Assembly: GCA_947385365.1 (NCBI GenBank) | Contig: CANDKT010000002.1 | Span: forward strand, 5,024-69,023 | Origin: an uncultured Bacillota bacterium | Lineage (GTDB): Bacteria; Bacillota; Clostridia; Oscillospirales; Oscillospiraceae | Length of the DNA stretch: 64,000 nucleotides | Direction of reading: 5' to 3' | Part shown: positions 1 through 64,000 of the stretch, piece by piece | Layout: each line of letters begins with the position of its first letter | Numbering within the stretch: position 1 is the first letter of the stretch | The notes under the pieces: generated by a model | Database searches by the model: none | Told to the model about the DNA's origin: nothing | Seen by the model: the letters and a program-made list of their open reading frames with translations, nothing else | Translations under genes and position numbers: made by a program

Positions 1-1
1 G

Positions 2-1318
2 CTTCCCGTTGGAGTCGTAGCTTTTCGTGACGATCTTCACCGGGTAATCGGTGCTGTTCTTGAAGCGGAAGTCCAGGCTGCCGTAAAAGACCGTGGCGTC
101 CATGCCCAGGTCCACATAGCCGGTGTTGAACTGATGGGCATGGCGTTCCACCACCTCCAGGGGCGTGTGGAGAACGGCGTAATAGATCGTGGAAGAGGTC
201 TGGCAGATGCCGCCGCCGATGTCATCCACCGATTGACCGGCCTTGTAGACCGGAGCGTTCTTATAGCCCTTGTCGCCGGTACGGCTGCCGGTGGTGTTGT
301 TGTAAGAAAACTCCTCGCCGGGCAGGAGAATGACGTCATTACAGGCTTCCGCGGACAGCTTGACGTTGTTTTTCCGGTTGGCGGAACCGGAAACGGTCGT
401 CGTCCCCTCGCCCAGAAGGTCCTTGAAAAGCTGCGCCTCCAGAACGTCCTTCGTCACCTTCGGCTGGGTCACGGTGACGGGAATCGAGAAGGTCTCCCCG
501 CTGCTGGCGTTCTGGTAGGCGTTCCGCAAAGCCTGGACGTCGAAATCCACACCGACCGCGTGGTCCGTGACCGCCATCGTCTGCGTGTCCAGAGAGGCGT
601 CCTTCGGCTCCGTGGCCAGCTCCTCGTGAATGGCCTCAAAGTCCGGCTCCTTGGTCTCGGATTGGCTGACGGGCAGGGGAATGTCCCGACTCGTCCCGCC
701 CTGACCGCTGAGACGCTGTTCCAACGCGTCCTGGAGCGCCTCTTCCACGTCGCTGCGGGCTTGCTCCCAGTCGATGGTCGCGATGGGCGCGCCCTTGGTC
801 ATGACCAGCTGACCGTCCTCGATCTGGTAGGCGGAGTGGTTCGCACGTCCGGCTACCGCCTCGCGCATCCCTTCCAGCAGACCGCCCAACGCCTGGCCGT
901 CCAGAGAGAACGCCGCCGGAACTTGACTGGACGCGCCCAGCATATGCCCCACCAGCTTCGCACCGCTGGTCAGGAAATTCTCCCGGCCCGCCCGCCAGGC
1001 GTCCTGCGCGCTCTGCGCGGCGTCCACCGTCAGCAAACTCGTGTCCAACTGCTCAATCAGACCGTCGTAGCTCAATGTGAGCGCGATGTCTCCGCTCTGA
1101 CCGGCCACGGCAGATTCCAAAGCCTTCTGCGCCTGCTCCGGGGTCAGGTTGGACACGTCCACACCCGAAATGCTCACGTTCGGCAGAATCGCCGCCCGGC
1201 CATTGGACCACACGCAGAGCCCAAGGTAAACGCAGGCCAGAACCGCTACGGTCAGACCTGCTGCCAGCCAGCCCAGCTTACCGCCGTCCGGCTTTCTTCG
1301 TACACGCTGCCCTTGCAT
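2..1318 (-). CDS. VanW family protein with N-terminal membrane anchor (3' end runs off the window)
   Basis: Minus-strand frame from ATG at 1318 (GGAGG RBS upstream), not in the ORF track because it is truncated. It reads ...IGGGICQTSSTIYYAVLHTPLEVVERHAHQFNTGYVDLGMDATVFYGSLDFRFKNSTDYP..., the VanW signature. Confidence 0.85.
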   Translation of the reverse strand, partial: MQGQRVRRKPDGGKLGWLAAGLTVAVLACVYLGLCVWSNGRAAILPNVSISGVDVSNLTPEQAQKALESAVAGQSGDIALTLSYDGLIEQLDTSLLTVDAAQSAQDAWRAGRENFLTSGAKLVGHMLGASSQVPAAFSLDGQALGGLLEGMREAVAGRANHSAYQIEDGQLVMTKGAPIATIDWEQARSDVEEALQDALEQRLSGQGGTSRDIPLPVSQSETKEPDFEAIHEELATEPKDASLDTQTMAVTDHAVGVDFDVQALRNAYQNASSGETFSIPVTVTQPKVTKDVLEAQLFKDLLGEGTTTVSGSANRKNNVKLSAEACNDVILLPGEEFSYNNTTGSRTGDKGYKNAPVYKAGQSVDDIGGGICQTSSTIYYAVLHTPLEVVERHAHQFNTGYVDLGMDATVFYGSLDFRFKNSTDYPVKIVTKSYDSNGK

Positions 1319-1717
1319 CTTTTACTTTCCCTCCACGCCGTCCGCCCCGCAGGCGGACCGCTGTCTTTCCGGCTCGAATAGCCGTTTCATCGTATTATAT
1401 CACTTGGACCGCCGACATACAATTACAGAAAAGTTACAAGTCCCGTTCCCGCAGCAAAATTTGCCCGCCCGCTGGAAAGAATATCCAGAAATCAGCACGT
1501 TCCCCTTGAAAAATCCCGCTCCAAGCCATTTACTTTTTCGCCTGCACGCAGTATGATAAAGAACAGCAGCGGAACCTGGCCGAAAACACAGGACGGCTTA
1601 GGAGAAATTTAAGAAAAAATCAATGTTCTTTTCGGGACGTTTCTGCTAAAATGAGAGCATGGAAACCTGTTCGCTCCGGCAGAACCCGACGGAGCGATTG
1701 CCGGAGGAGGAGAATCT

Positions 1718-2980
1718 ATGTCATCATCGCCCAATCCAAACGGCCCAAAAAACGATCTGGTCTACTGGCTGATCGCCCTGGGCCTGATCTTTACCGCCGT
1801 CGCCGCCCCGGTGGGCGTGCTGATGATCGTCATCAAGCTGCTGGATGGACAAAAACGGAAGGGATCTCACCCTTACTACCAGCAACAGCAGCAACAAGGC
1901 GCGCGTACCGCTTGGGACACGTCCGCTCAGGGATTCTCCCAAACGCGGAACGCCTCAAACGCGCAGCCCGTCCGCCCGCCTCGCTTGGAGAAAGCTGAGC
2001 CGAAGTTCTCCCAGCCGCGGCAGGATTCCCCCACCTTGCCCCGGCGCAAAAGCCGCTGGGACCCTACCGTCGAACTGGACCAGAAAGGAAAACGTTGGAC
2101 CATCTGGGGCGGCGTCATGGCCGCAATCGGAACGATTTCCTTCCTGGGCAGCCTGGGCGACCCGCTGTACTGGCTGTTTGAGGGGGATATCTCCTTCTTT
2201 ATTCAGGAACTTCTCCCGCTCATGACCCTGCCCTGCATCGCAGGCGGCGGGTTAGGGCTTATCTGGGCCGGTACGCGTAAGCGGAAACAGGCCCGCCGCT
2301 TCCGCAACTACCTGGCCATCATCGGACAGAAGGACTCCGTCTCGATCTCCGCGTTGGCCTCCGCTACGGGGCGTTCTCCGGGACATGTGCGGGACGATCT
2401 GGCCGATATGCTCGACGCCGGCCTGTTCCCGCAAGGCTTCCTGGATTACGGCGGCGACCGCCTGGTGCTGACCGGCGACGGGATTCAAGACCCAGTCCAG
2501 CCCAGACCTTCCCGCTCCGCAGAACCAGAGCCGGAAACGCAGCCCAGTCAGGAGAAAAAAGACGAAAACGCAATCCTTGCCGAGATACGCGCCGTGAACA
2601 ACGCTATCTCGAACCAGAAACTGTCCGCCCAGATTGACCGCGTCGGCGTCATCACCGCCAAGATCCTGGACTACCAGAAAAGCCACCCGGATAAAGCTCC
2701 CCAGCTGCACAGCTTCCTGAGCTACTACCTGCCCACAACGCTCAAGATCCTCCGGGCCTACGGCCAGCTGGAAGCACAGGAGATCTCCGGCGAGAACATC
2801 ACCGCCGCAATGCAGCGTATCGAGGGCATGATGGATAAGGTCGTGGAAGGCTTCGAAAAACAGCTGGACCTGCTCTTCCAGGGCGACGCGATGGACATCA
2901 CCACCGATGTGGAAGTCTTGGAACGGATGCTGGCTAAGGACGGCCTGTCCGAACAGCCCGGCTTGACTCTAGGGCTTTGA
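1718..2980 (+). CDS. 5-bromo-4-chloroindolyl phosphate hydrolysis (XpaC-like) family membrane protein
   Basis: GGAGG RBS, N-terminal TM segments, C-terminal FLSYYLPTTLKILRAY...FEKQLDLLFQGDAMDITTDVEVLERML motif typical of the family. Confidence 0.75.
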   Translation: MSSSPNPNGPKNDLVYWLIALGLIFTAVAAPVGVLMIVIKLLDGQKRKGSHPYYQQQQQQGARTAWDTSAQGFSQTRNASNAQPVRPPRLEKAEPKFSQPRQDSPTLPRRKSRWDPTVELDQKGKRWTIWGGVMAAIGTISFLGSLGDPLYWLFEGDISFFIQELLPLMTLPCIAGGGLGLIWAGTRKRKQARRFRNYLAIIGQKDSVSISALASATGRSPGHVRDDLADMLDAGLFPQGFLDYGGDRLVLTGDGIQDPVQPRPSRSAEPEPETQPSQEKKDENAILAEIRAVNNAISNQKLSAQIDRVGVITAKILDYQKSHPDKAPQLHSFLSYYLPTTLKILRAYGQLEAQEISGENITAAMQRIEGMMDKVVEGFEKQLDLLFQGDAMDITTDVEVLERMLAKDGLSEQPGLTLGL

Positions 2981-3086
2981 GCCGCAAGCCTTGACTGCCT
3001 CTCCCTGCCATGTAGTCCTCAACTGCCTGCCGCTTCAGCCCCGACGGATAGATTCAGTTTCGCTTCCTCCATAAGGACAGTTCCAT

Positions 3087-3116
3087 TTTTCACTGCCTCT
3101 TATAGAGGAAGCATAT
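3087..3116 (+). repeat. 30-bp imperfect direct repeat, copy 1 (left of the Uma2 gene)
   Basis: TTTTCACTGCCTCTTATAGAGGAAGCATAT, 25/30 identical to 3854-3883. Confidence 0.55.
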
Positions 3117-3224
3117 CAGAGGACGCCAAACGGCATTTTAAAAAACGCTGTCGATTCCCGTCTGACCCAACGGCGCGGCATTGTGAGAATACCTCAATTG
3201 AGTACAGGGAAAGGAGCTGGAAGG

Positions 3225-3797
3225 ATGAGCGAAAACTTAGCGTATCAGGAGATGCGGCGAGAGGAGTTGATTGACGGCGAGGCGGTTATGATGTCGCCCC
3301 GCCCCACGGTCAATCATAACCGCGTTGCGTACAATATCGCGACGCTTTTTGACAACTATCTGAGAGGAAAGAAGTGCGTGCCCTTTTCGGATGGCGTTGA
3401 CCTCTACCTGGACGAGAAAAACCGATTTATTCCAGACTTCATGATCGTCTGCGACCCGGATAAAATCAAACCAGATGGGGTCTATGGAGCCCCTGATCTG
3501 GTGGTGGAAGTCCTGTCCCCCAGCACAGCGAAGAACGACCGTGGGTACAAGAAAGATACTTACGCAAAGTTCGGCGTGCGGGAGTATTGGCTCGTCAGTC
3601 CGGGCGACAAGACGGTGGAAGTCTATCGAGCGGAGAACAGCGCGTTTTTTTTATACGACATCTATTCGCAACATCCCGATTGGGAGCTGGCAAAGATGAG
3701 CAAGGTGGAACGGCTCACAGTCGTGACGCATTTCAAGTGCAGTTTGTATGACGATCTGGAAATCTCGCTGGAAGATATTTTCTACCGCACGTTCTAA
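3225..3797 (+). CDS. Uma2 family (DUF820) PD-(D/E)xK endonuclease
   Basis: ELIDGEAVMMSP, IPDFMIVCD, GAPDLVVEVLSPST, KKDTYAKFGVREYWLV motifs. ATG 3225 follows AAGGAG. Confidence 0.9.
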   Translation: MSENLAYQEMRREELIDGEAVMMSPRPTVNHNRVAYNIATLFDNYLRGKKCVPFSDGVDLYLDEKNRFIPDFMIVCDPDKIKPDGVYGAPDLVVEVLSPSTAKNDRGYKKDTYAKFGVREYWLVSPGDKTVEVYRAENSAFFLYDIYSQHPDWELAKMSKVERLTVVTHFKCSLYDDLEISLEDIFYRTF

Positions 3798-3819
3798 GGC
3801 AAACGTCCGCCGGTTACTG

Positions 3820-3860
3820 TGAAACCCCCTAGAGCTGTAATCGCTCCAGGGGGTTTTCGC
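3820..3860. terminator. Hairpin between convergent genes (probable bidirectional terminator)
   Basis: GAAACCCCCTAGAGC...GCTCCAGGGGGTTTTC inverted repeat. Confidence 0.6.
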
Positions 3861-3883
3861 TGCCTCTTATAAAGAAAACAGAT
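3854..3883 (+). repeat. 30-bp imperfect direct repeat, copy 2 (right of the Uma2 gene)
   Basis: TTTTCGCTGCCTCTTATAAAGAAAACAGAT. Confidence 0.55.
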
Positions 3884-3905
3884 TGCTATAGAAGACGCGG
3901 CCTTT

Positions 3906-4709
3906 TCAATAGAGCTTGTCCAGAATCTCCACGATGTCTCCGATGACGCCGTCGTTGCAGTGGCACAGGACCTTCGCACCCCACTCCTTTACCTCCTGGG
4001 CGCAGTTGGCCGGGGCGAAGGGAATCGCCGACAGCGCAAGCATGGGAATATCGTTCTGATTGTCGCCCACACAGTAAATATGCTCCGGCGCGATGTCCAG
4101 ACGTTCCGCCAGACGGGCTACCATACCGCCTTTGGTGCAGCCCTTGCCGGTGATCTCCAGATAGCGCGGGTTGGAAAAAATGGCCTCGTAGCAGGAAAAA
4201 CGTTCCAGTATCTTTTTCTGCACAGGCCGCAGAAGCTCCGGCTCCTGGTGGAACAACGCCTTGACCCAAGGCAGCGGCATTTCAGCAACCGGGCATTCTG
4301 TGTAATCGCACCCGACCTTCCGCAAATGCGACAGCGTGATCTCATTGGGGTTGCAGACATAGATGTCCTCCCCGTGGTACACCTCCAGAGACAGCGAGGG
4401 GAACTCCTCCAGAATGGAACACAGGTCCCGCGCGGACGAGTGCGGCAACTGATGCTGTTCCAGCATTCGGTCCGCCTGGAAGTCGTACAGCGCCGCGCCG
4501 TTGGACAGCACCACCGGAGCGTTGATCGGAATCTGCCCGGCGTAGGGGAAGAAAGTGCGGTGAGCGCGTCCGGTGGAGACGGTGAACCGCCCGCCTTGGC
4601 TGACAAACCAGCGGATCGCTTCCAGATTGCGCGGCGGGATGCGTAGGTTCCAGTCAAAAAGCGTGTCGTCAAAGTCGCTGGCCAGCAAAAGACCGTCAAA
4701 TTTCCCCAT
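3906..4709 (-). CDS. Cof-type HAD-IIB family hydrolase
   Basis: ASDFDDTL (motif I), STGR, TKG and VGDNQNDIPML motifs. Confidence 0.9.
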   Translation of the reverse strand: MGKFDGLLLASDFDDTLFDWNLRIPPRNLEAIRWFVSQGGRFTVSTGRAHRTFFPYAGQIPINAPVVLSNGAALYDFQADRMLEQHQLPHSSARDLCSILEEFPSLSLEVYHGEDIYVCNPNEITLSHLRKVGCDYTECPVAEMPLPWVKALFHQEPELLRPVQKKILERFSCYEAIFSNPRYLEITGKGCTKGGMVARLAERLDIAPEHIYCVGDNQNDIPMLALSAIPFAPANCAQEVKEWGAKVLCHCNDGVIGDIVEILDKLY

Positions 4710-4846
4710 AAAGGGCCTCACTTTCCGCTTATAGCAATCTTCAGAATGACTGACGCGGGTCCTGCCCCCGAAGGGGGCGGAACCGAAAAAGAAAATTTCC
4801 CTCAGCTGTCAAGACAAGTGAATCTTGCTATAAAAGGCGGAAACAA

Positions 4847-5419
4847 TCACCGGATATCCGCCGCCAGATAGTAGGGCTTCAAAGGCCGGTGGGCCAGCGC
4901 GAAGACCAGCAGACACAACACCGTGTCGATGACCATATAGAAGCCGTTGTACAGCAGAGAGTAGAACCAGGGCGAGGTCATGGTCATGCCAAAGAACGTT
5001 TCCGGCATGTACTCCGCCCAAACGGTCGCGCCCACCACATAGTGGACCAGAAACCGGGCCAATGCGCCTGCGAGCGTCCCGGCGTAAATGCTCCAGGCGC
5101 GCCCGCGGAACAGTCCCGCCAGGCCCAGAACGGTGAAGGCAATCAGGTAGTCGCCCAGGATGGACTGCCAGCCCAGCGCAAAGCCTCCGTCATAGACGAA
5201 TTGCAGCACGCCTAAGGCAAACCCGGCCGTCAGGCCGGGGCCGAGACCCCAGCGGCAGGCGTAGAGAAAGATCGGCAGCATGGACAGGCAGATGGAACCA
5301 CCCCACGGCATTTCCCACAGCTTGATGAAGCCCAGGACGTGCGCGACCGCTACCAGGACCGCTCCTTCACACAACAGCCGGAGCGACCAGCTTCGAGTTT
5401 TCGTTTTGTTTGCTTCCAA
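4847..5419 (-). CDS. thiT: Energy-coupled (ECF S-component) thiamine transporter ThiT
   Basis: Hydrophobic protein with MPWGGSI, LGDYLIAF and YSLLYNG motifs. TTG start after GGAGG. Lies downstream of a TPP riboswitch. Confidence 0.85.
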   Translation of the reverse strand: MEANKTKTRSWSLRLLCEGAVLVAVAHVLGFIKLWEMPWGGSICLSMLPIFLYACRWGLGPGLTAGFALGVLQFVYDGGFALGWQSILGDYLIAFTVLGLAGLFRGRAWSIYAGTLAGALARFLVHYVVGATVWAEYMPETFFGMTMTSPWFYSLLYNGFYMVIDTVLCLLVFALAHRPLKPYYLAADIR

Positions 5420-5518
5420 TGTCGTTTCCTCCCGAAATTGAAGATACCGCATTACATCCGGACGGGTGTAGTGCGGCCTGAGAGGAGACACTGGAGCCCA
5501 AACAGAGCGTCTCTCTTC

Positions 5519-5618
5519 CACTTCCTACGCCGGCATTACCCGGATCAGGTTCAAGGGACCGGGGACGGCGTGTCCGTCCCACATCTCAGCCGGGAAACTC
5601 GCTCCCAGCGCCCCTGTG
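5519..5618 (-). ncRNA. TPP (THI-box) riboswitch
   Basis: Minus strand reads CAGGGGCGCTGG...GCTGAGATG...CCCTTGAACCTGATCCGGGTAATGCCGGCGTAGGAAG, the canonical TPP aptamer elements. Confidence 0.95.
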
Positions 5619-5643
5619 TTCGATTGTCCTGCGGTTCCTTCCC

Positions 5644-5673
5644 ATTGTAGTCCAGGTCTATGGAGTTTGTCAA
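5644..5673 (-). promoter_or_regulatory. Sigma-A promoter for the riboswitch/thiT transcript
   Basis: TTGACA-N18-TACAAT on the minus strand just upstream of the aptamer. Confidence 0.6.
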
Positions 5674-5878
5674 GGGCAGAGTTTACTCTTTTAGAAGCGC
5701 GGAGATCCGCTGGACCGCGTGACCTCAACGTGGGCAGTGTTTCCGCTTCACACTAAGGATTGCGGAGACGTTGCAAGTGTGGTAAAATATCCGGACAGGA
5801 CCTGATTTATTTTGATTTCAGACATTTTGTCTCCCTCCGCGGGGAGAGACGGGAAATATAGAGAGGGGTTATAGCAAA

Positions 5879-6607
5879 GTGAGAATGCGGAAAAAACCAA
5901 ACCTGGCCGTTCGGATGGAACGTTGCAGGAACCTGCTGATTTCAGAACCGGAAAAATACCGGGGCGGTTGGCGGCAGCTGAAACCCGATGGAAAGCTCCT
6001 GCGCCTGGAATTGGGTTGCGGAAAAGGCCGCTTCACCGCCGAGACCGCCCGGCAACACCCGGAAGACTTATATATCGCACTGGAACGCGTGCCGGACGCG
6101 ATGGTCGTGGCTATGGAACGGGTGCTGGAATTGGGCCTGCGTAACGTGTTTTTCATTGACGGCGACGCCGCGCGTTTGCGCGACTACTTCGCGCCCGGGG
6201 AAGTCGACCTGCTTTACATCAACTTCTGCGACCCTTGGCCCGGCCTGAAACACGCCCGCAGGCGTTTGACCCATGAACAGTTCCTGGTCTTGTACCGGGG
6301 AATCCTGCGCGACAGCGGCGAGATCCACTTCAAAAGCGACAATACAGACCTGTTTGAGTGGTCCCTCTACCAGTTCCCTAAGGCGGGATACGAGCTGTCT
6401 CAGATCACCCGTGACCTGCACGCGCAAGGTATCCAAGGCGTTATGACCGACTTCGAGGAGAAATTCCACTTGCAGGGCGTGCCCATCAAACGCTGCGTGG
6501 CCGTCAAGCAACCTATGGACCCGGAACCGGAGTTCCAGCCGATCGCCGGTCCCGACGCCGCCCGTCGGGGAAACACCGACCCTTCTTTGAAACAATCGGA
6601 GCAATAA
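5879..6607 (+). CDS. trmB: tRNA (guanine-N7)-methyltransferase
   Basis: LELGCGKGRF, NFCDPWP..KHARRRLT, FKSDN and MTDFEEKF motifs. Confidence 0.95.
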   Translation: MRMRKKPNLAVRMERCRNLLISEPEKYRGGWRQLKPDGKLLRLELGCGKGRFTAETARQHPEDLYIALERVPDAMVVAMERVLELGLRNVFFIDGDAARLRDYFAPGEVDLLYINFCDPWPGLKHARRRLTHEQFLVLYRGILRDSGEIHFKSDNTDLFEWSLYQFPKAGYELSQITRDLHAQGIQGVMTDFEEKFHLQGVPIKRCVAVKQPMDPEPEFQPIAGPDAARRGNTDPSLKQSEQ

Positions 6608-6608
6608 T

Positions 6609-6845
6609 ATGTATCGTTTTTATAAGATAAAATGTCCCCGTTGTGGGCATCAATTTGTATGGTTGGAAGGCACTTGTAAAGGCTCAGGCTTTTACTTGTA
6701 CAGAAGAAAAGGGTTCGATGAGGAACTGGAAAGCACGCCATGCCCGAAATGTGACGTCGAAATGGCCGTTTTGACGGATTCTTTGGAGGGAATCTGTATC
6801 CAAGAGGAATCCATCGAAATTGCTGGCACAGTGCGTGGAATATAA
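6609..6845 (+). CDS. Small hypothetical zinc-ribbon protein
   Basis: 78 aa with CPRCG and CPKC pairs. Starts 1 nt after the trmB stop. Visibly AT-richer than its neighbours. Confidence 0.6.
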   Translation: MYRFYKIKCPRCGHQFVWLEGTCKGSGFYLYRRKGFDEELESTPCPKCDVEMAVLTDSLEGICIQEESIEIAGTVRGI

Positions 6846-6895
6846 CAACCCAAGTAAAAAACGGCGCAACGCCGCGAGTTTGGAGGAAATCAGAT

Positions 6896-8305
6896 ATGGA
6901 GCGGACAACCCGGATCGCCCCCGAGGAAATAGAACATCAACTGGAGCTGTGCCAACGGACCGCGGCCCTGACAAGTTCAGGGCCTGAACAGCCGCTGGCC
7001 TTTGTGGACACCTACGGGTGTCAGCAGAACGAGGCCGATTCCGAGCGAATCCGCGGCTACCTGGCCGCAATGGGCTTCGGCTTTACAGACGACGAGGAAA
7101 AAGCCCGGATCATCGTCATCAATACCTGCGCCATCCGGGAACACGCGGAACAGCGGGTGTTCGGCAACGTGGGCGCGCTGGTCCACGTCAAACGCCGCCA
7201 CCCGGAATTGTTGATCTGCCTGTGCGGCTGCATGGTCCAACAGCCCCACGCCGCCCAAAAACTTCGGGAGTCCTACCGCCACGTGGACCTGGTGTTCGGA
7301 CCACACGCCCTGTGGAAGTTCCCCGAGATGGTCTACGGACTCCTTACCCAAAGAGGCCGGACCTTTGAATTAACAGACAGCCCCGGCTCCATCGCCGAGG
7401 GTATCCCCGTCGTCCGTCAGGACTCCATCAAAGCCTGGGTGTCCATCATGTACGGCTGCAATAACTTCTGCTCCTACTGCATCGTCCCCTACGTCCGAGG
7501 CCGGGAACGCTCCCGGAAACCAGAGGATATCTTAGACGAGGTGCGACGCCTGGTCGAGGACGGTTACAAGGATATCACCTTGCTGGGCCAGAACGTCAAC
7601 TCCTACGGCAAGGACCTGGAAGAACCTATGGACTTCTCCGCCCTCCTGGAACAGGTGAACGCAATCCCTGGCGATTTCCTCATCCGCTTCATGACCTCCC
7701 ACCCCAAAGACGCGACACAACGGCTGTTCGAGACGATGGCCCATTGCTCCAAAGTCGCGCCGGTCCTCCACCTGCCCTTCCAGGCGGGCAACGACCGGGT
7801 ACTCAAGGCCATGAACCGCCGCCACACCAGAGACGAATACCTCCAAAAAATCCGCGCCCTGAAAGCCTTGATCCCCGATATCGTCCTCACTTCGGATATC
7901 ATCGTCGGCTTCCCAGGAGAGACCGCCGGGGAGTTCGAGGACACGCTTCGGGTGCTGGAGGAGGTCCGCTTCGACGCGCTGTTCACATTTATTTTCTCGC
8001 CGCGCCGGGGTACCCCCGCAGCAGAACTGGACGACCCAACAACCCGAGAGGAAAAATTAGCCCGCTTCAACCGTTTGCTCGCCCTTCAGGACGCCATCTC
8101 CGAGGAAAAACACGCCGCCTACATCGGCCGGACCGTTCGCTGCCTGGTGGACGGCCGGTCCGACGATACGCGTTGGGACCTCACCGCCCGAACCCCAGGC
8201 AATCGCTTGGTGCGGCTGACCGGAGACGCCTCCGCAATCGGACAGTTCCGGGACGTGAAGATCACCGGCGCGAATAAGTGGTCGCTGTTCGGAGAGCTGG
8301 CGTGA
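6896..8305 (+). CDS. miaB: tRNA-i6A37 methylthiotransferase
   Basis: TYGCQQNEADSE, NTCAIRE, radical-SAM GCNNFCSYCIVPYVRGRERS, C-terminal TRAM domain. Confidence 0.95.
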   Translation: MERTTRIAPEEIEHQLELCQRTAALTSSGPEQPLAFVDTYGCQQNEADSERIRGYLAAMGFGFTDDEEKARIIVINTCAIREHAEQRVFGNVGALVHVKRRHPELLICLCGCMVQQPHAAQKLRESYRHVDLVFGPHALWKFPEMVYGLLTQRGRTFELTDSPGSIAEGIPVVRQDSIKAWVSIMYGCNNFCSYCIVPYVRGRERSRKPEDILDEVRRLVEDGYKDITLLGQNVNSYGKDLEEPMDFSALLEQVNAIPGDFLIRFMTSHPKDATQRLFETMAHCSKVAPVLHLPFQAGNDRVLKAMNRRHTRDEYLQKIRALKALIPDIVLTSDIIVGFPGETAGEFEDTLRVLEEVRFDALFTFIFSPRRGTPAAELDDPTTREEKLARFNRLLALQDAISEEKHAAYIGRTVRCLVDGRSDDTRWDLTARTPGNRLVRLTGDASAIGQFRDVKITGANKWSLFGELA

Positions 8306-8340
8306 AAACCAGACAACGGAAAGAAAAGGAAGGTGTACCT

Positions 8341-10992
8341 ATGGCGGAAACGACTCCCATGATGCGGCAGTACCTGGATATGAAAGCACAGCACCCCGAT
8401 TGCATACTCTTCTTCCGGCTGGGCGATTTTTACGAGATGTTCCTGGACGACGCAAAGCTGGTCTCCGAGGAACTCAACCTGACGCTCACCACCCGCGACC
8501 GGAATAAACCACCGGAAGAACGGGTCCCTATGTGCGGGGTGCCTTACCACTCCAGCGAGGGCTACATCGCCCGCTTGATGGCCAAAGGCTACAAGATCGC
8601 AATCTGTGAGCAGACCGAGGACCCCGCTCAGGCAAAGGGACTCGTGAAACGCGACATCATCCGGGTCGTGACACCCGGAACCGTGGACGCCTCTATGCTG
8701 GAAGAGGCCAAAAATAACTACATCTGCGGCGTTTACGCCGATAGTACCGGCTTCGGCCTGTGCCTGTGCGACGTCTCCACCGGCGAAACTTACGCCGCAT
8801 CCTTCCCGCCCGGCCCCGAAGGATTGGAGCATCTGGAAAATGAACTGGCCCGGTTCCACCCCTCAGAGGCGGTCTTGTCTTCCGGCGCGTTCGATACGGA
8901 AGAGCTGACCACATTTTTGAAAACCCGCCTGAACTGCCTGTGCGAAAACGGCGGGGAAGCGCGGTTCCGTCCGGGTACCGCCTGCCCGCTGGCCGAAAAA
9001 CAGTTCCGGAGCGGGTTGGACCGCCTGCTTCCCGATAGCCAGATCGCCGTCCAGGCAGCCGGGGGACTGCTGGCTTACCTCTACGAGACCCAGAAAACGG
9101 ACTTGAGCCACATCTCCGTCCTGAACTGCTGCACGACCGGGCAGTACATGGAACTCGACTTTACCGCCCGCCAGACGCTGGAATTGACCGCCTCCTTCCG
9201 AAGCAAAGAAAAACGCGGCTCGCTGCTGTGGGTGCTGGACAAAACCAAAACCGCTTTGGGCGGACGCCTCCTTCGAAGCTGGGTGGAACGCCCCCTCCTT
9301 TCCCCCGTGCAAATCGCACGGCGACAGCAGGCCGTGTCCGACCTGGTAGAGGACAGCATCGCACGGGAAGAATTGGCCCTCGTTTTGCGGGAAATCACCG
9401 ACCTGGAACGGCTCATCAGCCGCTTGGTCTGCGGCTCCGCCGGAGGACGGGACCTGGTCTTGCTGGCGTCCGGCCTGAGCAAGGTCCCTAACGTGCGGGA
9501 ACTCCTGGAAGGCAAACCTTCCGCGCTGCTCCGGAGCCTGTGCGAACAGCTGAACGGCCTGCCGGACCTGTGCGAGATGCTGGACCAAGCCCTGGTGGAA
9601 GAACCGCCCCTCTCCGTTCGGGAGGGCGGCCTGATTCGGGACGGCTACAGCCCGGACGTGGACAAACAACGGAACATCCTCAGCCACGCCGCTGAACTGC
9701 TGGCGCAGCTGGAAACCCGTACAAAAGAACAGACCGGTATCCGGAGCTTGAAAATCAAATCCAACCAGGTCTTCGGCTACTACATTGAAGTGGCAAAAGC
9801 TCAGACCGGACTGGTCCCTCAGGACTGGACCCGGAAACAGACCACCGTCAACGCCGAACGCTACATCTCCCAGGAGCTGAAAGAACTGGAACACGATATC
9901 CTCTCCGCCAAAGACCGCGTGACCGCGTTGGAATACCAGCTCTTCTGCGGCCTGCGGGAGCAGGTGTGCGGCCAGATCGAAACAATCCAGAAAACCGCCG
10001 CCGCCGTGGCTCAGGTGGACGTGCTGAACTCCTTCGCCACCGTGGCCGCCAACAGCGGTTACTGTATGCCTCAGGTGGACGACTCCGGCGCCTTGACCAT
10101 CGTGGAGGGCCGTCACCCCGTGGTGGAAAAAATGCTGCAAAAAACCCCCTTCGTCCCAAACGATACCCATATGGACTGCGGCAACGACCTGTGCGCAATC
10201 ATCACCGGCCCCAATATGGCCGGGAAGTCTACCTATATGCGTCAGGTCGCGCTCATCGTCCTCATGGCACAGATGGGTTCCTTCGTCCCGGCACGTTCGG
10301 CCACCATCGGCGTGGTGGACCGGGTGTTCACCCGCATCGGCGCAAGCGACGACCTGTCCGCCGGACAGTCGACCTTCATGGTCGAAATGACCGAGGTCGC
10401 CGCCTTGCTGAAACACGCCACCAGACGCTCCCTCCTGATCCTGGACGAGATAGGCCGCGGCACCAGTACCTACGACGGTATGGCTATCGCCCGTGCCGTG
10501 CTGGAGTTTTGCGCCAACCCTCGCCGCTTGGGCGCAAAAACCCTCTTCGCGACCCACTACCATGAACTGACCGCGCTGGAAGATCAGCTCAACGGAGTCA
10601 AAAACTACAACATCGCCGCGAAAAAACGGGGCGGAGATATCATCTTCCTGCGTAAGATCGTCCGCGGCGGCGCGGACCAGAGTTACGGCGTGGAAGTCGC
10701 CCGCTTGGCCGGAGTCCCGGAACAGGTCATCCGGCGCGCACGGGAAATCTTAACGGAGCTGGAGTCAGGCGGCGGAAACGCCGCGGAAGTCAGAACCCAA
10801 ACCTCAGACCACACCGAAGAACAGGTCTCCTTGGACGACATCGGCGGCGCGACCGTCCTGAAAAAACTCCGCATGACCGACGTCAACCTGATCTCGCCTA
10901 TGGAAGCGATGAATCTCCTCGCAGAGCTGAAAAAGGACCTGCAAGGAAGCTGCCCCCCGCCTGCGGCGGGAGGAAAGGAGGACAACGCATGA
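8341..10992 (+). CDS. mutS: DNA mismatch repair protein MutS
   Basis: TPMMRQY, FFRLGDFYEMF, ITGPNMAGKSTYMRQ, GQSTFMVEM and DEIGRGTSTYDG motifs. Confidence 0.98.
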   Translation: MAETTPMMRQYLDMKAQHPDCILFFRLGDFYEMFLDDAKLVSEELNLTLTTRDRNKPPEERVPMCGVPYHSSEGYIARLMAKGYKIAICEQTEDPAQAKGLVKRDIIRVVTPGTVDASMLEEAKNNYICGVYADSTGFGLCLCDVSTGETYAASFPPGPEGLEHLENELARFHPSEAVLSSGAFDTEELTTFLKTRLNCLCENGGEARFRPGTACPLAEKQFRSGLDRLLPDSQIAVQAAGGLLAYLYETQKTDLSHISVLNCCTTGQYMELDFTARQTLELTASFRSKEKRGSLLWVLDKTKTALGGRLLRSWVERPLLSPVQIARRQQAVSDLVEDSIAREELALVLREITDLERLISRLVCGSAGGRDLVLLASGLSKVPNVRELLEGKPSALLRSLCEQLNGLPDLCEMLDQALVEEPPLSVREGGLIRDGYSPDVDKQRNILSHAAELLAQLETRTKEQTGIRSLKIKSNQVFGYYIEVAKAQTGLVPQDWTRKQTTVNAERYISQELKELEHDILSAKDRVTALEYQLFCGLREQVCGQIETIQKTAAAVAQVDVLNSFATVAANSGYCMPQVDDSGALTIVEGRHPVVEKMLQKTPFVPNDTHMDCGNDLCAIITGPNMAGKSTYMRQVALIVLMAQMGSFVPARSATIGVVDRVFTRIGASDDLSAGQSTFMVEMTEVAALLKHATRRSLLILDEIGRGTSTYDGMAIARAVLEFCANPRRLGAKTLFATHYHELTALEDQLNGVKNYNIAAKKRGGDIIFLRKIVRGGADQSYGVEVARLAGVPEQVIRRAREILTELESGGGNAAEVRTQTSDHTEEQVSLDDIGGATVLKKLRMTDVNLISPMEAMNLLAELKKDLQGSCPPPAAGGKEDNA

Positions 10993-11804
10993 AATCAAGC
11001 AAACTTTTAGCGGCTGTGCTGCTCTTACTGCTGACGCTCCCAGCCTGCGGGCCGAAAACGGCGGAGCCGGAAACCACTGCCTTGGATCTGGACTTCATCG
11101 CCGGGACGCTGACCGACAGCGGGTATTTTTCTGACCCGGTGGAGGCGCAAGACCCGGAGAGCGTTCCCGGTCTGCTGTCCCTGTACGAGGACCGGATCGA
11201 AGCAGATCCGGAGGATATCGCCGAAGCCCGGTACACCATGTCCTTGGGGGCGGCGGACCAATTTCTGCTGCTTCAGGGGACGGACAGCGCGGCAACAGAC
11301 CGTTTGGAGGCCGCACTGGACACCTATCTCGAAGATAGCCGCTCCGCGCTTGAATTTTACCTTCCAGAGCAAGTGGCGCGGCTGGACGAGGCGGTGATCG
11401 AACGCCGGGGGACTTACCTGCTCCTGACCGTGGGGAACGGCGGGGATGGACTGCCGGAGTTGTGCAAAAAACTGATGGACGGGGAGACGGAAGACCTGCC
11501 CACCGCGCCGCCCGCGCCGGAGCCTCCAGTTCAACCGGTCCAGCCGGATTCTTCCGCCCCCGATACGTCTGAGCCGCTCACGCCGCTCACCCAAGAAGAA
11601 CTGGAAGCCGCCCACGAAGCCGCGTACCGCTACTACGCCGGCACCGTCTTCGAAGACATCGTCCTGACCGAGATCTCCCCCAAAGCCGGGGAAATCTCCT
11701 TCCAAGTATCCTGCACCAAAGGCGGCGTCCGTCAGGACCCGGACCGCACCATCTCCCTGGAACGTCAGGACGGCGTCTGGACGGTGGTCAACGAGGGGTA
11801 TTGA
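10989..11804 (+). CDS. Lipoprotein (DUF4358-like N-terminal domain, Pro-rich linker, small C-terminal domain)
   Basis: Lipobox LPAC after a hydrophobic signal. FYLPEQVARLDEAVIERRGTYLLLTV resembles DUF4358. ATGA overlap with mutS. Confidence 0.65.
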   Translation: MKSSKLLAAVLLLLLTLPACGPKTAEPETTALDLDFIAGTLTDSGYFSDPVEAQDPESVPGLLSLYEDRIEADPEDIAEARYTMSLGAADQFLLLQGTDSAATDRLEAALDTYLEDSRSALEFYLPEQVARLDEAVIERRGTYLLLTVGNGGDGLPELCKKLMDGETEDLPTAPPAPEPPVQPVQPDSSAPDTSEPLTPLTQEELEAAHEAAYRYYAGTVFEDIVLTEISPKAGEISFQVSCTKGGVRQDPDRTISLERQDGVWTVVNEGY

Positions 11805-11851
11805 GATGAACCGAGTTTCCATTTGACCTTCTACGGAAAGAGAGGAGAAGT

Positions 11852-13729
11852 ATGCCCGATATTCAAGTGTTGGACCCCCATGTCGCCGATCTGATCGCCG
11901 CCGGGGAGGTGGTAGAACGCCCGGCCAGCGTGGCCAAAGAGTTGATGGAAAATTCTATGGACGCCGGAGCTTCCGCCGTGACCGTGGAGATCCGCCACGG
12001 CGGAATGACCTTCCTGCGGGTGACGGACAACGGAAAAGGTATCCCTGCCAGTCAGCTGACCACCGCCTTCCTGCGGCACGCCACCAGTAAGCTGCGCAAT
12101 GGACACGACTTGGAAGCCATCGGTACGTTAGGCTTCCGCGGGGAAGCCTTGGCGGCAATCTCCGCCGTGTCCCGCGTGGAGATGACAAGCCGTACCCCAG
12201 AAGAAGAACTGGGCGCGTCCCTGAGCCTGGAAGCGGGCGTGCCCGGCCCCGTAGAAGAGGCAGGCTGTCCGTTAGGAACCACTCTGGTGGTCCGGGACCT
12301 GTTCTTCAATACCCCCGCCCGGCTGAAGTTCGTGAAAAAAGACTCCGCCGAAGGCGCGGCTGTCTTCTCCGTGGTCCAGCGAATCGCGCTGTCTCACCCC
12401 GAGGTCCGCGTGAAGTTCATCCGGGACGGAAAACAGGACCTGCTCACGCCAGGAGACGGCCAGCTGAAATCCGCCGTCTACGCCGTGCTGGGACGGGAAC
12501 TCGCCCTGGGACTCCGGGAGGTGAACGCCAGCGGAGAGGATATGTCTGTGAGCGGGTTCGTCTCACTGCCCGCCTGCTGCCGGGCCAGCCGGAATTGGCA
12601 GTTCTTCTTCGTCAATGGCCGTCAGGTGAAATCGCAGCTGATGATGGCCGCCTTGGAAGAAGCCTACAAAAATCAGCGGATGGTAGGCAAATTTCCCGCC
12701 TGCGTCCTGCACCTGAATATGAAACTCAACGCCGTGGACGTCAACGTCCACCCCGCCAAGACCCAAGTCAAATTTGCCGCGGAACGTCAGGTGTTTTCCG
12801 CGGTCTACCACGCCGTACTCTCCGCGCTGGAAAACGACCGCTCCCACCCGCAGGTCCAGCTGAACAGCACGGCCCCAAAACCAGTACCAAAACCGAACGG
12901 TCCCGCTCCAGCCGCCGCGCCGGAACGCCCCGCGCCGCCTAACGCTCAAAACGTCCCCGTGCGGCGTACCGGCGTGAGAGTGGGGAGCGGATGGAGCCAA
13001 TCGCTTTCCCGTCGGGAACCCACCCCTGCCGCGCCTACGCCGCCGGGACCCTTGCCCGCCTCTGCGCCCCCTGAAATGAAGCGTCCCGTTCCGACCCCGC
13101 CGGAACCCGCACGCCCTAAGCCTGTCCCACCGGTTCCGCCTGACCCGGAACCGCTGATCGCAACGGAATCTAACTGGCGCGTGGCGGGGGAGGTGCTGAA
13201 TACCTACATCGTAGTTGAACAGGGTGATACCGTCTACTTGATCGATAAGCACGCGGCGCATGAGCGGATGAACTTCGACCGGATGAAAGCGGAAGGCTAC
13301 GACCCTATGGCACAGAGCCTTTTGACGCCCGTGACCTGCCGCCTCACACCGCAGGCGCAGGAAATGCTGCTGGCTCAGCGGACGCTGCTGGAAGAGTTCG
13401 GCTTCGAGATCGACGAGCTGGGCGGCGCGTTGGCCGTGCGTCAGGCTCCCTTCGACGTGGCCGTGGAGGATATCCCCGCTACCTTGGAGGAAATCGCTCA
13501 AAAATTACTCACGACCGGTTCCGCAAACCCCAGCGCGGCACGGGATGACTTGTTGCACACTATGGCCTGCAAAGCCGCCGTCAAAGGCGGTTGGCATACC
13601 AGTTTACAGGAACTGGAACGCGTAGCACAGGCCGTCTTGTCCGGTCAGGTGAAATACTGCCCGCATGGCCGTCCCGTCGCCATCCAGATGACCAGGAAAG
13701 ATTTGGAAAAACAGTTCCGACGCGCGTGA
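11852..13729 (+). CDS. mutL: DNA mismatch repair endonuclease MutL
   Basis: IAAGEVVERPASVAKELMENSMDAG, GFRGEAL, DVNVHPAK, DKHAAHER, ACKAAVK and CPHGRP motifs. Confidence 0.98.
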   Translation: MPDIQVLDPHVADLIAAGEVVERPASVAKELMENSMDAGASAVTVEIRHGGMTFLRVTDNGKGIPASQLTTAFLRHATSKLRNGHDLEAIGTLGFRGEALAAISAVSRVEMTSRTPEEELGASLSLEAGVPGPVEEAGCPLGTTLVVRDLFFNTPARLKFVKKDSAEGAAVFSVVQRIALSHPEVRVKFIRDGKQDLLTPGDGQLKSAVYAVLGRELALGLREVNASGEDMSVSGFVSLPACCRASRNWQFFFVNGRQVKSQLMMAALEEAYKNQRMVGKFPACVLHLNMKLNAVDVNVHPAKTQVKFAAERQVFSAVYHAVLSALENDRSHPQVQLNSTAPKPVPKPNGPAPAAAPERPAPPNAQNVPVRRTGVRVGSGWSQSLSRREPTPAAPTPPGPLPASAPPEMKRPVPTPPEPARPKPVPPVPPDPEPLIATESNWRVAGEVLNTYIVVEQGDTVYLIDKHAAHERMNFDRMKAEGYDPMAQSLLTPVTCRLTPQAQEMLLAQRTLLEEFGFEIDELGGALAVRQAPFDVAVEDIPATLEEIAQKLLTTGSANPSAARDDLLHTMACKAAVKGGWHTSLQELERVAQAVLSGQVKYCPHGRPVAIQMTRKDLEKQFRRA

Positions 13730-13892
13730 GACCTCCCCCATGTGCAAGAGCCAGGACCCTTTTTTCTCCAAAATGTTGTCTGAGAAAACTTCGCTCTTGC
13801 CTGATCGGACACAATATGATATAGTAAAGAGGAAAAATTCCCATGTTTTCAAGGGAAAAAACCGTTCGGAAGAAAAGAGGGATTTTGATTCT

Positions 13893-15323
13893 ATGGAATT
13901 GACCGAACAAGCAATCCTGCTCCAGGCCCCGAACCCCGCCGCCGCCGAAAATGGACGGAAATTGTCTCGGAAAGGCAGCTTCTCCGGCCACGCGAGATCG
14001 GAAGACGGTACGTTGTACTGGGCCGCCTGCGCCGGGAGCGGGAAGACGCCTTACCGCACTTCCTTGGACTTCAGCGCACCGGGAGACCCGGTGTGCCGCT
14101 GTTCCTGTCCCAGCCGGCAGTTCCCCTGCAAGCACGCACTGGGACTGATGTTTGAGATTTTAGCCAAGAAAAGTTTCCAGGTCGAGGAGATCCCCGCGGA
14201 TATCGCGGAAAAACGCGCCAAAAAAGCGGCTCAAGTAGAGAAAAAACAGGCCCGCGCCACAACCCCTAAAAAAGTCAACACCGCCGCTTTGAAAAAGAAA
14301 ATCGCCCGTCAGCTGGAGGGTCTGGATATGGCCCGGAAAATGGCGGATGATCTGCTCCGCTCCGGCGTGGGGTCCCTGGCGGGCAGCTCCGCGCAGAGCT
14401 TCGACAAGCTGGCTAAGGATCTGGGCAGCTGCTACCTCACCGGACCTCAGGCCGATTTCACCCGTATGGCATTGGCCGTGCGGGAAATGCAGCAGAACCC
14501 TTCCCAAGCCGACCTGTGCTGCGCCCAGGCTTTGCGTACCTTGATCCATCTCCACGCCGTCATCAAAAAATCGCAGACCCTCTTGCAGGAGCAGCTGGAT
14601 ACCGGGAACTACACAAATAACGATACGATCCTGTTCGAGGCGCTCGGCGGCGTGTGGAAGCTGGAAGACCTGCGCGCCTTAGGCGCGGTCCGCCCGGCGC
14701 GGCTGGTGCAGCTGTCCTTCGACGTCTCCTTCGACGAGGCCAAAAAGGAGTTCATCGAACGCGGCTGGTGGCTGGATATGGACAGCGGCCGCATCGACGA
14801 AACACGGAACCTTCGCCCCGCAAAAGCCCTCAAGTACGTCAAAGGCGACGACAGCCGCTTCGGCCTGTTCCAAGTCCCGGAGCTGTTCACGTACCCCGGC
14901 GAGGGCAATTGCCGTATCCGTTGGGAGACCGCGGAAACCCGGCCTTTGACCCCGGAAGAACAGGCCGCTCTGCCCGCGCTGGCTCAGCCGAACCTCGCCG
15001 CCGCCGTGAAAGCGGGGAAAAATCAGCTGAAAAATACCCTCATGCCTTCCTTCCTGGCAACACTCGTCCCAATCGGACAGCTGGGCAGGGTAGGGGAGAC
15101 CTTCCTTTTGGAGGACCCCGCCGGGAGCCGGATCGTTCTCCGGGACCGCGTCGAGGACGGGGAAAACCACGCTTCCGTCCTGCGGCTGACCCTTCTGCCT
15201 GAACCTGTCCCGGCAGGCAGCGCGCTGTTCGGCCTGCTGTTCTACGACGAAACGGATCAGTTTATCTGCCTGCACCCCTACAGCATCGTCACACCAGAGC
15301 GGATCATCCGCCTGCTGTTCTGA
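13893..15323 (+). CDS. SWIM zinc-finger domain protein (YehQ-like)
   Basis: CAGSGKTPY...CRCSCPSRQFPCKHALGL SWIM motif (CxCx(n)CxH). Confidence 0.85.
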   Translation: MELTEQAILLQAPNPAAAENGRKLSRKGSFSGHARSEDGTLYWAACAGSGKTPYRTSLDFSAPGDPVCRCSCPSRQFPCKHALGLMFEILAKKSFQVEEIPADIAEKRAKKAAQVEKKQARATTPKKVNTAALKKKIARQLEGLDMARKMADDLLRSGVGSLAGSSAQSFDKLAKDLGSCYLTGPQADFTRMALAVREMQQNPSQADLCCAQALRTLIHLHAVIKKSQTLLQEQLDTGNYTNNDTILFEALGGVWKLEDLRALGAVRPARLVQLSFDVSFDEAKKEFIERGWWLDMDSGRIDETRNLRPAKALKYVKGDDSRFGLFQVPELFTYPGEGNCRIRWETAETRPLTPEEQAALPALAQPNLAAAVKAGKNQLKNTLMPSFLATLVPIGQLGRVGETFLLEDPAGSRIVLRDRVEDGENHASVLRLTLLPEPVPAGSALFGLLFYDETDQFICLHPYSIVTPERIIRLLF

Positions 15324-15339
15324 AGGAGGGTCGATTCCT

Positions 15340-17250
15340 GTGAATTTACAGCCTCTTTACGACGTCAAAGCCCGCCTGGAACAGGCGGCTGTCGCCGGGA
15401 CCGGTCTGCTGGAAGAGGACTTCCGCCTGCGGAAGGCCGCGGAAGGGCTCGCGCCGCTGGCCCAAGCCAGTCCGGTGTTCGGGAAGATCGCCGCCGGGTT
15501 GGAAAAGCTGCTGGCCGCCCCGGAGGAAACGCGAGGCGTCCTGCTGCTGGACGTGCTGTCCCTGACGGACGCTGTGGTCTACACCCAAGGCCGCTGCGGC
15601 CTCCCCGGAGAGCTGAAACCGCTGCCCCACCACGGCGCGGGACTGTGCCAGGAAATCTCCTACAACCAGCTCCAGCCGCTGGTGGCCGCCTTGACCGGCT
15701 CCGGCGGCGGACGGGTCGAAACGGTCCGTTCCGCTTGGGAGGAACACCCGGAGTTTTTCCAGGATTACCGCATCCTGCCCGCCGTCGTCCTGGGTTTAGG
15801 GGACAGCTACGCGGAGATGGCCGACCAAAACGCCGAGATTTTGAAAAAAATCGGCGCGCCAGTCCTGCCGCTGCTGGAACATAACTTTGAACCGGCAGGG
15901 AAAAAGGAGATGGTCCGCCGGGTGGAGGTGTTCTCCCAAATCGCAGGAGCGGAGGCGACGCCTTGGCTGTTGAAGATCCTGTCCGAGTCGAGGAAGGACG
16001 TCCGGATCGCGGTCATCACCGCCTTGGGAGAGGACCGGAACAACTGGAAGTTACTGCTGGACCTGGCCAAGACAGAACGCGGCAAGGCCAGAGAGGCCGT
16101 CCTAAAGAGCCTCGCCCGTCAGACAGGGGACGCTGTGCGGGCGTTCTGGACCGCGGAACTGGCCAAAACGCCCAGTTCCGTCCGGAGCTTGACCGGTTCT
16201 TCCACCGAACCAGCTTCCGACCTGGTGGCCGCCGGACTGCGGGAACGTCTGGAACGGGTCTTGAACGGCAAGGGGATCGTCAACGAAAAGGACGCCCAGG
16301 AGATCCAAACTTGGCTGGCTTCCGCTCAGGGCGGCAAGGAGACCCCGGCTATGCTGGATTTCTGGCGCTGGACGGCGCAGCAGCGCGTCCCGTTGGGCAA
16401 GCTGCTGGACCATAACGCAAAGCCTTGGGACATCAACAGCACGCTCTCCGACCGGCTGCTGGATACGTTGTGCTACACCGGCCCCGGCCCGCTGTGCGAG
16501 TTGTGCCGGGAGCTTTGGGAGAACAGCCGGGGCAAGCCGGATTACCTCACACATGGACTGCTGGCGTCGCTGCTGACCCGACCCGCCGGGGAAGTGTACG
16601 AGGAGTTCTCCCCCTACATCCCCACCAAAACGCCGCTGATCGAGGGCGACAAACCAAAGCTCAACCGCGCCGCGCTTCAAGGACTGTACCGGGTGTTTTG
16701 GAAAAAAGAGACCGGCGATTGGCGCGTTTACAACGCGCACCCCACCGCTCAACCGCTAGACATCCGCTGGATTGTCCGGCTGACACAGGCCGTGTGGAAG
16801 AAGAACCTTCAGGCCAATCCCGGCCAAGTCGACGACGTGGTCTTCGGCGGCTACGACGTGTCGCTGATGAACCTGGTGAACCCCGACGACCCTGAAATGC
16901 GGGACGTGATGGCGCCTTACTTGCGTCAGCGCATGGCGCAGGTGGGCGGTTGGCGGACCTACAGCCGTTGGCTATTCCAGCTGGGCGCGAGTCCGCGCGG
17001 CGCGTTAAAGGACAGTATGCTTCAAGTTAGAAAGCCCACCTATCTGTACTACGTCTGGCTCGTACTCAGCGAGGGCGCGAAGGTCCTGCCCGCCGAGGAG
17101 ATCATCGCCTTGATCGAGGAGGTCCAAGAGGCCAACTTCCTGCGCAGAGAGGACCGGACGTTGGCGCAGCAGGCGTTCCCCTACACCATCGCCCAGCTTC
17201 GCGCAGGGAACGCCTTCCCGGAGTGGAGCGATTGGTGGGCGTTGAGATAA
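15340..17250 (+). CDS. Hypothetical HEAT-repeat-like helical protein, paralogue 1
   Basis: GTG start after AAGGAGG. All-helical pattern (KDVRIAVITALG...LLLDLAKTERGKAREAVLKSL). N-terminus homologous to the next gene. Confidence 0.75.
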   Translation: MNLQPLYDVKARLEQAAVAGTGLLEEDFRLRKAAEGLAPLAQASPVFGKIAAGLEKLLAAPEETRGVLLLDVLSLTDAVVYTQGRCGLPGELKPLPHHGAGLCQEISYNQLQPLVAALTGSGGGRVETVRSAWEEHPEFFQDYRILPAVVLGLGDSYAEMADQNAEILKKIGAPVLPLLEHNFEPAGKKEMVRRVEVFSQIAGAEATPWLLKILSESRKDVRIAVITALGEDRNNWKLLLDLAKTERGKAREAVLKSLARQTGDAVRAFWTAELAKTPSSVRSLTGSSTEPASDLVAAGLRERLERVLNGKGIVNEKDAQEIQTWLASAQGGKETPAMLDFWRWTAQQRVPLGKLLDHNAKPWDINSTLSDRLLDTLCYTGPGPLCELCRELWENSRGKPDYLTHGLLASLLTRPAGEVYEEFSPYIPTKTPLIEGDKPKLNRAALQGLYRVFWKKETGDWRVYNAHPTAQPLDIRWIVRLTQAVWKKNLQANPGQVDDVVFGGYDVSLMNLVNPDDPEMRDVMAPYLRQRMAQVGGWRTYSRWLFQLGASPRGALKDSMLQVRKPTYLYYVWLVLSEGAKVLPAEEIIALIEEVQEANFLRREDRTLAQQAFPYTIAQLRAGNAFPEWSDWWALR

Positions 17251-17259
17251 GGGGCCGAA

Positions 17260-19164
17260 ATGAATCTACAGGTACTTTACGATGTGAAAAAACGGCTGGA
17301 AGAGGCTGCAATGGCTGGAACTGCGCTGCTGTCGGAGGATTTCCGCCTGCAAAAAGCGGCGGACGCCCTGAAACCGCTGGCGTCAGCCAGCCCAGTGTTC
17401 GCCCGGATATCCGCCGGGCTGGAAGCCCTGCGCAACGCGCCGGAGAAAGAACGGAGCGTTCTGCTGCTGGACGCGTTGTCCTTGACGGACGCCGTGGTCT
17501 GCACCCAAGGCCGTTGCGGTGTCTCCGGAGATTTGGCCCCGCTCCCAACCGGCGGCGGACGCTGCTTGGAACTGCCTCACGGTCAGCTCCAACCGTTACT
17601 GGCCGCGCTGACCGGCTCCGGCGGCGGGCGGCTCGAAACGATTCGGGCGGCTTGGGAAGCCCAGCCGGAGAGCTTTGGGGATTTCCGCGTGATCCCCGCC
17701 CTGATCGCCGGGTTAGGGGAGAGCTACGCCGAACTCGCGGAGCTGAACCTGACCATTCTCAAGGCGCAAGACCGGAACGTCGTCCCGATGCTGAAAGCCG
17801 GGTTTGACCCGGCAGGGAAGAAGGCGATGGCCCGGCGCGTGAAGGCGATCTCCGCCTTGGAGGGGCCGGAGGCTACGCCTTGGCTGCTGGAAATGCTGCC
17901 TCAGTCTAAGAAGGACGTGCGGGCGGCGGTGCTGGTGGCCCTAGGCGCGGACGCCGCCAATGTCCCGCTGTTGCTGGAGCTGGTCAAAAAGGAGCGGAAA
18001 CAAAATCGGGAGGCGGTCCTGGAAGCCTTGTCGAACCATGACGGGCCGGAGGTCCGGGACTTCTGGCGGGCCGAGGTGGAGAAAACACCGGAGTCGGTCT
18101 ACTTCCTGCGGCACAACAGCGCGGATTGGGTTTCGGATTTCGCCGCCGCAGCGTTCCGGGCCTTGCTGGAGGAGGCCCTTCCGCACGGGGAAGAGATCGT
18201 GAACATCACGAACGATGGGCTGAACGCCCTGACCCGCTGCCGCCTCGCTGCGATGGGAAGAACTTCCCCCGCTATGCTGGACTGCTGGCGGTGGATCGCC
18301 GGGCAACTCCCCGCGCTCCGCCAAGTCCAACGGCGTTTTGGAATGGAGTTTTCCACGTTGGGGGAGACCCTGCCCGTTTGGTTGCTGAACAGCCTGTGCG
18401 AAGCGGGGACCGGGCCGCTGTGCGGCCTGTCCCAGGAGCTGTGGGAACAGGACCAAACCGATTTTTGTTGGCTGCCTCACGCTTTGCTGGCGGCGTTCCT
18501 TACTCGACCGGCCGCGGAAATTTACGACACCTTCGCGCCCTGCTTTGACAACCTCCACGCCGCTTCCGGCGCGGCTCTGCTCCATGTCTTTTCCCGCCTG
18601 CGCTGGAATCAGGAGAAAACACGCTACGAAATCGAAATGGAATATGCGCCCTACCTTTCCGAGCCGCAAGCCGTCCATCCATTGGCCCAGCCGCTGGATA
18701 TGCGCTGGTATGACGTGCTGTTCCGCGTCAGAACCAGCCGGGTGCTTCAGGGCAGAGCGTGGCCCGGTACACAGTCCGCCGAGTTCGTCCTGAACCAAGC
18801 CGTCCGGAACCTCTTCCGCCCCGATTTCCCCGAGTCCCGGACCAAAACAGCGGAATACCTCAGTTACCTCATCTCTACCGGGGGAGGTTACGTGTTGGAA
18901 GACGTGGGACGCCTGCAACAGTGCGGCTGGACGAAGTGGAAGGGCCTGCTCAACGCGGAAACAACTACCTCCTACGTGGCGATCATGGTGCTGAAGGCGA
19001 TGCCGCTCACCGATTTGGAGCGGGCCGAAGAGCTTCGCGCTCTGTTCGACGGCTCGCCTTATAAGAAAGATAACGTCCTTTGGCCCGCCCTGGTGGTCCA
19101 AAACCAAATCGCCGCCTGGGAAGCCGAGAAAAACGGATACGAGACGTTCCGCGACCCCGTTTGA
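17260..19164 (+). CDS. Hypothetical HEAT-repeat-like helical protein, paralogue 2
   Basis: MNLQVLYDVKKRLEEAAMAGTALLSEDFRL versus MNLQPLYDVKARLEQAAVAGTGLLEEDFRL in paralogue 1, indicating a tandem duplicate. Confidence 0.75.
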   Translation: MNLQVLYDVKKRLEEAAMAGTALLSEDFRLQKAADALKPLASASPVFARISAGLEALRNAPEKERSVLLLDALSLTDAVVCTQGRCGVSGDLAPLPTGGGRCLELPHGQLQPLLAALTGSGGGRLETIRAAWEAQPESFGDFRVIPALIAGLGESYAELAELNLTILKAQDRNVVPMLKAGFDPAGKKAMARRVKAISALEGPEATPWLLEMLPQSKKDVRAAVLVALGADAANVPLLLELVKKERKQNREAVLEALSNHDGPEVRDFWRAEVEKTPESVYFLRHNSADWVSDFAAAAFRALLEEALPHGEEIVNITNDGLNALTRCRLAAMGRTSPAMLDCWRWIAGQLPALRQVQRRFGMEFSTLGETLPVWLLNSLCEAGTGPLCGLSQELWEQDQTDFCWLPHALLAAFLTRPAAEIYDTFAPCFDNLHAASGAALLHVFSRLRWNQEKTRYEIEMEYAPYLSEPQAVHPLAQPLDMRWYDVLFRVRTSRVLQGRAWPGTQSAEFVLNQAVRNLFRPDFPESRTKTAEYLSYLISTGGGYVLEDVGRLQQCGWTKWKGLLNAETTTSYVAIMVLKAMPLTDLERAEELRALFDGSPYKKDNVLWPALVVQNQIAAWEAEKNGYETFRDPV

Positions 19165-19205
19165 ACCGATACCGAAACTTGAGAAATAAGGAGTGCGTCA
19201 AAATC

Positions 19206-20300
19206 ATGGCTGACAAGAATGTACAGCGTCTCCCAGCCGAGGAGCTTTACCAGAGAGAACTGGAAGCCCTCATCGCCGCGGAGACTGATCCTATCCCTAC
19301 CGGTTGGCGGATGTCGCCCCGCTCCGTGCTGACCTACATCACCGGAAACACGAAGGTAAAAGGCGTGGAGATCACTCCCAAGTATATGGGCAACCGCCGC
19401 CTGGTGGAGATCGCCATCGCGACCCTGGTCACAGACCGCGCGTTGCTCCTCATCGGCGAGCCCGGCACCGCCAAATCCTGGCTCAGCGAACACCTGGCCG
19501 CCGCCGTCAACGGCGACTCTACCAAGGTCATCCAAGGTACCGCCGGTACGACCGAAGAACAGATCCGCTACTCCTGGAACTACGCTATGCTCATCGCCAA
19601 AGGCCCCAGCTTGGAGGCTATGGTCCCCAGTCCCATCTACCGCTGCATGGAGACCGGCGCCATCGCCCGCGTGGAGGAAATCTCCCGCTGCGCCAGCGAG
19701 GTACAGGACGCGCTCATCTCCATCCTGTCCGAAAAGCGGCTGAGCGTCCCGGAATTGGGACTGGAAGTGCCGGCCCAGAAGGGATTCTCCGTGATCGCCA
19801 CCGCCAATACCAGAGATAAGGGCGTCAACGATATGTCCGCCGCGCTGAAACGCCGGTTCAATATCGTCGTCTTGCCCGCCCCCGCGGATATCAACACGGA
19901 AATGGAAATCGTTCGCACGCGTTTGGAACAGCTGTCCGCACGGCTGGACCTCAACGCCAAACAGCCCGGCGGCGACGCCGTGGAACAGGTCGTCACCATT
20001 TTCCGGGAACTGCGCGCCGGCGCGACCCTGGACGGAAAGCAGAAGCTCAAGACCACCTCCGGCGTGCTGTCCACCGCGGAAGCCATCTCCCTGCTGTGCA
20101 ACTCTATGGCTCTGGCGGGGAGCTTCGGGAACGGCAGCATCACCAGCCGAGACCTGGCCGCAGGACTCCAAGGCGCGGTGGTCAAAGACGAGGCAAACGA
20201 TAAGACCGCCTGGAAGGAGTACCTGGAGAACGTGATGAAAAAACGAGGCAGCAGTTGGTTGTCCCTGTACCAGTCCTGCCGGGAGCTGAACGGCAAATGA
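19206..20300 (+). CDS. MoxR-type AAA+ ATPase (YehL-like)
   Basis: QRLPAEELY, Walker A GEPGTAKSWLSEHL, VEEISRC and TANTRDKGVNDMSAALKRRFN motifs. Confidence 0.9.
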   Translation: MADKNVQRLPAEELYQRELEALIAAETDPIPTGWRMSPRSVLTYITGNTKVKGVEITPKYMGNRRLVEIAIATLVTDRALLLIGEPGTAKSWLSEHLAAAVNGDSTKVIQGTAGTTEEQIRYSWNYAMLIAKGPSLEAMVPSPIYRCMETGAIARVEEISRCASEVQDALISILSEKRLSVPELGLEVPAQKGFSVIATANTRDKGVNDMSAALKRRFNIVVLPAPADINTEMEIVRTRLEQLSARLDLNAKQPGGDAVEQVVTIFRELRAGATLDGKQKLKTTSGVLSTAEAISLLCNSMALAGSFGNGSITSRDLAAGLQGAVVKDEANDKTAWKEYLENVMKKRGSSWLSLYQSCRELNGK

Positions 20301-22612
20301 GCGGCGGACTGCAAAAAACGACGGGACAACCCGTCTATTTCGGCGTGCGCCACCTGTCCCCAGCGGCGGCCTTCCACCTGCGCCGGGCTCTGGACGAGGC
20401 GAAGCCTGACCTGGTCCTGGTCGAAGGCCCCAGCGACTTGAACGACGAGATGCGCTGGCTGAGCCACCCGGATACCCGTTTCCCCGCCGCTATCATGGCC
20501 TACACCAAACAGCCGCCGGTGCGGACCATCCTCTACCCGCTGGCCGTCTACTCCCCGGAGCTGCAAGCCATCCTGTGGGCGCGGGAACACGGCGTGGAGT
20601 GCCGGTTCATGGACCTGCCTTCGCCAGTGTTCCTGGCGTTGGCGGAGGAACGCGCCCGCGCGGAGGCCGAACAGGCGGAACAGGAGCCCGAGGATGAAGA
20701 CAACAACTCCGTTTCAGAATCCGTCTACCGCCGCCTGGAGGAGCTGACAGGGGAGGACCACGACACGTTCTGGGAGCGGACCTTCGAGCAGGTGGAGGAC
20801 TTCGGGGCGTATATGGAAGCCAGCCGCGCCTTTGGCCTGCGCCTGCGGGAGGCGGAAGCCCAAAACGAAGACCCTCGCCGCGTTGCAGAGACGGTGGTTC
20901 GGGAAGCGTACATGAAACGCGTCATTTGTCAGGCCCAGACAGCAGGCGTGCCTGCGGAGAAGATCTTCTGCGTCTGCGGCGCGTTCCACGTGCCCGCCTT
21001 GGAGAAAAACCAGCCGATGACGGACGAGGAAGAAAAAACCTTGCCGCAAACGGACTCCGCCGCTACGCTGATGCCCTACTCCTATTACCGGCTGTCGTCC
21101 CGCTCCGGCTACGGGGCGGGCAATAAGGCCCCGGCCTATTTTCAAATCTTGTGGGAGTCTCTGGAGAGGCACGACCTCAACGGCGCGGCTCTGCGCTACC
21201 TCACCCGCGTCGCGGCCTGCCAGCGCAAAGGCGGCAGTATGGTCTCCTCCGCCGAGGTCATCGAAGCGGCGCGGTTGGCTCAGACGCTGGCGGCTATGCG
21301 AGGCAGTCGTTTCCCAGCACTGGCCGACCTGCGGGACGCCTCCATCACCGCGATGGGACACGGCAGCTTCTCCGAACTGGCCCAGGCCGCCGCAAAAACC
21401 GAGATCGGCAGCGTCGTCGGCTCCCTGCCCGAGGGCGTCAGCCGCACCTCCATCCAAGAGGACTTCTACCGGCAGCTCAAACAGCTGCGTTTGGATAAGT
21501 TCCGTACCGATCAAGCGCAACGCTTGGACCTGGACCTGCGGGAGCGGCTGAACGTCAAGTCGGAGACCGCGGCGCGGAACGATTTGTACCGCTCCTTCTT
21601 CCTCCACCGCCTGCGGGTGTTGGGAGTGCATTTCGGCGAACTTCTGCCCTCCCGGCAGGCGGGCGCCAACTGGGGCGAATACTGGCAGCTGTGCTGGACC
21701 CCGGAGACCGAAATCGAAATCGTAGAATCGGCTCTGCTGGGGGACACCGTGGAGAGCGCCGCCGCCTTCGCGCTTATGGAACGCGGCAATGAGGCCGGGA
21801 CCATCGCGGAAGCCGCCGCGATCTTCCAGGACGCGTTCCTGTGCGGGATGCCGGAGGCCGCCGAACACGCCTTGTCTGTGCTGCAACGCCTGGCGGTGGA
21901 CGCCGCCGCTTTGGCGGATGTGGCCGAAACAGCACAAAGACTGTCTACCGTAGTGCGCTACGGCGATTTGCGCCGCTTCGATCCGCAACCGGTGATCCCG
22001 CTTATCAAACAACTGTATCTGCGGGCCTGCCTGACCATGACCGACGCCTGTATCTGCGACGCGCAAGCCGCGCCTGCGGTCACAAAAGCAATGGACCAGC
22101 TGAACACCCTTCAGCTGGAACTGGACTTCCTGGACGGCCAACGCTGGCTGGACCTGATGGAGGAAGTCTCCGACCGGGACGACTTGAACACCCGCTGTTC
22201 CGGCTTCGCTATGGCGATCCTGCTGGAACGCGGCGAGGCGGACAGTACCCTGCTGGCTCGGGAAGTCTCCCGGCGGTTGTCTCCCGGCGTGCCCGCCGAT
22301 CTGGGATGCGGTTGGTTCGAGGGCCTGGCCGCCAAAAATCGCCGGGCGTTGATTGCACGCCTCTCCCTGTGGCGGCAGCTGGACGATTACCTGAGCGACT
22401 TGGACGACCTGAACTTCCGCCGCGCCTTAGTCTTCCTGCGCCGCGCCTTCGCGTCCTTCTCCCCTGGGGAAAAGAACGATATCGCGGAAAATCTGGGCGA
22501 GATCTGGGGAACAAATCCGCAGCAGACTGCGGAAGCGTTGATGAAAGACACCACGGTCCAAGAACAGGAGCTGCTGGACAGTTTGGCGGATTTCGATTTT
22601 GACGATATTTGA
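20297..22612 (+). CDS. DUF5682 family protein (YehM-like)
   Basis: FGVRHLSPA, PDLVLVEGPSD, YSPELQA, REAYM, VCGAFHVPAL and PYSYYRLSSRSGYGAG motifs. Confidence 0.85.
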   Translation: MSGGLQKTTGQPVYFGVRHLSPAAAFHLRRALDEAKPDLVLVEGPSDLNDEMRWLSHPDTRFPAAIMAYTKQPPVRTILYPLAVYSPELQAILWAREHGVECRFMDLPSPVFLALAEERARAEAEQAEQEPEDEDNNSVSESVYRRLEELTGEDHDTFWERTFEQVEDFGAYMEASRAFGLRLREAEAQNEDPRRVAETVVREAYMKRVICQAQTAGVPAEKIFCVCGAFHVPALEKNQPMTDEEEKTLPQTDSAATLMPYSYYRLSSRSGYGAGNKAPAYFQILWESLERHDLNGAALRYLTRVAACQRKGGSMVSSAEVIEAARLAQTLAAMRGSRFPALADLRDASITAMGHGSFSELAQAAAKTEIGSVVGSLPEGVSRTSIQEDFYRQLKQLRLDKFRTDQAQRLDLDLRERLNVKSETAARNDLYRSFFLHRLRVLGVHFGELLPSRQAGANWGEYWQLCWTPETEIEIVESALLGDTVESAAAFALMERGNEAGTIAEAAAIFQDAFLCGMPEAAEHALSVLQRLAVDAAALADVAETAQRLSTVVRYGDLRRFDPQPVIPLIKQLYLRACLTMTDACICDAQAAPAVTKAMDQLNTLQLELDFLDGQRWLDLMEEVSDRDDLNTRCSGFAMAILLERGEADSTLLAREVSRRLSPGVPADLGCGWFEGLAAKNRRALIARLSLWRQLDDYLSDLDDLNFRRALVFLRRAFASFSPGEKNDIAENLGEIWGTNPQQTAEALMKDTTVQEQELLDSLADFDFDDI

Positions 22613-22619
22613 TGAAGGG

Positions 22620-22735
22620 GAAGGGTTCTCTTTCTTGAAAAGAAAGAGAACCAGAAAGAACGGGCGGGGCTAGCCCCGCACCCCATTGGGGCCCCGCCCC
22701 AAACCCCGCCAGGGGACCAGTCCCCTGGACCTCTG
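22620..22735. repeat. REP/MITE-like cluster of short palindromes inside the operon
   Basis: GGTTCTCTTTCTTGAAAAGAAAGAGAACC hairpin followed by GGGGCTAGCCCC, GGGGCCCCGCCCC and CCAGGGGACCAGTCCCCTGG palindromes. Confidence 0.5.
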
Positions 22736-22771
22736 GGCCTGCGCCCGTGGTCTATCGCTGGGAGGTTGATT

Positions 22772-23245
22772 ATGAACGAAACAGAACAGAGAGAAATCCG
22801 TGAGACCGTAGAACACGCGCGGTCCTTGACCGCCGACCGCTTGACTTGGAAACCGTACTTCCCGAACAATATGCTCCAAAACGGTCAGGAAGGCTGGTAT
22901 TGTGTTTTGCAGAAGGGAGACCATGCGCGAAAATACACAATCACTTTTCAATATCCCCTGGACGAAGAGGGTCTGTCGCGCCCGGATTGGGGAATAGACC
23001 GCTACATTCTCTTTGAAAAACTCTATTTCGATTTGAAGGGACCGTTGACGTACCCGGAACCACATGAAGATGACAGCTGGGAGATGCTGACGGCGGCGGA
23101 TGATCTCAACGACTTCGGCGGGTTCGTCTACGCCCACCGCACGCTGGAGGATGCCAAAAAAAGAGCCTTGCGGCAGTGGCAAGCTGTTTTTGGCTACGCG
23201 CTGTCGCACCTGATCGAGGACGGGGAAGCGGAGGAGTTACCATGA
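22772..23245 (+). CDS. Hypothetical acidic protein
   Basis: GGAGG RBS, 157 aa, ATGA-coupled to the VWA gene. Confidence 0.7.
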   Translation: MNETEQREIRETVEHARSLTADRLTWKPYFPNNMLQNGQEGWYCVLQKGDHARKYTITFQYPLDEEGLSRPDWGIDRYILFEKLYFDLKGPLTYPEPHEDDSWEMLTAADDLNDFGGFVYAHRTLEDAKKRALRQWQAVFGYALSHLIEDGEAEELP

Positions 23246-24411
23246 CACAACAAGAACAAATGGCACGCTGGCGGCTGATTTTGGGCAGCGAAACACAAGA
23301 GTCTTTCACGGCTATGGGCGGCGGCGGGCTGAGTCAGGAGGAACTTTTGATGGACGGCGCGCTGGCCGCGATCTACGGCGGTCCGGATGAGAGCTTTTCC
23401 TCTGGACGCGGGGCGGGAAAAGGTCCGTCTTCCCCGCGGATCTCTCAGTGGTTGGGAGACCTGCGCGCTCTGTTCGACCCGGAGATCGTGGCGTTGGTGC
23501 AGAACGACGCCATCGAACGGAAGGGCTTGAAACAGCTGCTGCTGGAACCGGAACTGCTGGAAAACCTGGAACCGGACTTGAACATGGCGTCCACGCTGCT
23601 CATGCTCAAGGACCAGATTCCCAAAAAGTCCAAGGAGTCCGCACGGCGCTACATCAAACGGATCGTCGAGCAGATCAATAAGCTGCTGGACAGCGACTTG
23701 CGCCGGGCTGTCACCGCCGCGCTCAACCGCCGGGCACATTCGCCGCTGCCTTCGGCGTCTGCCATTGATTTTCCCTATACGATACGACATAACCTACGCA
23801 ATTATAACAAAGAGCTGAAAACAATCGTCCCGGAACGCGTCTGGTTTTTTGACCGCTCCAGCCGCGTCAACCGCTGGAACGTGGTGCTGGATATCGACCA
23901 GAGCGGTTCTATGGGACAGTCAATCCTGTATTCCTCCGTGATGGCCTGCATCCTGGCTTCTATGTCCGCGGTGGAAACGAAAGTGGTCGCCTTCGACACC
24001 CAGATCATGGACTTGACCCCTCTGTGCGCCGACCCCGTGGACCTGCTGTTCGGCTTCCAGATGGGCGGCGGGACCGATATCGCAAAGTCTATCGCTTACT
24101 GCCAAGGGTTGATCGAAACACCAGCCCGGACGCTGTTTTTCCTGATCTCCGACCTGGACGAGGGCGGAAACCGCGCCGCGTTACTGCGCCGCCTGGAGGA
24201 AATGAAAGCGTCCGGCGTGACCGTCATCGTTCTGCTCGCCATCGCCGACGGCGGGCGGCCCTACTACGACGCGCAAACGGCTCAACGTATCGCCGCTATG
24301 GATATCCCTTGCTTCGCCTGCGCGCCGGAAAAACTCCCCGTCCTCCTGGAACGCGCCCTCAAAGGGATGAGCCTGGATGACCTTATCAAAGAAGGAAGAC
24401 CAAAACAGTAG
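23242..24411 (+). CDS. VWA domain protein (YehP/CoxE-like)
   Basis: RWRLILG N-terminus, MIDAS DIDQSGSM, GGGTDI, ISDLDEGG motifs. Confidence 0.9.
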   Translation: MTQQEQMARWRLILGSETQESFTAMGGGGLSQEELLMDGALAAIYGGPDESFSSGRGAGKGPSSPRISQWLGDLRALFDPEIVALVQNDAIERKGLKQLLLEPELLENLEPDLNMASTLLMLKDQIPKKSKESARRYIKRIVEQINKLLDSDLRRAVTAALNRRAHSPLPSASAIDFPYTIRHNLRNYNKELKTIVPERVWFFDRSSRVNRWNVVLDIDQSGSMGQSILYSSVMACILASMSAVETKVVAFDTQIMDLTPLCADPVDLLFGFQMGGGTDIAKSIAYCQGLIETPARTLFFLISDLDEGGNRAALLRRLEEMKASGVTVIVLLAIADGGRPYYDAQTAQRIAAMDIPCFACAPEKLPVLLERALKGMSLDDLIKEGRPKQ

Positions 24412-24423
24412 CCGCTCAGGCAC

Positions 24424-24471
24424 AAGAAAGCCTCTCTTCCAGCACCATTGCCGGAAAGAGAGGCTTTTTTG
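24424..24471. terminator. Intrinsic terminator between convergent genes
   Basis: AAAGCCTCTCTTCC...GGAAAGAGAGGCTTTTTT. Confidence 0.75.
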
Positions 24472-24483
24472 TCTCCTGCTCCG

Positions 24484-25161
24484 CTACGCCACCGCGGAAA
24501 ACGGGACGCGTGGATCCTGCGTCTGTTCCTGCGCGGGCGGTTCCGGGTTGGCCATCGTCGTGGTCCGCGTGGTCCCGCCGGATATGTACACCTTGCCGCA
24601 CTCCGGGCAGATGTCCGTGTGCAGCGTGACGCTCTGACTGACGACTTTGCGGTCCTCACGCTGCGCTTTGCTCTGCTCCCGGCTCACGTGTTCCATCTCG
24701 TGGCCGCGGACCCTGGACGCTACCTGACTGGGGTCGATACGCGTGGGCGTCTGAAAAGAAACCCCCATGTCATCGGAACCATCCTGATATTTGCGCTCCT
24801 CGCAAGTCTGGCACTTGCCTTCCTCCACCGCCTGGAGTACGCCCGCGACGCCTTTGGCGTCCTCACCGTTCTGCGCGGCTTGCGCGTCCGCGTCCTCTTG
24901 CCCAGGGTATTGGATGCGCATACGGACCGCCATCTCTACCGGGTCCGCGCCTTCCCGAATGGGAATGCCAAATTTTGCAGGAGCCGCCTCCTCCGCGGAA
25001 GCCGCTTTGACCGGCGTGACAGGCTGGACCGGCGTCTCCGGCTCCGCCGCCCGACGGGCGGTCAGAACAGCGGGGGCAGGCTGCGTGTTTTGCGTCTCCC
25101 TGCCGCGGCCCATTTGGTACAGGTAGGGGCTGTAATAAGCGCCCGTGATGCTGCCAATCAT
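24484..25161 (-). CDS. SprA-related / CJM1_0395-like putative metalloprotein
   Basis: CQTCEERKYQDGSDD.GVSFQTP, VRGHEMEHV (HExxH) and CPECGKVYISGGTT motifs. Confidence 0.65.
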   Translation of the reverse strand: MIGSITGAYYSPYLYQMGRGRETQNTQPAPAVLTARRAAEPETPVQPVTPVKAASAEEAAPAKFGIPIREGADPVEMAVRMRIQYPGQEDADAQAAQNGEDAKGVAGVLQAVEEGKCQTCEERKYQDGSDDMGVSFQTPTRIDPSQVASRVRGHEMEHVSREQSKAQREDRKVVSQSVTLHTDICPECGKVYISGGTTRTTTMANPEPPAQEQTQDPRVPFSAVA

Positions 25162-25296
25162 ATCGCTCCACCTCTCAAATGCAATCTCTTACCTCTATTA
25201 TACCAGACTTTTGGCGCTTGGCAAGAGGAAGTTCCAAACTCTGCACGCCTGTCTCACAAATTGCTTTTCCACGGATCGGTCACTGTTTCAAGAGTT

Positions 25297-25429
25297 TTTT
25301 GCATTCTCCCCCCTTCGGGGGGAGAATGTAGCTTTTATGTGTTTTGTATTCTCCCCCCTTCAGGGGAGAATGCGGCTTTTATGTGTTTTGTATCCTCCCC
25401 CTTCGGGGGGAGAATACAGCTTTTATGAG
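25297..25429. repeat. Three tandem 44-45-bp hairpin repeats
   Basis: Unit TTTTG(C/T)AT(T/C)CTCCCCC(C)TTC(G/A)GGGG(G)AGAAT(G/A)...GCTTTTATG(T/A)G at 25297, 25342 and 25386. Confidence 0.85.
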
Positions 25430-25450
25430 ACGGGCGTGCCGGCTCCTGAA

Positions 25451-25477
25451 TTAGCACTCTCGGACTGCGAGTGCTTG
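25451..25477 (+). promoter_or_regulatory. CIRCE-like HrcA operator upstream of hsp20
   Basis: TTAGCACTC-N9-GAGTGCTTG (consensus TTAGCACTC-N9-GAGTGCTAA). Confidence 0.8.
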
Positions 25478-25584
25478 AATTTACAATTTGGAAATATCTT
25501 TTGCAAGAATCGTTCATAATTACAGGGTATACTAAAATCAAATTTAAGAGGGACCCCGAAAGGGTCCGAAAGGAGTTTTGATTT

Positions 25585-26010
25585 ATGTATAGTTTACTTC
25601 CCTTCGGTCGCACCAGCGGTATGAACAGCTTCTTCGACGACTTTGAACGCAGCTTCTTCCCCACAGAACACCGCCAGACGCCTATGTTCCGCACGGATAT
25701 CCGGGACGAGGGCGACCACTACCTGCTGGAAGCGGAACTGCCCGGTTTCCAGCGCGAAGACATCGACCTGGACTTGAAGGACGGCGTGCTGACCATCTCC
25801 GCCAACCACTCCGAAACGGTCGACAATAACAAGGAAGACGGCAAGTACCTCTGCCGGGAACGCCGCTTCGGCAGTTACAGCCGCGCCTTTGACGTCTCCG
25901 GCATCCAGGAGGACGCCATCTCCGCCGCCTACGAGAACGGTGTCCTGAAGCTCACGCTGCCCAAGCGCGGCGAACCGGAACCGCGCAGCCGGAAGATCGC
26001 CATCCAGTAA
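25585..26010 (+). CDS. Hsp20/alpha-crystallin small heat-shock protein
   Basis: RTDIRDEGDHYLLEAELPG, RERRFGSYSRAF and AAYENGVLKLTLPK motifs. Confidence 0.95.
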   Translation: MYSLLPFGRTSGMNSFFDDFERSFFPTEHRQTPMFRTDIRDEGDHYLLEAELPGFQREDIDLDLKDGVLTISANHSETVDNNKEDGKYLCRERRFGSYSRAFDVSGIQEDAISAAYENGVLKLTLPKRGEPEPRSRKIAIQ

Positions 26011-26016
26011 AAGGAG

Positions 26017-26045
26017 ACCGGCGGGGATTCCCCGCCGGTTTTTTT
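26017..26045 (+). terminator. Intrinsic terminator after hsp20
   Basis: ACCGGCGGGG-ATT-CCCCGCCGGT followed by a T run. Confidence 0.85.
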
Positions 26046-26056
26046 CCTGTTTCCTC

Positions 26057-26085
26057 TTGCAAAATCCGGAAGAATGGTGTAGGAT
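26057..26085 (+). promoter_or_regulatory. Sigma-A promoter of clpB
   Basis: TTGCAA-N17-TAGGAT immediately before the CIRCE box. Confidence 0.65.
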
Positions 26086-26089
26086 AGTT

Positions 26090-26116
26090 TTAGCACTCGG
26101 AGAATCGAAGTGCTAA
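26090..26116 (+). promoter_or_regulatory. CIRCE (HrcA operator) upstream of clpB
   Basis: TTAGCACTC-N9-AAGTGCTAA, one mismatch to consensus. Confidence 0.85.
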
Positions 26117-26153
26117 CCCAAGCGAACGAAATGAAAAGGAGGTTTCCTTCCTT

Positions 26154-28748
26154 ATGGATATGAACCAACTGACACAAAAATCTCTTTCCGCGGTCCAGAC
26201 GGCCAGAGATCTGGCCCAGGAACACGGACAGCAACAGATCGAACCGCTGCATCTTCTCTTAGCGCTGGTCAGCGACAAGGAGGGGTTCATCCCCCAACTG
26301 CTGACGGCAATGGGGATGACCGTCCCCAGCTTCGAGGCGGCGGTGCAGGCGGAGGTGGACAAACTGCCCAAAGTGTCCGGGACCGGTCGGGAAGCGGACA
26401 AAATCTATATCACGCCGGGCTTGGACCGGGCCATGCGGGCCGCGGAGCGTATGGCGCAGTCCATGAAGGACGAGTACATCTCCGTGGAACACCTTTTCCT
26501 GGGCCTGCTGGACCAGCCGGACGGCGTCCTGAAGGAACTCTTCCGGACCTACCAGCTCACCCGTGAGAAGGTCATGCAGGCGTTGGCGTCGGTGCGCGGG
26601 AATCAGCGCGTGACCAGCGACAACCCGGAGGAGACTTACAACGCTCTGAAAAAGTACGGCACGGACTTAGTGGAACGGGCGCGGCAGAATAAAATGGACC
26701 CGGTCATCGGCCGGGACGACGAGATCCGCAACGTCATCCGCATCCTGAGCCGGAAATCGAAGAATAACCCGGTCCTCATCGGAGAACCTGGCGTAGGCAA
26801 AACCGCCATCGCCGAAGGCTTAGCACAGCGCATCGTGAAAGGGGACGTGCCTGTTTCCTTAAAGGACAAGACCATCTTCGCCTTGGATATGGGCGCGCTC
26901 ATCGCTGGGGCCAAGTACCGCGGCGAGTTTGAAGAACGCCTCAAAGCGGTCCTCAACGAGGTCAAGAAATCGGAGGGGCGCATCCTGCTGTTCATCGACG
27001 AGCTGCACACCATCGTCGGCGCGGGCAAGACGGAGGGCAGTATGGATGCAGGCAATCTGCTGAAACCTATGCTGGCCCGCGGCGAACTGCACTGCATCGG
27101 CGCGACGACTTTGGACGAGTACCGGCAGTACATCGAAAAGGACGCCGCCCTAGAACGCCGCTTCCAACCGGTCCTGGTCAGCGAACCGTCCGTGGAGGAC
27201 GCTATCGCGATCCTGCGGGGCCTCAAAGAGCGTTACGAGGTGTATCACGGCGTGAAGATCACCGACGGCGCGATCATCGCCGCCGCGACGTTGTCGAACC
27301 GCTACATCACTGACCGCTTCCTGCCCGATAAGGCCATCGACCTGGTGGACGAAGCCTGTGCCATGATCCGTACCGAGATGGACTCCATGCCAACCGAGCT
27401 GGACATCATCCAGCGGAAGATCATCCAGCACGAGATCGAAGAGGCCGCGCTGAAAAAGGAGACGGACCCGTTAGCCAAGGACCACCTGGCGGAGATCCAG
27501 CGGGAACTGGCCGGACTGCGGGAGGAGTTCAACGCCAAGAAAGCCCAGTGGGACAACGAAAAAGGCGCAATCGGTAAGGTCCAGAAGCTCCGGGAGGACC
27601 TGGAAGCGGCCAGCGCGGCCTTGGAGAAGGCTCAGCGGGAGTACGACCTGGAAAAGGCCGCCGAACTGCAATATGGCCGTATCCCGGAGCTGCGCCGCGC
27701 CCTGGAAGCCGAAGAGGCGGTCGCAAACGAGGGGAGAGCGCGTTCGTTGCTCCGGGACAAGGTCACGGAGGAGGAGATCGCGCGGATCATCGAACGCTGG
27801 ACCGGTATCCCGGTGTCCCGTTTGATGGAAGGGGAGCGGGAGAAGTTGCTCCACCTGGAAGAGATCCTGCACCGCCGCGTGGTGGGACAAGACGAAGCGG
27901 TCCGTTTGGTGAGCGAATCCATTTTACGTTCCCGGGCGGGCATCGCGGACCCGGGGAAACCAATCGGTTCCTTTTTGTTCCTGGGACCCACGGGCGTGGG
28001 CAAGACGGAGCTGGCAAAGACGTTGGCAGAAGCTCTGTTTGACAGCGAAAAGAACCTGGTCCGTATCGACATGAGCGAATATATGGAGAAGTTCTCGGTC
28101 TCGCGTCTCATCGGCGCGCCTCCGGGCTACGTCGGCTACGAGGAAGGCGGGCAGCTCACCGAAGCGGTGCGGAGAAAGCCCTACTCAGTGGTCCTGTTCG
28201 ACGAAGTGGAAAAGGCGCATCCGGACGTGTTCAACATCCTGCTGCAAGTGCTGGACGACGGGAGGATCACGGACAGTCAAGGGCGGACGGTGGATTTCAA
28301 GAACACAATCCTGATCCTGACGTCCAATCTGGGCAGCCAAGCGTTGCTGGACGGGATCGGAACGGACGGGGAAATCTGCGCGGAGGCGCGGGAACAGGTC
28401 GGGCAGCTGCTCAAGCACGCGTTCCGTCCGGAGTTCCTGAACCGCCTGGACGAAATCGTCTTCTACAAGCCGCTCTCGCGGGAGAACATCACCCACATCA
28501 TCGACCTGCTGACGGACAGCTTGAACAAGCGTTTGGCGGACCGGCAGCTGCGCGTGGTCCTGACCCCGGACGCAAAGCAAGCGATTGTGGACGCGGCTTA
28601 CGACCCAGCCTACGGCGCGCGGCCGCTGCGGCGTTACCTCCAGCACACGGTCGAGACCTTGATTAGCCGGAAGATCATCGCCGGCGAGGTGGAACCCAAT
28701 ACCGTACTCACAGTGGACAGCCAAGGCGGAGAATTGACGGTCCAGTGA
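26154..28748 (+). CDS. clpB: ATP-dependent disaggregase ClpB
   Basis: Two AAA modules (GEPGVGKT and GPTGVGKT) and a long coiled-coil middle domain. Confidence 0.97.
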
Positions 28749-28757
28749 TTGCACTCA

Positions 28758-28791
28758 GCCGCCGCGCCCGGACGGGCGCGGCGGTCTTTTT
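28758..28791 (+). terminator. Intrinsic terminator after clpB
   Basis: CCGCCGCGCCCG-GA-CGGGCGCGGCGG followed by TCTTTTT. Confidence 0.8.
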
Positions 28792-28903
28792 GAAAAAATT
28801 TTTCGGTTTGGTGTACGGAAACGTCCCCAATCCAGGCTGGTTTTCCCTATTAGTAGAAGGACCTTTTTGGAGTCCTGATTCAAAATCAAAGGGGGAACCT
28901 GAA

Positions 28904-29389
28904 ATGGCAAGCAAAAAAACGAAACACTACCAGCTCAATCAGTGGGAACCAGACGATGCGGTCCTACGGAACGATTTCAACGCGGACAACCTGAAACTCG
29001 ACGCGGCCTTGGCCGAGAAAGCCGAACGGTCCGCGTTGACCGCTTTGAGCCAGACCGTGGCCGCAAAGGGGAACTGTTCCATCGAAACGGGCAGCTACAT
29101 CGGCACCGGCCAGTCCGGACAGGCAAATCCCTGCCTCCTGCGCTTTACCGGTAAGCCTATGATCGTCTTCCTGGGAACAGATCATATGTTTGATTACAAC
29201 AGTATCCCGGAGTATTACATCCTCTTCCGGGGCGCGCCCTACCTCCACGCCCGCTCCACCCAAGGCGGCCTGCCGTTGACCTGGATGGAGAACTCCGTAT
29301 CGTGGTATTCCAACGACCGTTACCGCGGCCCGGAAGCCCAGTTCAACCTGGACGGCGTCGAATACCAGTACATCGCGCTAGTCATCTGA
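28904..29389 (+). CDS. Hypothetical protein with phage tail-fibre-like N-terminal motif
   Basis: MASKKTKHYQLNQWEPDDAVLRNDFNADNLKLDAAL, then a short coil and a GSYIGTG beta-rich C-terminus. Confidence 0.6.
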   Translation: MASKKTKHYQLNQWEPDDAVLRNDFNADNLKLDAALAEKAERSALTALSQTVAAKGNCSIETGSYIGTGQSGQANPCLLRFTGKPMIVFLGTDHMFDYNSIPEYYILFRGAPYLHARSTQGGLPLTWMENSVSWYSNDRYRGPEAQFNLDGVEYQYIALVI

Positions 29390-29396
29390 GGACGCG

Positions 29397-29432
29397 CAAA
29401 GCCCCTCGGACCGATGGTCCGGGGGGCTTTGC
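29397..29432. terminator. Bidirectional hairpin terminator at the end of the left S-layer gene
   Basis: CAAAGCCCCTCGGACC-GAT-GGTCCGGGGGGCTTTG, near-identical to 35352-35386. Confidence 0.75.
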
Positions 29433-29469
29433 CGTATCATTGGGTCTTGAGGGAAACCGAAGAGGCGGT

Positions 29470-32091
29470 TTACTCACCTGCGGTCGCGCTGGTCAGGAAG
29501 ATGCACACGGCGCCGTCTTTGGAGACGTTCATGTACAGGGTAGCTTCCTCGATGCGGCCATTGTCCAGGTTGCGGCGCACGGCGTCCAGGCTGCCCAGAG
29601 CGCTGCTGTACTGGTCGTCCTCGTCACGGTCGTCCTTGGAGCGGACGTCGGTGAACTTCGCGTCGGAGACGTCGATGTCCTGAACCTCGTACTTGCCCAG
29701 AGTGACAGTCAGCAGATTGTCATACAGGTCGTTCTTGTCGTCGAAGATGACGCCAGCCAGAACGCCTTCGTCCTTGTCATCCTGCCAATCCAGGTTGCCG
29801 GTAACGGTCATGGCCTCGGCCTCGTCCAGCTCATAGTAGCCGTCGTCGTTGGTGCCGTAGGTGTAGAAAGCGGGAGTCTTCAGGCCGTCGCTGCCGTACT
29901 CGCCTCCGTCGATCTGCCAGGTCTCCTTGCTGCCGTCAGGCAGATAGACGTCCTGGTCACGGTAGCCGTCGCCGCGCTCGCTGCTCTCGGACTTCACGAA
30001 GATGACGTCTTCGCTGAACTCAGTCTTCTGGTCGGCGTCGTTCACGCAGAACAGAACGTAGCTGGCAACGGAGGAGCCGTCTTCCGTAATCACGATGGCG
30101 GAATTGACTTCGCTCTTGTAGGACACGCCGCCGACGTAACGGGACACGTCCAGGTCATTTCTGGTGTCTTCCAGGAAGAGGTACACGGTGGAGGAGTTCA
30201 AACGCTTGGAAGAGATACCAGGAACGTTAGAGAGGCGGGTAGCGGACTTGCTCAGGTCAGGAGTGAACTTACCGGTGCTGGTATACACATCCCAATCCTT
30301 ATCGGACCAAGTCTTGAGGTTCCACTTATCGTTGTTGGCCTTGCTGTCGCCGGTCTTCTTGTCGGAGATGGTGACGAGCGAGCCGCTCAGAGCGTCGAAG
30401 TCATATTTGCTGGCGCTCAGGTCATTTTTACCGGTGCCGAGTTCGTGATCTTTCGTTTCCAGTTTGTACTCAGCCTTGGTGCCGTCGTCCAGGGAAACCA
30501 GCTGAGCGTAGTAGGAGGTCACGTCAGCGCCAGCGACGGTGTTGGTCTCATTCCAAACCACGTCCACATAGTAGACGTCGCTCAGGTCGGAAGAAGCCTC
30601 GATGCCTTCGATAGCCAGGATGCGGTTGTCCTTATCCAGGTACAGGCGATAGCTGTCGTCGGAGCTGGTGGAAACCTTATCGACTGCGGTGAAGTCGCCA
30701 GCGGTGTCGATGGTACCGGCGGCGTAGTAACGCTGGCCGTCCACGACGACGGACTCGGCGTTCTTGCGGGTGCTGATGGAGCCTTCGACGGTCTCGGGGA
30801 TGAAGGAGTCGATGATATCGCCGTCGTCATTGACGACCAGGGCGACGTAGGCGTCCTCGACGTAAGTGTCGGGGTTGAAGCCGGGGATATCGGTGTTCTT
30901 GATGTCGTCGCCGGAGTTATCGAAGTTGACGTAAGCGGAGACGCCCTTCTTGGAGTCGCTGGAGGACACGTCGTCGTCGACGTCGGTGATCTGGTCCAGA
31001 ACGTAGTTGTAAGCAACGACGCGCTCGATTTCGTCGGGCTCATTCTCGACCATGAACAGCTCGTAGGTAGTGCCATAGGTGGCCTCTGCCTTCAGGTCAG
31101 CAGCGGACTTCTCGTCGCCGTTGAGCCAGAACTCAGCTTTGTTCTCCAGGTCATTGGGGTAGGTCAGGTCGTCGTTGTCAGCCAGATCCTGAAGGACATC
31201 CAGAAGGGACTTGCTCTTGTTCTTATCGTTGGTGTAGATATCGTTGACGACCAGGACCTGATCGGCGGCGTCACCATAAGTACCAACTTCGCTGCCCTTG
31301 TACTTCCACTGGGTAGCGGAACGGCCGAAGCTGTCTTCCTTCTTGGTGAACTTCTCCAGGTCGCCGTCGTACAGCTCTTCGCCCAGCTGGATGACATTGG
31401 TATCGCCAATCTTGGTGAACTTCTTGCCGGAACCGGTGCGGGGGCTGTAGGTAGCGCGGCCAGCGACCAGATTGCCATCAACGATGGTCACGCCGCTGTT
31501 GCCGTTGGGAGCCACGGCGTCCGCTTCCAGAGTGTTCAGAATCATCTGAGCGACCTGGTTACGGGTCAGGGCTTCGATTGCGCCGTTGTCAACGCCGTCG
31601 AAAATGCCGTTCTGAGTGCCCAGCTTGGTGGTCTCGACCAGCCAGTCATCGCCGAAGTCGCCCTGGTACTGGAAGTAACCCAGAGCTTTCATCAGCATCA
31701 GAGCAGCCTGGCCAGTGGTGACGGAGTTATCGCCGCCATACTGGGTAGCGCTCATACCAGCGACGATGCCGTTGGTATAGCACGCGGCGACGTAGTCGGC
31801 GGCCCAGTCAGGCACATCGGTGAAGGGCGCGGTGCCCTTGTAGCTGGAGACGACGTAGTCCATCAAGTTACACATGATGACGGCCATCTCGTTACGGGTG
31901 ACGTTCGCGTCGGGATTGAAGTTGCCCTTCTCGTCGCCGGTCATGATGCCGACGGCCTGGAGAACTTCAATGGCTTCGGTGTTATGCTCGGAAGCCACAT
32001 CCACATAGCTCGCAGAGGTACCCACGACCATCATGCCCATAAGCATGACAGAGGAGAGCGCCAGGCTGAGAGCCCGCTTCAAGTTTCTCAT
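29470..32091 (-). CDS. S-layer protein variant A (signal peptide, N-terminal SLH repeats, acidic body), 873 aa. Predicted ON in this assembly.
   Basis: MRNLKRALSLALSSVMLMGMM signal. SLH motifs GIMTGDEKGNFNPDANVTRNEMAVI, GIVAG..VTTGQAALML and LTRNQVAQMI. Strong AAAGGAGG RBS. Highly biased C-ending codons. Confidence 0.9.
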   Translation of the reverse strand: MRNLKRALSLALSSVMLMGMMVVGTSASYVDVASEHNTEAIEVLQAVGIMTGDEKGNFNPDANVTRNEMAVIMCNLMDYVVSSYKGTAPFTDVPDWAADYVAACYTNGIVAGMSATQYGGDNSVTTGQAALMLMKALGYFQYQGDFGDDWLVETTKLGTQNGIFDGVDNGAIEALTRNQVAQMILNTLEADAVAPNGNSGVTIVDGNLVAGRATYSPRTGSGKKFTKIGDTNVIQLGEELYDGDLEKFTKKEDSFGRSATQWKYKGSEVGTYGDAADQVLVVNDIYTNDKNKSKSLLDVLQDLADNDDLTYPNDLENKAEFWLNGDEKSAADLKAEATYGTTYELFMVENEPDEIERVVAYNYVLDQITDVDDDVSSSDSKKGVSAYVNFDNSGDDIKNTDIPGFNPDTYVEDAYVALVVNDDGDIIDSFIPETVEGSISTRKNAESVVVDGQRYYAAGTIDTAGDFTAVDKVSTSSDDSYRLYLDKDNRILAIEGIEASSDLSDVYYVDVVWNETNTVAGADVTSYYAQLVSLDDGTKAEYKLETKDHELGTGKNDLSASKYDFDALSGSLVTISDKKTGDSKANNDKWNLKTWSDKDWDVYTSTGKFTPDLSKSATRLSNVPGISSKRLNSSTVYLFLEDTRNDLDVSRYVGGVSYKSEVNSAIVITEDGSSVASYVLFCVNDADQKTEFSEDVIFVKSESSERGDGYRDQDVYLPDGSKETWQIDGGEYGSDGLKTPAFYTYGTNDDGYYELDEAEAMTVTGNLDWQDDKDEGVLAGVIFDDKNDLYDNLLTVTLGKYEVQDIDVSDAKFTDVRSKDDRDEDDQYSSALGSLDAVRRNLDNGRIEEATLYMNVSKDGAVCIFLTSATAGE

Positions 32092-32137
32092 TGGAAATTC
32101 CTCCTTTATGTTTCGGGTCTGTCTGCGGACCGGTTTT

Positions 32138-32163
32138 GCAAGGGGAGTGCCACTCCCCTTACA
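32138..32163 (-). repeat. Left inverted repeat (IRL), putative recombination core site
   Basis: GCAAGGGGAGTGCCACTCCCCTTACA is the exact reverse complement of 32497-32522. It is internally palindromic (AAGGGGAGTG-C-CACTCCCCTT). Confidence 0.9.
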
Positions 32164-32212
32164 GGGGGGGCGTGCTTCGCCGCACACGGTCCACTTCCGA
32201 ACCTCTGGCGAT

Positions 32213-32241
32213 ATTTTAGCAAATCAATTTTTGAATGTCAA
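32213..32241 (-). promoter_or_regulatory. Near-consensus sigma-A promoter facing the left S-layer gene
   Basis: Minus strand TTGACA-TTCAAAAATTGATTTGC-TAAAAT: 17-bp spacer plus extended -10 TGn. Confidence 0.85.
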
Positions 32242-32355
32242 CAGGAGAGACAAAAGTGTAACAAACCTGTAATAATCCCCTCCCGCGCCGCCTAAGCCGT
32301 CTGCAACAGACCGGAGAATCGCCTTCCAGCCCACAAAAACAGCCGAATTTACAAC

Positions 32356-32452
32356 GTCTACCAAACGTCTACCATCCCCTACCCCCCGCCGCTTGCTGCA
32401 CAGCCTGTCCAGCTCCATCTACCGGAACCTGGTCTACCAAATGTCTACCAAA
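32356..32452 (+). repeat. Paired direct repeats GTCTACCA(AA), putative integrase arm-type sites
   Basis: Copies at 32356, 32367, 32432 and 32443 (two pairs, each 11 bp apart), plus a degenerate ATCTACCG at 32417. Confidence 0.7.
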
Positions 32453-32496
32453 CACCTCAAAATCCGCCCCTATACCTTTAAATATAAATACCCCTA

Positions 32497-32522
32497 TGTA
32501 AGGGGAGTGGCACTCCCCTTGC
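32497..32522 (+). repeat. Right inverted repeat (IRR), putative recombination core site
   Basis: TGTAAGGGGAGTGGCACTCCCCTTGC. Confidence 0.9.
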
Positions 32523-32567
32523 GCACCGGAACGCGAAAGAACCCGAAACATAAAGGAGGAATTTCCA

Positions 32568-35318
32568 ATGAGAAACCTGAAGCGGGCTCTCAGTCTGGCG
32601 CTGTCCACCGTTATGCTCATGGGCACAATGGTCGTCGGCTCTTCTGCGAGCTATGTGGATGTGGCTTCCGAGCATAACACCGAAGCCATTGAAGTTCTCC
32701 AGGCCGTCGGCATCATGACCGGCGACGAGAAGGGCAACTTCAATCCCGACGCGAACGTCACCCGTAACGAGATGGCCGTCATCATGTGTAACTTGATGGA
32801 CTACGTCGTCTCCAGCTACAAGGGCACCGCCCCCTTCACCGATGTCCCTGACTGGGCCGCCGATTACGTCGCCGCGTGCTACACCAACGGCATCGTCGCC
32901 GGTGTCAGCGCGACTCAGTACAACGGTGACAGCTCCGTCACCACTGGCCAGGCCGCTCTGATGTTGATGAAGGCTCTGGGTTACTTCAAGTACCAGGGCG
33001 ACTTCGCTGATGACTGGCTGGTCGAGACCACCAAGCTGGGCACTCAGAATGGTATCTTCGACGGCGTGGACAACGGCGCTGTTGATCCCCTGACTCGTAA
33101 CCAGGTCGCTCAGATGATTCTGAACACTCTGGAAGCCGACGCCGTGGAAGCCAATGGCAACAGCGGTGTGACTATCGTTGACGGTAACTTGGTCGCTGGC
33201 CGTGCTACTTACAGCCCCCGTACCAATGCCAACGATAAAAAATTTGGCAAAATCGACAACGAAAAAACTTACAATTATGACCGCTATATCATCCAGTTGG
33301 GCGAAGAACTTTACGGCGGCGATTTGGAAAAGAACGCCAGTGAGACTGACGACTTTGGCCGTCCTGCTACCCAGTGGAAGTACAAGGGCAACAACGTTGG
33401 CAAATACGGTGAAACTCCTGATTACGTTTTGGTTGTTGCTGACGACTATACGAAGAAAACTGACCTGCGAGCAATTCTCCGGGATGTAGCTGACAACAAT
33501 TCCTTGGAACTGACATATCAATATGAGAATGATAATGGTCGGATAGTTACTGCTGAGGCTGAATATTGGCTCAACGGCAACAACACAAAGGAAGACAACG
33601 ATAACGAAGTGGATTTGGAATCTGCTGACCTCGCTAAGGATGTTGCCACCTATGGCACTACTTACGAGTTGTACATGGTTGAGAATAAACCTGACGTAGT
33701 TGAGAAAGTTGTTGCTTATAACTACAAGCTGTATCAGATCACTGATGTTGACACTGATGTGTCCTCTGGCGATTCTAAGAAGGGCGTAAACGCCTATATT
33801 TCCTTCGATGCGGATATCAGCGATGCAGTCAACGATACAGATATTCCTGGCTTCAATTCTGAGACCTATGTCGAAGATGCTTATGTGGCTATGATTGTCA
33901 ATGACAAACAAGAAGTTGTCGACTCTTTCATTCCTGAGACCATTGAAGGTTCTGTGGGAACCAAGAAGGGTAGCGAGAATGCCAAGGTCGAGTCTCTCAC
34001 TATGGACGGCGATCGTTACTACACTGCTGGTACTATGAGTGACTCTAGCGACTTTGTTTACACGACAAGACAGGTAGAGACCGGTTCCGACAATACCTAT
34101 CGTCTGTACCTGGACCACAACAACCGTATTCTGGCCGTTGAGGGTGTTGAGGCTGTTTCCTCTCTGGGCGATGTCTACTTTGTGGACACGATTTGGAAAG
34201 GCAGCGATACTGTTGCTGGTGTTGACACGGAACCCTATTTTGCTCAGTTGGTTTCCCTGGAAGATGGCACCAAGGCTGAGTATAAGCTGGAAAAGGACAA
34301 CCACAAGAATGGTACCGAAACCTTGGATGGCCAGACTGCTGACCAGCTGAACAAAACTTTCGGAAAGCAACTGGTTACAATTTCCGATAAAAAGGAAAGC
34401 ACTAAGGGTACCGACTATAGCAGTAAGGCCAACAACGATCAGTGGAACCCGAAGATGTGGGAGACTAAGAATGATTGGACAGAGAGAACTGATGAGTTTT
34501 CTGATCTGACATTAAAGAAGTCCACCAAGAGCATCGCAGTTGATGGAGAGACCTATCGTTTGAACTCTTCCACTGTGTATCTGTTCCTGGAGAAAGAAAA
34601 GAATGATTTGAGCGTGTCCCGTTATGTTGGCGGCGTTTCCTACAATACAAAGGATAACGTTATTGTCACTGCTATCAAAGAAAAAGACGCCGATGTGGCT
34701 AGCTATGTTCTGTTCCGGGTTAGTGACGCTGACCAGGCCGCTGAGTACAGTGAGGATGTCGTCTTCCTGTACAGCGAGAGCAGTGACATTGGTGATGGCT
34801 ATCGTGACCAGACAGTCTATCTGCCCGACGGCAGTGAAGAGACTTGGCAGGTCGTTGATGGTGAGTTCGAGGGAACTGGTTTCTACACCTACACTACCAA
34901 TGACGACGGCTATTATGAATTGGAACTTGCTAGTGAGATGAAAGACACAGCCAACCTCAGTTGGGACGACGAAGAGGGCGTGTTGAGTGCTTGGATTTTC
35001 AGCAACAAGTCTCAGCTGTTTGAGAATTTCCTGACCGTGACTAAAGAGAACGGAAGGGTTTCCGACATTGATATTTCCAACGCCGTATTCAAGGATGTGC
35101 GCGATAAGGACGATCGTGGTGCGAACATCGAAGGTACAAATTACAAGGAATACAGAAGCGCTTTGGGTAGCTTGGACGCTGTGAAGCGGAATATGGGCAG
35201 CGAGAAGAGAGACGACATCGTAAGTGCTGAACTGTACCTGAATGTTTCCAAAGACGGTGCTGTAACTATCTTCCTGACCAGCGCTCCGTCTCTGAAAGCG
35301 GACGTACCCCAAGATTAA
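32568..35318 (+). CDS. S-layer protein variant B, 916 aa. Predicted OFF in this assembly.
   Basis: About the first 219 aa are nearly identical to variant A (signal + SLH). The remainder is colinear but diverged, with AT-richer codons. Confidence 0.9.
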   Translation: MRNLKRALSLALSTVMLMGTMVVGSSASYVDVASEHNTEAIEVLQAVGIMTGDEKGNFNPDANVTRNEMAVIMCNLMDYVVSSYKGTAPFTDVPDWAADYVAACYTNGIVAGVSATQYNGDSSVTTGQAALMLMKALGYFKYQGDFADDWLVETTKLGTQNGIFDGVDNGAVDPLTRNQVAQMILNTLEADAVEANGNSGVTIVDGNLVAGRATYSPRTNANDKKFGKIDNEKTYNYDRYIIQLGEELYGGDLEKNASETDDFGRPATQWKYKGNNVGKYGETPDYVLVVADDYTKKTDLRAILRDVADNNSLELTYQYENDNGRIVTAEAEYWLNGNNTKEDNDNEVDLESADLAKDVATYGTTYELYMVENKPDVVEKVVAYNYKLYQITDVDTDVSSGDSKKGVNAYISFDADISDAVNDTDIPGFNSETYVEDAYVAMIVNDKQEVVDSFIPETIEGSVGTKKGSENAKVESLTMDGDRYYTAGTMSDSSDFVYTTRQVETGSDNTYRLYLDHNNRILAVEGVEAVSSLGDVYFVDTIWKGSDTVAGVDTEPYFAQLVSLEDGTKAEYKLEKDNHKNGTETLDGQTADQLNKTFGKQLVTISDKKESTKGTDYSSKANNDQWNPKMWETKNDWTERTDEFSDLTLKKSTKSIAVDGETYRLNSSTVYLFLEKEKNDLSVSRYVGGVSYNTKDNVIVTAIKEKDADVASYVLFRVSDADQAAEYSEDVVFLYSESSDIGDGYRDQTVYLPDGSEETWQVVDGEFEGTGFYTYTTNDDGYYELELASEMKDTANLSWDDEEGVLSAWIFSNKSQLFENFLTVTKENGRVSDIDISNAVFKDVRDKDDRGANIEGTNYKEYRSALGSLDAVKRNMGSEKRDDIVSAELYLNVSKDGAVTIFLTSAPSLKADVPQD

Positions 35319-35351
35319 ACCCCTAACTCTCCGCAACTTTTCCTAAGCGAA

Positions 35352-35386
35352 CAAAGTCCCCCGGACCGATGGTCCGGGGGCTTTGC
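35352..35386 (+). terminator. Hairpin terminator after the right S-layer gene
   Basis: CAAAGTCCCCCGGACC-GAT-GGTCCGGGGGCTTTG. Confidence 0.75.
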
Positions 35387-35518
35387 GTATGCGGGGAGAA
35401 ATTTTGAAGAAAAATGTAGAATCACCTTGAAAAAAGAGACAGCGTGGGATTATGCTATAGAAGGATGGAATAATTTGCCGGACATCCAGTCCGCAACACC
35501 AAAAGGAGGAAGATCACT

Positions 35519-36634
35519 ATGGCAAGAAAAACCGTGGAACGCAACATCTCCTATGACGACATCCGCCGCCGCTGGTACGTGAGTATGGACCTGGGCCGGG
35601 ACGATCAGGGCAAACGGCGGAAACGTTACCGGACTTACACCAGCCTCCCCGCCGCCCGCGCCGGACTGCGCGAGTTCCTCTCACACCGCGAACAGGAAAT
35701 CTCCCTCTGCCGCTGCCCCATCACACTCGGACAGTGGCTGGATCAGTGGATGCAGACCATCGTTCGCCCCAACCGCGCCGAAACTACCGCCTACGCCTAT
35801 CAGAAAATTATCGACAACCACCTGCGCCCCGCCTTGGGGGATCGCCCCTTGCTGCGCCTCACCCCCGGCGATATCCAGCAGTACTACCTCCGCGTCCAGC
35901 AAGACGCCGGGTTGTCCTCCAATACCTTGCGCCATCACCATAATTTGCTCTCTTCCGCTTTCCGTGCCGCCGTAAAACAAAATATCTTGCTCCGCTCCCC
36001 TATGGACCGCGTGGAACCCCCTCGGGCCAGACTCCACGAAACCAATTTCTATAGCCCCGATACCCTCAAACGCCTCTATAGCCTCCTGGCCGGACGCCCC
36101 CTGGAACTGCCCGCACGCCTGGCCGGCAGCCTCGGCCTGCGACGCGGCGAACTGTGCGGCCTGAAATGGGAAAACGTCGATTTTCAACGACAGGTGATCT
36201 GTATCTGTGAGGCCCGCACTACCTTCGGCGCAGAGGTCGTCCAAAAAGAACCCAAAAATAACGCCTCCGTCCGTACCCTCTACATACCAGACGAAATCCT
36301 TCAACTCCTTAGCTCCGAGTGGAACCGTCAACAGTATTCCCCCCAACCTCTCGACGGCTACGTCATCCGGAACCGGAAAGGTCAGCCTTACTCCCCAAAC
36401 GCCCTCTCCCTCGCCTTTACCCGCTTCGTTCGGAAAAATCACCTGCCTTGCCTTACCCTCCACGGCCTCCGGCACTCCTTCGCTACCGTCGCCGCTTGCC
36501 AGGGCGTCCCCCTCTTCGATATCGGTAAAGCCCTCGGCCACGCCAACCCATCCACCACTGGCCGTATCTATACCCACCTCGTCGACCGTACCCACACCGA
36601 AACCTTAACCCGAGTCTCGAACGCACTCCGTTAA
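35519..36634 (+). CDS. Tyrosine recombinase/integrase with N-terminal arm-binding-like domain
   Basis: Catalytic set intact: GLRRGE (R), EPK (K), HGLRH, LGH, TTGRIYTH (Y). N-terminal WYVSMDLGRDDQGKRRKRYRT is typical of ICE/phage integrase arm domains. AAGGAGG RBS. Confidence 0.95.
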   Translation: MARKTVERNISYDDIRRRWYVSMDLGRDDQGKRRKRYRTYTSLPAARAGLREFLSHREQEISLCRCPITLGQWLDQWMQTIVRPNRAETTAYAYQKIIDNHLRPALGDRPLLRLTPGDIQQYYLRVQQDAGLSSNTLRHHHNLLSSAFRAAVKQNILLRSPMDRVEPPRARLHETNFYSPDTLKRLYSLLAGRPLELPARLAGSLGLRRGELCGLKWENVDFQRQVICICEARTTFGAEVVQKEPKNNASVRTLYIPDEILQLLSSEWNRQQYSPQPLDGYVIRNRKGQPYSPNALSLAFTRFVRKNHLPCLTLHGLRHSFATVAACQGVPLFDIGKALGHANPSTTGRIYTHLVDRTHTETLTRVSNALR

Positions 36635-36639
36635 TCAAA

Positions 36640-36675
36640 ATTCCCCCAGACCTAATCAATAGGTCCAGGGGAATC
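36640..36675. terminator. Hairpin between the convergent integrase and rnj genes
   Basis: ATTCCCCCAGACCTA...TAGGTCCAGGGGAAT. Confidence 0.55.
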
Positions 36676-36679
36676 CTCT

Positions 36680-38335
36680 TTATACTTCCATGATAACCGG
36701 CAGAATCATCGGACTCCGCTTCGTCTTGCGGTACAAGTAGTTCGACAGCGCGCCCTTGATGTTCCCCTTGATCGCCGACCAGTCCGATACCCGCGCGTCC
36801 GTGCTGAGTATCGCGTCTAACGCAACTTGCCGAAGCTCCTCCAAAAGTCCCTCCGACTCCTTCACATACACAAATCCCCGCGTGATTATGTCCGGCCCAG
36901 ACAGTAAACTCCCGTCTTCCCCAGACATCGACAGCACTATCACAATCACTCCGTCCTCCGCTAAGTGCCTGCGATCCCGTAACACAACACTCCCGACATC
37001 GCCAACCCCTAGCCCGTCGACAAATACTTGCCCCGCTGTCACCGTCCCCGCTAACCGCGCCGTGTTCGACGTGAACTCCATCACTCGCCCAATCTCACTA
37101 ATCAGTATGTTCCGCGAGTCCATCCCCATCTCTCGCGCTAACCGCGCGTGTATCTGCAACATCCGCTGCTCCCCGTGAACCGGGACAAAAAATCGCGGCT
37201 TTACCAATGCGTGGACGATCTTCAACTCCTCCTGGCACGCATGACCCGAGACGTGAAGCGCTAAGTCCCGCTCGTTCATCACCTCTACGCCCTTCCGGTA
37301 CAGCTCGTTCACTACGTTCCCTATCGCGTTCTCGTTCCCAGGTATCGCACTCGCCGAAATAATCACCCGATCCCCCGGAATCAAATCAACCTGCCGGTGC
37401 GTGTTGAACGCCATCCGCGTCAGCGCCGACATCGTTTCCCCTTGACTGCCCGTCGTGATGATGCAAACCCGATCCTTCGGTAACGACTTGATGTGACTCA
37501 GATCCATCAGCGTCCCGTCCGGGATGTTCATATACCCCAGCTCCGTCGACACCTTCATCACGTTCTCCATCGAACGCCCCGTTACCGCTACCTTCCGCCC
37601 GTAACGCGCCGCTACGTCTATGATCTGCTGGATGCGGTCCACATTCGACGCGAACGTCGTCACGATGATCCGCTCCTCACAGCCGCGGAACAGCGCGTCA
37701 AAAGACGCCCCTACACTGCGTTCACTGCGCGTGTAACCAGGACGCTCCACGTTCGTGGAATCCGCCAGCAACGCCAGTACGCCTTCCTTGCCCAGTTCGC
37801 CTAAACGCCCCAGGTCCATCATTCCTCCCTGAATCGGCGTCGCGTCAATCTTGAAGTCCCCCGTGTGAACGCACACGCCTACCGGACACTTGATCGCAAA
37901 GGCTACCGCGTCCGCTATGGAATGGTTCACGTGGATGAACTCTACGCTGAATTTCCCCGCCTTCACAACGTCCCCAGCTTCGCACGTAATCAGCTTCGTG
38001 CGGTCCAGAAGCCGGTGTTCCTCCAGCTTCAGCTGGATCAGGCCCGCCGACATCCGCGTGGCGTAAATCGGCGCGTTCACCGAACGCAGTACGTAAGGCA
38101 ACGCTCCGATATGGTCCTCGTGCCCGTGAGTGATGAAAATCCCTCGGATCTTCTGCTGGTTCTTAATCAGATAGCTGACGTCCGGGATGACTACGTCGAT
38201 GCCGTACATATCATCGTCCGGAAACCCCATGCCGCAGTCTACCACGACGATGTCTCCGTTGTACTCGTAAACCGTGAGGTTCTTCCCGATCTCGTTCAGA
38301 CCGCCCAGGGAAATGATTTTCAGTTTTTCTGCCAT
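36680..38335 (-). CDS. rnj: Ribonuclease J
   Basis: LGGLNEIGKN, THGHEDHIG, HTGDFKID, TGSQGE and HVSGHA motifs. Confidence 0.97.
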   Translation of the reverse strand: MAEKLKIISLGGLNEIGKNLTVYEYNGDIVVVDCGMGFPDDDMYGIDVVIPDVSYLIKNQQKIRGIFITHGHEDHIGALPYVLRSVNAPIYATRMSAGLIQLKLEEHRLLDRTKLITCEAGDVVKAGKFSVEFIHVNHSIADAVAFAIKCPVGVCVHTGDFKIDATPIQGGMMDLGRLGELGKEGVLALLADSTNVERPGYTRSERSVGASFDALFRGCEERIIVTTFASNVDRIQQIIDVAARYGRKVAVTGRSMENVMKVSTELGYMNIPDGTLMDLSHIKSLPKDRVCIITTGSQGETMSALTRMAFNTHRQVDLIPGDRVIISASAIPGNENAIGNVVNELYRKGVEVMNERDLALHVSGHACQEELKIVHALVKPRFFVPVHGEQRMLQIHARLAREMGMDSRNILISEIGRVMEFTSNTARLAGTVTAGQVFVDGLGVGDVGSVVLRDRRHLAEDGVIVIVLSMSGEDGSLLSGPDIITRGFVYVKESEGLLEELRQVALDAILSTDARVSDWSAIKGNIKGALSNYLYRKTKRSPMILPVIMEV

Positions 38336-38720
38336 ACTAACTCCTTACTCAATTTGTGTTCCGGATGTATCCCAGCCGAAAAACCCGTCAAATATGCGCC
38401 GCGCCTGAGACACAGCAACAGGACGAAGGACTGCTTCCTCACCGGCCCTGCCTCGCCAACGGGATGCACTGTCTCTTCGCCTTTCCGGGCTCCTCTGCCT
38501 TTGGGTCCCGCAGACCATCCCCGCCTGTCCCACGGTTCGGGTCCTGCGGACGGTATTTAGACGCCAGGGCGGGAGCTGCGCCCCCGGCCCTTCTGCGTTT
38601 AAATCAAAACAGACCGTGCCTTGCGGGACCCGTAGGGGTCCCCAGCAAGGGCACAACAGCTGTTCCTTAGTTTACCACACTTTCCTCCAAAAGTATACTA
38701 TGCGTTTCCGGAGAATAAAA

Positions 38721-41084
38721 TCATGTTTCCCGCCCCTTTTCTTGGTCATCTTGCTTGGATGCCGCCCGATCCAACGCCGCCGCGCGCCCCGCGTAGAAGT
38801 CGCACAGCTCCGCCGCCAGTTCCAGATCCGGCCCCTCCGCCATCACGCGTAAGGCAGAACGCCGCGCCAGAGGAGTGAGGTAAACCCAGCCGTTGCCCGT
38901 CCGCAGACGTAGACCTTCCCCTTGCCCGGCGTTGGCGTACTCCCCAGCCAACGCCTGCATGACCTTCCCACGGTCCGAGGATAAGGGGACCTCCCGCTTC
39001 CAGACGCTGAAACGGGGCGTTTTGGAGATCAGCGTCTCCAGGCTTTGCCCCGACGTCATCATCCGCGCGCAAATGCGGGCCGCCGCGCTGGGCGCGGACC
39101 AGAACCAAGGTAATCCACTGTACAGTTCCCGCGCCGCCTGACCGTCCCGGTCTAAACGCAGAACCTCGCCGCCGTAGCCCGCCGCAACTAAATCGACCGC
39201 CGCGCTCGCTCCAGCAGGTACCGCCAGCTTCCCGCTGCCGTCCTCCATCTCAATGAGCGCGATCAACGCCAAAAGCTGCCCGGAGTCCAGCAGCGCGCCC
39301 TTTTCATCCTGCGCCGTCAGCCGGAACCCTCCGTGTCCCGCGCTGAACGCCGGGATACCTGGCCGCCATTGGTCCTCCAACCGACAGTCCAACGCCAGCA
39401 GAATCGCACGGATCGCCAGATCCGCCGGGCTGTCATACCCTACCGCTACCGTCACACGTCGTAAAGACGGATGCCCTAACACAGCCGCCTGCGCCGCAAT
39501 CCGCGCCCACTCCCCTTGGGACAGCTCCAACCGCTCCAAATGCCCCACTTGCCCGGCTCGGACACGGGACAGCTCTCCCTGCGCCAGCGTGTGTTCCAGC
39601 TTCCGCTGCGCGGCGCGTTCCAAGGGAAGCCCTTGCCGGTCGAACAGATGCAGAAAAATACGCCCGTTCTCCTCCTCCACGAACAGAGAAACCGAAAACG
39701 CTTGCCGCGCCGCCAGCCAAGCTCCTTGCACGGGGACCGGCAGCCCGTGCGTCACCGCCCGGCCGCCCGCCGCCGCAATCCCAGCCGCCGCCGCCCGCGC
39801 CAGCATCCTGGCCCCCGGTGTGTCGCTGCAACCTAAGCCCGTGTCGCCCATCGACGCCAACGCGCTCCCTAAAGCCAGCAGCCCTTCCGGCCCTAAGTCC
39901 TCCCCAAGCGTCCCCTGAATGACGCCGCCGTCGCCAAAACGCAACATTCCCTTCTGACTCCCGCTGGTGACGGAGCGGGCCAGCCGACAGGCCGCCGGAG
40001 CCGTCTGCCCCGGCCACAGCTTCACCCGCTCCAATAACGTCGAACCTTCCTCCGCCAGCGCGTTCTCCCCCAGAACCGCGCCCTCGTTGAGCGTCGCGCT
40101 CCGCTGCGCCGCCGCCCCACGGCACAAAATCGCTCCGTACAACGTGGTCCTCGGACCGGCGGAGGCGTTCTCCAACAGGACCGAACGCTGGACCATCGCC
40201 CGTTCGCCGACCTCGCTGCCCGACTCCAACACCGTGTGCGGCCCGATGAGACAGCCCTTGCCAAACCGCACGTTTTCCCCAATCCAGCAGGGCGGTACAA
40301 CGGAAACTTCCGGCGGAACAGGCTGCGCGCTCCAAACGCCAGGCGACCGCTGCGGCAGACCCGCGTCCAGCTTGACCTTTCCGCTCAGCGCGTCGCACAC
40401 GCAGTTCAAATAGGCCCCGCAGTCGCCCATGTCACACCAGTAGCCCTCCAAAGCACAGCTGTACAGGGGCGCGCCTTGCGCCAGCATGGCGGGGAACAGG
40501 TCCCGCCCAAAATCGTAAGCGCCCGTCTCCGGCACACGGGCCATAGTCGCCGGGGAAAGCACATAGATGCCCGTGTTCACCAGATCCGTGACTACCTGCC
40601 CCCAAGAGGGCTTTTCCACAAAACGTTCCACCCGCCCGTCCGGACCGGCTACCACCAGACCGTATTCCAGCGGCGCGGGGTGATGACACAACACTAACGT
40701 CGCCTCCGCCTGACGCTCCTGGTGAGCGCGGACGGCACGGCTCAGGTCCAGATCACACACGCAGTCCCCGCTGATGACCAGAAACGTCTCGTCCCCCAGA
40801 TGCCCCATGCAGTTCCGGACGCTGCCCGCCGTGCCTAACGGCTCCTCTTCGATGAAGTAGGTCAGCTGCACCCCCAGCCGCTCGCCGCTCCCAAACCAGT
40901 CCATCACCGCCTGAGGCCGGAAGCAGAGCGTCACGCAAATGTCCTTGACACCGTGGTCCCGGAGCAGACAGAGAATGTGTTCCATTACCGGACGGCCCAG
41001 CAGCGGCGTCATAGGTTTCGGCCTCCCCAGCGACAGAGGACGCAGACGAGTCCCTTCCCCGCCCGCCATGATGACAGCTTTCAA
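38721..41084 (-). CDS. Sugar-phosphate nucleotidyltransferase (mannose-1-P guanylyltransferase-like) + left-handed beta-helix + degenerate phosphomannomutase-like domain
   Basis: KAVIMAGGEGTRLRPL, EEPLGTAGSV, FVEKP, YWCDMGD, hexapeptide repeats and a C-terminal PGM/PMM-like fold. TTG start after GGAGAAGG. Confidence 0.85.
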   Translation of the reverse strand: MKAVIMAGGEGTRLRPLSLGRPKPMTPLLGRPVMEHILCLLRDHGVKDICVTLCFRPQAVMDWFGSGERLGVQLTYFIEEEPLGTAGSVRNCMGHLGDETFLVISGDCVCDLDLSRAVRAHQERQAEATLVLCHHPAPLEYGLVVAGPDGRVERFVEKPSWGQVVTDLVNTGIYVLSPATMARVPETGAYDFGRDLFPAMLAQGAPLYSCALEGYWCDMGDCGAYLNCVCDALSGKVKLDAGLPQRSPGVWSAQPVPPEVSVVPPCWIGENVRFGKGCLIGPHTVLESGSEVGERAMVQRSVLLENASAGPRTTLYGAILCRGAAAQRSATLNEGAVLGENALAEEGSTLLERVKLWPGQTAPAACRLARSVTSGSQKGMLRFGDGGVIQGTLGEDLGPEGLLALGSALASMGDTGLGCSDTPGARMLARAAAAGIAAAGGRAVTHGLPVPVQGAWLAARQAFSVSLFVEEENGRIFLHLFDRQGLPLERAAQRKLEHTLAQGELSRVRAGQVGHLERLELSQGEWARIAAQAAVLGHPSLRRVTVAVGYDSPADLAIRAILLALDCRLEDQWRPGIPAFSAGHGGFRLTAQDEKGALLDSGQLLALIALIEMEDGSGKLAVPAGASAAVDLVAAGYGGEVLRLDRDGQAARELYSGLPWFWSAPSAAARICARMMTSGQSLETLISKTPRFSVWKREVPLSSDRGKVMQALAGEYANAGQGEGLRLRTGNGWVYLTPLARRSALRVMAEGPDLELAAELCDFYAGRAAALDRAASKQDDQEKGRET

Positions 41085-41118
41085 AACCTTCTCCCATCCT
41101 TCCATACTTGATGGAAGG

Positions 41119-41148
41119 TAGTATGCCTTGCCAAAAGCCAGTCTATTC
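41119..41148 (-). promoter_or_regulatory. Putative sigma-G (forespore) promoter
   Basis: GAATA-N18-CATACTA, matching the Bacillus SigG consensus GHATR-N17/18-CATAMTA. Confidence 0.5.
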
Positions 41149-41160
41149 CAGCCGCCGCGC

Positions 41161-41200
41161 AAAAGTCCCTTGTCCAGGCTCCCGCCCGGACAAGGGACTT
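41161..41200 (-). terminator. Intrinsic terminator after asnS
   Basis: AAGTCCCTTGTCC...GGACAAGGGACTT with a short T tail on the minus strand. Confidence 0.7.
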
Positions 41201-41214
41201 AACTTCACATGGAT

Positions 41215-42609
41215 TCAGAACTCCGCGTTGCCCACCGTTCTGGGGTGCAACTCCACGTCCCGGATGTTGCTGATGCCCGTCAGGTACATGACCATACGCT
41301 CAAACCCTAAACCGTACCCGGCGTGACGGCAGGACCCGTACCGGCGCAGATCGCAGTACCACCAGTAGTCCTCCGGATTCATGCCTAACTCCTTGATGCG
41401 CTGTTCCAGCACTTGGAGACGTTCTTCTCGCTGGCTTCCGCCGATGATCTCGCCGATGCCGGGGACTAAGCAGTCCGCAGCGGCGACCGTCTTGCCGTCG
41501 TCGTTGAGACGCATATAAAAAGCCTTGATCTCCCGGGGGTAGTCGGTGACGAAAACCGGACGTTTGAACACCTGCTCGGTGAGGTAACGCTCATGCTCGG
41601 TCTGAAGGTCACAGCCCCACTCCACTTTATAGTCAAACTGATCGTTGTGAGGCTTCAGCAGTTCAATCGCCTCGGTGTACGTGACGCGCCCGAAGTCGGA
41701 GGAAGCGACGTGTTCCAGCCGCTGCTTCAGACCCTTGTCCACAAAGGCGTTGAAAAAGTCCATCTCGTCCGGACAGCGTTCCATCACGTAACGGATGATA
41801 TACTTTATCATTGCCTCGGCGGTGTCCATGTAGTCGCTCAGGTCGGCAAAAGCCATCTCCGGTTCAATCATCCAAAACTCAGCGGCGTGGCGCGGGGTGT
41901 TGGAGTTCTCCGCCCGGAAGGTCGGGCCGAATGTGTACACGTTGCCGAACGCCATAGCAAAGTTCTCCGCGTTGAGCTGGCCGGAAACGGTCAGGCTGGT
42001 CTTCTTGCCGAAGAAGTCCTTGGAGTAGTCCACCCGACCATCAGCAGTACGGGGGACGTCGTTCAAATCCAGCGTCGTCACCTGGAACATCTCACCGGCG
42101 CCCTCGGCGTCGCTGCCGGTGATGAGGGGCGTGTTGATGTAAACGAAACCCCGGTCCTGGAAGAAACAGTGGACGGCGTGCGCCGCTACAGAGCGTACCC
42201 GGAAAGCAGCGGAAAATAAATTCGTCCTGGGCCGCAGGTGCTGGATGGTACGCAGGTACTCCACACCGTGCCGCTTCTTTTGAAGGGGGTACTCCGGCGA
42301 GGAGGGACCTTCCACCGTAATGGAAGCGGCCTTTACTTCCAACGGCTGCTTGGCCTGGGGGGTGAGCGTCACCGTACCGGTGACGATCAGCGCCGCGCCT
42401 ACGTTCTGCGCGGCGATCTCCTTGTAGTTGCCCAAAACATTGGCGTCCATGACCACCTGGAGGTTTTTGAAACAGGAACCGTCGTTCAACTCGATAAACC
42501 CGAAGGTCTTCATATCCCGGATGGTCCTGGCCCAGCCCATGACCGTGACAGTCTGACCATCCAAGCTCTGCCCATCGGCGAAAACGGCAGCGATAGCAGT
42601 ACGTTCCAT
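41215..42609 (-). CDS. asnS: Asparagine--tRNA ligase
   Basis: [50 protein letters not shown] and GYGLGFER motifs. Confidence 0.97.
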
Positions 42610-42754
42610 TCTGATATCCTCTCCATATCTTTTTTTGCGGGAGGCAGGGCAGGAAGTGTTTCCAACACCCGCGCATCCGGCGCGTTGACCCTTATTATAT
42701 CGCCTCCTCCGGTATTTTACAAGCGTCTGCGGGAATTTTCGCGAAAATCCATGA

Positions 42755-52444
<9,690 letters not shown>

Positions 52445-52474
52445 TTTCCGCGTTCCACTCGCACAGTAAATCCC

Positions 52475-52510
52475 AGAAGGGCTGGCCGATTTTCGGCCAG
52501 CCCTTCTTTT
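52475..52510 (+). terminator. Intrinsic terminator
   Basis: AGAAGGGCTGGCCGA-TTT-TCGGCCAGCCCTTCT followed by Ts. Confidence 0.85.
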
Positions 52511-52644
52511 CCGCAAACGCAACCCAGCCGCCTTACGACGGACCGTAGAGCCGGAGAGGTTCCAAAATCAACACATTCGCTTGTGTTTCCGGAAACTACT
52601 TGCTATAATAAGGTCAGGATACTGAACAAAAAGGAGGTCTTCCC

Positions 52645-53055
52645 ATGACTGACCAGGAATTGGTGGCGCAGGCCATCGCAATGCAGGAATTTTCTTACGT
52701 TCCCTACTCCAAATTTCCCGTGGGAGCAGCACTCTTATGCGCCGACGGTACAGTATTTACCGGCTGCAACGTGGAAAACTCCGCCTACGGCTCCACCATC
52801 TGCGCGGAACGCACCGCGTTGCTCAAGGCGGTGAGCGAGGGCCGACGGTCCGGTTGGACCGCCATCGCAATCGCCGGTCAGGGCGAGGATTATTGCTGGC
52901 CCTGCGGAGCCTGCCGGCAGATGCTCTACGAGTTCGCCCCGGATTTACGGGTCCTGGCAGCCCGGCGGGACGGCGCGTTCCAGACCGCTACGCTCTCCCA
53001 ACTCCTGCCCCACGGATTCGGCCCAGCCTCCCTGAACATGGGCCGGGATACCTGA
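52645..53055 (+). CDS. cdd: Cytidine deaminase (homotetrameric type)
   Basis: YVPYSKFPVGAAL, GCNVENSAY, CAERTA and PCGACRQ motifs. Confidence 0.95.
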   Translation: MTDQELVAQAIAMQEFSYVPYSKFPVGAALLCADGTVFTGCNVENSAYGSTICAERTALLKAVSEGRRSGWTAIAIAGQGEDYCWPCGACRQMLYEFAPDLRVLAARRDGAFQTATLSQLLPHGFGPASLNMGRDT

Positions 53056-53189
53056 ACTTCCTACTCCAGCCGCCTCCAGGCGGCTGCTTTTTTTCAAATT
53101 TTTCGCCCCCACTTGAGATTTTTCACCCCCGCCGCGGGTATTCTTAGTGAAAGGCCTTTCACGAACCTGTACCGAAAGGAGGGACCGTC

Positions 53190-53702
53190 TTGACGGAGGA
53201 AGCGTTCAGCCAAGCGGCTCGGACCTACGGCGATATGGTGTACCGGGTGGCACTCCACGCCTTGCGCAACCCTGCCGACGCCGAGGATGTCATGCAAACC
53301 GTGCTGCTGAAGCTCTTCCAGCACCCCCGCGGCTTCGAGAGCGAAGCGCATATGAAACATTGGCTCCTGCGGGTCGCGGTCAACGAGAGCCGCCGCTTGC
53401 TGCGCGCCTTCTGGCGGCGGACATCGGCGCCGCTGGAGGAGTGGCTGGAAACACCCGCACCAGAGGACAGCCAGCGTGCGGAAGTGTTCCAGGCCGTGAT
53501 GGCACTGGAACGGAAGTACCGCCTGACCATATACCTCTACTACTACGAGGGCTGCACCGTCGCCGAGACGGCGGCGGTCCTGCACGCCAAACCGTCCACC
53601 GTCCAGACTTGGCTGTTCCGCGCCAGAGAACAACTGCGCCAGTCGCTGAGAGAGAACTCAGAGGAAGGAGAAGCATATGTTCGACCTGAGATCGTACCGT
53701 GA
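53190..53702 (+). CDS. ECF RNA polymerase sigma factor
   Basis: DAEDVMQTVLLKL, HWLLRVAVN and region-4 YYYEGCTVAETA...STVQTWLFRAR motifs. Confidence 0.9.
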   Translation: MTEEAFSQAARTYGDMVYRVALHALRNPADAEDVMQTVLLKLFQHPRGFESEAHMKHWLLRVAVNESRRLLRAFWRRTSAPLEEWLETPAPEDSQRAEVFQAVMALERKYRLTIYLYYYEGCTVAETAAVLHAKPSTVQTWLFRAREQLRQSLRENSEEGEAYVRPEIVP

Positions 53703-54357
53703 AACCTGCGACGCGCTCCACGCGCCCGCAGAAAAAATCGAGGAGGTCATCGCTATGACAGAACACAAAAAAACTATCGTACACCGGCCCGTTCGGGCCG
53801 CCCTGATCGCCGCCGCCGCTATCGCTTTGATGGCCGTGGGCGTCAGCGCCGCCAATCCCGAGGGCTTCCAGGAATTTTGGTACCGCTTCGCGCAAGTCAC
53901 CCAAGTCGATCCGTATCGCGCCGATATAACCACCGAGGAAGGCGAAAAGGTGACGGTGATGAACGTCCCCCATACGCATCTGGAAAACCGGGACGGTCGG
54001 GCTATTCTGGTGATGGACGGCAGAGACATCGCCGATATCACCGAGGCCCTGGAGAAAGAACAGCACTACGTCTACGGGGAAACCACCACCGGCAGCAAAA
54101 TCTCCCTGACCGTGGACGGGACGCTCGAAACGTGGAGTATCAAAACCGACGTAGGCACGCTTACAGAAGACGGAAGCTATAATTGGTTCGGCGGAGTGAC
54201 CACCACCAGCGAGGACTGGAACACAAGTCTGGGCGCGCAGCTCATAGATAACGGCAACGCCTTGTTCAACAGTGTGGAGGCCAGCGAGGGCGGACTGGTC
54301 GCGGAAGTCGAAACGACCGTCTGCATCACAGACGCAGACGAGGCTCCACAGCCCTGA
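53677..54357 (+). CDS. Putative anti-sigma factor (single TM)
   Basis: Overlaps the ECF sigma 3' end. Short cytoplasmic N-terminus, one TM helix, acidic extracellular domain. Confidence 0.65.
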   Translation: MFDLRSYRETCDALHAPAEKIEEVIAMTEHKKTIVHRPVRAALIAAAAIALMAVGVSAANPEGFQEFWYRFAQVTQVDPYRADITTEEGEKVTVMNVPHTHLENRDGRAILVMDGRDIADITEALEKEQHYVYGETTTGSKISLTVDGTLETWSIKTDVGTLTEDGSYNWFGGVTTTSEDWNTSLGAQLIDNGNALFNSVEASEGGLVAEVETTVCITDADEAPQP

Positions 54358-54391
54358 ACGCAACGTCAAAATTTCCAATCCTTCCCTTCGC

Positions 54392-54420
54392 GCATAAAAC
54401 GTTCCAGAGCGGACAAACTA
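54392..54420 (+). promoter_or_regulatory. Putative sigma-G/F promoter for the DUF378 gene
   Basis: GCATA-N17-CAAACTA. Confidence 0.5.
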
Positions 54421-54453
54421 CACCCGTATCACGAGTAGAGGAGGGAATCTGAC

Positions 54454-54666
54454 GTGATGATGGACAAAATCGCCCTGACCTTGCTGATTATCGGCGGGGT
54501 GAACTGGGGTTGTGTGGGTCTGTTCGGCTTCGACCTGGTGGCCTTCGCCTGCGGCGGCTCCGCCAGCATGATTAGCCGCGTGATCTATACCGTCGTGGGC
54601 CTGTCCGCCCTGTGGTGCATTTCACTGCTGTTCCGAGACCGTGACCCCGTGGAAGAGCGAGGCTGA
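54454..54666 (+). CDS. DUF378 (YuzA-like) small membrane protein
   Basis: IALTLLIIGGVNWGCVGLFGFDLVA...SRVIYTVVGLSALW family motif. Confidence 0.9.
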   Translation: MMMDKIALTLLIIGGVNWGCVGLFGFDLVAFACGGSASMISRVIYTVVGLSALWCISLLFRDRDPVEERG

Positions 54667-54725
54667 AACAACTCCTTACAGTCATAAAACAGGACCTGGA
54701 CCAGAACAGTCCAGGTCCTTCTTTG

Positions 54726-54826
54726 ATGCGGATAAATATCCATTTATCCATGAAAATATTCAAAAAATATTCATTTTTGGTGAAAATATCTGGAAAATAT
54801 CCGGATATTGATGCATAATTATTGGA
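54726..54826 (+). promoter_or_regulatory. AT-rich region with probable ARG boxes (ArgR operators)
   Basis: CGGATAAATATCCA, TGAAAATATTCA and TGCATAATTATT resemble the ARG box TGAATwwwwATTCA, upstream of the arg operon. Confidence 0.55.
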
Positions 54827-54952
54827 AAAAGTGCTTGCAATTCCACCGAAAGCGTGGTAGACTGTTGCCACAATAGGCGGAAAGACGTGCCGGATGGGGT
54901 CGATCAGAACAAAACCGGCGGTCCCGCCCGTAATTTTGGGAGGAATGGACTC

Positions 54953-56170
54953 ATGTCGAATGTCAAAAAAGTCGTGCTTGCCTACTCCGGCGGCCTGGAT
55001 ACCTCAATCATTATCCCCTGGCTGAAGGAGAATTACAATAACCCCGAGATTATCGCCGTCTCCGCCGACGTGGGTCAGGGCAGCGAACTGGACGGCTTGG
55101 AGGAAAAAGCCCTCAAAACCGGCGCGTCTAAGCTCTACATCGAAGACCTCACCGACGAAATGGTCGACACCGTCATTATCCCGTCCATGATGATGGGCGC
55201 AAAATATGAGGACTACCTCTTGGGTACCGCCTTCGCCCGGCCCGTCATCGCAAAACGCTTGGTGGAGATCGCACGCAAAGAGGGCGCTGACGCCATCTGC
55301 CACGGCTGCACCGGAAAAGGAAACGATCAGGTCCGCTTCGAACTGGCCATCAAACGCTTCGCCCCCGAAATGAAGATCATCGCCCCCTGGCGGGAGTGGT
55401 CCATCAAAGGCCGCGACGAGGAAATCGACTACGCCGAAGCCCACGGCGTCCCCCTCAAAATCAGCCGCGAAACCAACTACTCCAAAGATAAAAACCTCTG
55501 GCACCTCAGCCACGAGGGCCTCGACCTGGAAGACCCCGCCAGTGAGCCGCAGTACGAGAAACCCGGCTTCCTGGAAATGGGCGTCTCCCCCGCGATGGCC
55601 CCCGACGCCCCCACTTATGTCACCCTGGACTTCGAAAAAGGCTGGCCCGTCGCCATCGACGGTATTCGTATGAAAGCCAGCGACATCATCCGCAAACTGA
55701 ACCAGCTGGGCGGCGAAAACGGGATCGGCCTGCTGGACATCGTAGAAAACCGCTTGGTCGGCATGAAGGACCGCGGCGTCTACGAAACCCCCGGCGGGAC
55801 TATCCTCTACCGCGCCCATGAAGTCCTGGAAATGATTACCTTGGACAAGGACACCAAGCACATGAAAACCAAACTGGCCGTGGATTTCGCCGACCTCGTC
55901 TACAACGGCAAGTGGTTCACACCCCTCCGGGAAGCCCTGTCCGCCTTTGCTCTGGACACCCAAAAGCACGTCACCGGTTCCGTGAAACTCAAACTCTACA
56001 AGGGCAACCTTATCACCGCCTCCGTCACCTCCCCCGAAACGCTCTACTCCGAAGACCTCGTGACCTTCGAAGAAAGCGACTACAACCAAAACGACGCCAC
56101 CGGATTCATCAACCTCTGGGGCCTGCCCGACACCGTTCAGGCCCTGCGGGAACAGGGAAAGCTGAAATAA
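54953..56170 (+). CDS. argG: Argininosuccinate synthase
   Basis: [27 protein letters not shown] and RGVYETPGG motifs. Confidence 0.97.
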
Positions 56171-56185
56171 AAGGAGCGATACCTT

Positions 56186-57565
56186 ATGAAATTATGGGCC
56201 GGACGCTTCCAGAAGGAAACCGATACCCTTGTCAACGACTTCAACTCCTCCATCGGCTTCGACGCCCGCCTGTACCGGCAGGATATCACCGGCTCCATCG
56301 CCCACGCTACTATGCTGGGCAAACAGGGCATCATCGAAGCCCACGAAGCGGAAAAAATTATTCAGGGCCTTCAGGCTATCCTGGCCGATATCGACGGCGG
56401 CGGCGTGGAGTTTACCCTGGAAAACGAAGACATCCATATGAACATCGAAGCGCTGCTCACCCAGCGCATCGGCGAGGCTGGCAAACGCCTGCACACCGCC
56501 CGCTCCCGGAACGATCAGGTCGCCGTCGATACCCGCCTCTACGTCAAAGGCGAGATCCCTACCCTCATCGCACGCGTGCTGGACCTGGAAAAGGTCCTGG
56601 TCAAAAAAGCCAAAGCCAATCTGGACACCGTCATGCCCGGCTATACCCATATGCAGCGCGCCCAGCCGACCACCTTCGCCCACTACATGATGGCTTACGC
56701 CAATATGTTTAAACGCGACGTCACCCGCCTGGAAGACTGCCTGGACCGCCTGGACGAGTGTCCCTTAGGCGCGGGCGCGCTGGCTACCTCCACCTACCCC
56801 GTGGACCGCTTCCAGACCGCCGCCTCCCTGGGCTTCAAAAAACCTACCGATAACTCTATGGACTCCGTCTCCGACCGCGACTACGCTATCGAACTGCTCG
56901 CCGCACTCTCCATCCTCATGATGCACCTGTCCCGCTTCTCCGAGGAAATCATCCTCTGGTGTTCCTGGGAGTTCAAGTTCGTGGACCTGGACGACGCCTA
57001 CTCCACCGGCTCCTCCATCATGCCCCAGAAGAAAAATCCCGACGTCGCCGAACTGGTCCGCGGTAAAACCGGCCGCGTCTACGGCTCCCTCATCACCCTG
57101 CTCACCGTGATGAAAGGTCTGCCCCTGGCCTACAACAAGGATACCCAAGAGGATAAAGAAGCCCTCTTCGACGCCATCGACACCGTGGAACTGTGCCTGC
57201 CCGTCTTCGCCGCGATGGTGGATACCCTCACCGTCCGCCCCAAGGATATGGCCCGCGCCGCAGCCGGCGGCTTCATCAACGCCACCGACTGCGCCGACTA
57301 CCTCACCAAAAAGGGCCTGCCCTTCCGGGAAGCCTACATGATCGTAGGCCGCCTTGTCCATCAGTGTATCCGTACCGGCGATACCTTGGATACCCTCACG
57401 CTCCGGGACTTCCGCGCCATCTCCGACCTGTTCGACGCCGACGTGTACGAGGCGTTAGCCTTGAAGACCTGCGTCAACGGCCGGAAAGTCTACGGCGGTC
57501 CCGCCCGGGAAGCGGTCGAACAGCAAATCGCCCTCATTGAAGCCTTCGTGGAGGAACGCGGATGA
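56186..57565 (+). CDS. argH: Argininosuccinate lyase
   Basis: KLWAGRF, HTARSRNDQ and GSSIMPQKKNPD motifs. Confidence 0.97.
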   Translation: MKLWAGRFQKETDTLVNDFNSSIGFDARLYRQDITGSIAHATMLGKQGIIEAHEAEKIIQGLQAILADIDGGGVEFTLENEDIHMNIEALLTQRIGEAGKRLHTARSRNDQVAVDTRLYVKGEIPTLIARVLDLEKVLVKKAKANLDTVMPGYTHMQRAQPTTFAHYMMAYANMFKRDVTRLEDCLDRLDECPLGAGALATSTYPVDRFQTAASLGFKKPTDNSMDSVSDRDYAIELLAALSILMMHLSRFSEEIILWCSWEFKFVDLDDAYSTGSSIMPQKKNPDVAELVRGKTGRVYGSLITLLTVMKGLPLAYNKDTQEDKEALFDAIDTVELCLPVFAAMVDTLTVRPKDMARAAAGGFINATDCADYLTKKGLPFREAYMIVGRLVHQCIRTGDTLDTLTLRDFRAISDLFDADVYEALALKTCVNGRKVYGGPAREAVEQQIALIEAFVEERG

Positions 57566-57891
57566 AACTATGCCGCATCACCGTCATGAAAGTGGCCCGC
57601 TACGACGACCTGATCGCTCAATACGAAAACCCTATCGACCACCCCTGTGCGCTCTCCGAAGGTCAGGTGTTCCTGGCCAACGGCTGGCAACGCCCCGAAG
57701 GGCTGTGCCTAAGCGCCTGGGAATCTATGTCGCCCTTCGTGCTGGCCCTGTCCCACGGCGGAGAGAACCTTTACAATGGCTGGATGAAAAATAAACGCGC
57801 CGCTATGATCTCCTGCAACGACGGGTTCCGCCCCGTCAGCTTCCTGATCGAGGCGTTAGAAGAAGACGCGGTCCAGGAGGGAACGCCATGA
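57562..57891 (+). CDS. TIGR04076-like conserved small protein
   Basis: CRITVMK, PEGLCLSAW and ISCNDGFRPVSFLIE motifs. ATGA overlaps on both sides. Confidence 0.75.
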   Translation: MKLCRITVMKVARYDDLIAQYENPIDHPCALSEGQVFLANGWQRPEGLCLSAWESMSPFVLALSHGGENLYNGWMKNKRAAMISCNDGFRPVSFLIEALEEDAVQEGTP

Positions 57892-58841
57892 GTAAACCGA
57901 AAATCTACATCGACGGCAAAGAAGGTACCACCGGTCTGCAAATCTACGACCGTTTAGCCCAGCGGGAGGATATCGAACTGCTCCTCATCGACGAGGAGAA
58001 ACGTAAGGACACCGCAGAACGGAGAAAATACCTCAACGAAGCCGATTTGGTCTTCCTGTGCCTGCCCGACGCCGCCGCCGTAGAGGCCGTCTCCTTGATC
58101 GAAAACAACCAGACCCGCGTCATCGACTGCTCCACCGCTCACCGCACCAGCCCCGATTGGACCTACGGCTTCCCGGAACTTCACGGCCAGAGGAAGAAAA
58201 TCCAAACCGCTAAGCGAGTGGCCAACCCCGGCTGTCACGCCACGGGGTTCATCTCCATCGTCCGTCCCCTGATCGACCTGGGGTTGCTGGAGCGGAACGC
58301 TCTGCTGTCCTGTTTCTCCCTGACCGGCTACTCCGGCGGCGGGAAGAAGATGATCGCCGAGTATGAGAACCCAGACCGAGATCCCCTCCTGAAGAGCCCC
58401 TGCCTCTATTCTCTGCTGCAACGCCACAAGCATCTGCCGGAAATGAAAACCTTGTGTGGATTGGAACACCCGCCAGTCTTTACGCCCATCGTGGATGACT
58501 ATTACAAAGGAATGGCTACTACGGTCCCCTTCCACCTCAGCCAAATGAGACCGGGAACTACACTTTGGACCCTGTGCAGCGCCCTTCAGGAATACTACAT
58601 GGAACAGCCGGTGATTCGAACAAACGAAGACCCACTCTGCGAGGACCTGGACGCTGCAACTAAGCTGTATGGCAATGTATTCCGCGGCAAAGACTGCCTG
58701 TCTCTTCTTGTCGCCGGAAACAGCCAGCAATTCACCATCACCTCTCTCTTCGACAACCTGGGCAAGGGCGCCAGCGGCGCGGCTGTCCAGAATATGAACC
58801 TCATGCTCGGCTTCGAGGAAACCAAAGGCTTGAGCCTGTAA
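57888..58841 (+). CDS. argC: N-acetyl-gamma-glutamyl-phosphate reductase (short/type 2 ArgC)
   Basis: IDGKEGTTGLQI, ANPGCHATG, GYSGGGK and DNLGKGASGAAVQNMN motifs. Confidence 0.95.
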   Translation: MSKPKIYIDGKEGTTGLQIYDRLAQREDIELLLIDEEKRKDTAERRKYLNEADLVFLCLPDAAAVEAVSLIENNQTRVIDCSTAHRTSPDWTYGFPELHGQRKKIQTAKRVANPGCHATGFISIVRPLIDLGLLERNALLSCFSLTGYSGGGKKMIAEYENPDRDPLLKSPCLYSLLQRHKHLPEMKTLCGLEHPPVFTPIVDDYYKGMATTVPFHLSQMRPGTTLWTLCSALQEYYMEQPVIRTNEDPLCEDLDAATKLYGNVFRGKDCLSLLVAGNSQQFTITSLFDNLGKGASGAAVQNMNLMLGFEETKGLSL

Positions 58842-58946
58842 CCTGTACAGAACCAAGAGGAAAAACAAAGTTTTTCCCTAAAAGTTTTTTCTTTTGGTTC
58901 TTTTCTTTTTTCCAAAAAAGAAAAGAACAGCAAAGGAGGACACAAC

Positions 58947-60170
58947 ATGATAAAGGAAATTTCCGGCGGCGTGTGCGCCGCGCAGGGGTTCCGGGCCGCA
59001 GGCGTCCACTGCGGCGTCAAAGAGGGCGGCAGCCCCGATAAAAACGACCTGGCCCTGATCCTGTCCGATAAAGAGTGTACCGCCGCCGGCGTCTATACAC
59101 TCAACCGCGTGAAAGCCGCACCTATCTACGTCACGATGGACCACCTGGAAGACGGCGTGGCTTGGGGCATCGTCGCCAACAGCGGCAACGCTAACGCTTG
59201 CTGCCCCTTGAGCCACGAGAACGCTGAGCTTATGTGCCAGTCCGCCGCCCAGGCTACCGGCCGGGAAGCGGGCGACTTCGTGGTCTGCTCCACCGGCGTC
59301 ATCGGCCAGACCCTCAACATCGACGCCATCCGGGCGGGTATGCCCGCCGTGGCCGCCGCTTTGAGCCCAGACGGCTCCGACGCCGCCGCTACCGCCATCA
59401 TGACTACCGATACCGTCAAAAAAGAAATCGCCGTCTCCTTCCCCCTGGCCGGGAAAGAAGTCCGCATCGGAGCCATCGCCAAAGGTTCCGGCATGATCCA
59501 CCCCAATATGGGCACCATGCTGGCCTTCCTCACCACCGACTGCGCCATCACCCACGAAATGCTGGAAGACGCCTTGCGGGAAGTCACCGCGAAAACCTTC
59601 AACCGCGTCACCGTGGACGGTGATACCTCTACCAACGATACCTGCGTCGTGCTGGCCAACGGAACCGCCGGAAACCCCCTGATCGAGTGGAAGGACGAGG
59701 ATTACGAGACCTTCCAGTCCGCACTGCTCTACATCTGCCGCCACCTCTCCCGCGCCATCGCCGGAGACGGCGAGGGCGCGTCCCGGCTCATCACCTGCAA
59801 AATGTCCGGCGCACGCAGCGAAGAGAGCGCGGAACGTTTGGCCAAAGCCGTCGTGGGTTCCGCGCTGGTCAAAGCCGCTATGTTCGGCTCCGACGCCAAC
59901 TGGGGCCGCGTGCTGTGCGCTATGGGCTACTCCAAAGCCCCCTTCCGCCCAGAACACGTCGATATCTCCTTCACCTCCGCAGCAGGCTCCATCCTGGTCT
60001 GCCAACAGGGCGACGGGTTGGCCTTCGACGAGGCCCTGGCCAAAAAGATCCTGAGCCAAAACGAGATCGTCATCGCCGTGGACCTCCACGAGGGCGAGGA
60101 CGTGGCCGAATGCTGGGGCTGCGACCTGACCTACGACTACGTGAAAATCAACGGCGACTACCGCACCTGA
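58947..60170 (+). CDS. argJ: Ornithine acetyltransferase / N-acetylglutamate synthase
   Basis: NSGNANAC, AKGSGMIHPNMGTML, VDGDTSTNDT and WGCDLTYDYVKINGDYRT motifs. Confidence 0.97.
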   Translation: MIKEISGGVCAAQGFRAAGVHCGVKEGGSPDKNDLALILSDKECTAAGVYTLNRVKAAPIYVTMDHLEDGVAWGIVANSGNANACCPLSHENAELMCQSAAQATGREAGDFVVCSTGVIGQTLNIDAIRAGMPAVAAALSPDGSDAAATAIMTTDTVKKEIAVSFPLAGKEVRIGAIAKGSGMIHPNMGTMLAFLTTDCAITHEMLEDALREVTAKTFNRVTVDGDTSTNDTCVVLANGTAGNPLIEWKDEDYETFQSALLYICRHLSRAIAGDGEGASRLITCKMSGARSEESAERLAKAVVGSALVKAAMFGSDANWGRVLCAMGYSKAPFRPEHVDISFTSAAGSILVCQQGDGLAFDEALAKKILSQNEIVIAVDLHEGEDVAECWGCDLTYDYVKINGDYRT

Positions 60171-60207
60171 ATCGTGCGGAGCCGCGGGAAATCGAGGTTT
60201 TGTATCT

Positions 60208-61065
60208 ATGTCCTTCAATGAGATCGACCGCGCCCAGGTCTTAGCCGAGGCGCTGCCCTATATCCAAAAGTTCAGCGGAAAGACCATCGTCGTGAAATAC
60301 GGCGGGAACGCAATGGTCTCCGATCAACTGCGCCACGCCGTCATCTCCGATATCATCTTGCTGAACCTGGTCGGAATCCGGGTCGTCGTAGTCCACGGCG
60401 GCGGTCCCGAAATCAGCGAGATGCTGGATAAGCTCGGCAAAGAGTCCCACTTTGTGGACGGCCTGCGCTTCACGGACAGAGAAACGATGGATGTCGTACA
60501 ACAGGTGCTGTGCGGACGGGTCAACAAGAACTTGGTCGCAACACTCAACCGCCTAGGCGGACGCGCCCTCGGTCTGTGCGGCCTGGACGGCGGACTCCTT
60601 CAGGCCAGAAAACTGGACGACCGCTACGGCTTGGTCGGCGAGATCACCCACGTCGATCCGCGCCCCATTACCGACGCCCTGGATCGCGGCTATATCCCTG
60701 TAGTATCCACCGTGGCGCAGGGCTTGGATGAGGAAGTCTCCTACAACGTCAACGCCGACACCGCCGCGGCTAAATTAGCCACCGCTTTAGGCGCGGAAAA
60801 GCTCATTTTACTCACCGACGTCCGCGGCCTGCTCCGTAACCCAGAGGACGAAAGCTCCCTGATCCCAGAACTTCAGCTCTCCTCCGTGCCCGCCCTGGTG
60901 CGGGAGGGCGTGATCTCCGGCGGAATGATCCCAAAAGTGGACTGCTGCGTGGAGAGCGTCCGCTCCGGCGTGAAGTCCGCCGTCATCCTGGACGGGCGGG
61001 TGGAACATTCCCTCTTGATCGAGCTGCTGTCCGACGCCGGCGTCGGTACCATGCTGATTAACTGA
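60208..61065 (+). CDS. argB: Acetylglutamate kinase
   Basis: VVKYGGNAM, VHGGGPEI, NVNADTAA and GGMIPKV motifs. Confidence 0.97.
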   Translation: MSFNEIDRAQVLAEALPYIQKFSGKTIVVKYGGNAMVSDQLRHAVISDIILLNLVGIRVVVVHGGGPEISEMLDKLGKESHFVDGLRFTDRETMDVVQQVLCGRVNKNLVATLNRLGGRALGLCGLDGGLLQARKLDDRYGLVGEITHVDPRPITDALDRGYIPVVSTVAQGLDEEVSYNVNADTAAAKLATALGAEKLILLTDVRGLLRNPEDESSLIPELQLSSVPALVREGVISGGMIPKVDCCVESVRSGVKSAVILDGRVEHSLLIELLSDAGVGTMLIN

Positions 61066-61137
61066 CCATAACCGCCCCAGGTCTGCGGGACCTCGCAATA
61101 GACGGACAAAAAGAACTTTTATCTAGGAGGTATCCCC

Positions 61138-62316
61138 TTGACTTTTGAAGAGATAAAGGCGTTGGATGAACAGTACGTCATGCACGCCTACAGCCGCTTC
61201 CCCGTCGCCATCGAACGCGGAAAAGGCGCGACACTCCAAAGTACGGACGGCAGAGAATACATCGACTTTACCGCTGGAATCGGCGTGGCTTCCCTCGGGT
61301 ACGCGGACGAGGGCTGGATGTCCGCAGTAACAGAACAAGCGGGTAAGCTGGCACATGTATCCAACCTGTTTTACACAGAGCCTTACGCCAAAACAGCGCA
61401 GAAGCTCTGCCAGCGTACCGGAATGTCAAACGTGATGTTCGCCAACTCCGGCGCCGAGGCGAACGAAGCAATGATAAAATTGGCCCGGAAGTGGTCCTTC
61501 GACAAGTACGGCAAAGGCCGCGGAACAATTATTACACTGCATAACTCTTTCCACGGACGTACCATCACCACATTGGCCGCTACCGGACAGGAGAAGTTTC
61601 ACAACTACTTCTTCCCCTTCACGGAAGGCTTCCGCTACGCCGACGCAAACGATCTGAACAGCGTGGAGGCCGTCGCAGGTCACGACGTGTGCGCGGTCAT
61701 GATGGAACTGATCCAAGGCGAAGGCGGCGTGCTGCCGCTGGAGCGGACGTTCGTGCAGGAAGTCGCGGACCTGTGCGCCAAACGGGACTGGCTGCTCCTC
61801 ATCGACGAGGTGCAGACCGGCGTCGGAAGAACCGGCAGCCTGTTCGCCTTCCAGCAGTACGGAATCCAACCGGACGTGGTGTCCTTCGCAAAAGGAATCG
61901 CAGGCGGCCTGCCGTTCGGCGGCGTGATGGCGAACCAAAAATGCCGGGAGGTCTTCGCCCCCGGTACCCACGGCACAACCTTCGGCGGCAACCCCATCGC
62001 CGCCGCCGCCGCGTGTCACGTACTGGACCGCATCAATGACCATTTCCTGGCGCAGGTGCAGAAAAAAGGCGACTACCTCCGGGAACAGACCGAAGCGTTA
62101 GACTTGCCCTGCCTGGGCGCAACCCGCGGTATGGGCCTGATGATCGGCGTGGAGGTCCGGGAGGGCTGGACAAACCGGGAACTGGCCGCAAAACTGATCG
62201 AACACGGCCTGCTGGTCCTCACAGCCGGTCCAGGACTGCGCTTCCTGCCGCCCCTCGTCATTACACAGGAGGAAATGGACAAGGGCTTGGCAATCCTCAA
62301 GGAAACGCTGGGCTGA
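61138..62316 (+). CDS. argD: Acetylornithine aminotransferase
   Basis: Class III PLP enzyme: NSGAEANE, FHGRT, DEVQTGVGRTG and AKGIAGG motifs, inside the arg operon. Confidence 0.93.
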   Translation: MTFEEIKALDEQYVMHAYSRFPVAIERGKGATLQSTDGREYIDFTAGIGVASLGYADEGWMSAVTEQAGKLAHVSNLFYTEPYAKTAQKLCQRTGMSNVMFANSGAEANEAMIKLARKWSFDKYGKGRGTIITLHNSFHGRTITTLAATGQEKFHNYFFPFTEGFRYADANDLNSVEAVAGHDVCAVMMELIQGEGGVLPLERTFVQEVADLCAKRDWLLLIDEVQTGVGRTGSLFAFQQYGIQPDVVSFAKGIAGGLPFGGVMANQKCREVFAPGTHGTTFGGNPIAAAAACHVLDRINDHFLAQVQKKGDYLREQTEALDLPCLGATRGMGLMIGVEVREGWTNRELAAKLIEHGLLVLTAGPGLRFLPPLVITQEEMDKGLAILKETLG

Positions 62317-62331
62317 AAAGGAGAGTTGACC

Positions 62332-63255
62332 ATGACAAAAGACCTGTTGAAACTGCTGGACTTGTCTCAGGAGGACATCGTCAAAATCCTGAACACGGCA
62401 GATCAGCTGAAATACGAGCAGAAACACGGCATACATCGGGACTGCTTCAAGGGTAAGACCCTGGCCATGATCTTTGAGAAAAACTCTACCCGCACGCGGG
62501 TGTCCTTTGAGGCCGGAATGTTCCAGCTGGGTGGACACGCCCTGTTCCTCTCCGGAAAGGAAAGCCAGATCGGCCGCGGAGAACCAATCGAAGACACCGC
62601 TCGGGTCCTGGACCGGTACTGCGACGGGATCATGATCCGTACCTTCGGACAGGACGAAGTGGAGGAATTGGCCCGTTACACCACTATACCCGTCATCAAT
62701 GGCTTGACGGACTTCTGCCACCCCTGCCAGGTGCTGGCGGACCTGCTGACCATCCGGGAACATAAGGCGGTGTTGGAGGGCTTGAAGCTGTGCTACATCG
62801 GCGACGGCAACAATATGGCCAACTCCTTGATCGTGGGCGGACTGAAAATGGGTATGACAGTTTCCATCGCCTGTCCGCAAGGCTACGACCCAGACCCGCG
62901 GGTGCTGGAGTTTGCCAAAAGTGACCCTGCACATCGGTTCGAGCTGTTCCGCACGCCTCAGGAGGCGGCCGTAGGCGCGGACGTGGTCGTCACGGACGTG
63001 TGGGCGTCTATGGGCCAGGAGCAGGAACGCGCAGAACGTCAGAAAGCCTTCGCGGGCTACCAGGTCAACAGCGAGCTGATGTCCCTGACTAACCCAGGCT
63101 GTATGGTGCAGCACTGCCTGCCCGCCCACCGCGGCGAGGAGATCACCGCTGAGGTCTTCGAGTCCCACGCCAGCGAGATCTTCGACGAGGCGGAAAACCG
63201 CCTCCACGCGCAGAAGGCCGTCATGTACCTTCTCATGGGCGGCGAACAGGCGTGA
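62332..63255 (+). CDS. argF: Ornithine carbamoyltransferase
   Basis: FEKNSTRTR, HPCQVLAD, TDVWASMG, HCLPAHRG and EAENRLHAQ motifs. Confidence 0.97.
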   Translation: MTKDLLKLLDLSQEDIVKILNTADQLKYEQKHGIHRDCFKGKTLAMIFEKNSTRTRVSFEAGMFQLGGHALFLSGKESQIGRGEPIEDTARVLDRYCDGIMIRTFGQDEVEELARYTTIPVINGLTDFCHPCQVLADLLTIREHKAVLEGLKLCYIGDGNNMANSLIVGGLKMGMTVSIACPQGYDPDPRVLEFAKSDPAHRFELFRTPQEAAVGADVVVTDVWASMGQEQERAERQKAFAGYQVNSELMSLTNPGCMVQHCLPAHRGEEITAEVFESHASEIFDEAENRLHAQKAVMYLLMGGEQA

Positions 63256-63274
63256 GCTTAGATAGAATCACACA

Positions 63275-63313
63275 AAAACATCGGAGACCCGAAAATGGGT
63301 CTCCGATGTTTTG
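63275..63313. terminator. Bidirectional terminator
   Basis: AAAACATCGGAGACCC-GAAAAT-GGGTCTCCGATGTTTT. Confidence 0.8.
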
Positions 63314-63324
63314 CTGTGCGCGAT

Positions 63325-63999
63325 TTAGCTGTCCGCTTTCTGGGAGAGGAAGAGGAAAGTCATAATCTGGGCTCTGGAGCAATCGGCGTTAGGGCTGAAG
63401 GTTGTTTCGGAGGTACCGGAAGTGATTTTGTTATTTACGGCCCAGGTCACGGCGTTGTTGAAGTAGTCATTTTCGGAGGAATCGGAGAAGGGGTGTTCAC
63501 CGCTGACGTTTGGGGAACCAGCGAATTTGTAGAGGAACGCGGTGGTTTGGCCTCTGGAAACGGTAGCGTTAGGGCTGAACGTTTTGGGGGAAGTTCCGCT
63601 TGTGATTCCCTGTTCGGCGGCCCAAAGGACGGCGTCGTGGAAGTAAGCGTTATTGGGGACGTCCTGGAAGGGATTCTGAGCGGTATTTTGAGGTTTGGGG
63701 GAGCCTGCGGCGCGCCAGAGGAACGTGACCATTTGGGCGCGGGTACAGGACGCGTTGGGGCTGAAGGTGGAGTTGCTGGTACCGGTTGTGATGCCATTTT
63801 CGACGGCCCAAGCTACGGCGTCGTAGTAGTAAGCGTCAGCGGGGACGTCGGAGAAGTTGAGCTTGGATTCAGGTTCCTGTTGGCTCGGAGCCGGTTCAAA
63901 TTCGGCCTGGACGGTTATAGTGGAGTTCGGCATGGTAAAGGTAAAGGTTCCGTCGTTTGCTTTTGTAACGGCGATTTCCTTACCCTTGCTGTCTTTCAC
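63325..63999 (-). CDS. SLH-domain surface protein, C-terminal part (5' end outside the window)
   Basis: FTFTMPNSTITVQAEF repeat module followed by three SLH repeats ([26 protein letters not shown]...CTRAQMVTFLWR). Confidence 0.9.
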   Translation of the reverse strand: MKDSKGKEIAVTKANDGTFTFTMPNSTITVQAEFEPAPSQQEPESKLNFSDVPADAYYYDAVAWAVENGITTGTSNSTFSPNASCTRAQMVTFLWRAAGSPKPQNTAQNPFQDVPNNAYFHDAVLWAAEQGITSGTSPKTFSPNATVSRGQTTAFLYKFAGSPNVSGEHPFSDSSENDYFNNAVTWAVNNKITSGTSETTFSPNADCSRAQIMTFLFLSQKADS

Positions 64000-64000
64000 G

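Follow-up and report, generated by a model that had tools for sequence, protein, structure and literature searches.

The window analysed here, a 64,000-nt stretch of DNA from an uncultured Bacillota bacterium, contains two S-layer genes, geneL and geneR, followed by a tyrosine recombinase gene (Table 1). A sequence-only reading had listed the main features of the locus, and these were recovered as described: the two genes lie head to head and both have SLH domains; perfect 26-bp inverted repeats (IRL and IRR) enclose 333 bp between them; and an intact tyrosine recombinase gene follows 200 bp past geneR with no phage or ICE genes around it, its neighbours encoding ClpB, RNase J and a nucleotidyl transferase. 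The geneL and geneR proteins are 63% identical overall and ∼95% identical across the first 215 residues. The pair forms a 2.9-kb inverted duplication spanning 29403–32169 and 32491–35380, which includes the terminators and has the 26-bp repeats as its inner tips. Its 5′ arms, 700 nt long and 91% identical, match exactly over stretches of 36 and 188 nt and show signs of gene conversion.

Table 1. Features of the S-layer locus; positions are counted from the first nucleotide of the window
Feature	Position	Strand	Remarks
Terminator hairpin 3′ of geneL	29403–29431		Inverted copy of 35352–35380 (29 nt, 83%)
geneL, SLH S-layer gene	29470–32091	minus	873 aa; joined to T1 in every data set seen
Left 5′ arm	31435–32134		RBS, signal peptide, SLH anchor
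Exact tracts in left 5′ arm	31829–32016; 32083–32118		188 nt; 36-nt RBS block
IRL, core site	32138–32163		Plus-strand order: 9-mer GCAAGGGGA, 7-mer GTGCCAC, 9-mer TCCCCTTAC
Candidate invertible segment	32164–32496		333 bp; T1 and T2 back to back
T1 promoter	32213–32241	minus	−35 TTGACA, 17-nt spacer, TG-extended −10 TAAAAT; aligns with S-layer promoters of relatives
T1 upstream operator-like 19-mer	32254–32272	minus	TTAC-N5-TGTTACACTT
T2 tandem 1	32356–32374	plus	GTCTACC twice, 11-bp period; candidate arm-type site
T2 tandem 2	32432–32461	plus	GTCTACC twice and a degenerate third unit
IRR, core site	32497–32522		Reverse complement of IRL
Right 5′ arm	32525–33224
Exact tracts in right 5′ arm	32541–32576; 32643–32830		36 nt; 188 nt
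geneR, SLH S-layer paralogue	32568–35318	plus	916 aa; joined to T2 module
Terminator hairpin 3′ of geneR	35352–35380
Tyrosine recombinase, lambda/Tn1549-Int type	35519–36634	plus	Pfam Phage_integrase and SAM-like domains

The segment between the repeats is made up of two modules, T1 and T2. The proposal that it holds one strong sigma-A promoter, directed towards geneL, was confirmed: the T1 promoter matches at 11 of 12 positions, and the best candidates on the plus strand match at 9 of 12. The 19-mer operator pattern upstream of it (here at G000:C2:37277–37295) is matched in 75 of 112 genomes. Its S-layer-linked form (TGTTACA) occurs once per genome, with many genomes carrying in addition a look-alike 19-mer at another locus. 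In this S-layer-linked form T1 is a single-copy S-layer promoter module, which usually adjoins rnj, the gene for RNase J.

The half of the segment that faces geneR had been read as lacking a comparable promoter. This is correct, but the half is not empty; it is a genus-wide module, T2, consisting of two GTCTACC tandem repeats ∼75 bp apart and followed in most species by a terminator-like hairpin. T2 lacks a sigma-70 promoter, none being matched in G014, G050, G042 or G009. It was found in 68 of 112 genomes, where a control pattern scored near zero, and 14 of the 16 informative canonical copies lie 190–410 nt upstream of an SLH gene. The copies occupy dispersed loci, with T2 genes spread over up to 0.9 Mb in G042. 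In the genome studied here the GTCTACC tandem has no occurrence outside the segment. The hairpin of other species is missing from its T2, in which a TATAAAT box precedes the core site by 8 nt, so geneR may have expression of its own. There are two SLH genes here and three to nine in relatives, in which the spare genes (one to eight per genome) are preceded by T2 modules. A toggle between two coats, A and B, as had been proposed, would describe the two genes of this window but not the many cassettes across the genus.

Each 26-bp repeat is itself palindromic and can be read as 9–7–9. The palindrome has no further copy in this 2.69-Mb assembly and is absent from the 111 other genomes of the genus that were searched. 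Inside it lies a core that is common to T1 and T2, a 9-mer G[C/T]AAGGGGN followed by a 7-mer GTNNNAC, and this core is present in the T1 and T2 leaders of all species examined. The 7-mer is the same within one genome and variable between genomes. The two sides agree perfectly over the 26 bp and differ over the 19 bp that follow towards the RBS. In the leaders of both geneL and geneR the palindrome gives a stable 12-bp RNA hairpin, which by itself could account for its conservation.

The closest solved structures to the recombinase are Tn1549 Int and lambda Int (PDB 6emy and 1z1b). Alignment to 6emy covers the GLRRGE, PK, HGLRH, GH and IYTH motifs, and the catalytic set R208, K246, H315, R318, H341 and Y351 is invariant in 17 orthologues. 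In an AF2 model, residues 3–62 form four strands and a helix (pLDDT 74–88). The Pfam Arm-DNA-bind_4 profile gives the recombinase an E-value of 0.0099 and a score of 15.9 bits, which does not reach the cut-off of 22.3. The top fold matches include full-length lambda Int, with low TM-scores. The model and these matches suggest that the N-terminus is a probable arm-binding domain.

The recombinase had been taken for a local orphan, which it is not: it is a genus-conserved gene, normally located elsewhere, that adjoins an FAD-dependent gene in 25 of 29 relatives and is never found beside SLH genes or rnj there. Therefore synteny between recombinase and gene pair, suggested as a check across relatives, fails, the adjacency being confined to this species. 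Judged by gene order, the recombinase gene has moved next to the S-layer pair in this genome only. The place of synteny as support is taken by co-variation with T2, every copy of which has GTCTACC tandems 48–190 nt from the core. Across 70 genomes, 44 have both recombinase and T2, 19 have neither, five have the recombinase only and two have T2 only, one of these (G073) being an off-type match. On the rnj tree, T2 goes in the same direction as the recombinase in ∼7 of 9 independent contrasts and in the opposite direction in ∼0 (p ∼0.016). One genome, G084 (93% complete), has T2 modules, yet no recombinase orthologue was found in it. Membership of a phage or ICE with att sites can be dismissed, as no such element was found and the flanks are housekeeping genes both here and in 29 relatives.

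Both orientations of homologous blocks were found in related genomes, where the sequence-only reading had proposed to look for them. In two congener species, strains with identical RNase J carry the T2...T1 block both ways round and differ in the S-layer gene that is linked to T1. In the species of G047, the T2-rnj-T1 block has opposite orientations between the same two flanks (contigs L214 and L215) and ten strains have different genes on T1; block orientations and T1-linked genes vary in the same manner in the species of G041. Misjoins at repeats are possible in the metagenome contigs of congeners, and two large NCBI contigs, of 2.88 and 2.92 Mb, are less exposed to them. The crossover was mapped in these assemblies, GCA_008727735.1 and GCA_003202955.1, in which a gene for a 992-aa protein with a unique leader is T2-linked in one strain and T1-linked in the other. 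When the two loci are compared by gene, the sequence before the core is 37–42% identical and that from +60 on is 100% identical. When they are compared by module, identity is 100% upstream of the core and 50–70% downstream. Therefore, the crossover in this congener lies in or at the 7-mer.

An alternative driver of inversion or gene conversion at the present locus is RecA-type recombination between the 700-nt 5′ arms, similar to that at sap of Campylobacter fetus, with the recombinase irrelevant. We consider this unlikely. The 91% identity of the arms and their exact 188- and 36-nt runs speak for it, as does their concerted evolution: a second strain has five substitutions in the 188-nt tract with the end points kept, and these are seen in contig L013, which breaks exactly at the tract start, and in the sole contig of DNA run X2 that covers the tract. 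The flanks in G084, the genome without a recombinase orthologue, are moreover exchanged relative to G014. However, the congener crossover occurred at a 7-mer amid unrelated sequence, which is no substrate for RecA; the short site there has unrelated sequence on both sides, whereas the sites of this window adjoin the long arms. RecA also leaves unexplained the conservation of T2 and its co-variation with the recombinase, and the contrast between the perfect 26 bp and the differing 19 bp beside them. Under a site-specific switch, the homologous arms would offer a second, RecA-type route.

Within this species, no flipped junction was found in the MAG, DNA runs X2 and X3, ENA contig L086 or RNA run X6, all of which are shallow data (run X1 was ambiguous). 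All data sets of the species show T1 directed to the left gene, so flipping here is a step that we infer. Judging by slp of Lactobacillus acidophilus, one orientation in data of this depth would be uninformative. The proposal that inversion switches a promoter between two S-layer genes is strongly supported by the congener flips and by a crossover at a motif internal to the inverted repeats, but in this species the reference orientation alone was seen. Contigs from an RNA library cover the geneL body and leader. One of these runs from the 5′ end of geneL through its leader and across IRL to 32197, ∼8 nt short of the predicted T1 transcription start.

The single orientation in five data sets is also what a static pair would give, in which T1 drives geneL, a factor-dependent T2 promoter drives geneR, the 26-mer is only a shared mRNA 5′ stem-loop and the recombinase has another function. 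The GTCTACC direct repeats, with their 11-bp period, resemble response-regulator binding sites, and the TATAAAT box 8 nt before the core, the stable leader hairpin and the scattering of T2 genes (up to 0.9 Mb in G042) would all fit. S-layer mRNAs typically have a stable 5′ leader (Boot 1996, listed in the references of PMC3666127). Against a static pair, homologous T1/T2 blocks flip in congeners; T2 has no sigma-70 promoter in the four genomes named above and usually has a terminator-like hairpin at its end; T2 presence tracks the recombinase and not an obvious regulator; and the repeat has no other copy in this genome. A static arrangement seems to us quite improbable.

The reading that we favour, with a probability of roughly 0.6, is that this locus represents, in its most compact form, a genus-wide S-layer expression-site switch, run by an integrase through site-specific inversion. 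Conservative recombination within the 7-mer would exchange the sequences downstream of T1 and T2. At this locus T1 and T2 stand back to back between inverted cores, the 26-bp repeats, and therefore one recombination event would flip the segment, taking the promoter from geneL to geneR and leaving the T2-linked gene, which is predicted to be silent, unexpressed. The adjacent integrase is the probable catalyst, on the indirect grounds of its position here and its co-variation with T2, and the GTCTACC repeats are candidate arm-type sites. With the only strong promoter located in the segment, and with flips at the same short site in related species, a swap of the outer coat by DNA inversion is very probable in this bacterium, the flip itself having been seen only in congeners.

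A wider scheme is possible but tentative. A domesticated arm-binding integrase of lambda/Tn916 type would run the S-layer system of the whole genus, with T1 as the single ‘socket’, T2 modules as docking sites with arm-type repeats, and a 7-bp overlap; inverted cores would give inversions, and direct cores the excision and re-insertion of whole S-layer cassettes. If true, a lambda-type integrase with arm sites would have been re-used for host gene switching. It would exchange cell-coat cassettes much as an integron does, and would be the first tyrosine ‘invertase’ system that depends on arm sites.

In many gut Clostridia the outermost surface is the S-layer, the likely target of phages and host IgA. 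To our knowledge, programmed S-layer exchange is documented only in C. fetus and L. acidophilus and, for lipoproteins, in mycoplasmas, and full-text literature searching found no description of the present system. Across a large genus whose members are abundant anaerobes of the gut, the system follows clear and searchable sequence rules, namely T1, T2, a conserved integrase and a core whose crossover region is 7 bp long, and the state of the switch could be scored in metagenomes. The window provides the smallest natural substrate for reconstitution, 385 bp and one enzyme gene.

Several known systems resemble parts of this locus. At vsa of Mycoplasma pulmonis, with HvsR, a promoter is moved between genes by inversion. 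The same scheme applies to vpma of Mycoplasma agalactiae, where Xer1, a tyrosine recombinase, acts at a short 5′ UTR site by inversion to serve several full-length surface-protein genes from one promoter (PMC5634654). Here too there is one promoter, and complete genes share a core site in the 5′ UTR. In contrast to both, the present organism is a gut anaerobe of Gram-positive type, and the gene products are S-layer proteins anchored by SLH domains. Its enzyme is not Xer-like but belongs to the lambda/Tn1549-Int type and probably has an arm-binding domain, and the spare genes carry T2 with tandem repeats. Cassettes in the genus often lie at scattered loci, and a flip can therefore cover tens to hundreds of kb.

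In L. acidophilus, active and silent S-layer genes, slpA and slpB, are opposed at a single expression site and exchanged by inversion (Boot et al. 1996, as reviewed in PMC3666127). By that secondary account a 6-kb gene-body segment flips past a fixed promoter, whereas here a 333-bp promoter segment would flip between fixed genes. The two loci have in common two opposed S-layer genes and a single expression site. We know of no dedicated recombinase or arm sites described for the slp inversion. The sap system of C. fetus is RecA-dependent and exports its proteins, which lack signal peptides, by type I secretion. Its 6.2-kb promoter segment, with sapCDEF, lies between opposed S-layer cassettes whose 5′ regions are conserved, and nested inversions give access to more cassettes. 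Opposed cassettes and conserved 5′ regions of several hundred bp around a unique promoter are shared with our locus, but the congener crossover took place at the 7-mer without flanking homology, outside the long 5′ regions.

Short inverted repeats around a promoter-bearing segment, the mark of the inverton class (fimS, cwpV, Bacteroides), are present here. RecV of Clostridioides difficile is a conserved chromosomal tyrosine recombinase that acts in trans on short inverted repeats upstream of the cell-wall protein gene cwpV (PMC2784873). The likeness is one of arrangement (recombinase, short repeats, surface gene, Clostridia); cwpV is a single gene turned ON or OFF, whereas alternative genes would be exchanged here. 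No arm-type repeats are known to us at the cwpV switch. Lambda Int and Tn916/Tn1549 Int give the best sequence and fold match, with intact catalytic motifs and a modelled N-terminal beta-sheet and helix that resembles an arm-binding domain, and tandem direct repeats at 50–190 bp from a core with a 7-bp overlap-like centre recall their sites. Unlike them, the present enzyme lies outside any phage or ICE, has no xis and no att-flanked element, and holds a genus-conserved chromosomal position; its apparent products are host-gene inversions and cassette exchanges.

The S-layer locus of the window belongs, on comparison across the genus, to a larger system than the sequence-only reading could see. 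That reading had described two head-to-head SLH genes (geneL and geneR), 26-bp inverted repeats between them (IRL and IRR), one strong promoter towards the left gene and a nearby recombinase, all of which were found where it had placed them (see the table). It had also reported no comparable promoter facing right, and this held: the promoter towards geneL is the sole strong sigma-70-type match, compared with 9/12 positions for the best plus-strand candidates. Identity between the two S-layer proteins is 63% overall and rises to ∼95% within the first 215 residues. The inverted repeats form the inner ends of an inverted duplication running from terminator to terminator, whose 5′ arms (700 nt, 91% identity) contain exact runs of 36 and 188 nt; each repeat is itself palindromic and can be read as 9-7-9. 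No Rfam family matched over 31900-32800.

Features of the S-layer locus and its surroundings in the window
Feature	Position	Strand	Description
ORF	28745-29389	+	listed as 214 aa; start probably M54 (MASKKTKHYQLNQW...)
Inverted duplication	29403-32169 and 32491-35380		terminator to terminator
geneL	29470-32091	-	SLH S-layer gene
IRL and IRR	32138-32163 and 32497-32522		perfect 26-bp inverted repeats, 333 bp between
Sigma-70-type promoter	32241..32213	-	TTGACA-17-TAAAAT, TG extension; 11/12 positions; faces geneL
GTCTACC tandems	32356 and 32432		11-bp period
geneR	32568-35318	+	SLH S-layer gene
Promoter-like sequence	35420-35470		TTGAAA-17-TATGCT, ∼60 nt upstream of recombinase start
Tyrosine recombinase	35519-36634		neighbours ClpB, RNase J, nucleotidyl transferase
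Terminator hairpin	36640-36675		bidirectional; common to recombinase gene and RNase J gene (rnj)

The geneL-facing half of the 333-bp segment, the S-layer promoter module T1, can be aligned with the promoter region that precedes the main S-layer gene in relatives; that gene usually lies directly after rnj. The aligned region comprises an upstream 19-mer (TTAC-N5-TGTTACACTT), a −35 and a −10. The 19-mer pattern was matched in 75 of the 112 genus genomes, with the S-layer-linked form present once per genome and a look-alike at another locus in many of them. A second conserved 19-mer, TTACGGATTTCTTACATTT, is present once per genome in ∼25 genomes (e.g. G009:C1:2710790 and G005:C111:15026); it resembles the T1 operator, lies at a different locus and could be recognised by the same regulator.

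The geneR-facing half, T2, carries the GTCTACC tandems. Paired tandems ∼75–78 bp apart were found in 68 of the 112 genomes, with 2–16 matches in each, and a control pattern gave almost none. Fourteen of 16 informative canonical T2 copies lie 190–410 nt upstream of an SLH gene, at dispersed loci that adjoin unrelated housekeeping genes. T2 has no sigma-70 promoter; in most species, a terminator-like hairpin lies between the second tandem and the leader. The repeats were rejected as a regulon operator, as the tandem in this genome is confined to the 333-bp segment and loose matches numbered 6, against 8 for the control pattern. A loose end in DNA run X3 has 20 unmatched letters in front of 32432 that equal the spacer before the second tandem of T2 in a congener (G009), which indicates that a congener was present in the same sample, with only the tandem common to both.

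Both modules end in a common core: the 9-mer G[C/T]AAGGGGN and, after it, the 7-mer GTNNNAC. All copies in any one genome have the same 7-mer, whereas its sequence differs between genomes (GTTATAC, GTTATGC, GTTGTAC and GTGACAC); in this genome it is GTGGCAC. Here, the gene-side flank has become an inverted copy of the 9-mer, producing the 26-bp palindrome, which was not found in the 111 other genus genomes; the 26-mer was also absent from the JGI metagenome contigs scanned. The possibility that geneR and the recombinase gene had entered the T1 core together as an integrated cassette was rejected because there is no third core copy in the genome.

Flips were seen in congeners. On contigs with an RNase J identical to that of genome G047, a common block (in order, T2, a response regulator, an ArsC-like gene, rnj and T1) sits between two head-to-head S-layer genes, and both these genes and the flanks beyond them differ between strains. 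In two of these contigs, L214 and L215, both flanks are shared but have traded sides of the block; they are inverted, at 97% identity, whereas the block is collinear, at 94% identity, which amounts to a clean inversion of the 4.2-kb promoter block. In the species of G041 this pattern recurs, there involving four different partner loci, among them one that adjoins the rpoA-L17 operon. One strain of that species has a serine resolvase gene and a short SLH gene downstream of its T1-linked S-layer gene (L226, ERZ28626140, 11597-13720), which resembles the insertion of a mobile element there.

The crossover point was mapped using two NCBI assemblies, GCA_008727735.1 and GCA_003202955.1 (contigs of 2.88 and 2.92 Mb). 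A 992-aa gene with a unique 58-nt leader is on T2 in the former and on T1 in the latter. Between the strains, identity is 37–42% upstream of the core and 100% from +60 downstream; in the converse comparison (same module, other strain), it is 100% upstream and 50–70% downstream. The module-specific 9-mers remain with their own modules. The switch in identity and the fixed 9-mers place the exchange in this pair within the 7-mer or directly next to it, and the sequences around the 7-mer are unrelated. Such an exchange is conservative site-specific recombination rather than RecA-type crossing-over.

On contigs shared with T1 in eight genomes, ∼21 T2 genes are inverted and 5 direct relative to T1, with strand bias a possible confounder. 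In the two NCBI assemblies, several T2-linked S-layer genes lie in tandem and direct to T1 (L219, GCA_008727735.1, 12219-21659; L218, GCA_003202955.1, 1-8200), and one gene (954/953 aa), T1-linked in one of the strains, has a different T2 in front of it in the second, which cassette excision and re-insertion would explain more easily than inversions alone. The sister species G014 and G084 differ by an exchange of flanks, in which those downstream of the T1 gene and one T2 gene have swapped places (G014:C1 3.28–3.39 Mb against G084 C17, C6 and C8; L185–L190, L207, L208). An inversion of ∼100 kb with ends in S-layer genes would fit, to which the exchange lends weak support because the G084 MAG contigs end in repeats and a misjoin is possible. 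In the T1 gene of G014 (L185), the 9-mer has the T2-type letter (GCAAGGGGC in place of GCAAGGGGA) and the leader is the same as in the T2a gene (L186); one exchange there thus came within 8 nt of where homology ends.

An inversion switch between geneL and geneR, as first proposed, stands in its core idea, but as part of a larger system and with no flipped form found in this species: the reference junctions are present in the MAG, in Logan contigs of DNA runs X2 and X3, in L086, an independent ENA contig with 99.4% identity over 31912-32591, and in a contig of the RNA library. Runs X1–X5 come from rodent-gut samples in which the strain is present. In run X1, the first four letters of the contig over 32138-32526 disagree with the left flank, the next contig begins exactly at IRR, and the contig breaks coincide with the repeat edges. 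With k = 31, a second, flipped junction would be expected to give this pattern, but the four letters are not readable and the run is ambiguous.

Homologous recombination is also at work at this locus, and a RecA route to inversion or conversion through the arms, as in C. fetus, may exist alongside the site-specific route. Outside the exact 188-nt tract, the arms differ by 9%. In a second strain (L013 and the only X2 contig over the tract), the tract has five substitutions and the same end points, so that its two copies are homogenised within each strain.

In RNA run X6, contigs cover the geneL body, and one joins the geneL 5′ end, leader and IRL up to 32197, ∼8 nt before the predicted T1 start. 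No RNA contig lies over 32198-32550, a gap in cover that is itself no evidence of silence. The word share of 0.24 is approximately what geneL alone would give, although the geneR body was outside the comparison and the value is thus no proof that geneR is silent. Assembled RNA contigs cannot reveal RNA ends or levels, and mutually exclusive expression of the two genes is an inference. At the RNA level, the palindrome forms a 12-bp hairpin within leaders of which that of geneL is unusually structured (z = −3.9), so that a role in RNA is conceivable.

Synteny of the recombinase with S-layer genes, expected on the sequence-only reading, did not extend to relatives. A full-length orthologue (56–73% identity) is present in ∼70 of the 112 genomes; it is divergent from an FAD-dependent gene in 25 of the 29 loci examined and never adjoins SLH genes or rnj. 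The FAD locus of this genome, on contig C66, lacks the recombinase gene, which has thus been relocated beside the S-layer pair. No mobile-element genes are among its neighbours there, and the promoter-like sequence upstream of its start makes a promoter of its own probable.

Recombinase and T2 nevertheless vary together. Among 70 genomes on the rnj tree, 44 have both, 19 neither, 5 the recombinase only and 2 T2 only, one of these being an off-type match. Each of the two traits changes 14 times on the tree; in 9 independent contrasts on supported branches of this single-gene tree, using a strict T2 pattern, T2 changed the same way in ∼7 and the opposite way in ∼0 (median p 0.016). The closest solved relatives of the enzyme are Tn1549 Int and lambda Int, and its catalytic residues are invariant in 17 orthologues. 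Residues 3–62 were modelled as a beta-sheet and helix (pLDDT 74–88), with a sub-threshold Arm-DNA-bind_4 match. Heterobivalent integrases need arm-type repeats, for which the GTCTACC tandems are the obvious candidates.

No description of a T1/T2 S-layer switch was found in the literature searched. The switch is most like two known systems: mycoplasma gene families with a single expression site (Xer1/vpma, PMC5634654) and S-layer inversion in L. acidophilus, in which only 0.3% of chromosomes carry the silent gene at the expression site (PMC3666127); the present system differs from both in enzyme type, the T2 module and dispersed cassettes. SLH proteins were among the families enriched near predicted inversions in a survey (PMC9881135).

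Exact look-ups of geneL, geneR and the neighbouring 214-aa protein found no other contig, and the protein clusters contain no copies besides those of the window. The 214-aa ORF has no Pfam or NCBIfam match. Its family consists of small proteins, 136–150 aa long (MASGQT...GLNQW...), and in relatives (G050 L117/L118 and G042 L122/L125) many SLH paralogues have a member directly after them in convergent orientation.

Follow-up and report, generated by a model that had tools for sequence, protein, structure and literature searches.

Two genes for SLH-domain S-layer proteins are transcribed away from each other in the window, the 64,000-nucleotide stretch of DNA analyzed here, and the region between them harbors two copies of one 26-nt sequence in inverted orientation. 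The question that this locus raises is whether these repeats, IRL and IRR, function as core sites for the tyrosine recombinase encoded next to them. Our principal reading, to which we assign a probability of roughly 0.75, is that they do and that inversion of the 333-bp segment between them would switch a promoter from one S-layer gene to the other; we infer recombinase binding, the cleavage positions, and inversion in the window's genome from sequence comparison.

The left S-layer gene (29470–32091, minus strand; 873 aa, assigned from its ORF and Pfam SLH) now lies behind the promoter, and the right gene (32568–35318, plus strand; 916 aa, Pfam SLH) behind a module marked by GTCTACC repeats; these two divergent paralogues are the only members of their S-layer family in the window's genome. 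Their 5′ regions form a 700-nt inverted homology of 91% identity (31435–32134 on the left, partnered with 32525–33224), which covers the leader, the ribosome-binding site (RBS), the signal peptide, and SLH repeats. Within these inverted 5′ coding regions, 188 nt are perfectly identical (32643–32830 and the mirror in 31829–32016), a run that at the sequence level suggests recent gene conversion between the SLH copies. A 29-nt GC-rich dyad, apparently a shared terminator, closes both genes (29397–29425 and 35352–35380; 93% identical), and since these 3′ dyads are nearly identical, the duplication spans both gene ends.

IRL (32138–32163) consists of an arm TGCAAGGGGA, a 7-bp overlap GTGCCAC (32147–32153, central C at 32150), and a mirror arm TCCCCTTACA, as defined by the sequence, by pattern and repeat searches, and by homology to an element found across the genus. 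IRR (32497–32522) is the reverse complement of IRL, with the overlap GTGGCAC (32507–32513, central G at 32510), such that GCAAGGGGAGTGCCACTCCCCTTACA at 32138–32163 is identical over 26 nt to the reverse complement of 32497–32522. Each repeat encloses a dyad that is perfect over 10 bp around one base: AAGGGGAGTGCCACTCCCCTT in IRL (32140–32160) divides into AAGGGGAGTG-C-CACTCCCCTT and AAGGGGAGTGGCACTCCCCTT in IRR (32500–32520) into AAGGGGAGTG-G-CACTCCCCTT, where C 32150 and G 32510 are given for the plus strand. Reading of the sequence and the pattern search both bear out the preliminary description of this DNA, which had reported a 10-bp dyad around a single base in each repeat. Allowing up to two mismatches, the dyad pattern has two matches in the window, compared with 0 expected from 100 shuffles. 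These are also the only two copies in the whole assembly (2.69 Mb, 88.5% complete), and the further genome-wide copies that had been envisaged, as silent cassettes or co-regulated invertons, were not found beyond them. A search for further cores in the window's genome gave two 14-nt partial matches, inside long ORFs or beside a start codon, a count at the level of the reversed-pattern control.

A tyrosine recombinase core site comprises two inverted binding arms around a 6- to 8-bp overlap, the asymmetry of which sets inversion versus excision. Both repeats display the two inverted 10-bp mirror arms of this definition, each site being built from an arm TGYAAGGGGA, an overlap GTG-S-CAC, and an arm TCCCCTTRCA, and the overlaps GTGCCAC and GTGGCAC are mutual reverse complements. 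The central pair is the sole asymmetry inside the 21-bp dyad. Directionality resting on one nucleotide had been described as unusual; since a 7-bp overlap is unable to be a palindrome, a central pair is the least asymmetry possible, and the GTGACAC of most relatives is built alike, which makes this a family trait. What is peculiar to the window's locus, on sequence comparison, is the mirror-image arm on the gene side, which, like the central C/G, was not seen in relatives. The 26-bp identity next to some 19 diverged base pairs had furthermore been taken as a sign of selection on the site, and both observations are real: the 19 nt on the RBS side of the repeat (32522–32540) contain 10 differences between the two sides, one indel among them, beyond which 36 nt of the RBS/start block are identical again. 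Given the perfect 36- and 188-nt runs deeper in the 700-nt inverted homology, the 26-nt identity is unexceptional by length alone. What sets the repeat apart is that its inner edge marks the end of left–right homology and that diverged sequence lies between it and the RBS.

In public genome and metagenome contigs, the exact palindrome occurs at eight loci, none of which is similar in DNA to this locus (blastn) and several of which are flanked by terminator-like T-runs. A second copy of the intact switch was not found in public contig scans and exact-protein look-ups; in the latter, both SLH proteins were without a public record, and the recombinase protein was present on one other public contig of the species, which starts ~75 nt inside the right SLH gene, within the repeated 5′ region, and is uninformative as to orientation.

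The segment between the cores (32164–32496; 333 bp), which is predicted to invert, carries a promoter module beside IRL and a GTCTACC module beside IRR, placed back to back. It is a short segment with a promoter between inverted repeats, the layout seen in promoter invertons of the fim and Bacteroides type. The promoter is of the sigma-70 type (TTGACA-N17-TAAAAT with a TG extension, 11 of 12 consensus matches; 32213–32241, minus strand); its homologue in relatives is their single S-layer promoter module, the one in genome G017 being 77% identical (E 3e-9). Because it lies on the minus strand (32241–32213), the left SLH gene is the one currently driven. Just upstream of the −35 are GTTACA-type repeats (e.g., GCAATGTTACACCTTTGTTACA; window 32257–32273, minus strand); such repeats precede the S-layer promoter genus-wide, in recombinase-less genomes too, and they are therefore probably a regulator site and not a recombinase site.

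The opposite side of the segment holds a first GTCTACC-N4-GTCTACC direct-repeat pair (32356–32374, plus strand) and, 47 nt before IRR, a second pair accompanied by a third degenerate copy (32432–32461, plus strand). The two pairs are 76 nt apart and face the right SLH gene, and like pairs occur upstream of the S-layer paralogues of relatives. Sequence comparison places the pairs at a fixed spacing from the core, and they are candidate arm-type or regulator sites: they could be arm-type sites for the N-terminal domain of the recombinase, and the 7 + 4 layout of GTCTACC would presumably suit an OmpR/PhoB-type regulator equally well.

The recombinase gene is intact (35519–36634, plus strand; 371 aa) and begins 200 bp past the right SLH gene. 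Pfam (PF00589), sequence and fold matches in the PDB, motif positions, and a structural model assign the protein to the lambda/Tn1549 integrase type with an N-terminal extension, and the nearest solved structures are those of Tn1549 Int and lambda Int. A motif search locates the full catalytic set (R208, K246, H315, R318, H341, and Y351), in agreement with the Tn1549 Int alignment. The whole model is poor (mean pLDDT 59.6) and was used for the N-terminal part and family-level fold matches only; residues 1–63 are predicted to form strands and a helix (pLDDT 71–86), and the alignment of full-length lambda Int begins at residue 41.

To place this locus in context, we compared it with a set of 112 genomes that belong to the genus Lawsonibacter, judging by the names given to homologues. 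Recombinase orthologues, full-length and 50 to 73% identical, are found at about one per genome in roughly 70 of the 112. At none of 20 fetched loci of relatives does the recombinase gene lie beside S-layer genes, nor are RNase J and the motifs nearby, and it adjoins a divergent gene for an FAD-dependent protein in at least 11 of the 20 as well as in the closest metagenomic homologues; compared with these fetched relatives, only in the window's genome does the recombinase lie beside the switch. The FAD-dependent protein gene of the window's genome (G000:C66:10872-12446) is on another contig than the recombinase (35519–36634), and thus either the recombinase gene or the S-layer pair was relocated in this lineage. 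No genes of an integrating mobile element were seen at the window locus, and the chromosomal neighborhood of the recombinase in relatives is conserved.

This comparison reveals that S-layer paralogues starting with MRNLKRAL... have one of two upstream module types, P or G. In type P, GTTACA repeats accompany a sigma-70 promoter that is a homologue of the window's, with (GGA)TGCAAGGGGAGTGACAC about 52 to 83 nt after the −10, whereas type G contains two GTCTACC pairs 75 to 90 nt apart and then TGTAAGGGGCGTGACAC or a close variant ~75 nt on. The element AAGGGG-N-GTGACAC that the S-layer genes of relatives carry (GTTATAC or GTTATGC in some genomes) is homologous to the window's site. Upstream of the element, P and G modules are unrelated, and downstream they are identical in a direct comparison within G016/G019; the base before GTGACAC goes with the left module, being A in P and C or T in G. 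In relatives, conservation is good in the left arm and poor in the gene-side arm, unlike textbook core sites. The full palindrome is represented across the genus only by partial dyads with two mismatches, in four genomes; such dyads (e.g., AAGGGGCGTAACACCCCCTTT) are found once each at G064:C83:15401, G032:C44:11705, and G135:C212:3408, in three other genomes of the genus.

Of the 112 genomes, 35 contain a P-module match, in every case exactly one, and GTCTACC-N4-GTCTACC matches are found in 57 genomes, with two to six module loci in each of four mapped relatives; the window's genome has one P and one G module. The P module precedes its left gene and the G module its right gene, the two being fused back to back between the inverted elements, and no related genome carries the same compact two-gene arrangement. 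In relatives, a SpoIIE-family gene and a conserved 50-aa ORF lie upstream of the single promoter module (L157–L160), which in the window has moved into the cassette. No sigma-70-like promoter was found in three G modules, and no other promoter type was recognized in them by eye; on the basis of its sequence we infer that the G module is silent, although it may have a promoter of another or an activator-dependent type. Between their first and second GTCTACC pairs, the type G modules of relatives contain a strong terminator-like hairpin that is missing in the window and that could insulate silent S-layer genes from upstream transcription. The possibility that the GTCTACC pairs, at which several contigs end, are the ends of a multicopy mobile element was rejected given the location of 17 of 21 copies upstream of an MRNLKRAL... 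SLH gene (the remaining four have no such gene within reach), and the contig ends fit repeat-induced assembly breaks.

The element and the recombinase co-occur across genomes. Because related genomes are non-independent through shared ancestry, the counts overstate the support: among genomes whose P module could be evaluated, all 16 with a recombinase orthologue have the element and none of the 10 without one does, and an orthologue is present in 49 of the 51 genomes with at least two GTCTACC-N4-GTCTACC matches. The element is also absent in one genome whose orthologue is only 50% identical, and an orthologue was not found in G097 and G131 (93% and 87% complete), though GTCTACC modules are present there. 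The same element ahead of solitary S-layer genes in genomes lacking the recombinase, a pattern that the preliminary description had named as pointing to a mere 5′-UTR element, is clearly not what these genomes contain.

Natural recombinants in public contigs of one related species, drawn from two NCBI assemblies and several mouse-gut metagenomes, locate the point of exchange. Alternative junctions of the same modules at a fixed site are seen across samples of this species, and they represent differences between samples or strains, not switching within a clone. The G module of one locus, which is flanked on the chromosome by a 432-aa gene, an Rrf2 gene, and an M20 peptidase gene, is conserved with 0 mismatches over 351 nt in six contigs, where it is joined to three different right partners: a 1528-aa SLH gene followed by a PucR-type gene, a 1554-aa SLH gene followed by a transporter gene, and a non-S-layer stretch beside a GntR-type gene. 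With the third partner (L151/L153), identity falls to 54/200 immediately after GTGACAC, and one recombinant contig ends exactly at GTGACAC. The 1528-aa SLH gene is found behind two different G modules, those of the Rrf2 locus and a flotillin locus, and the flotillin-locus module also fronts a 1696-aa SLH gene; furthermore, a single P module, invariant over 531 nt (0 mismatches), occurs with two different right modules. Since the variable bases flanking GTGACAC each stay with their own module, exchange is confined to 7 bp, and at least the event that involved the unrelated partner cannot have come about by homologous recombination. Of the two ENA contigs with that junction, L151 and L153, one has A and the other T directly after GTGACAC. 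The GTCTACC module joined to this S-layer-less stretch by the GntR-type gene may be a parking or OFF site.

The exchange boundary of relatives at AAGGGG-N-GTGACAC supports the original proposal that the window's repeats are inverted tyrosine recombinase core sites with the 7-bp spacer GTGCCAC/GTGGCAC. Because the central C/G and the palindromic arm are absent in relatives, the specificity of the window recombinase, which is at most 73% identical to any other, is extrapolated. On our model, each site would comprise two 10-bp recombinase-binding arms (TGYAAGGGGA and its mirror) around the 7-bp overlap, and as the overlaps are reverse complements that match at 7/7 positions in antiparallel alignment, a productive synapsis would invert the 333-bp segment. 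The promoter would thereby move from the left to the right S-layer gene, the left gene would receive the promoterless-looking G module, and either one or the other S-layer protein would be on display. The other synapsis alignment would have a mismatched center. Going by lambda Int and Cre, such a synapse should begin exchange and then revert; with all four arms equivalent, about half of the synapses here would be futile, and in the rare case that the mismatch is tolerated, the promoter cassette would be deleted. The GTCTACC pairs would be at a fixed distance from one core only, in either orientation, an arrangement that would suit a bridging N-terminal arm-binding domain. The window would then represent the compact two-gene form of a system that works across much of the genus with one P and several G modules, in which the orthologous recombinase, encoded elsewhere in relatives, would have to act in trans.

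Other explanations must be weighed against this one. The palindrome might be a transcribed 5′-UTR hairpin, acting in mRNA stabilization or processing, that was duplicated together with the leader, in which case the locus would be a fixed inverted duplication that does not invert. The dyad in the transcript folds to a 12-bp stem with a 3-nt loop, the leader fold is more stable than that of shuffled sequences (z = −3.1), and the leader, RBS, and 5′ coding region are all duplicated, with the 36- and 188-nt perfect runs elsewhere in the duplication; in addition, no second orientation was seen in public contigs. However, relatives keep the left half and GTGACAC but, since the left and gene-side arms bear no relation to each other there, have no stem, so that the conserved feature is the exchange junction and not the hairpin; the element is missing from the S-layer leaders of recombinase-less genomes, and left–right homology does not extend inward past the repeat. 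The stem would also start ~46 nt past the predicted transcript start with no U-run after it, whereas protective mRNA hairpins usually act at the 5′ end. With the perfect 10 + 1 + 10 palindrome specific to the window's genome, an mRNA-hairpin role is not ancestral, and the earlier suggestion that the site doubles as an mRNA stabilizer receives no comparative support from relatives, which are hairpin-less at the homologous place. An RNA role may have been added in the window's lineage, and we regard a hairpin in a fixed duplication as an improbable account of the locus.

Switching might instead proceed by RecA-dependent recombination or gene conversion across the 700-nt homology, much as in the Campylobacter fetus sap system, without need of the 26-bp sites and the recombinase. 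That homology is long, 91% identical, and inverted, its 188-nt perfect run hints at ongoing gene conversion, and an inversion by crossover within it would likewise carry the promoter to the other gene. We nonetheless consider that this route is unlikely to account for the switch, given that the junctions in relatives fall at the 7-bp element even without homology on the right side (L151/L153) and that the orthologous recombinase tracks the element across genomes and adjoins the switch here; the RecA route and the recombinase route are not mutually exclusive. It is also conceivable that the locus is a dead relic, in which an aberrant recombination left two left arms joined head to head and so locked the sites. 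The gene-side arm does mirror the left arm, unlike in any relative, and misaligned synapsis at a near-palindromic overlap could in principle fuse left arms, but the two sites agree at all 26 positions next to 19 nt that have diverged, and the recombinase is intact with all catalytic residues and is found beside the switch in this genome alone, which makes a locked locus very improbable.

Having favored site-specific inversion by the adjacent recombinase, we extend this reading to the genus as a wider proposal that stands at about even odds. Under this proposal, Lawsonibacter would possess an undescribed form of S-layer variation in which a non-mobile lambda-type integrase acts in trans on one P module and several modules with GTCTACC arm sites, in a relationship reminiscent of attP and attB, with exchange at a near-palindromic 7-bp sequence; the window would be an evolved end-point in which the recombinase was relocated, the modules were fused, and the gene-side arms were mirrored. 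The mirrored arms may free the reaction from arm sites and accessory factors. A literature search found no paper on S-layer switching in Lawsonibacter or its relatives. In these abundant gut anaerobes, the S-layer is the outermost surface, and phages and host antibodies have it as a prime target, and a recombinase-driven choice of S-layer would explain the strain-level surface diversity of Oscillospiraceae as well as the many assembly breaks at these loci. The two-gene switch would offer a minimal model, with a 26-bp symmetric site, a direction set by one base pair, and an adjacent single recombinase, and it makes testable how little asymmetry enforces inversion over deletion; even before any experiment, the natural recombinants of relatives narrow the exchange down to 7 bp.

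Several known systems share parts of this design. In C. fetus sap, an invertible 6.2-kb segment with an outward promoter lies between opposed S-layer cassettes that share a 5′ region, silent homologues are present, and recombination takes place in that conserved 5′ region and depends on RecA. The window resembles sap in its promoter cassette between opposed S-layer genes, but it points to a dedicated tyrosine recombinase, a 7-bp crossover, and a 333-bp segment. Clostridioides difficile cwpV, switched by RecV, has a 195-bp segment bounded by 21-bp inverted repeats in the leader, and the recombinase may be encoded far off; that segment is promoterless and provides a terminator-based ON/OFF control of one gene (PMC2784873). 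The likeness here is a Firmicute cell-wall protein under short-segment inversion, with a distant recombinase as in the Lawsonibacter relatives, whereas the window's segment holds a promoter and would alternate two genes. With loxP and FRT, the window's sites have in common perfect inverted arms and a short spacer with an asymmetry that by itself determines the outcome. The fully palindromic spacer of loxPsym leads to deletion or inversion by Cre at random (PMC10850332); the 7-bp overlap here keeps its central asymmetry, the arms are 10 bp and not 13 bp, and the enzyme is of the lambda/Tn1549 type and not of the Cre type. To the lambda and Tn916-Tn1549 integrases, the recombinase is linked by its best matches, its predicted N-terminal sheet and helix, and the direct repeats of 11-bp period near one core, which recall attP versus attB. 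It differs from them in that no mobile element is present and inversion or module exchange would replace integration and excision. Finally, in vpma of Mycoplasma agalactiae and vsp of M. bovis, a unique promoter serves surface-protein paralogues that each carry a short recombination site in the 5′-UTR, and site-specific inversions by the Xer1/Mbr tyrosine recombinase link another of the silent genes to the promoter while leaving the site unchanged through rounds of switching (PMC2268961). One-promoter logic, paralogous genes, and a site-specific tyrosine recombinase are common to those loci and to the one described here. The differences are that the proteins here come from a Gram-positive gut relative of Clostridium and are S-layer proteins with SLH anchoring; that the Lawsonibacter relatives have modules scattered over the chromosome, a recombinase encoded elsewhere, and paired GTCTACC repeats in the non-promoter modules; and that the window is reduced to two genes, one 333-bp segment, and palindromic cores.
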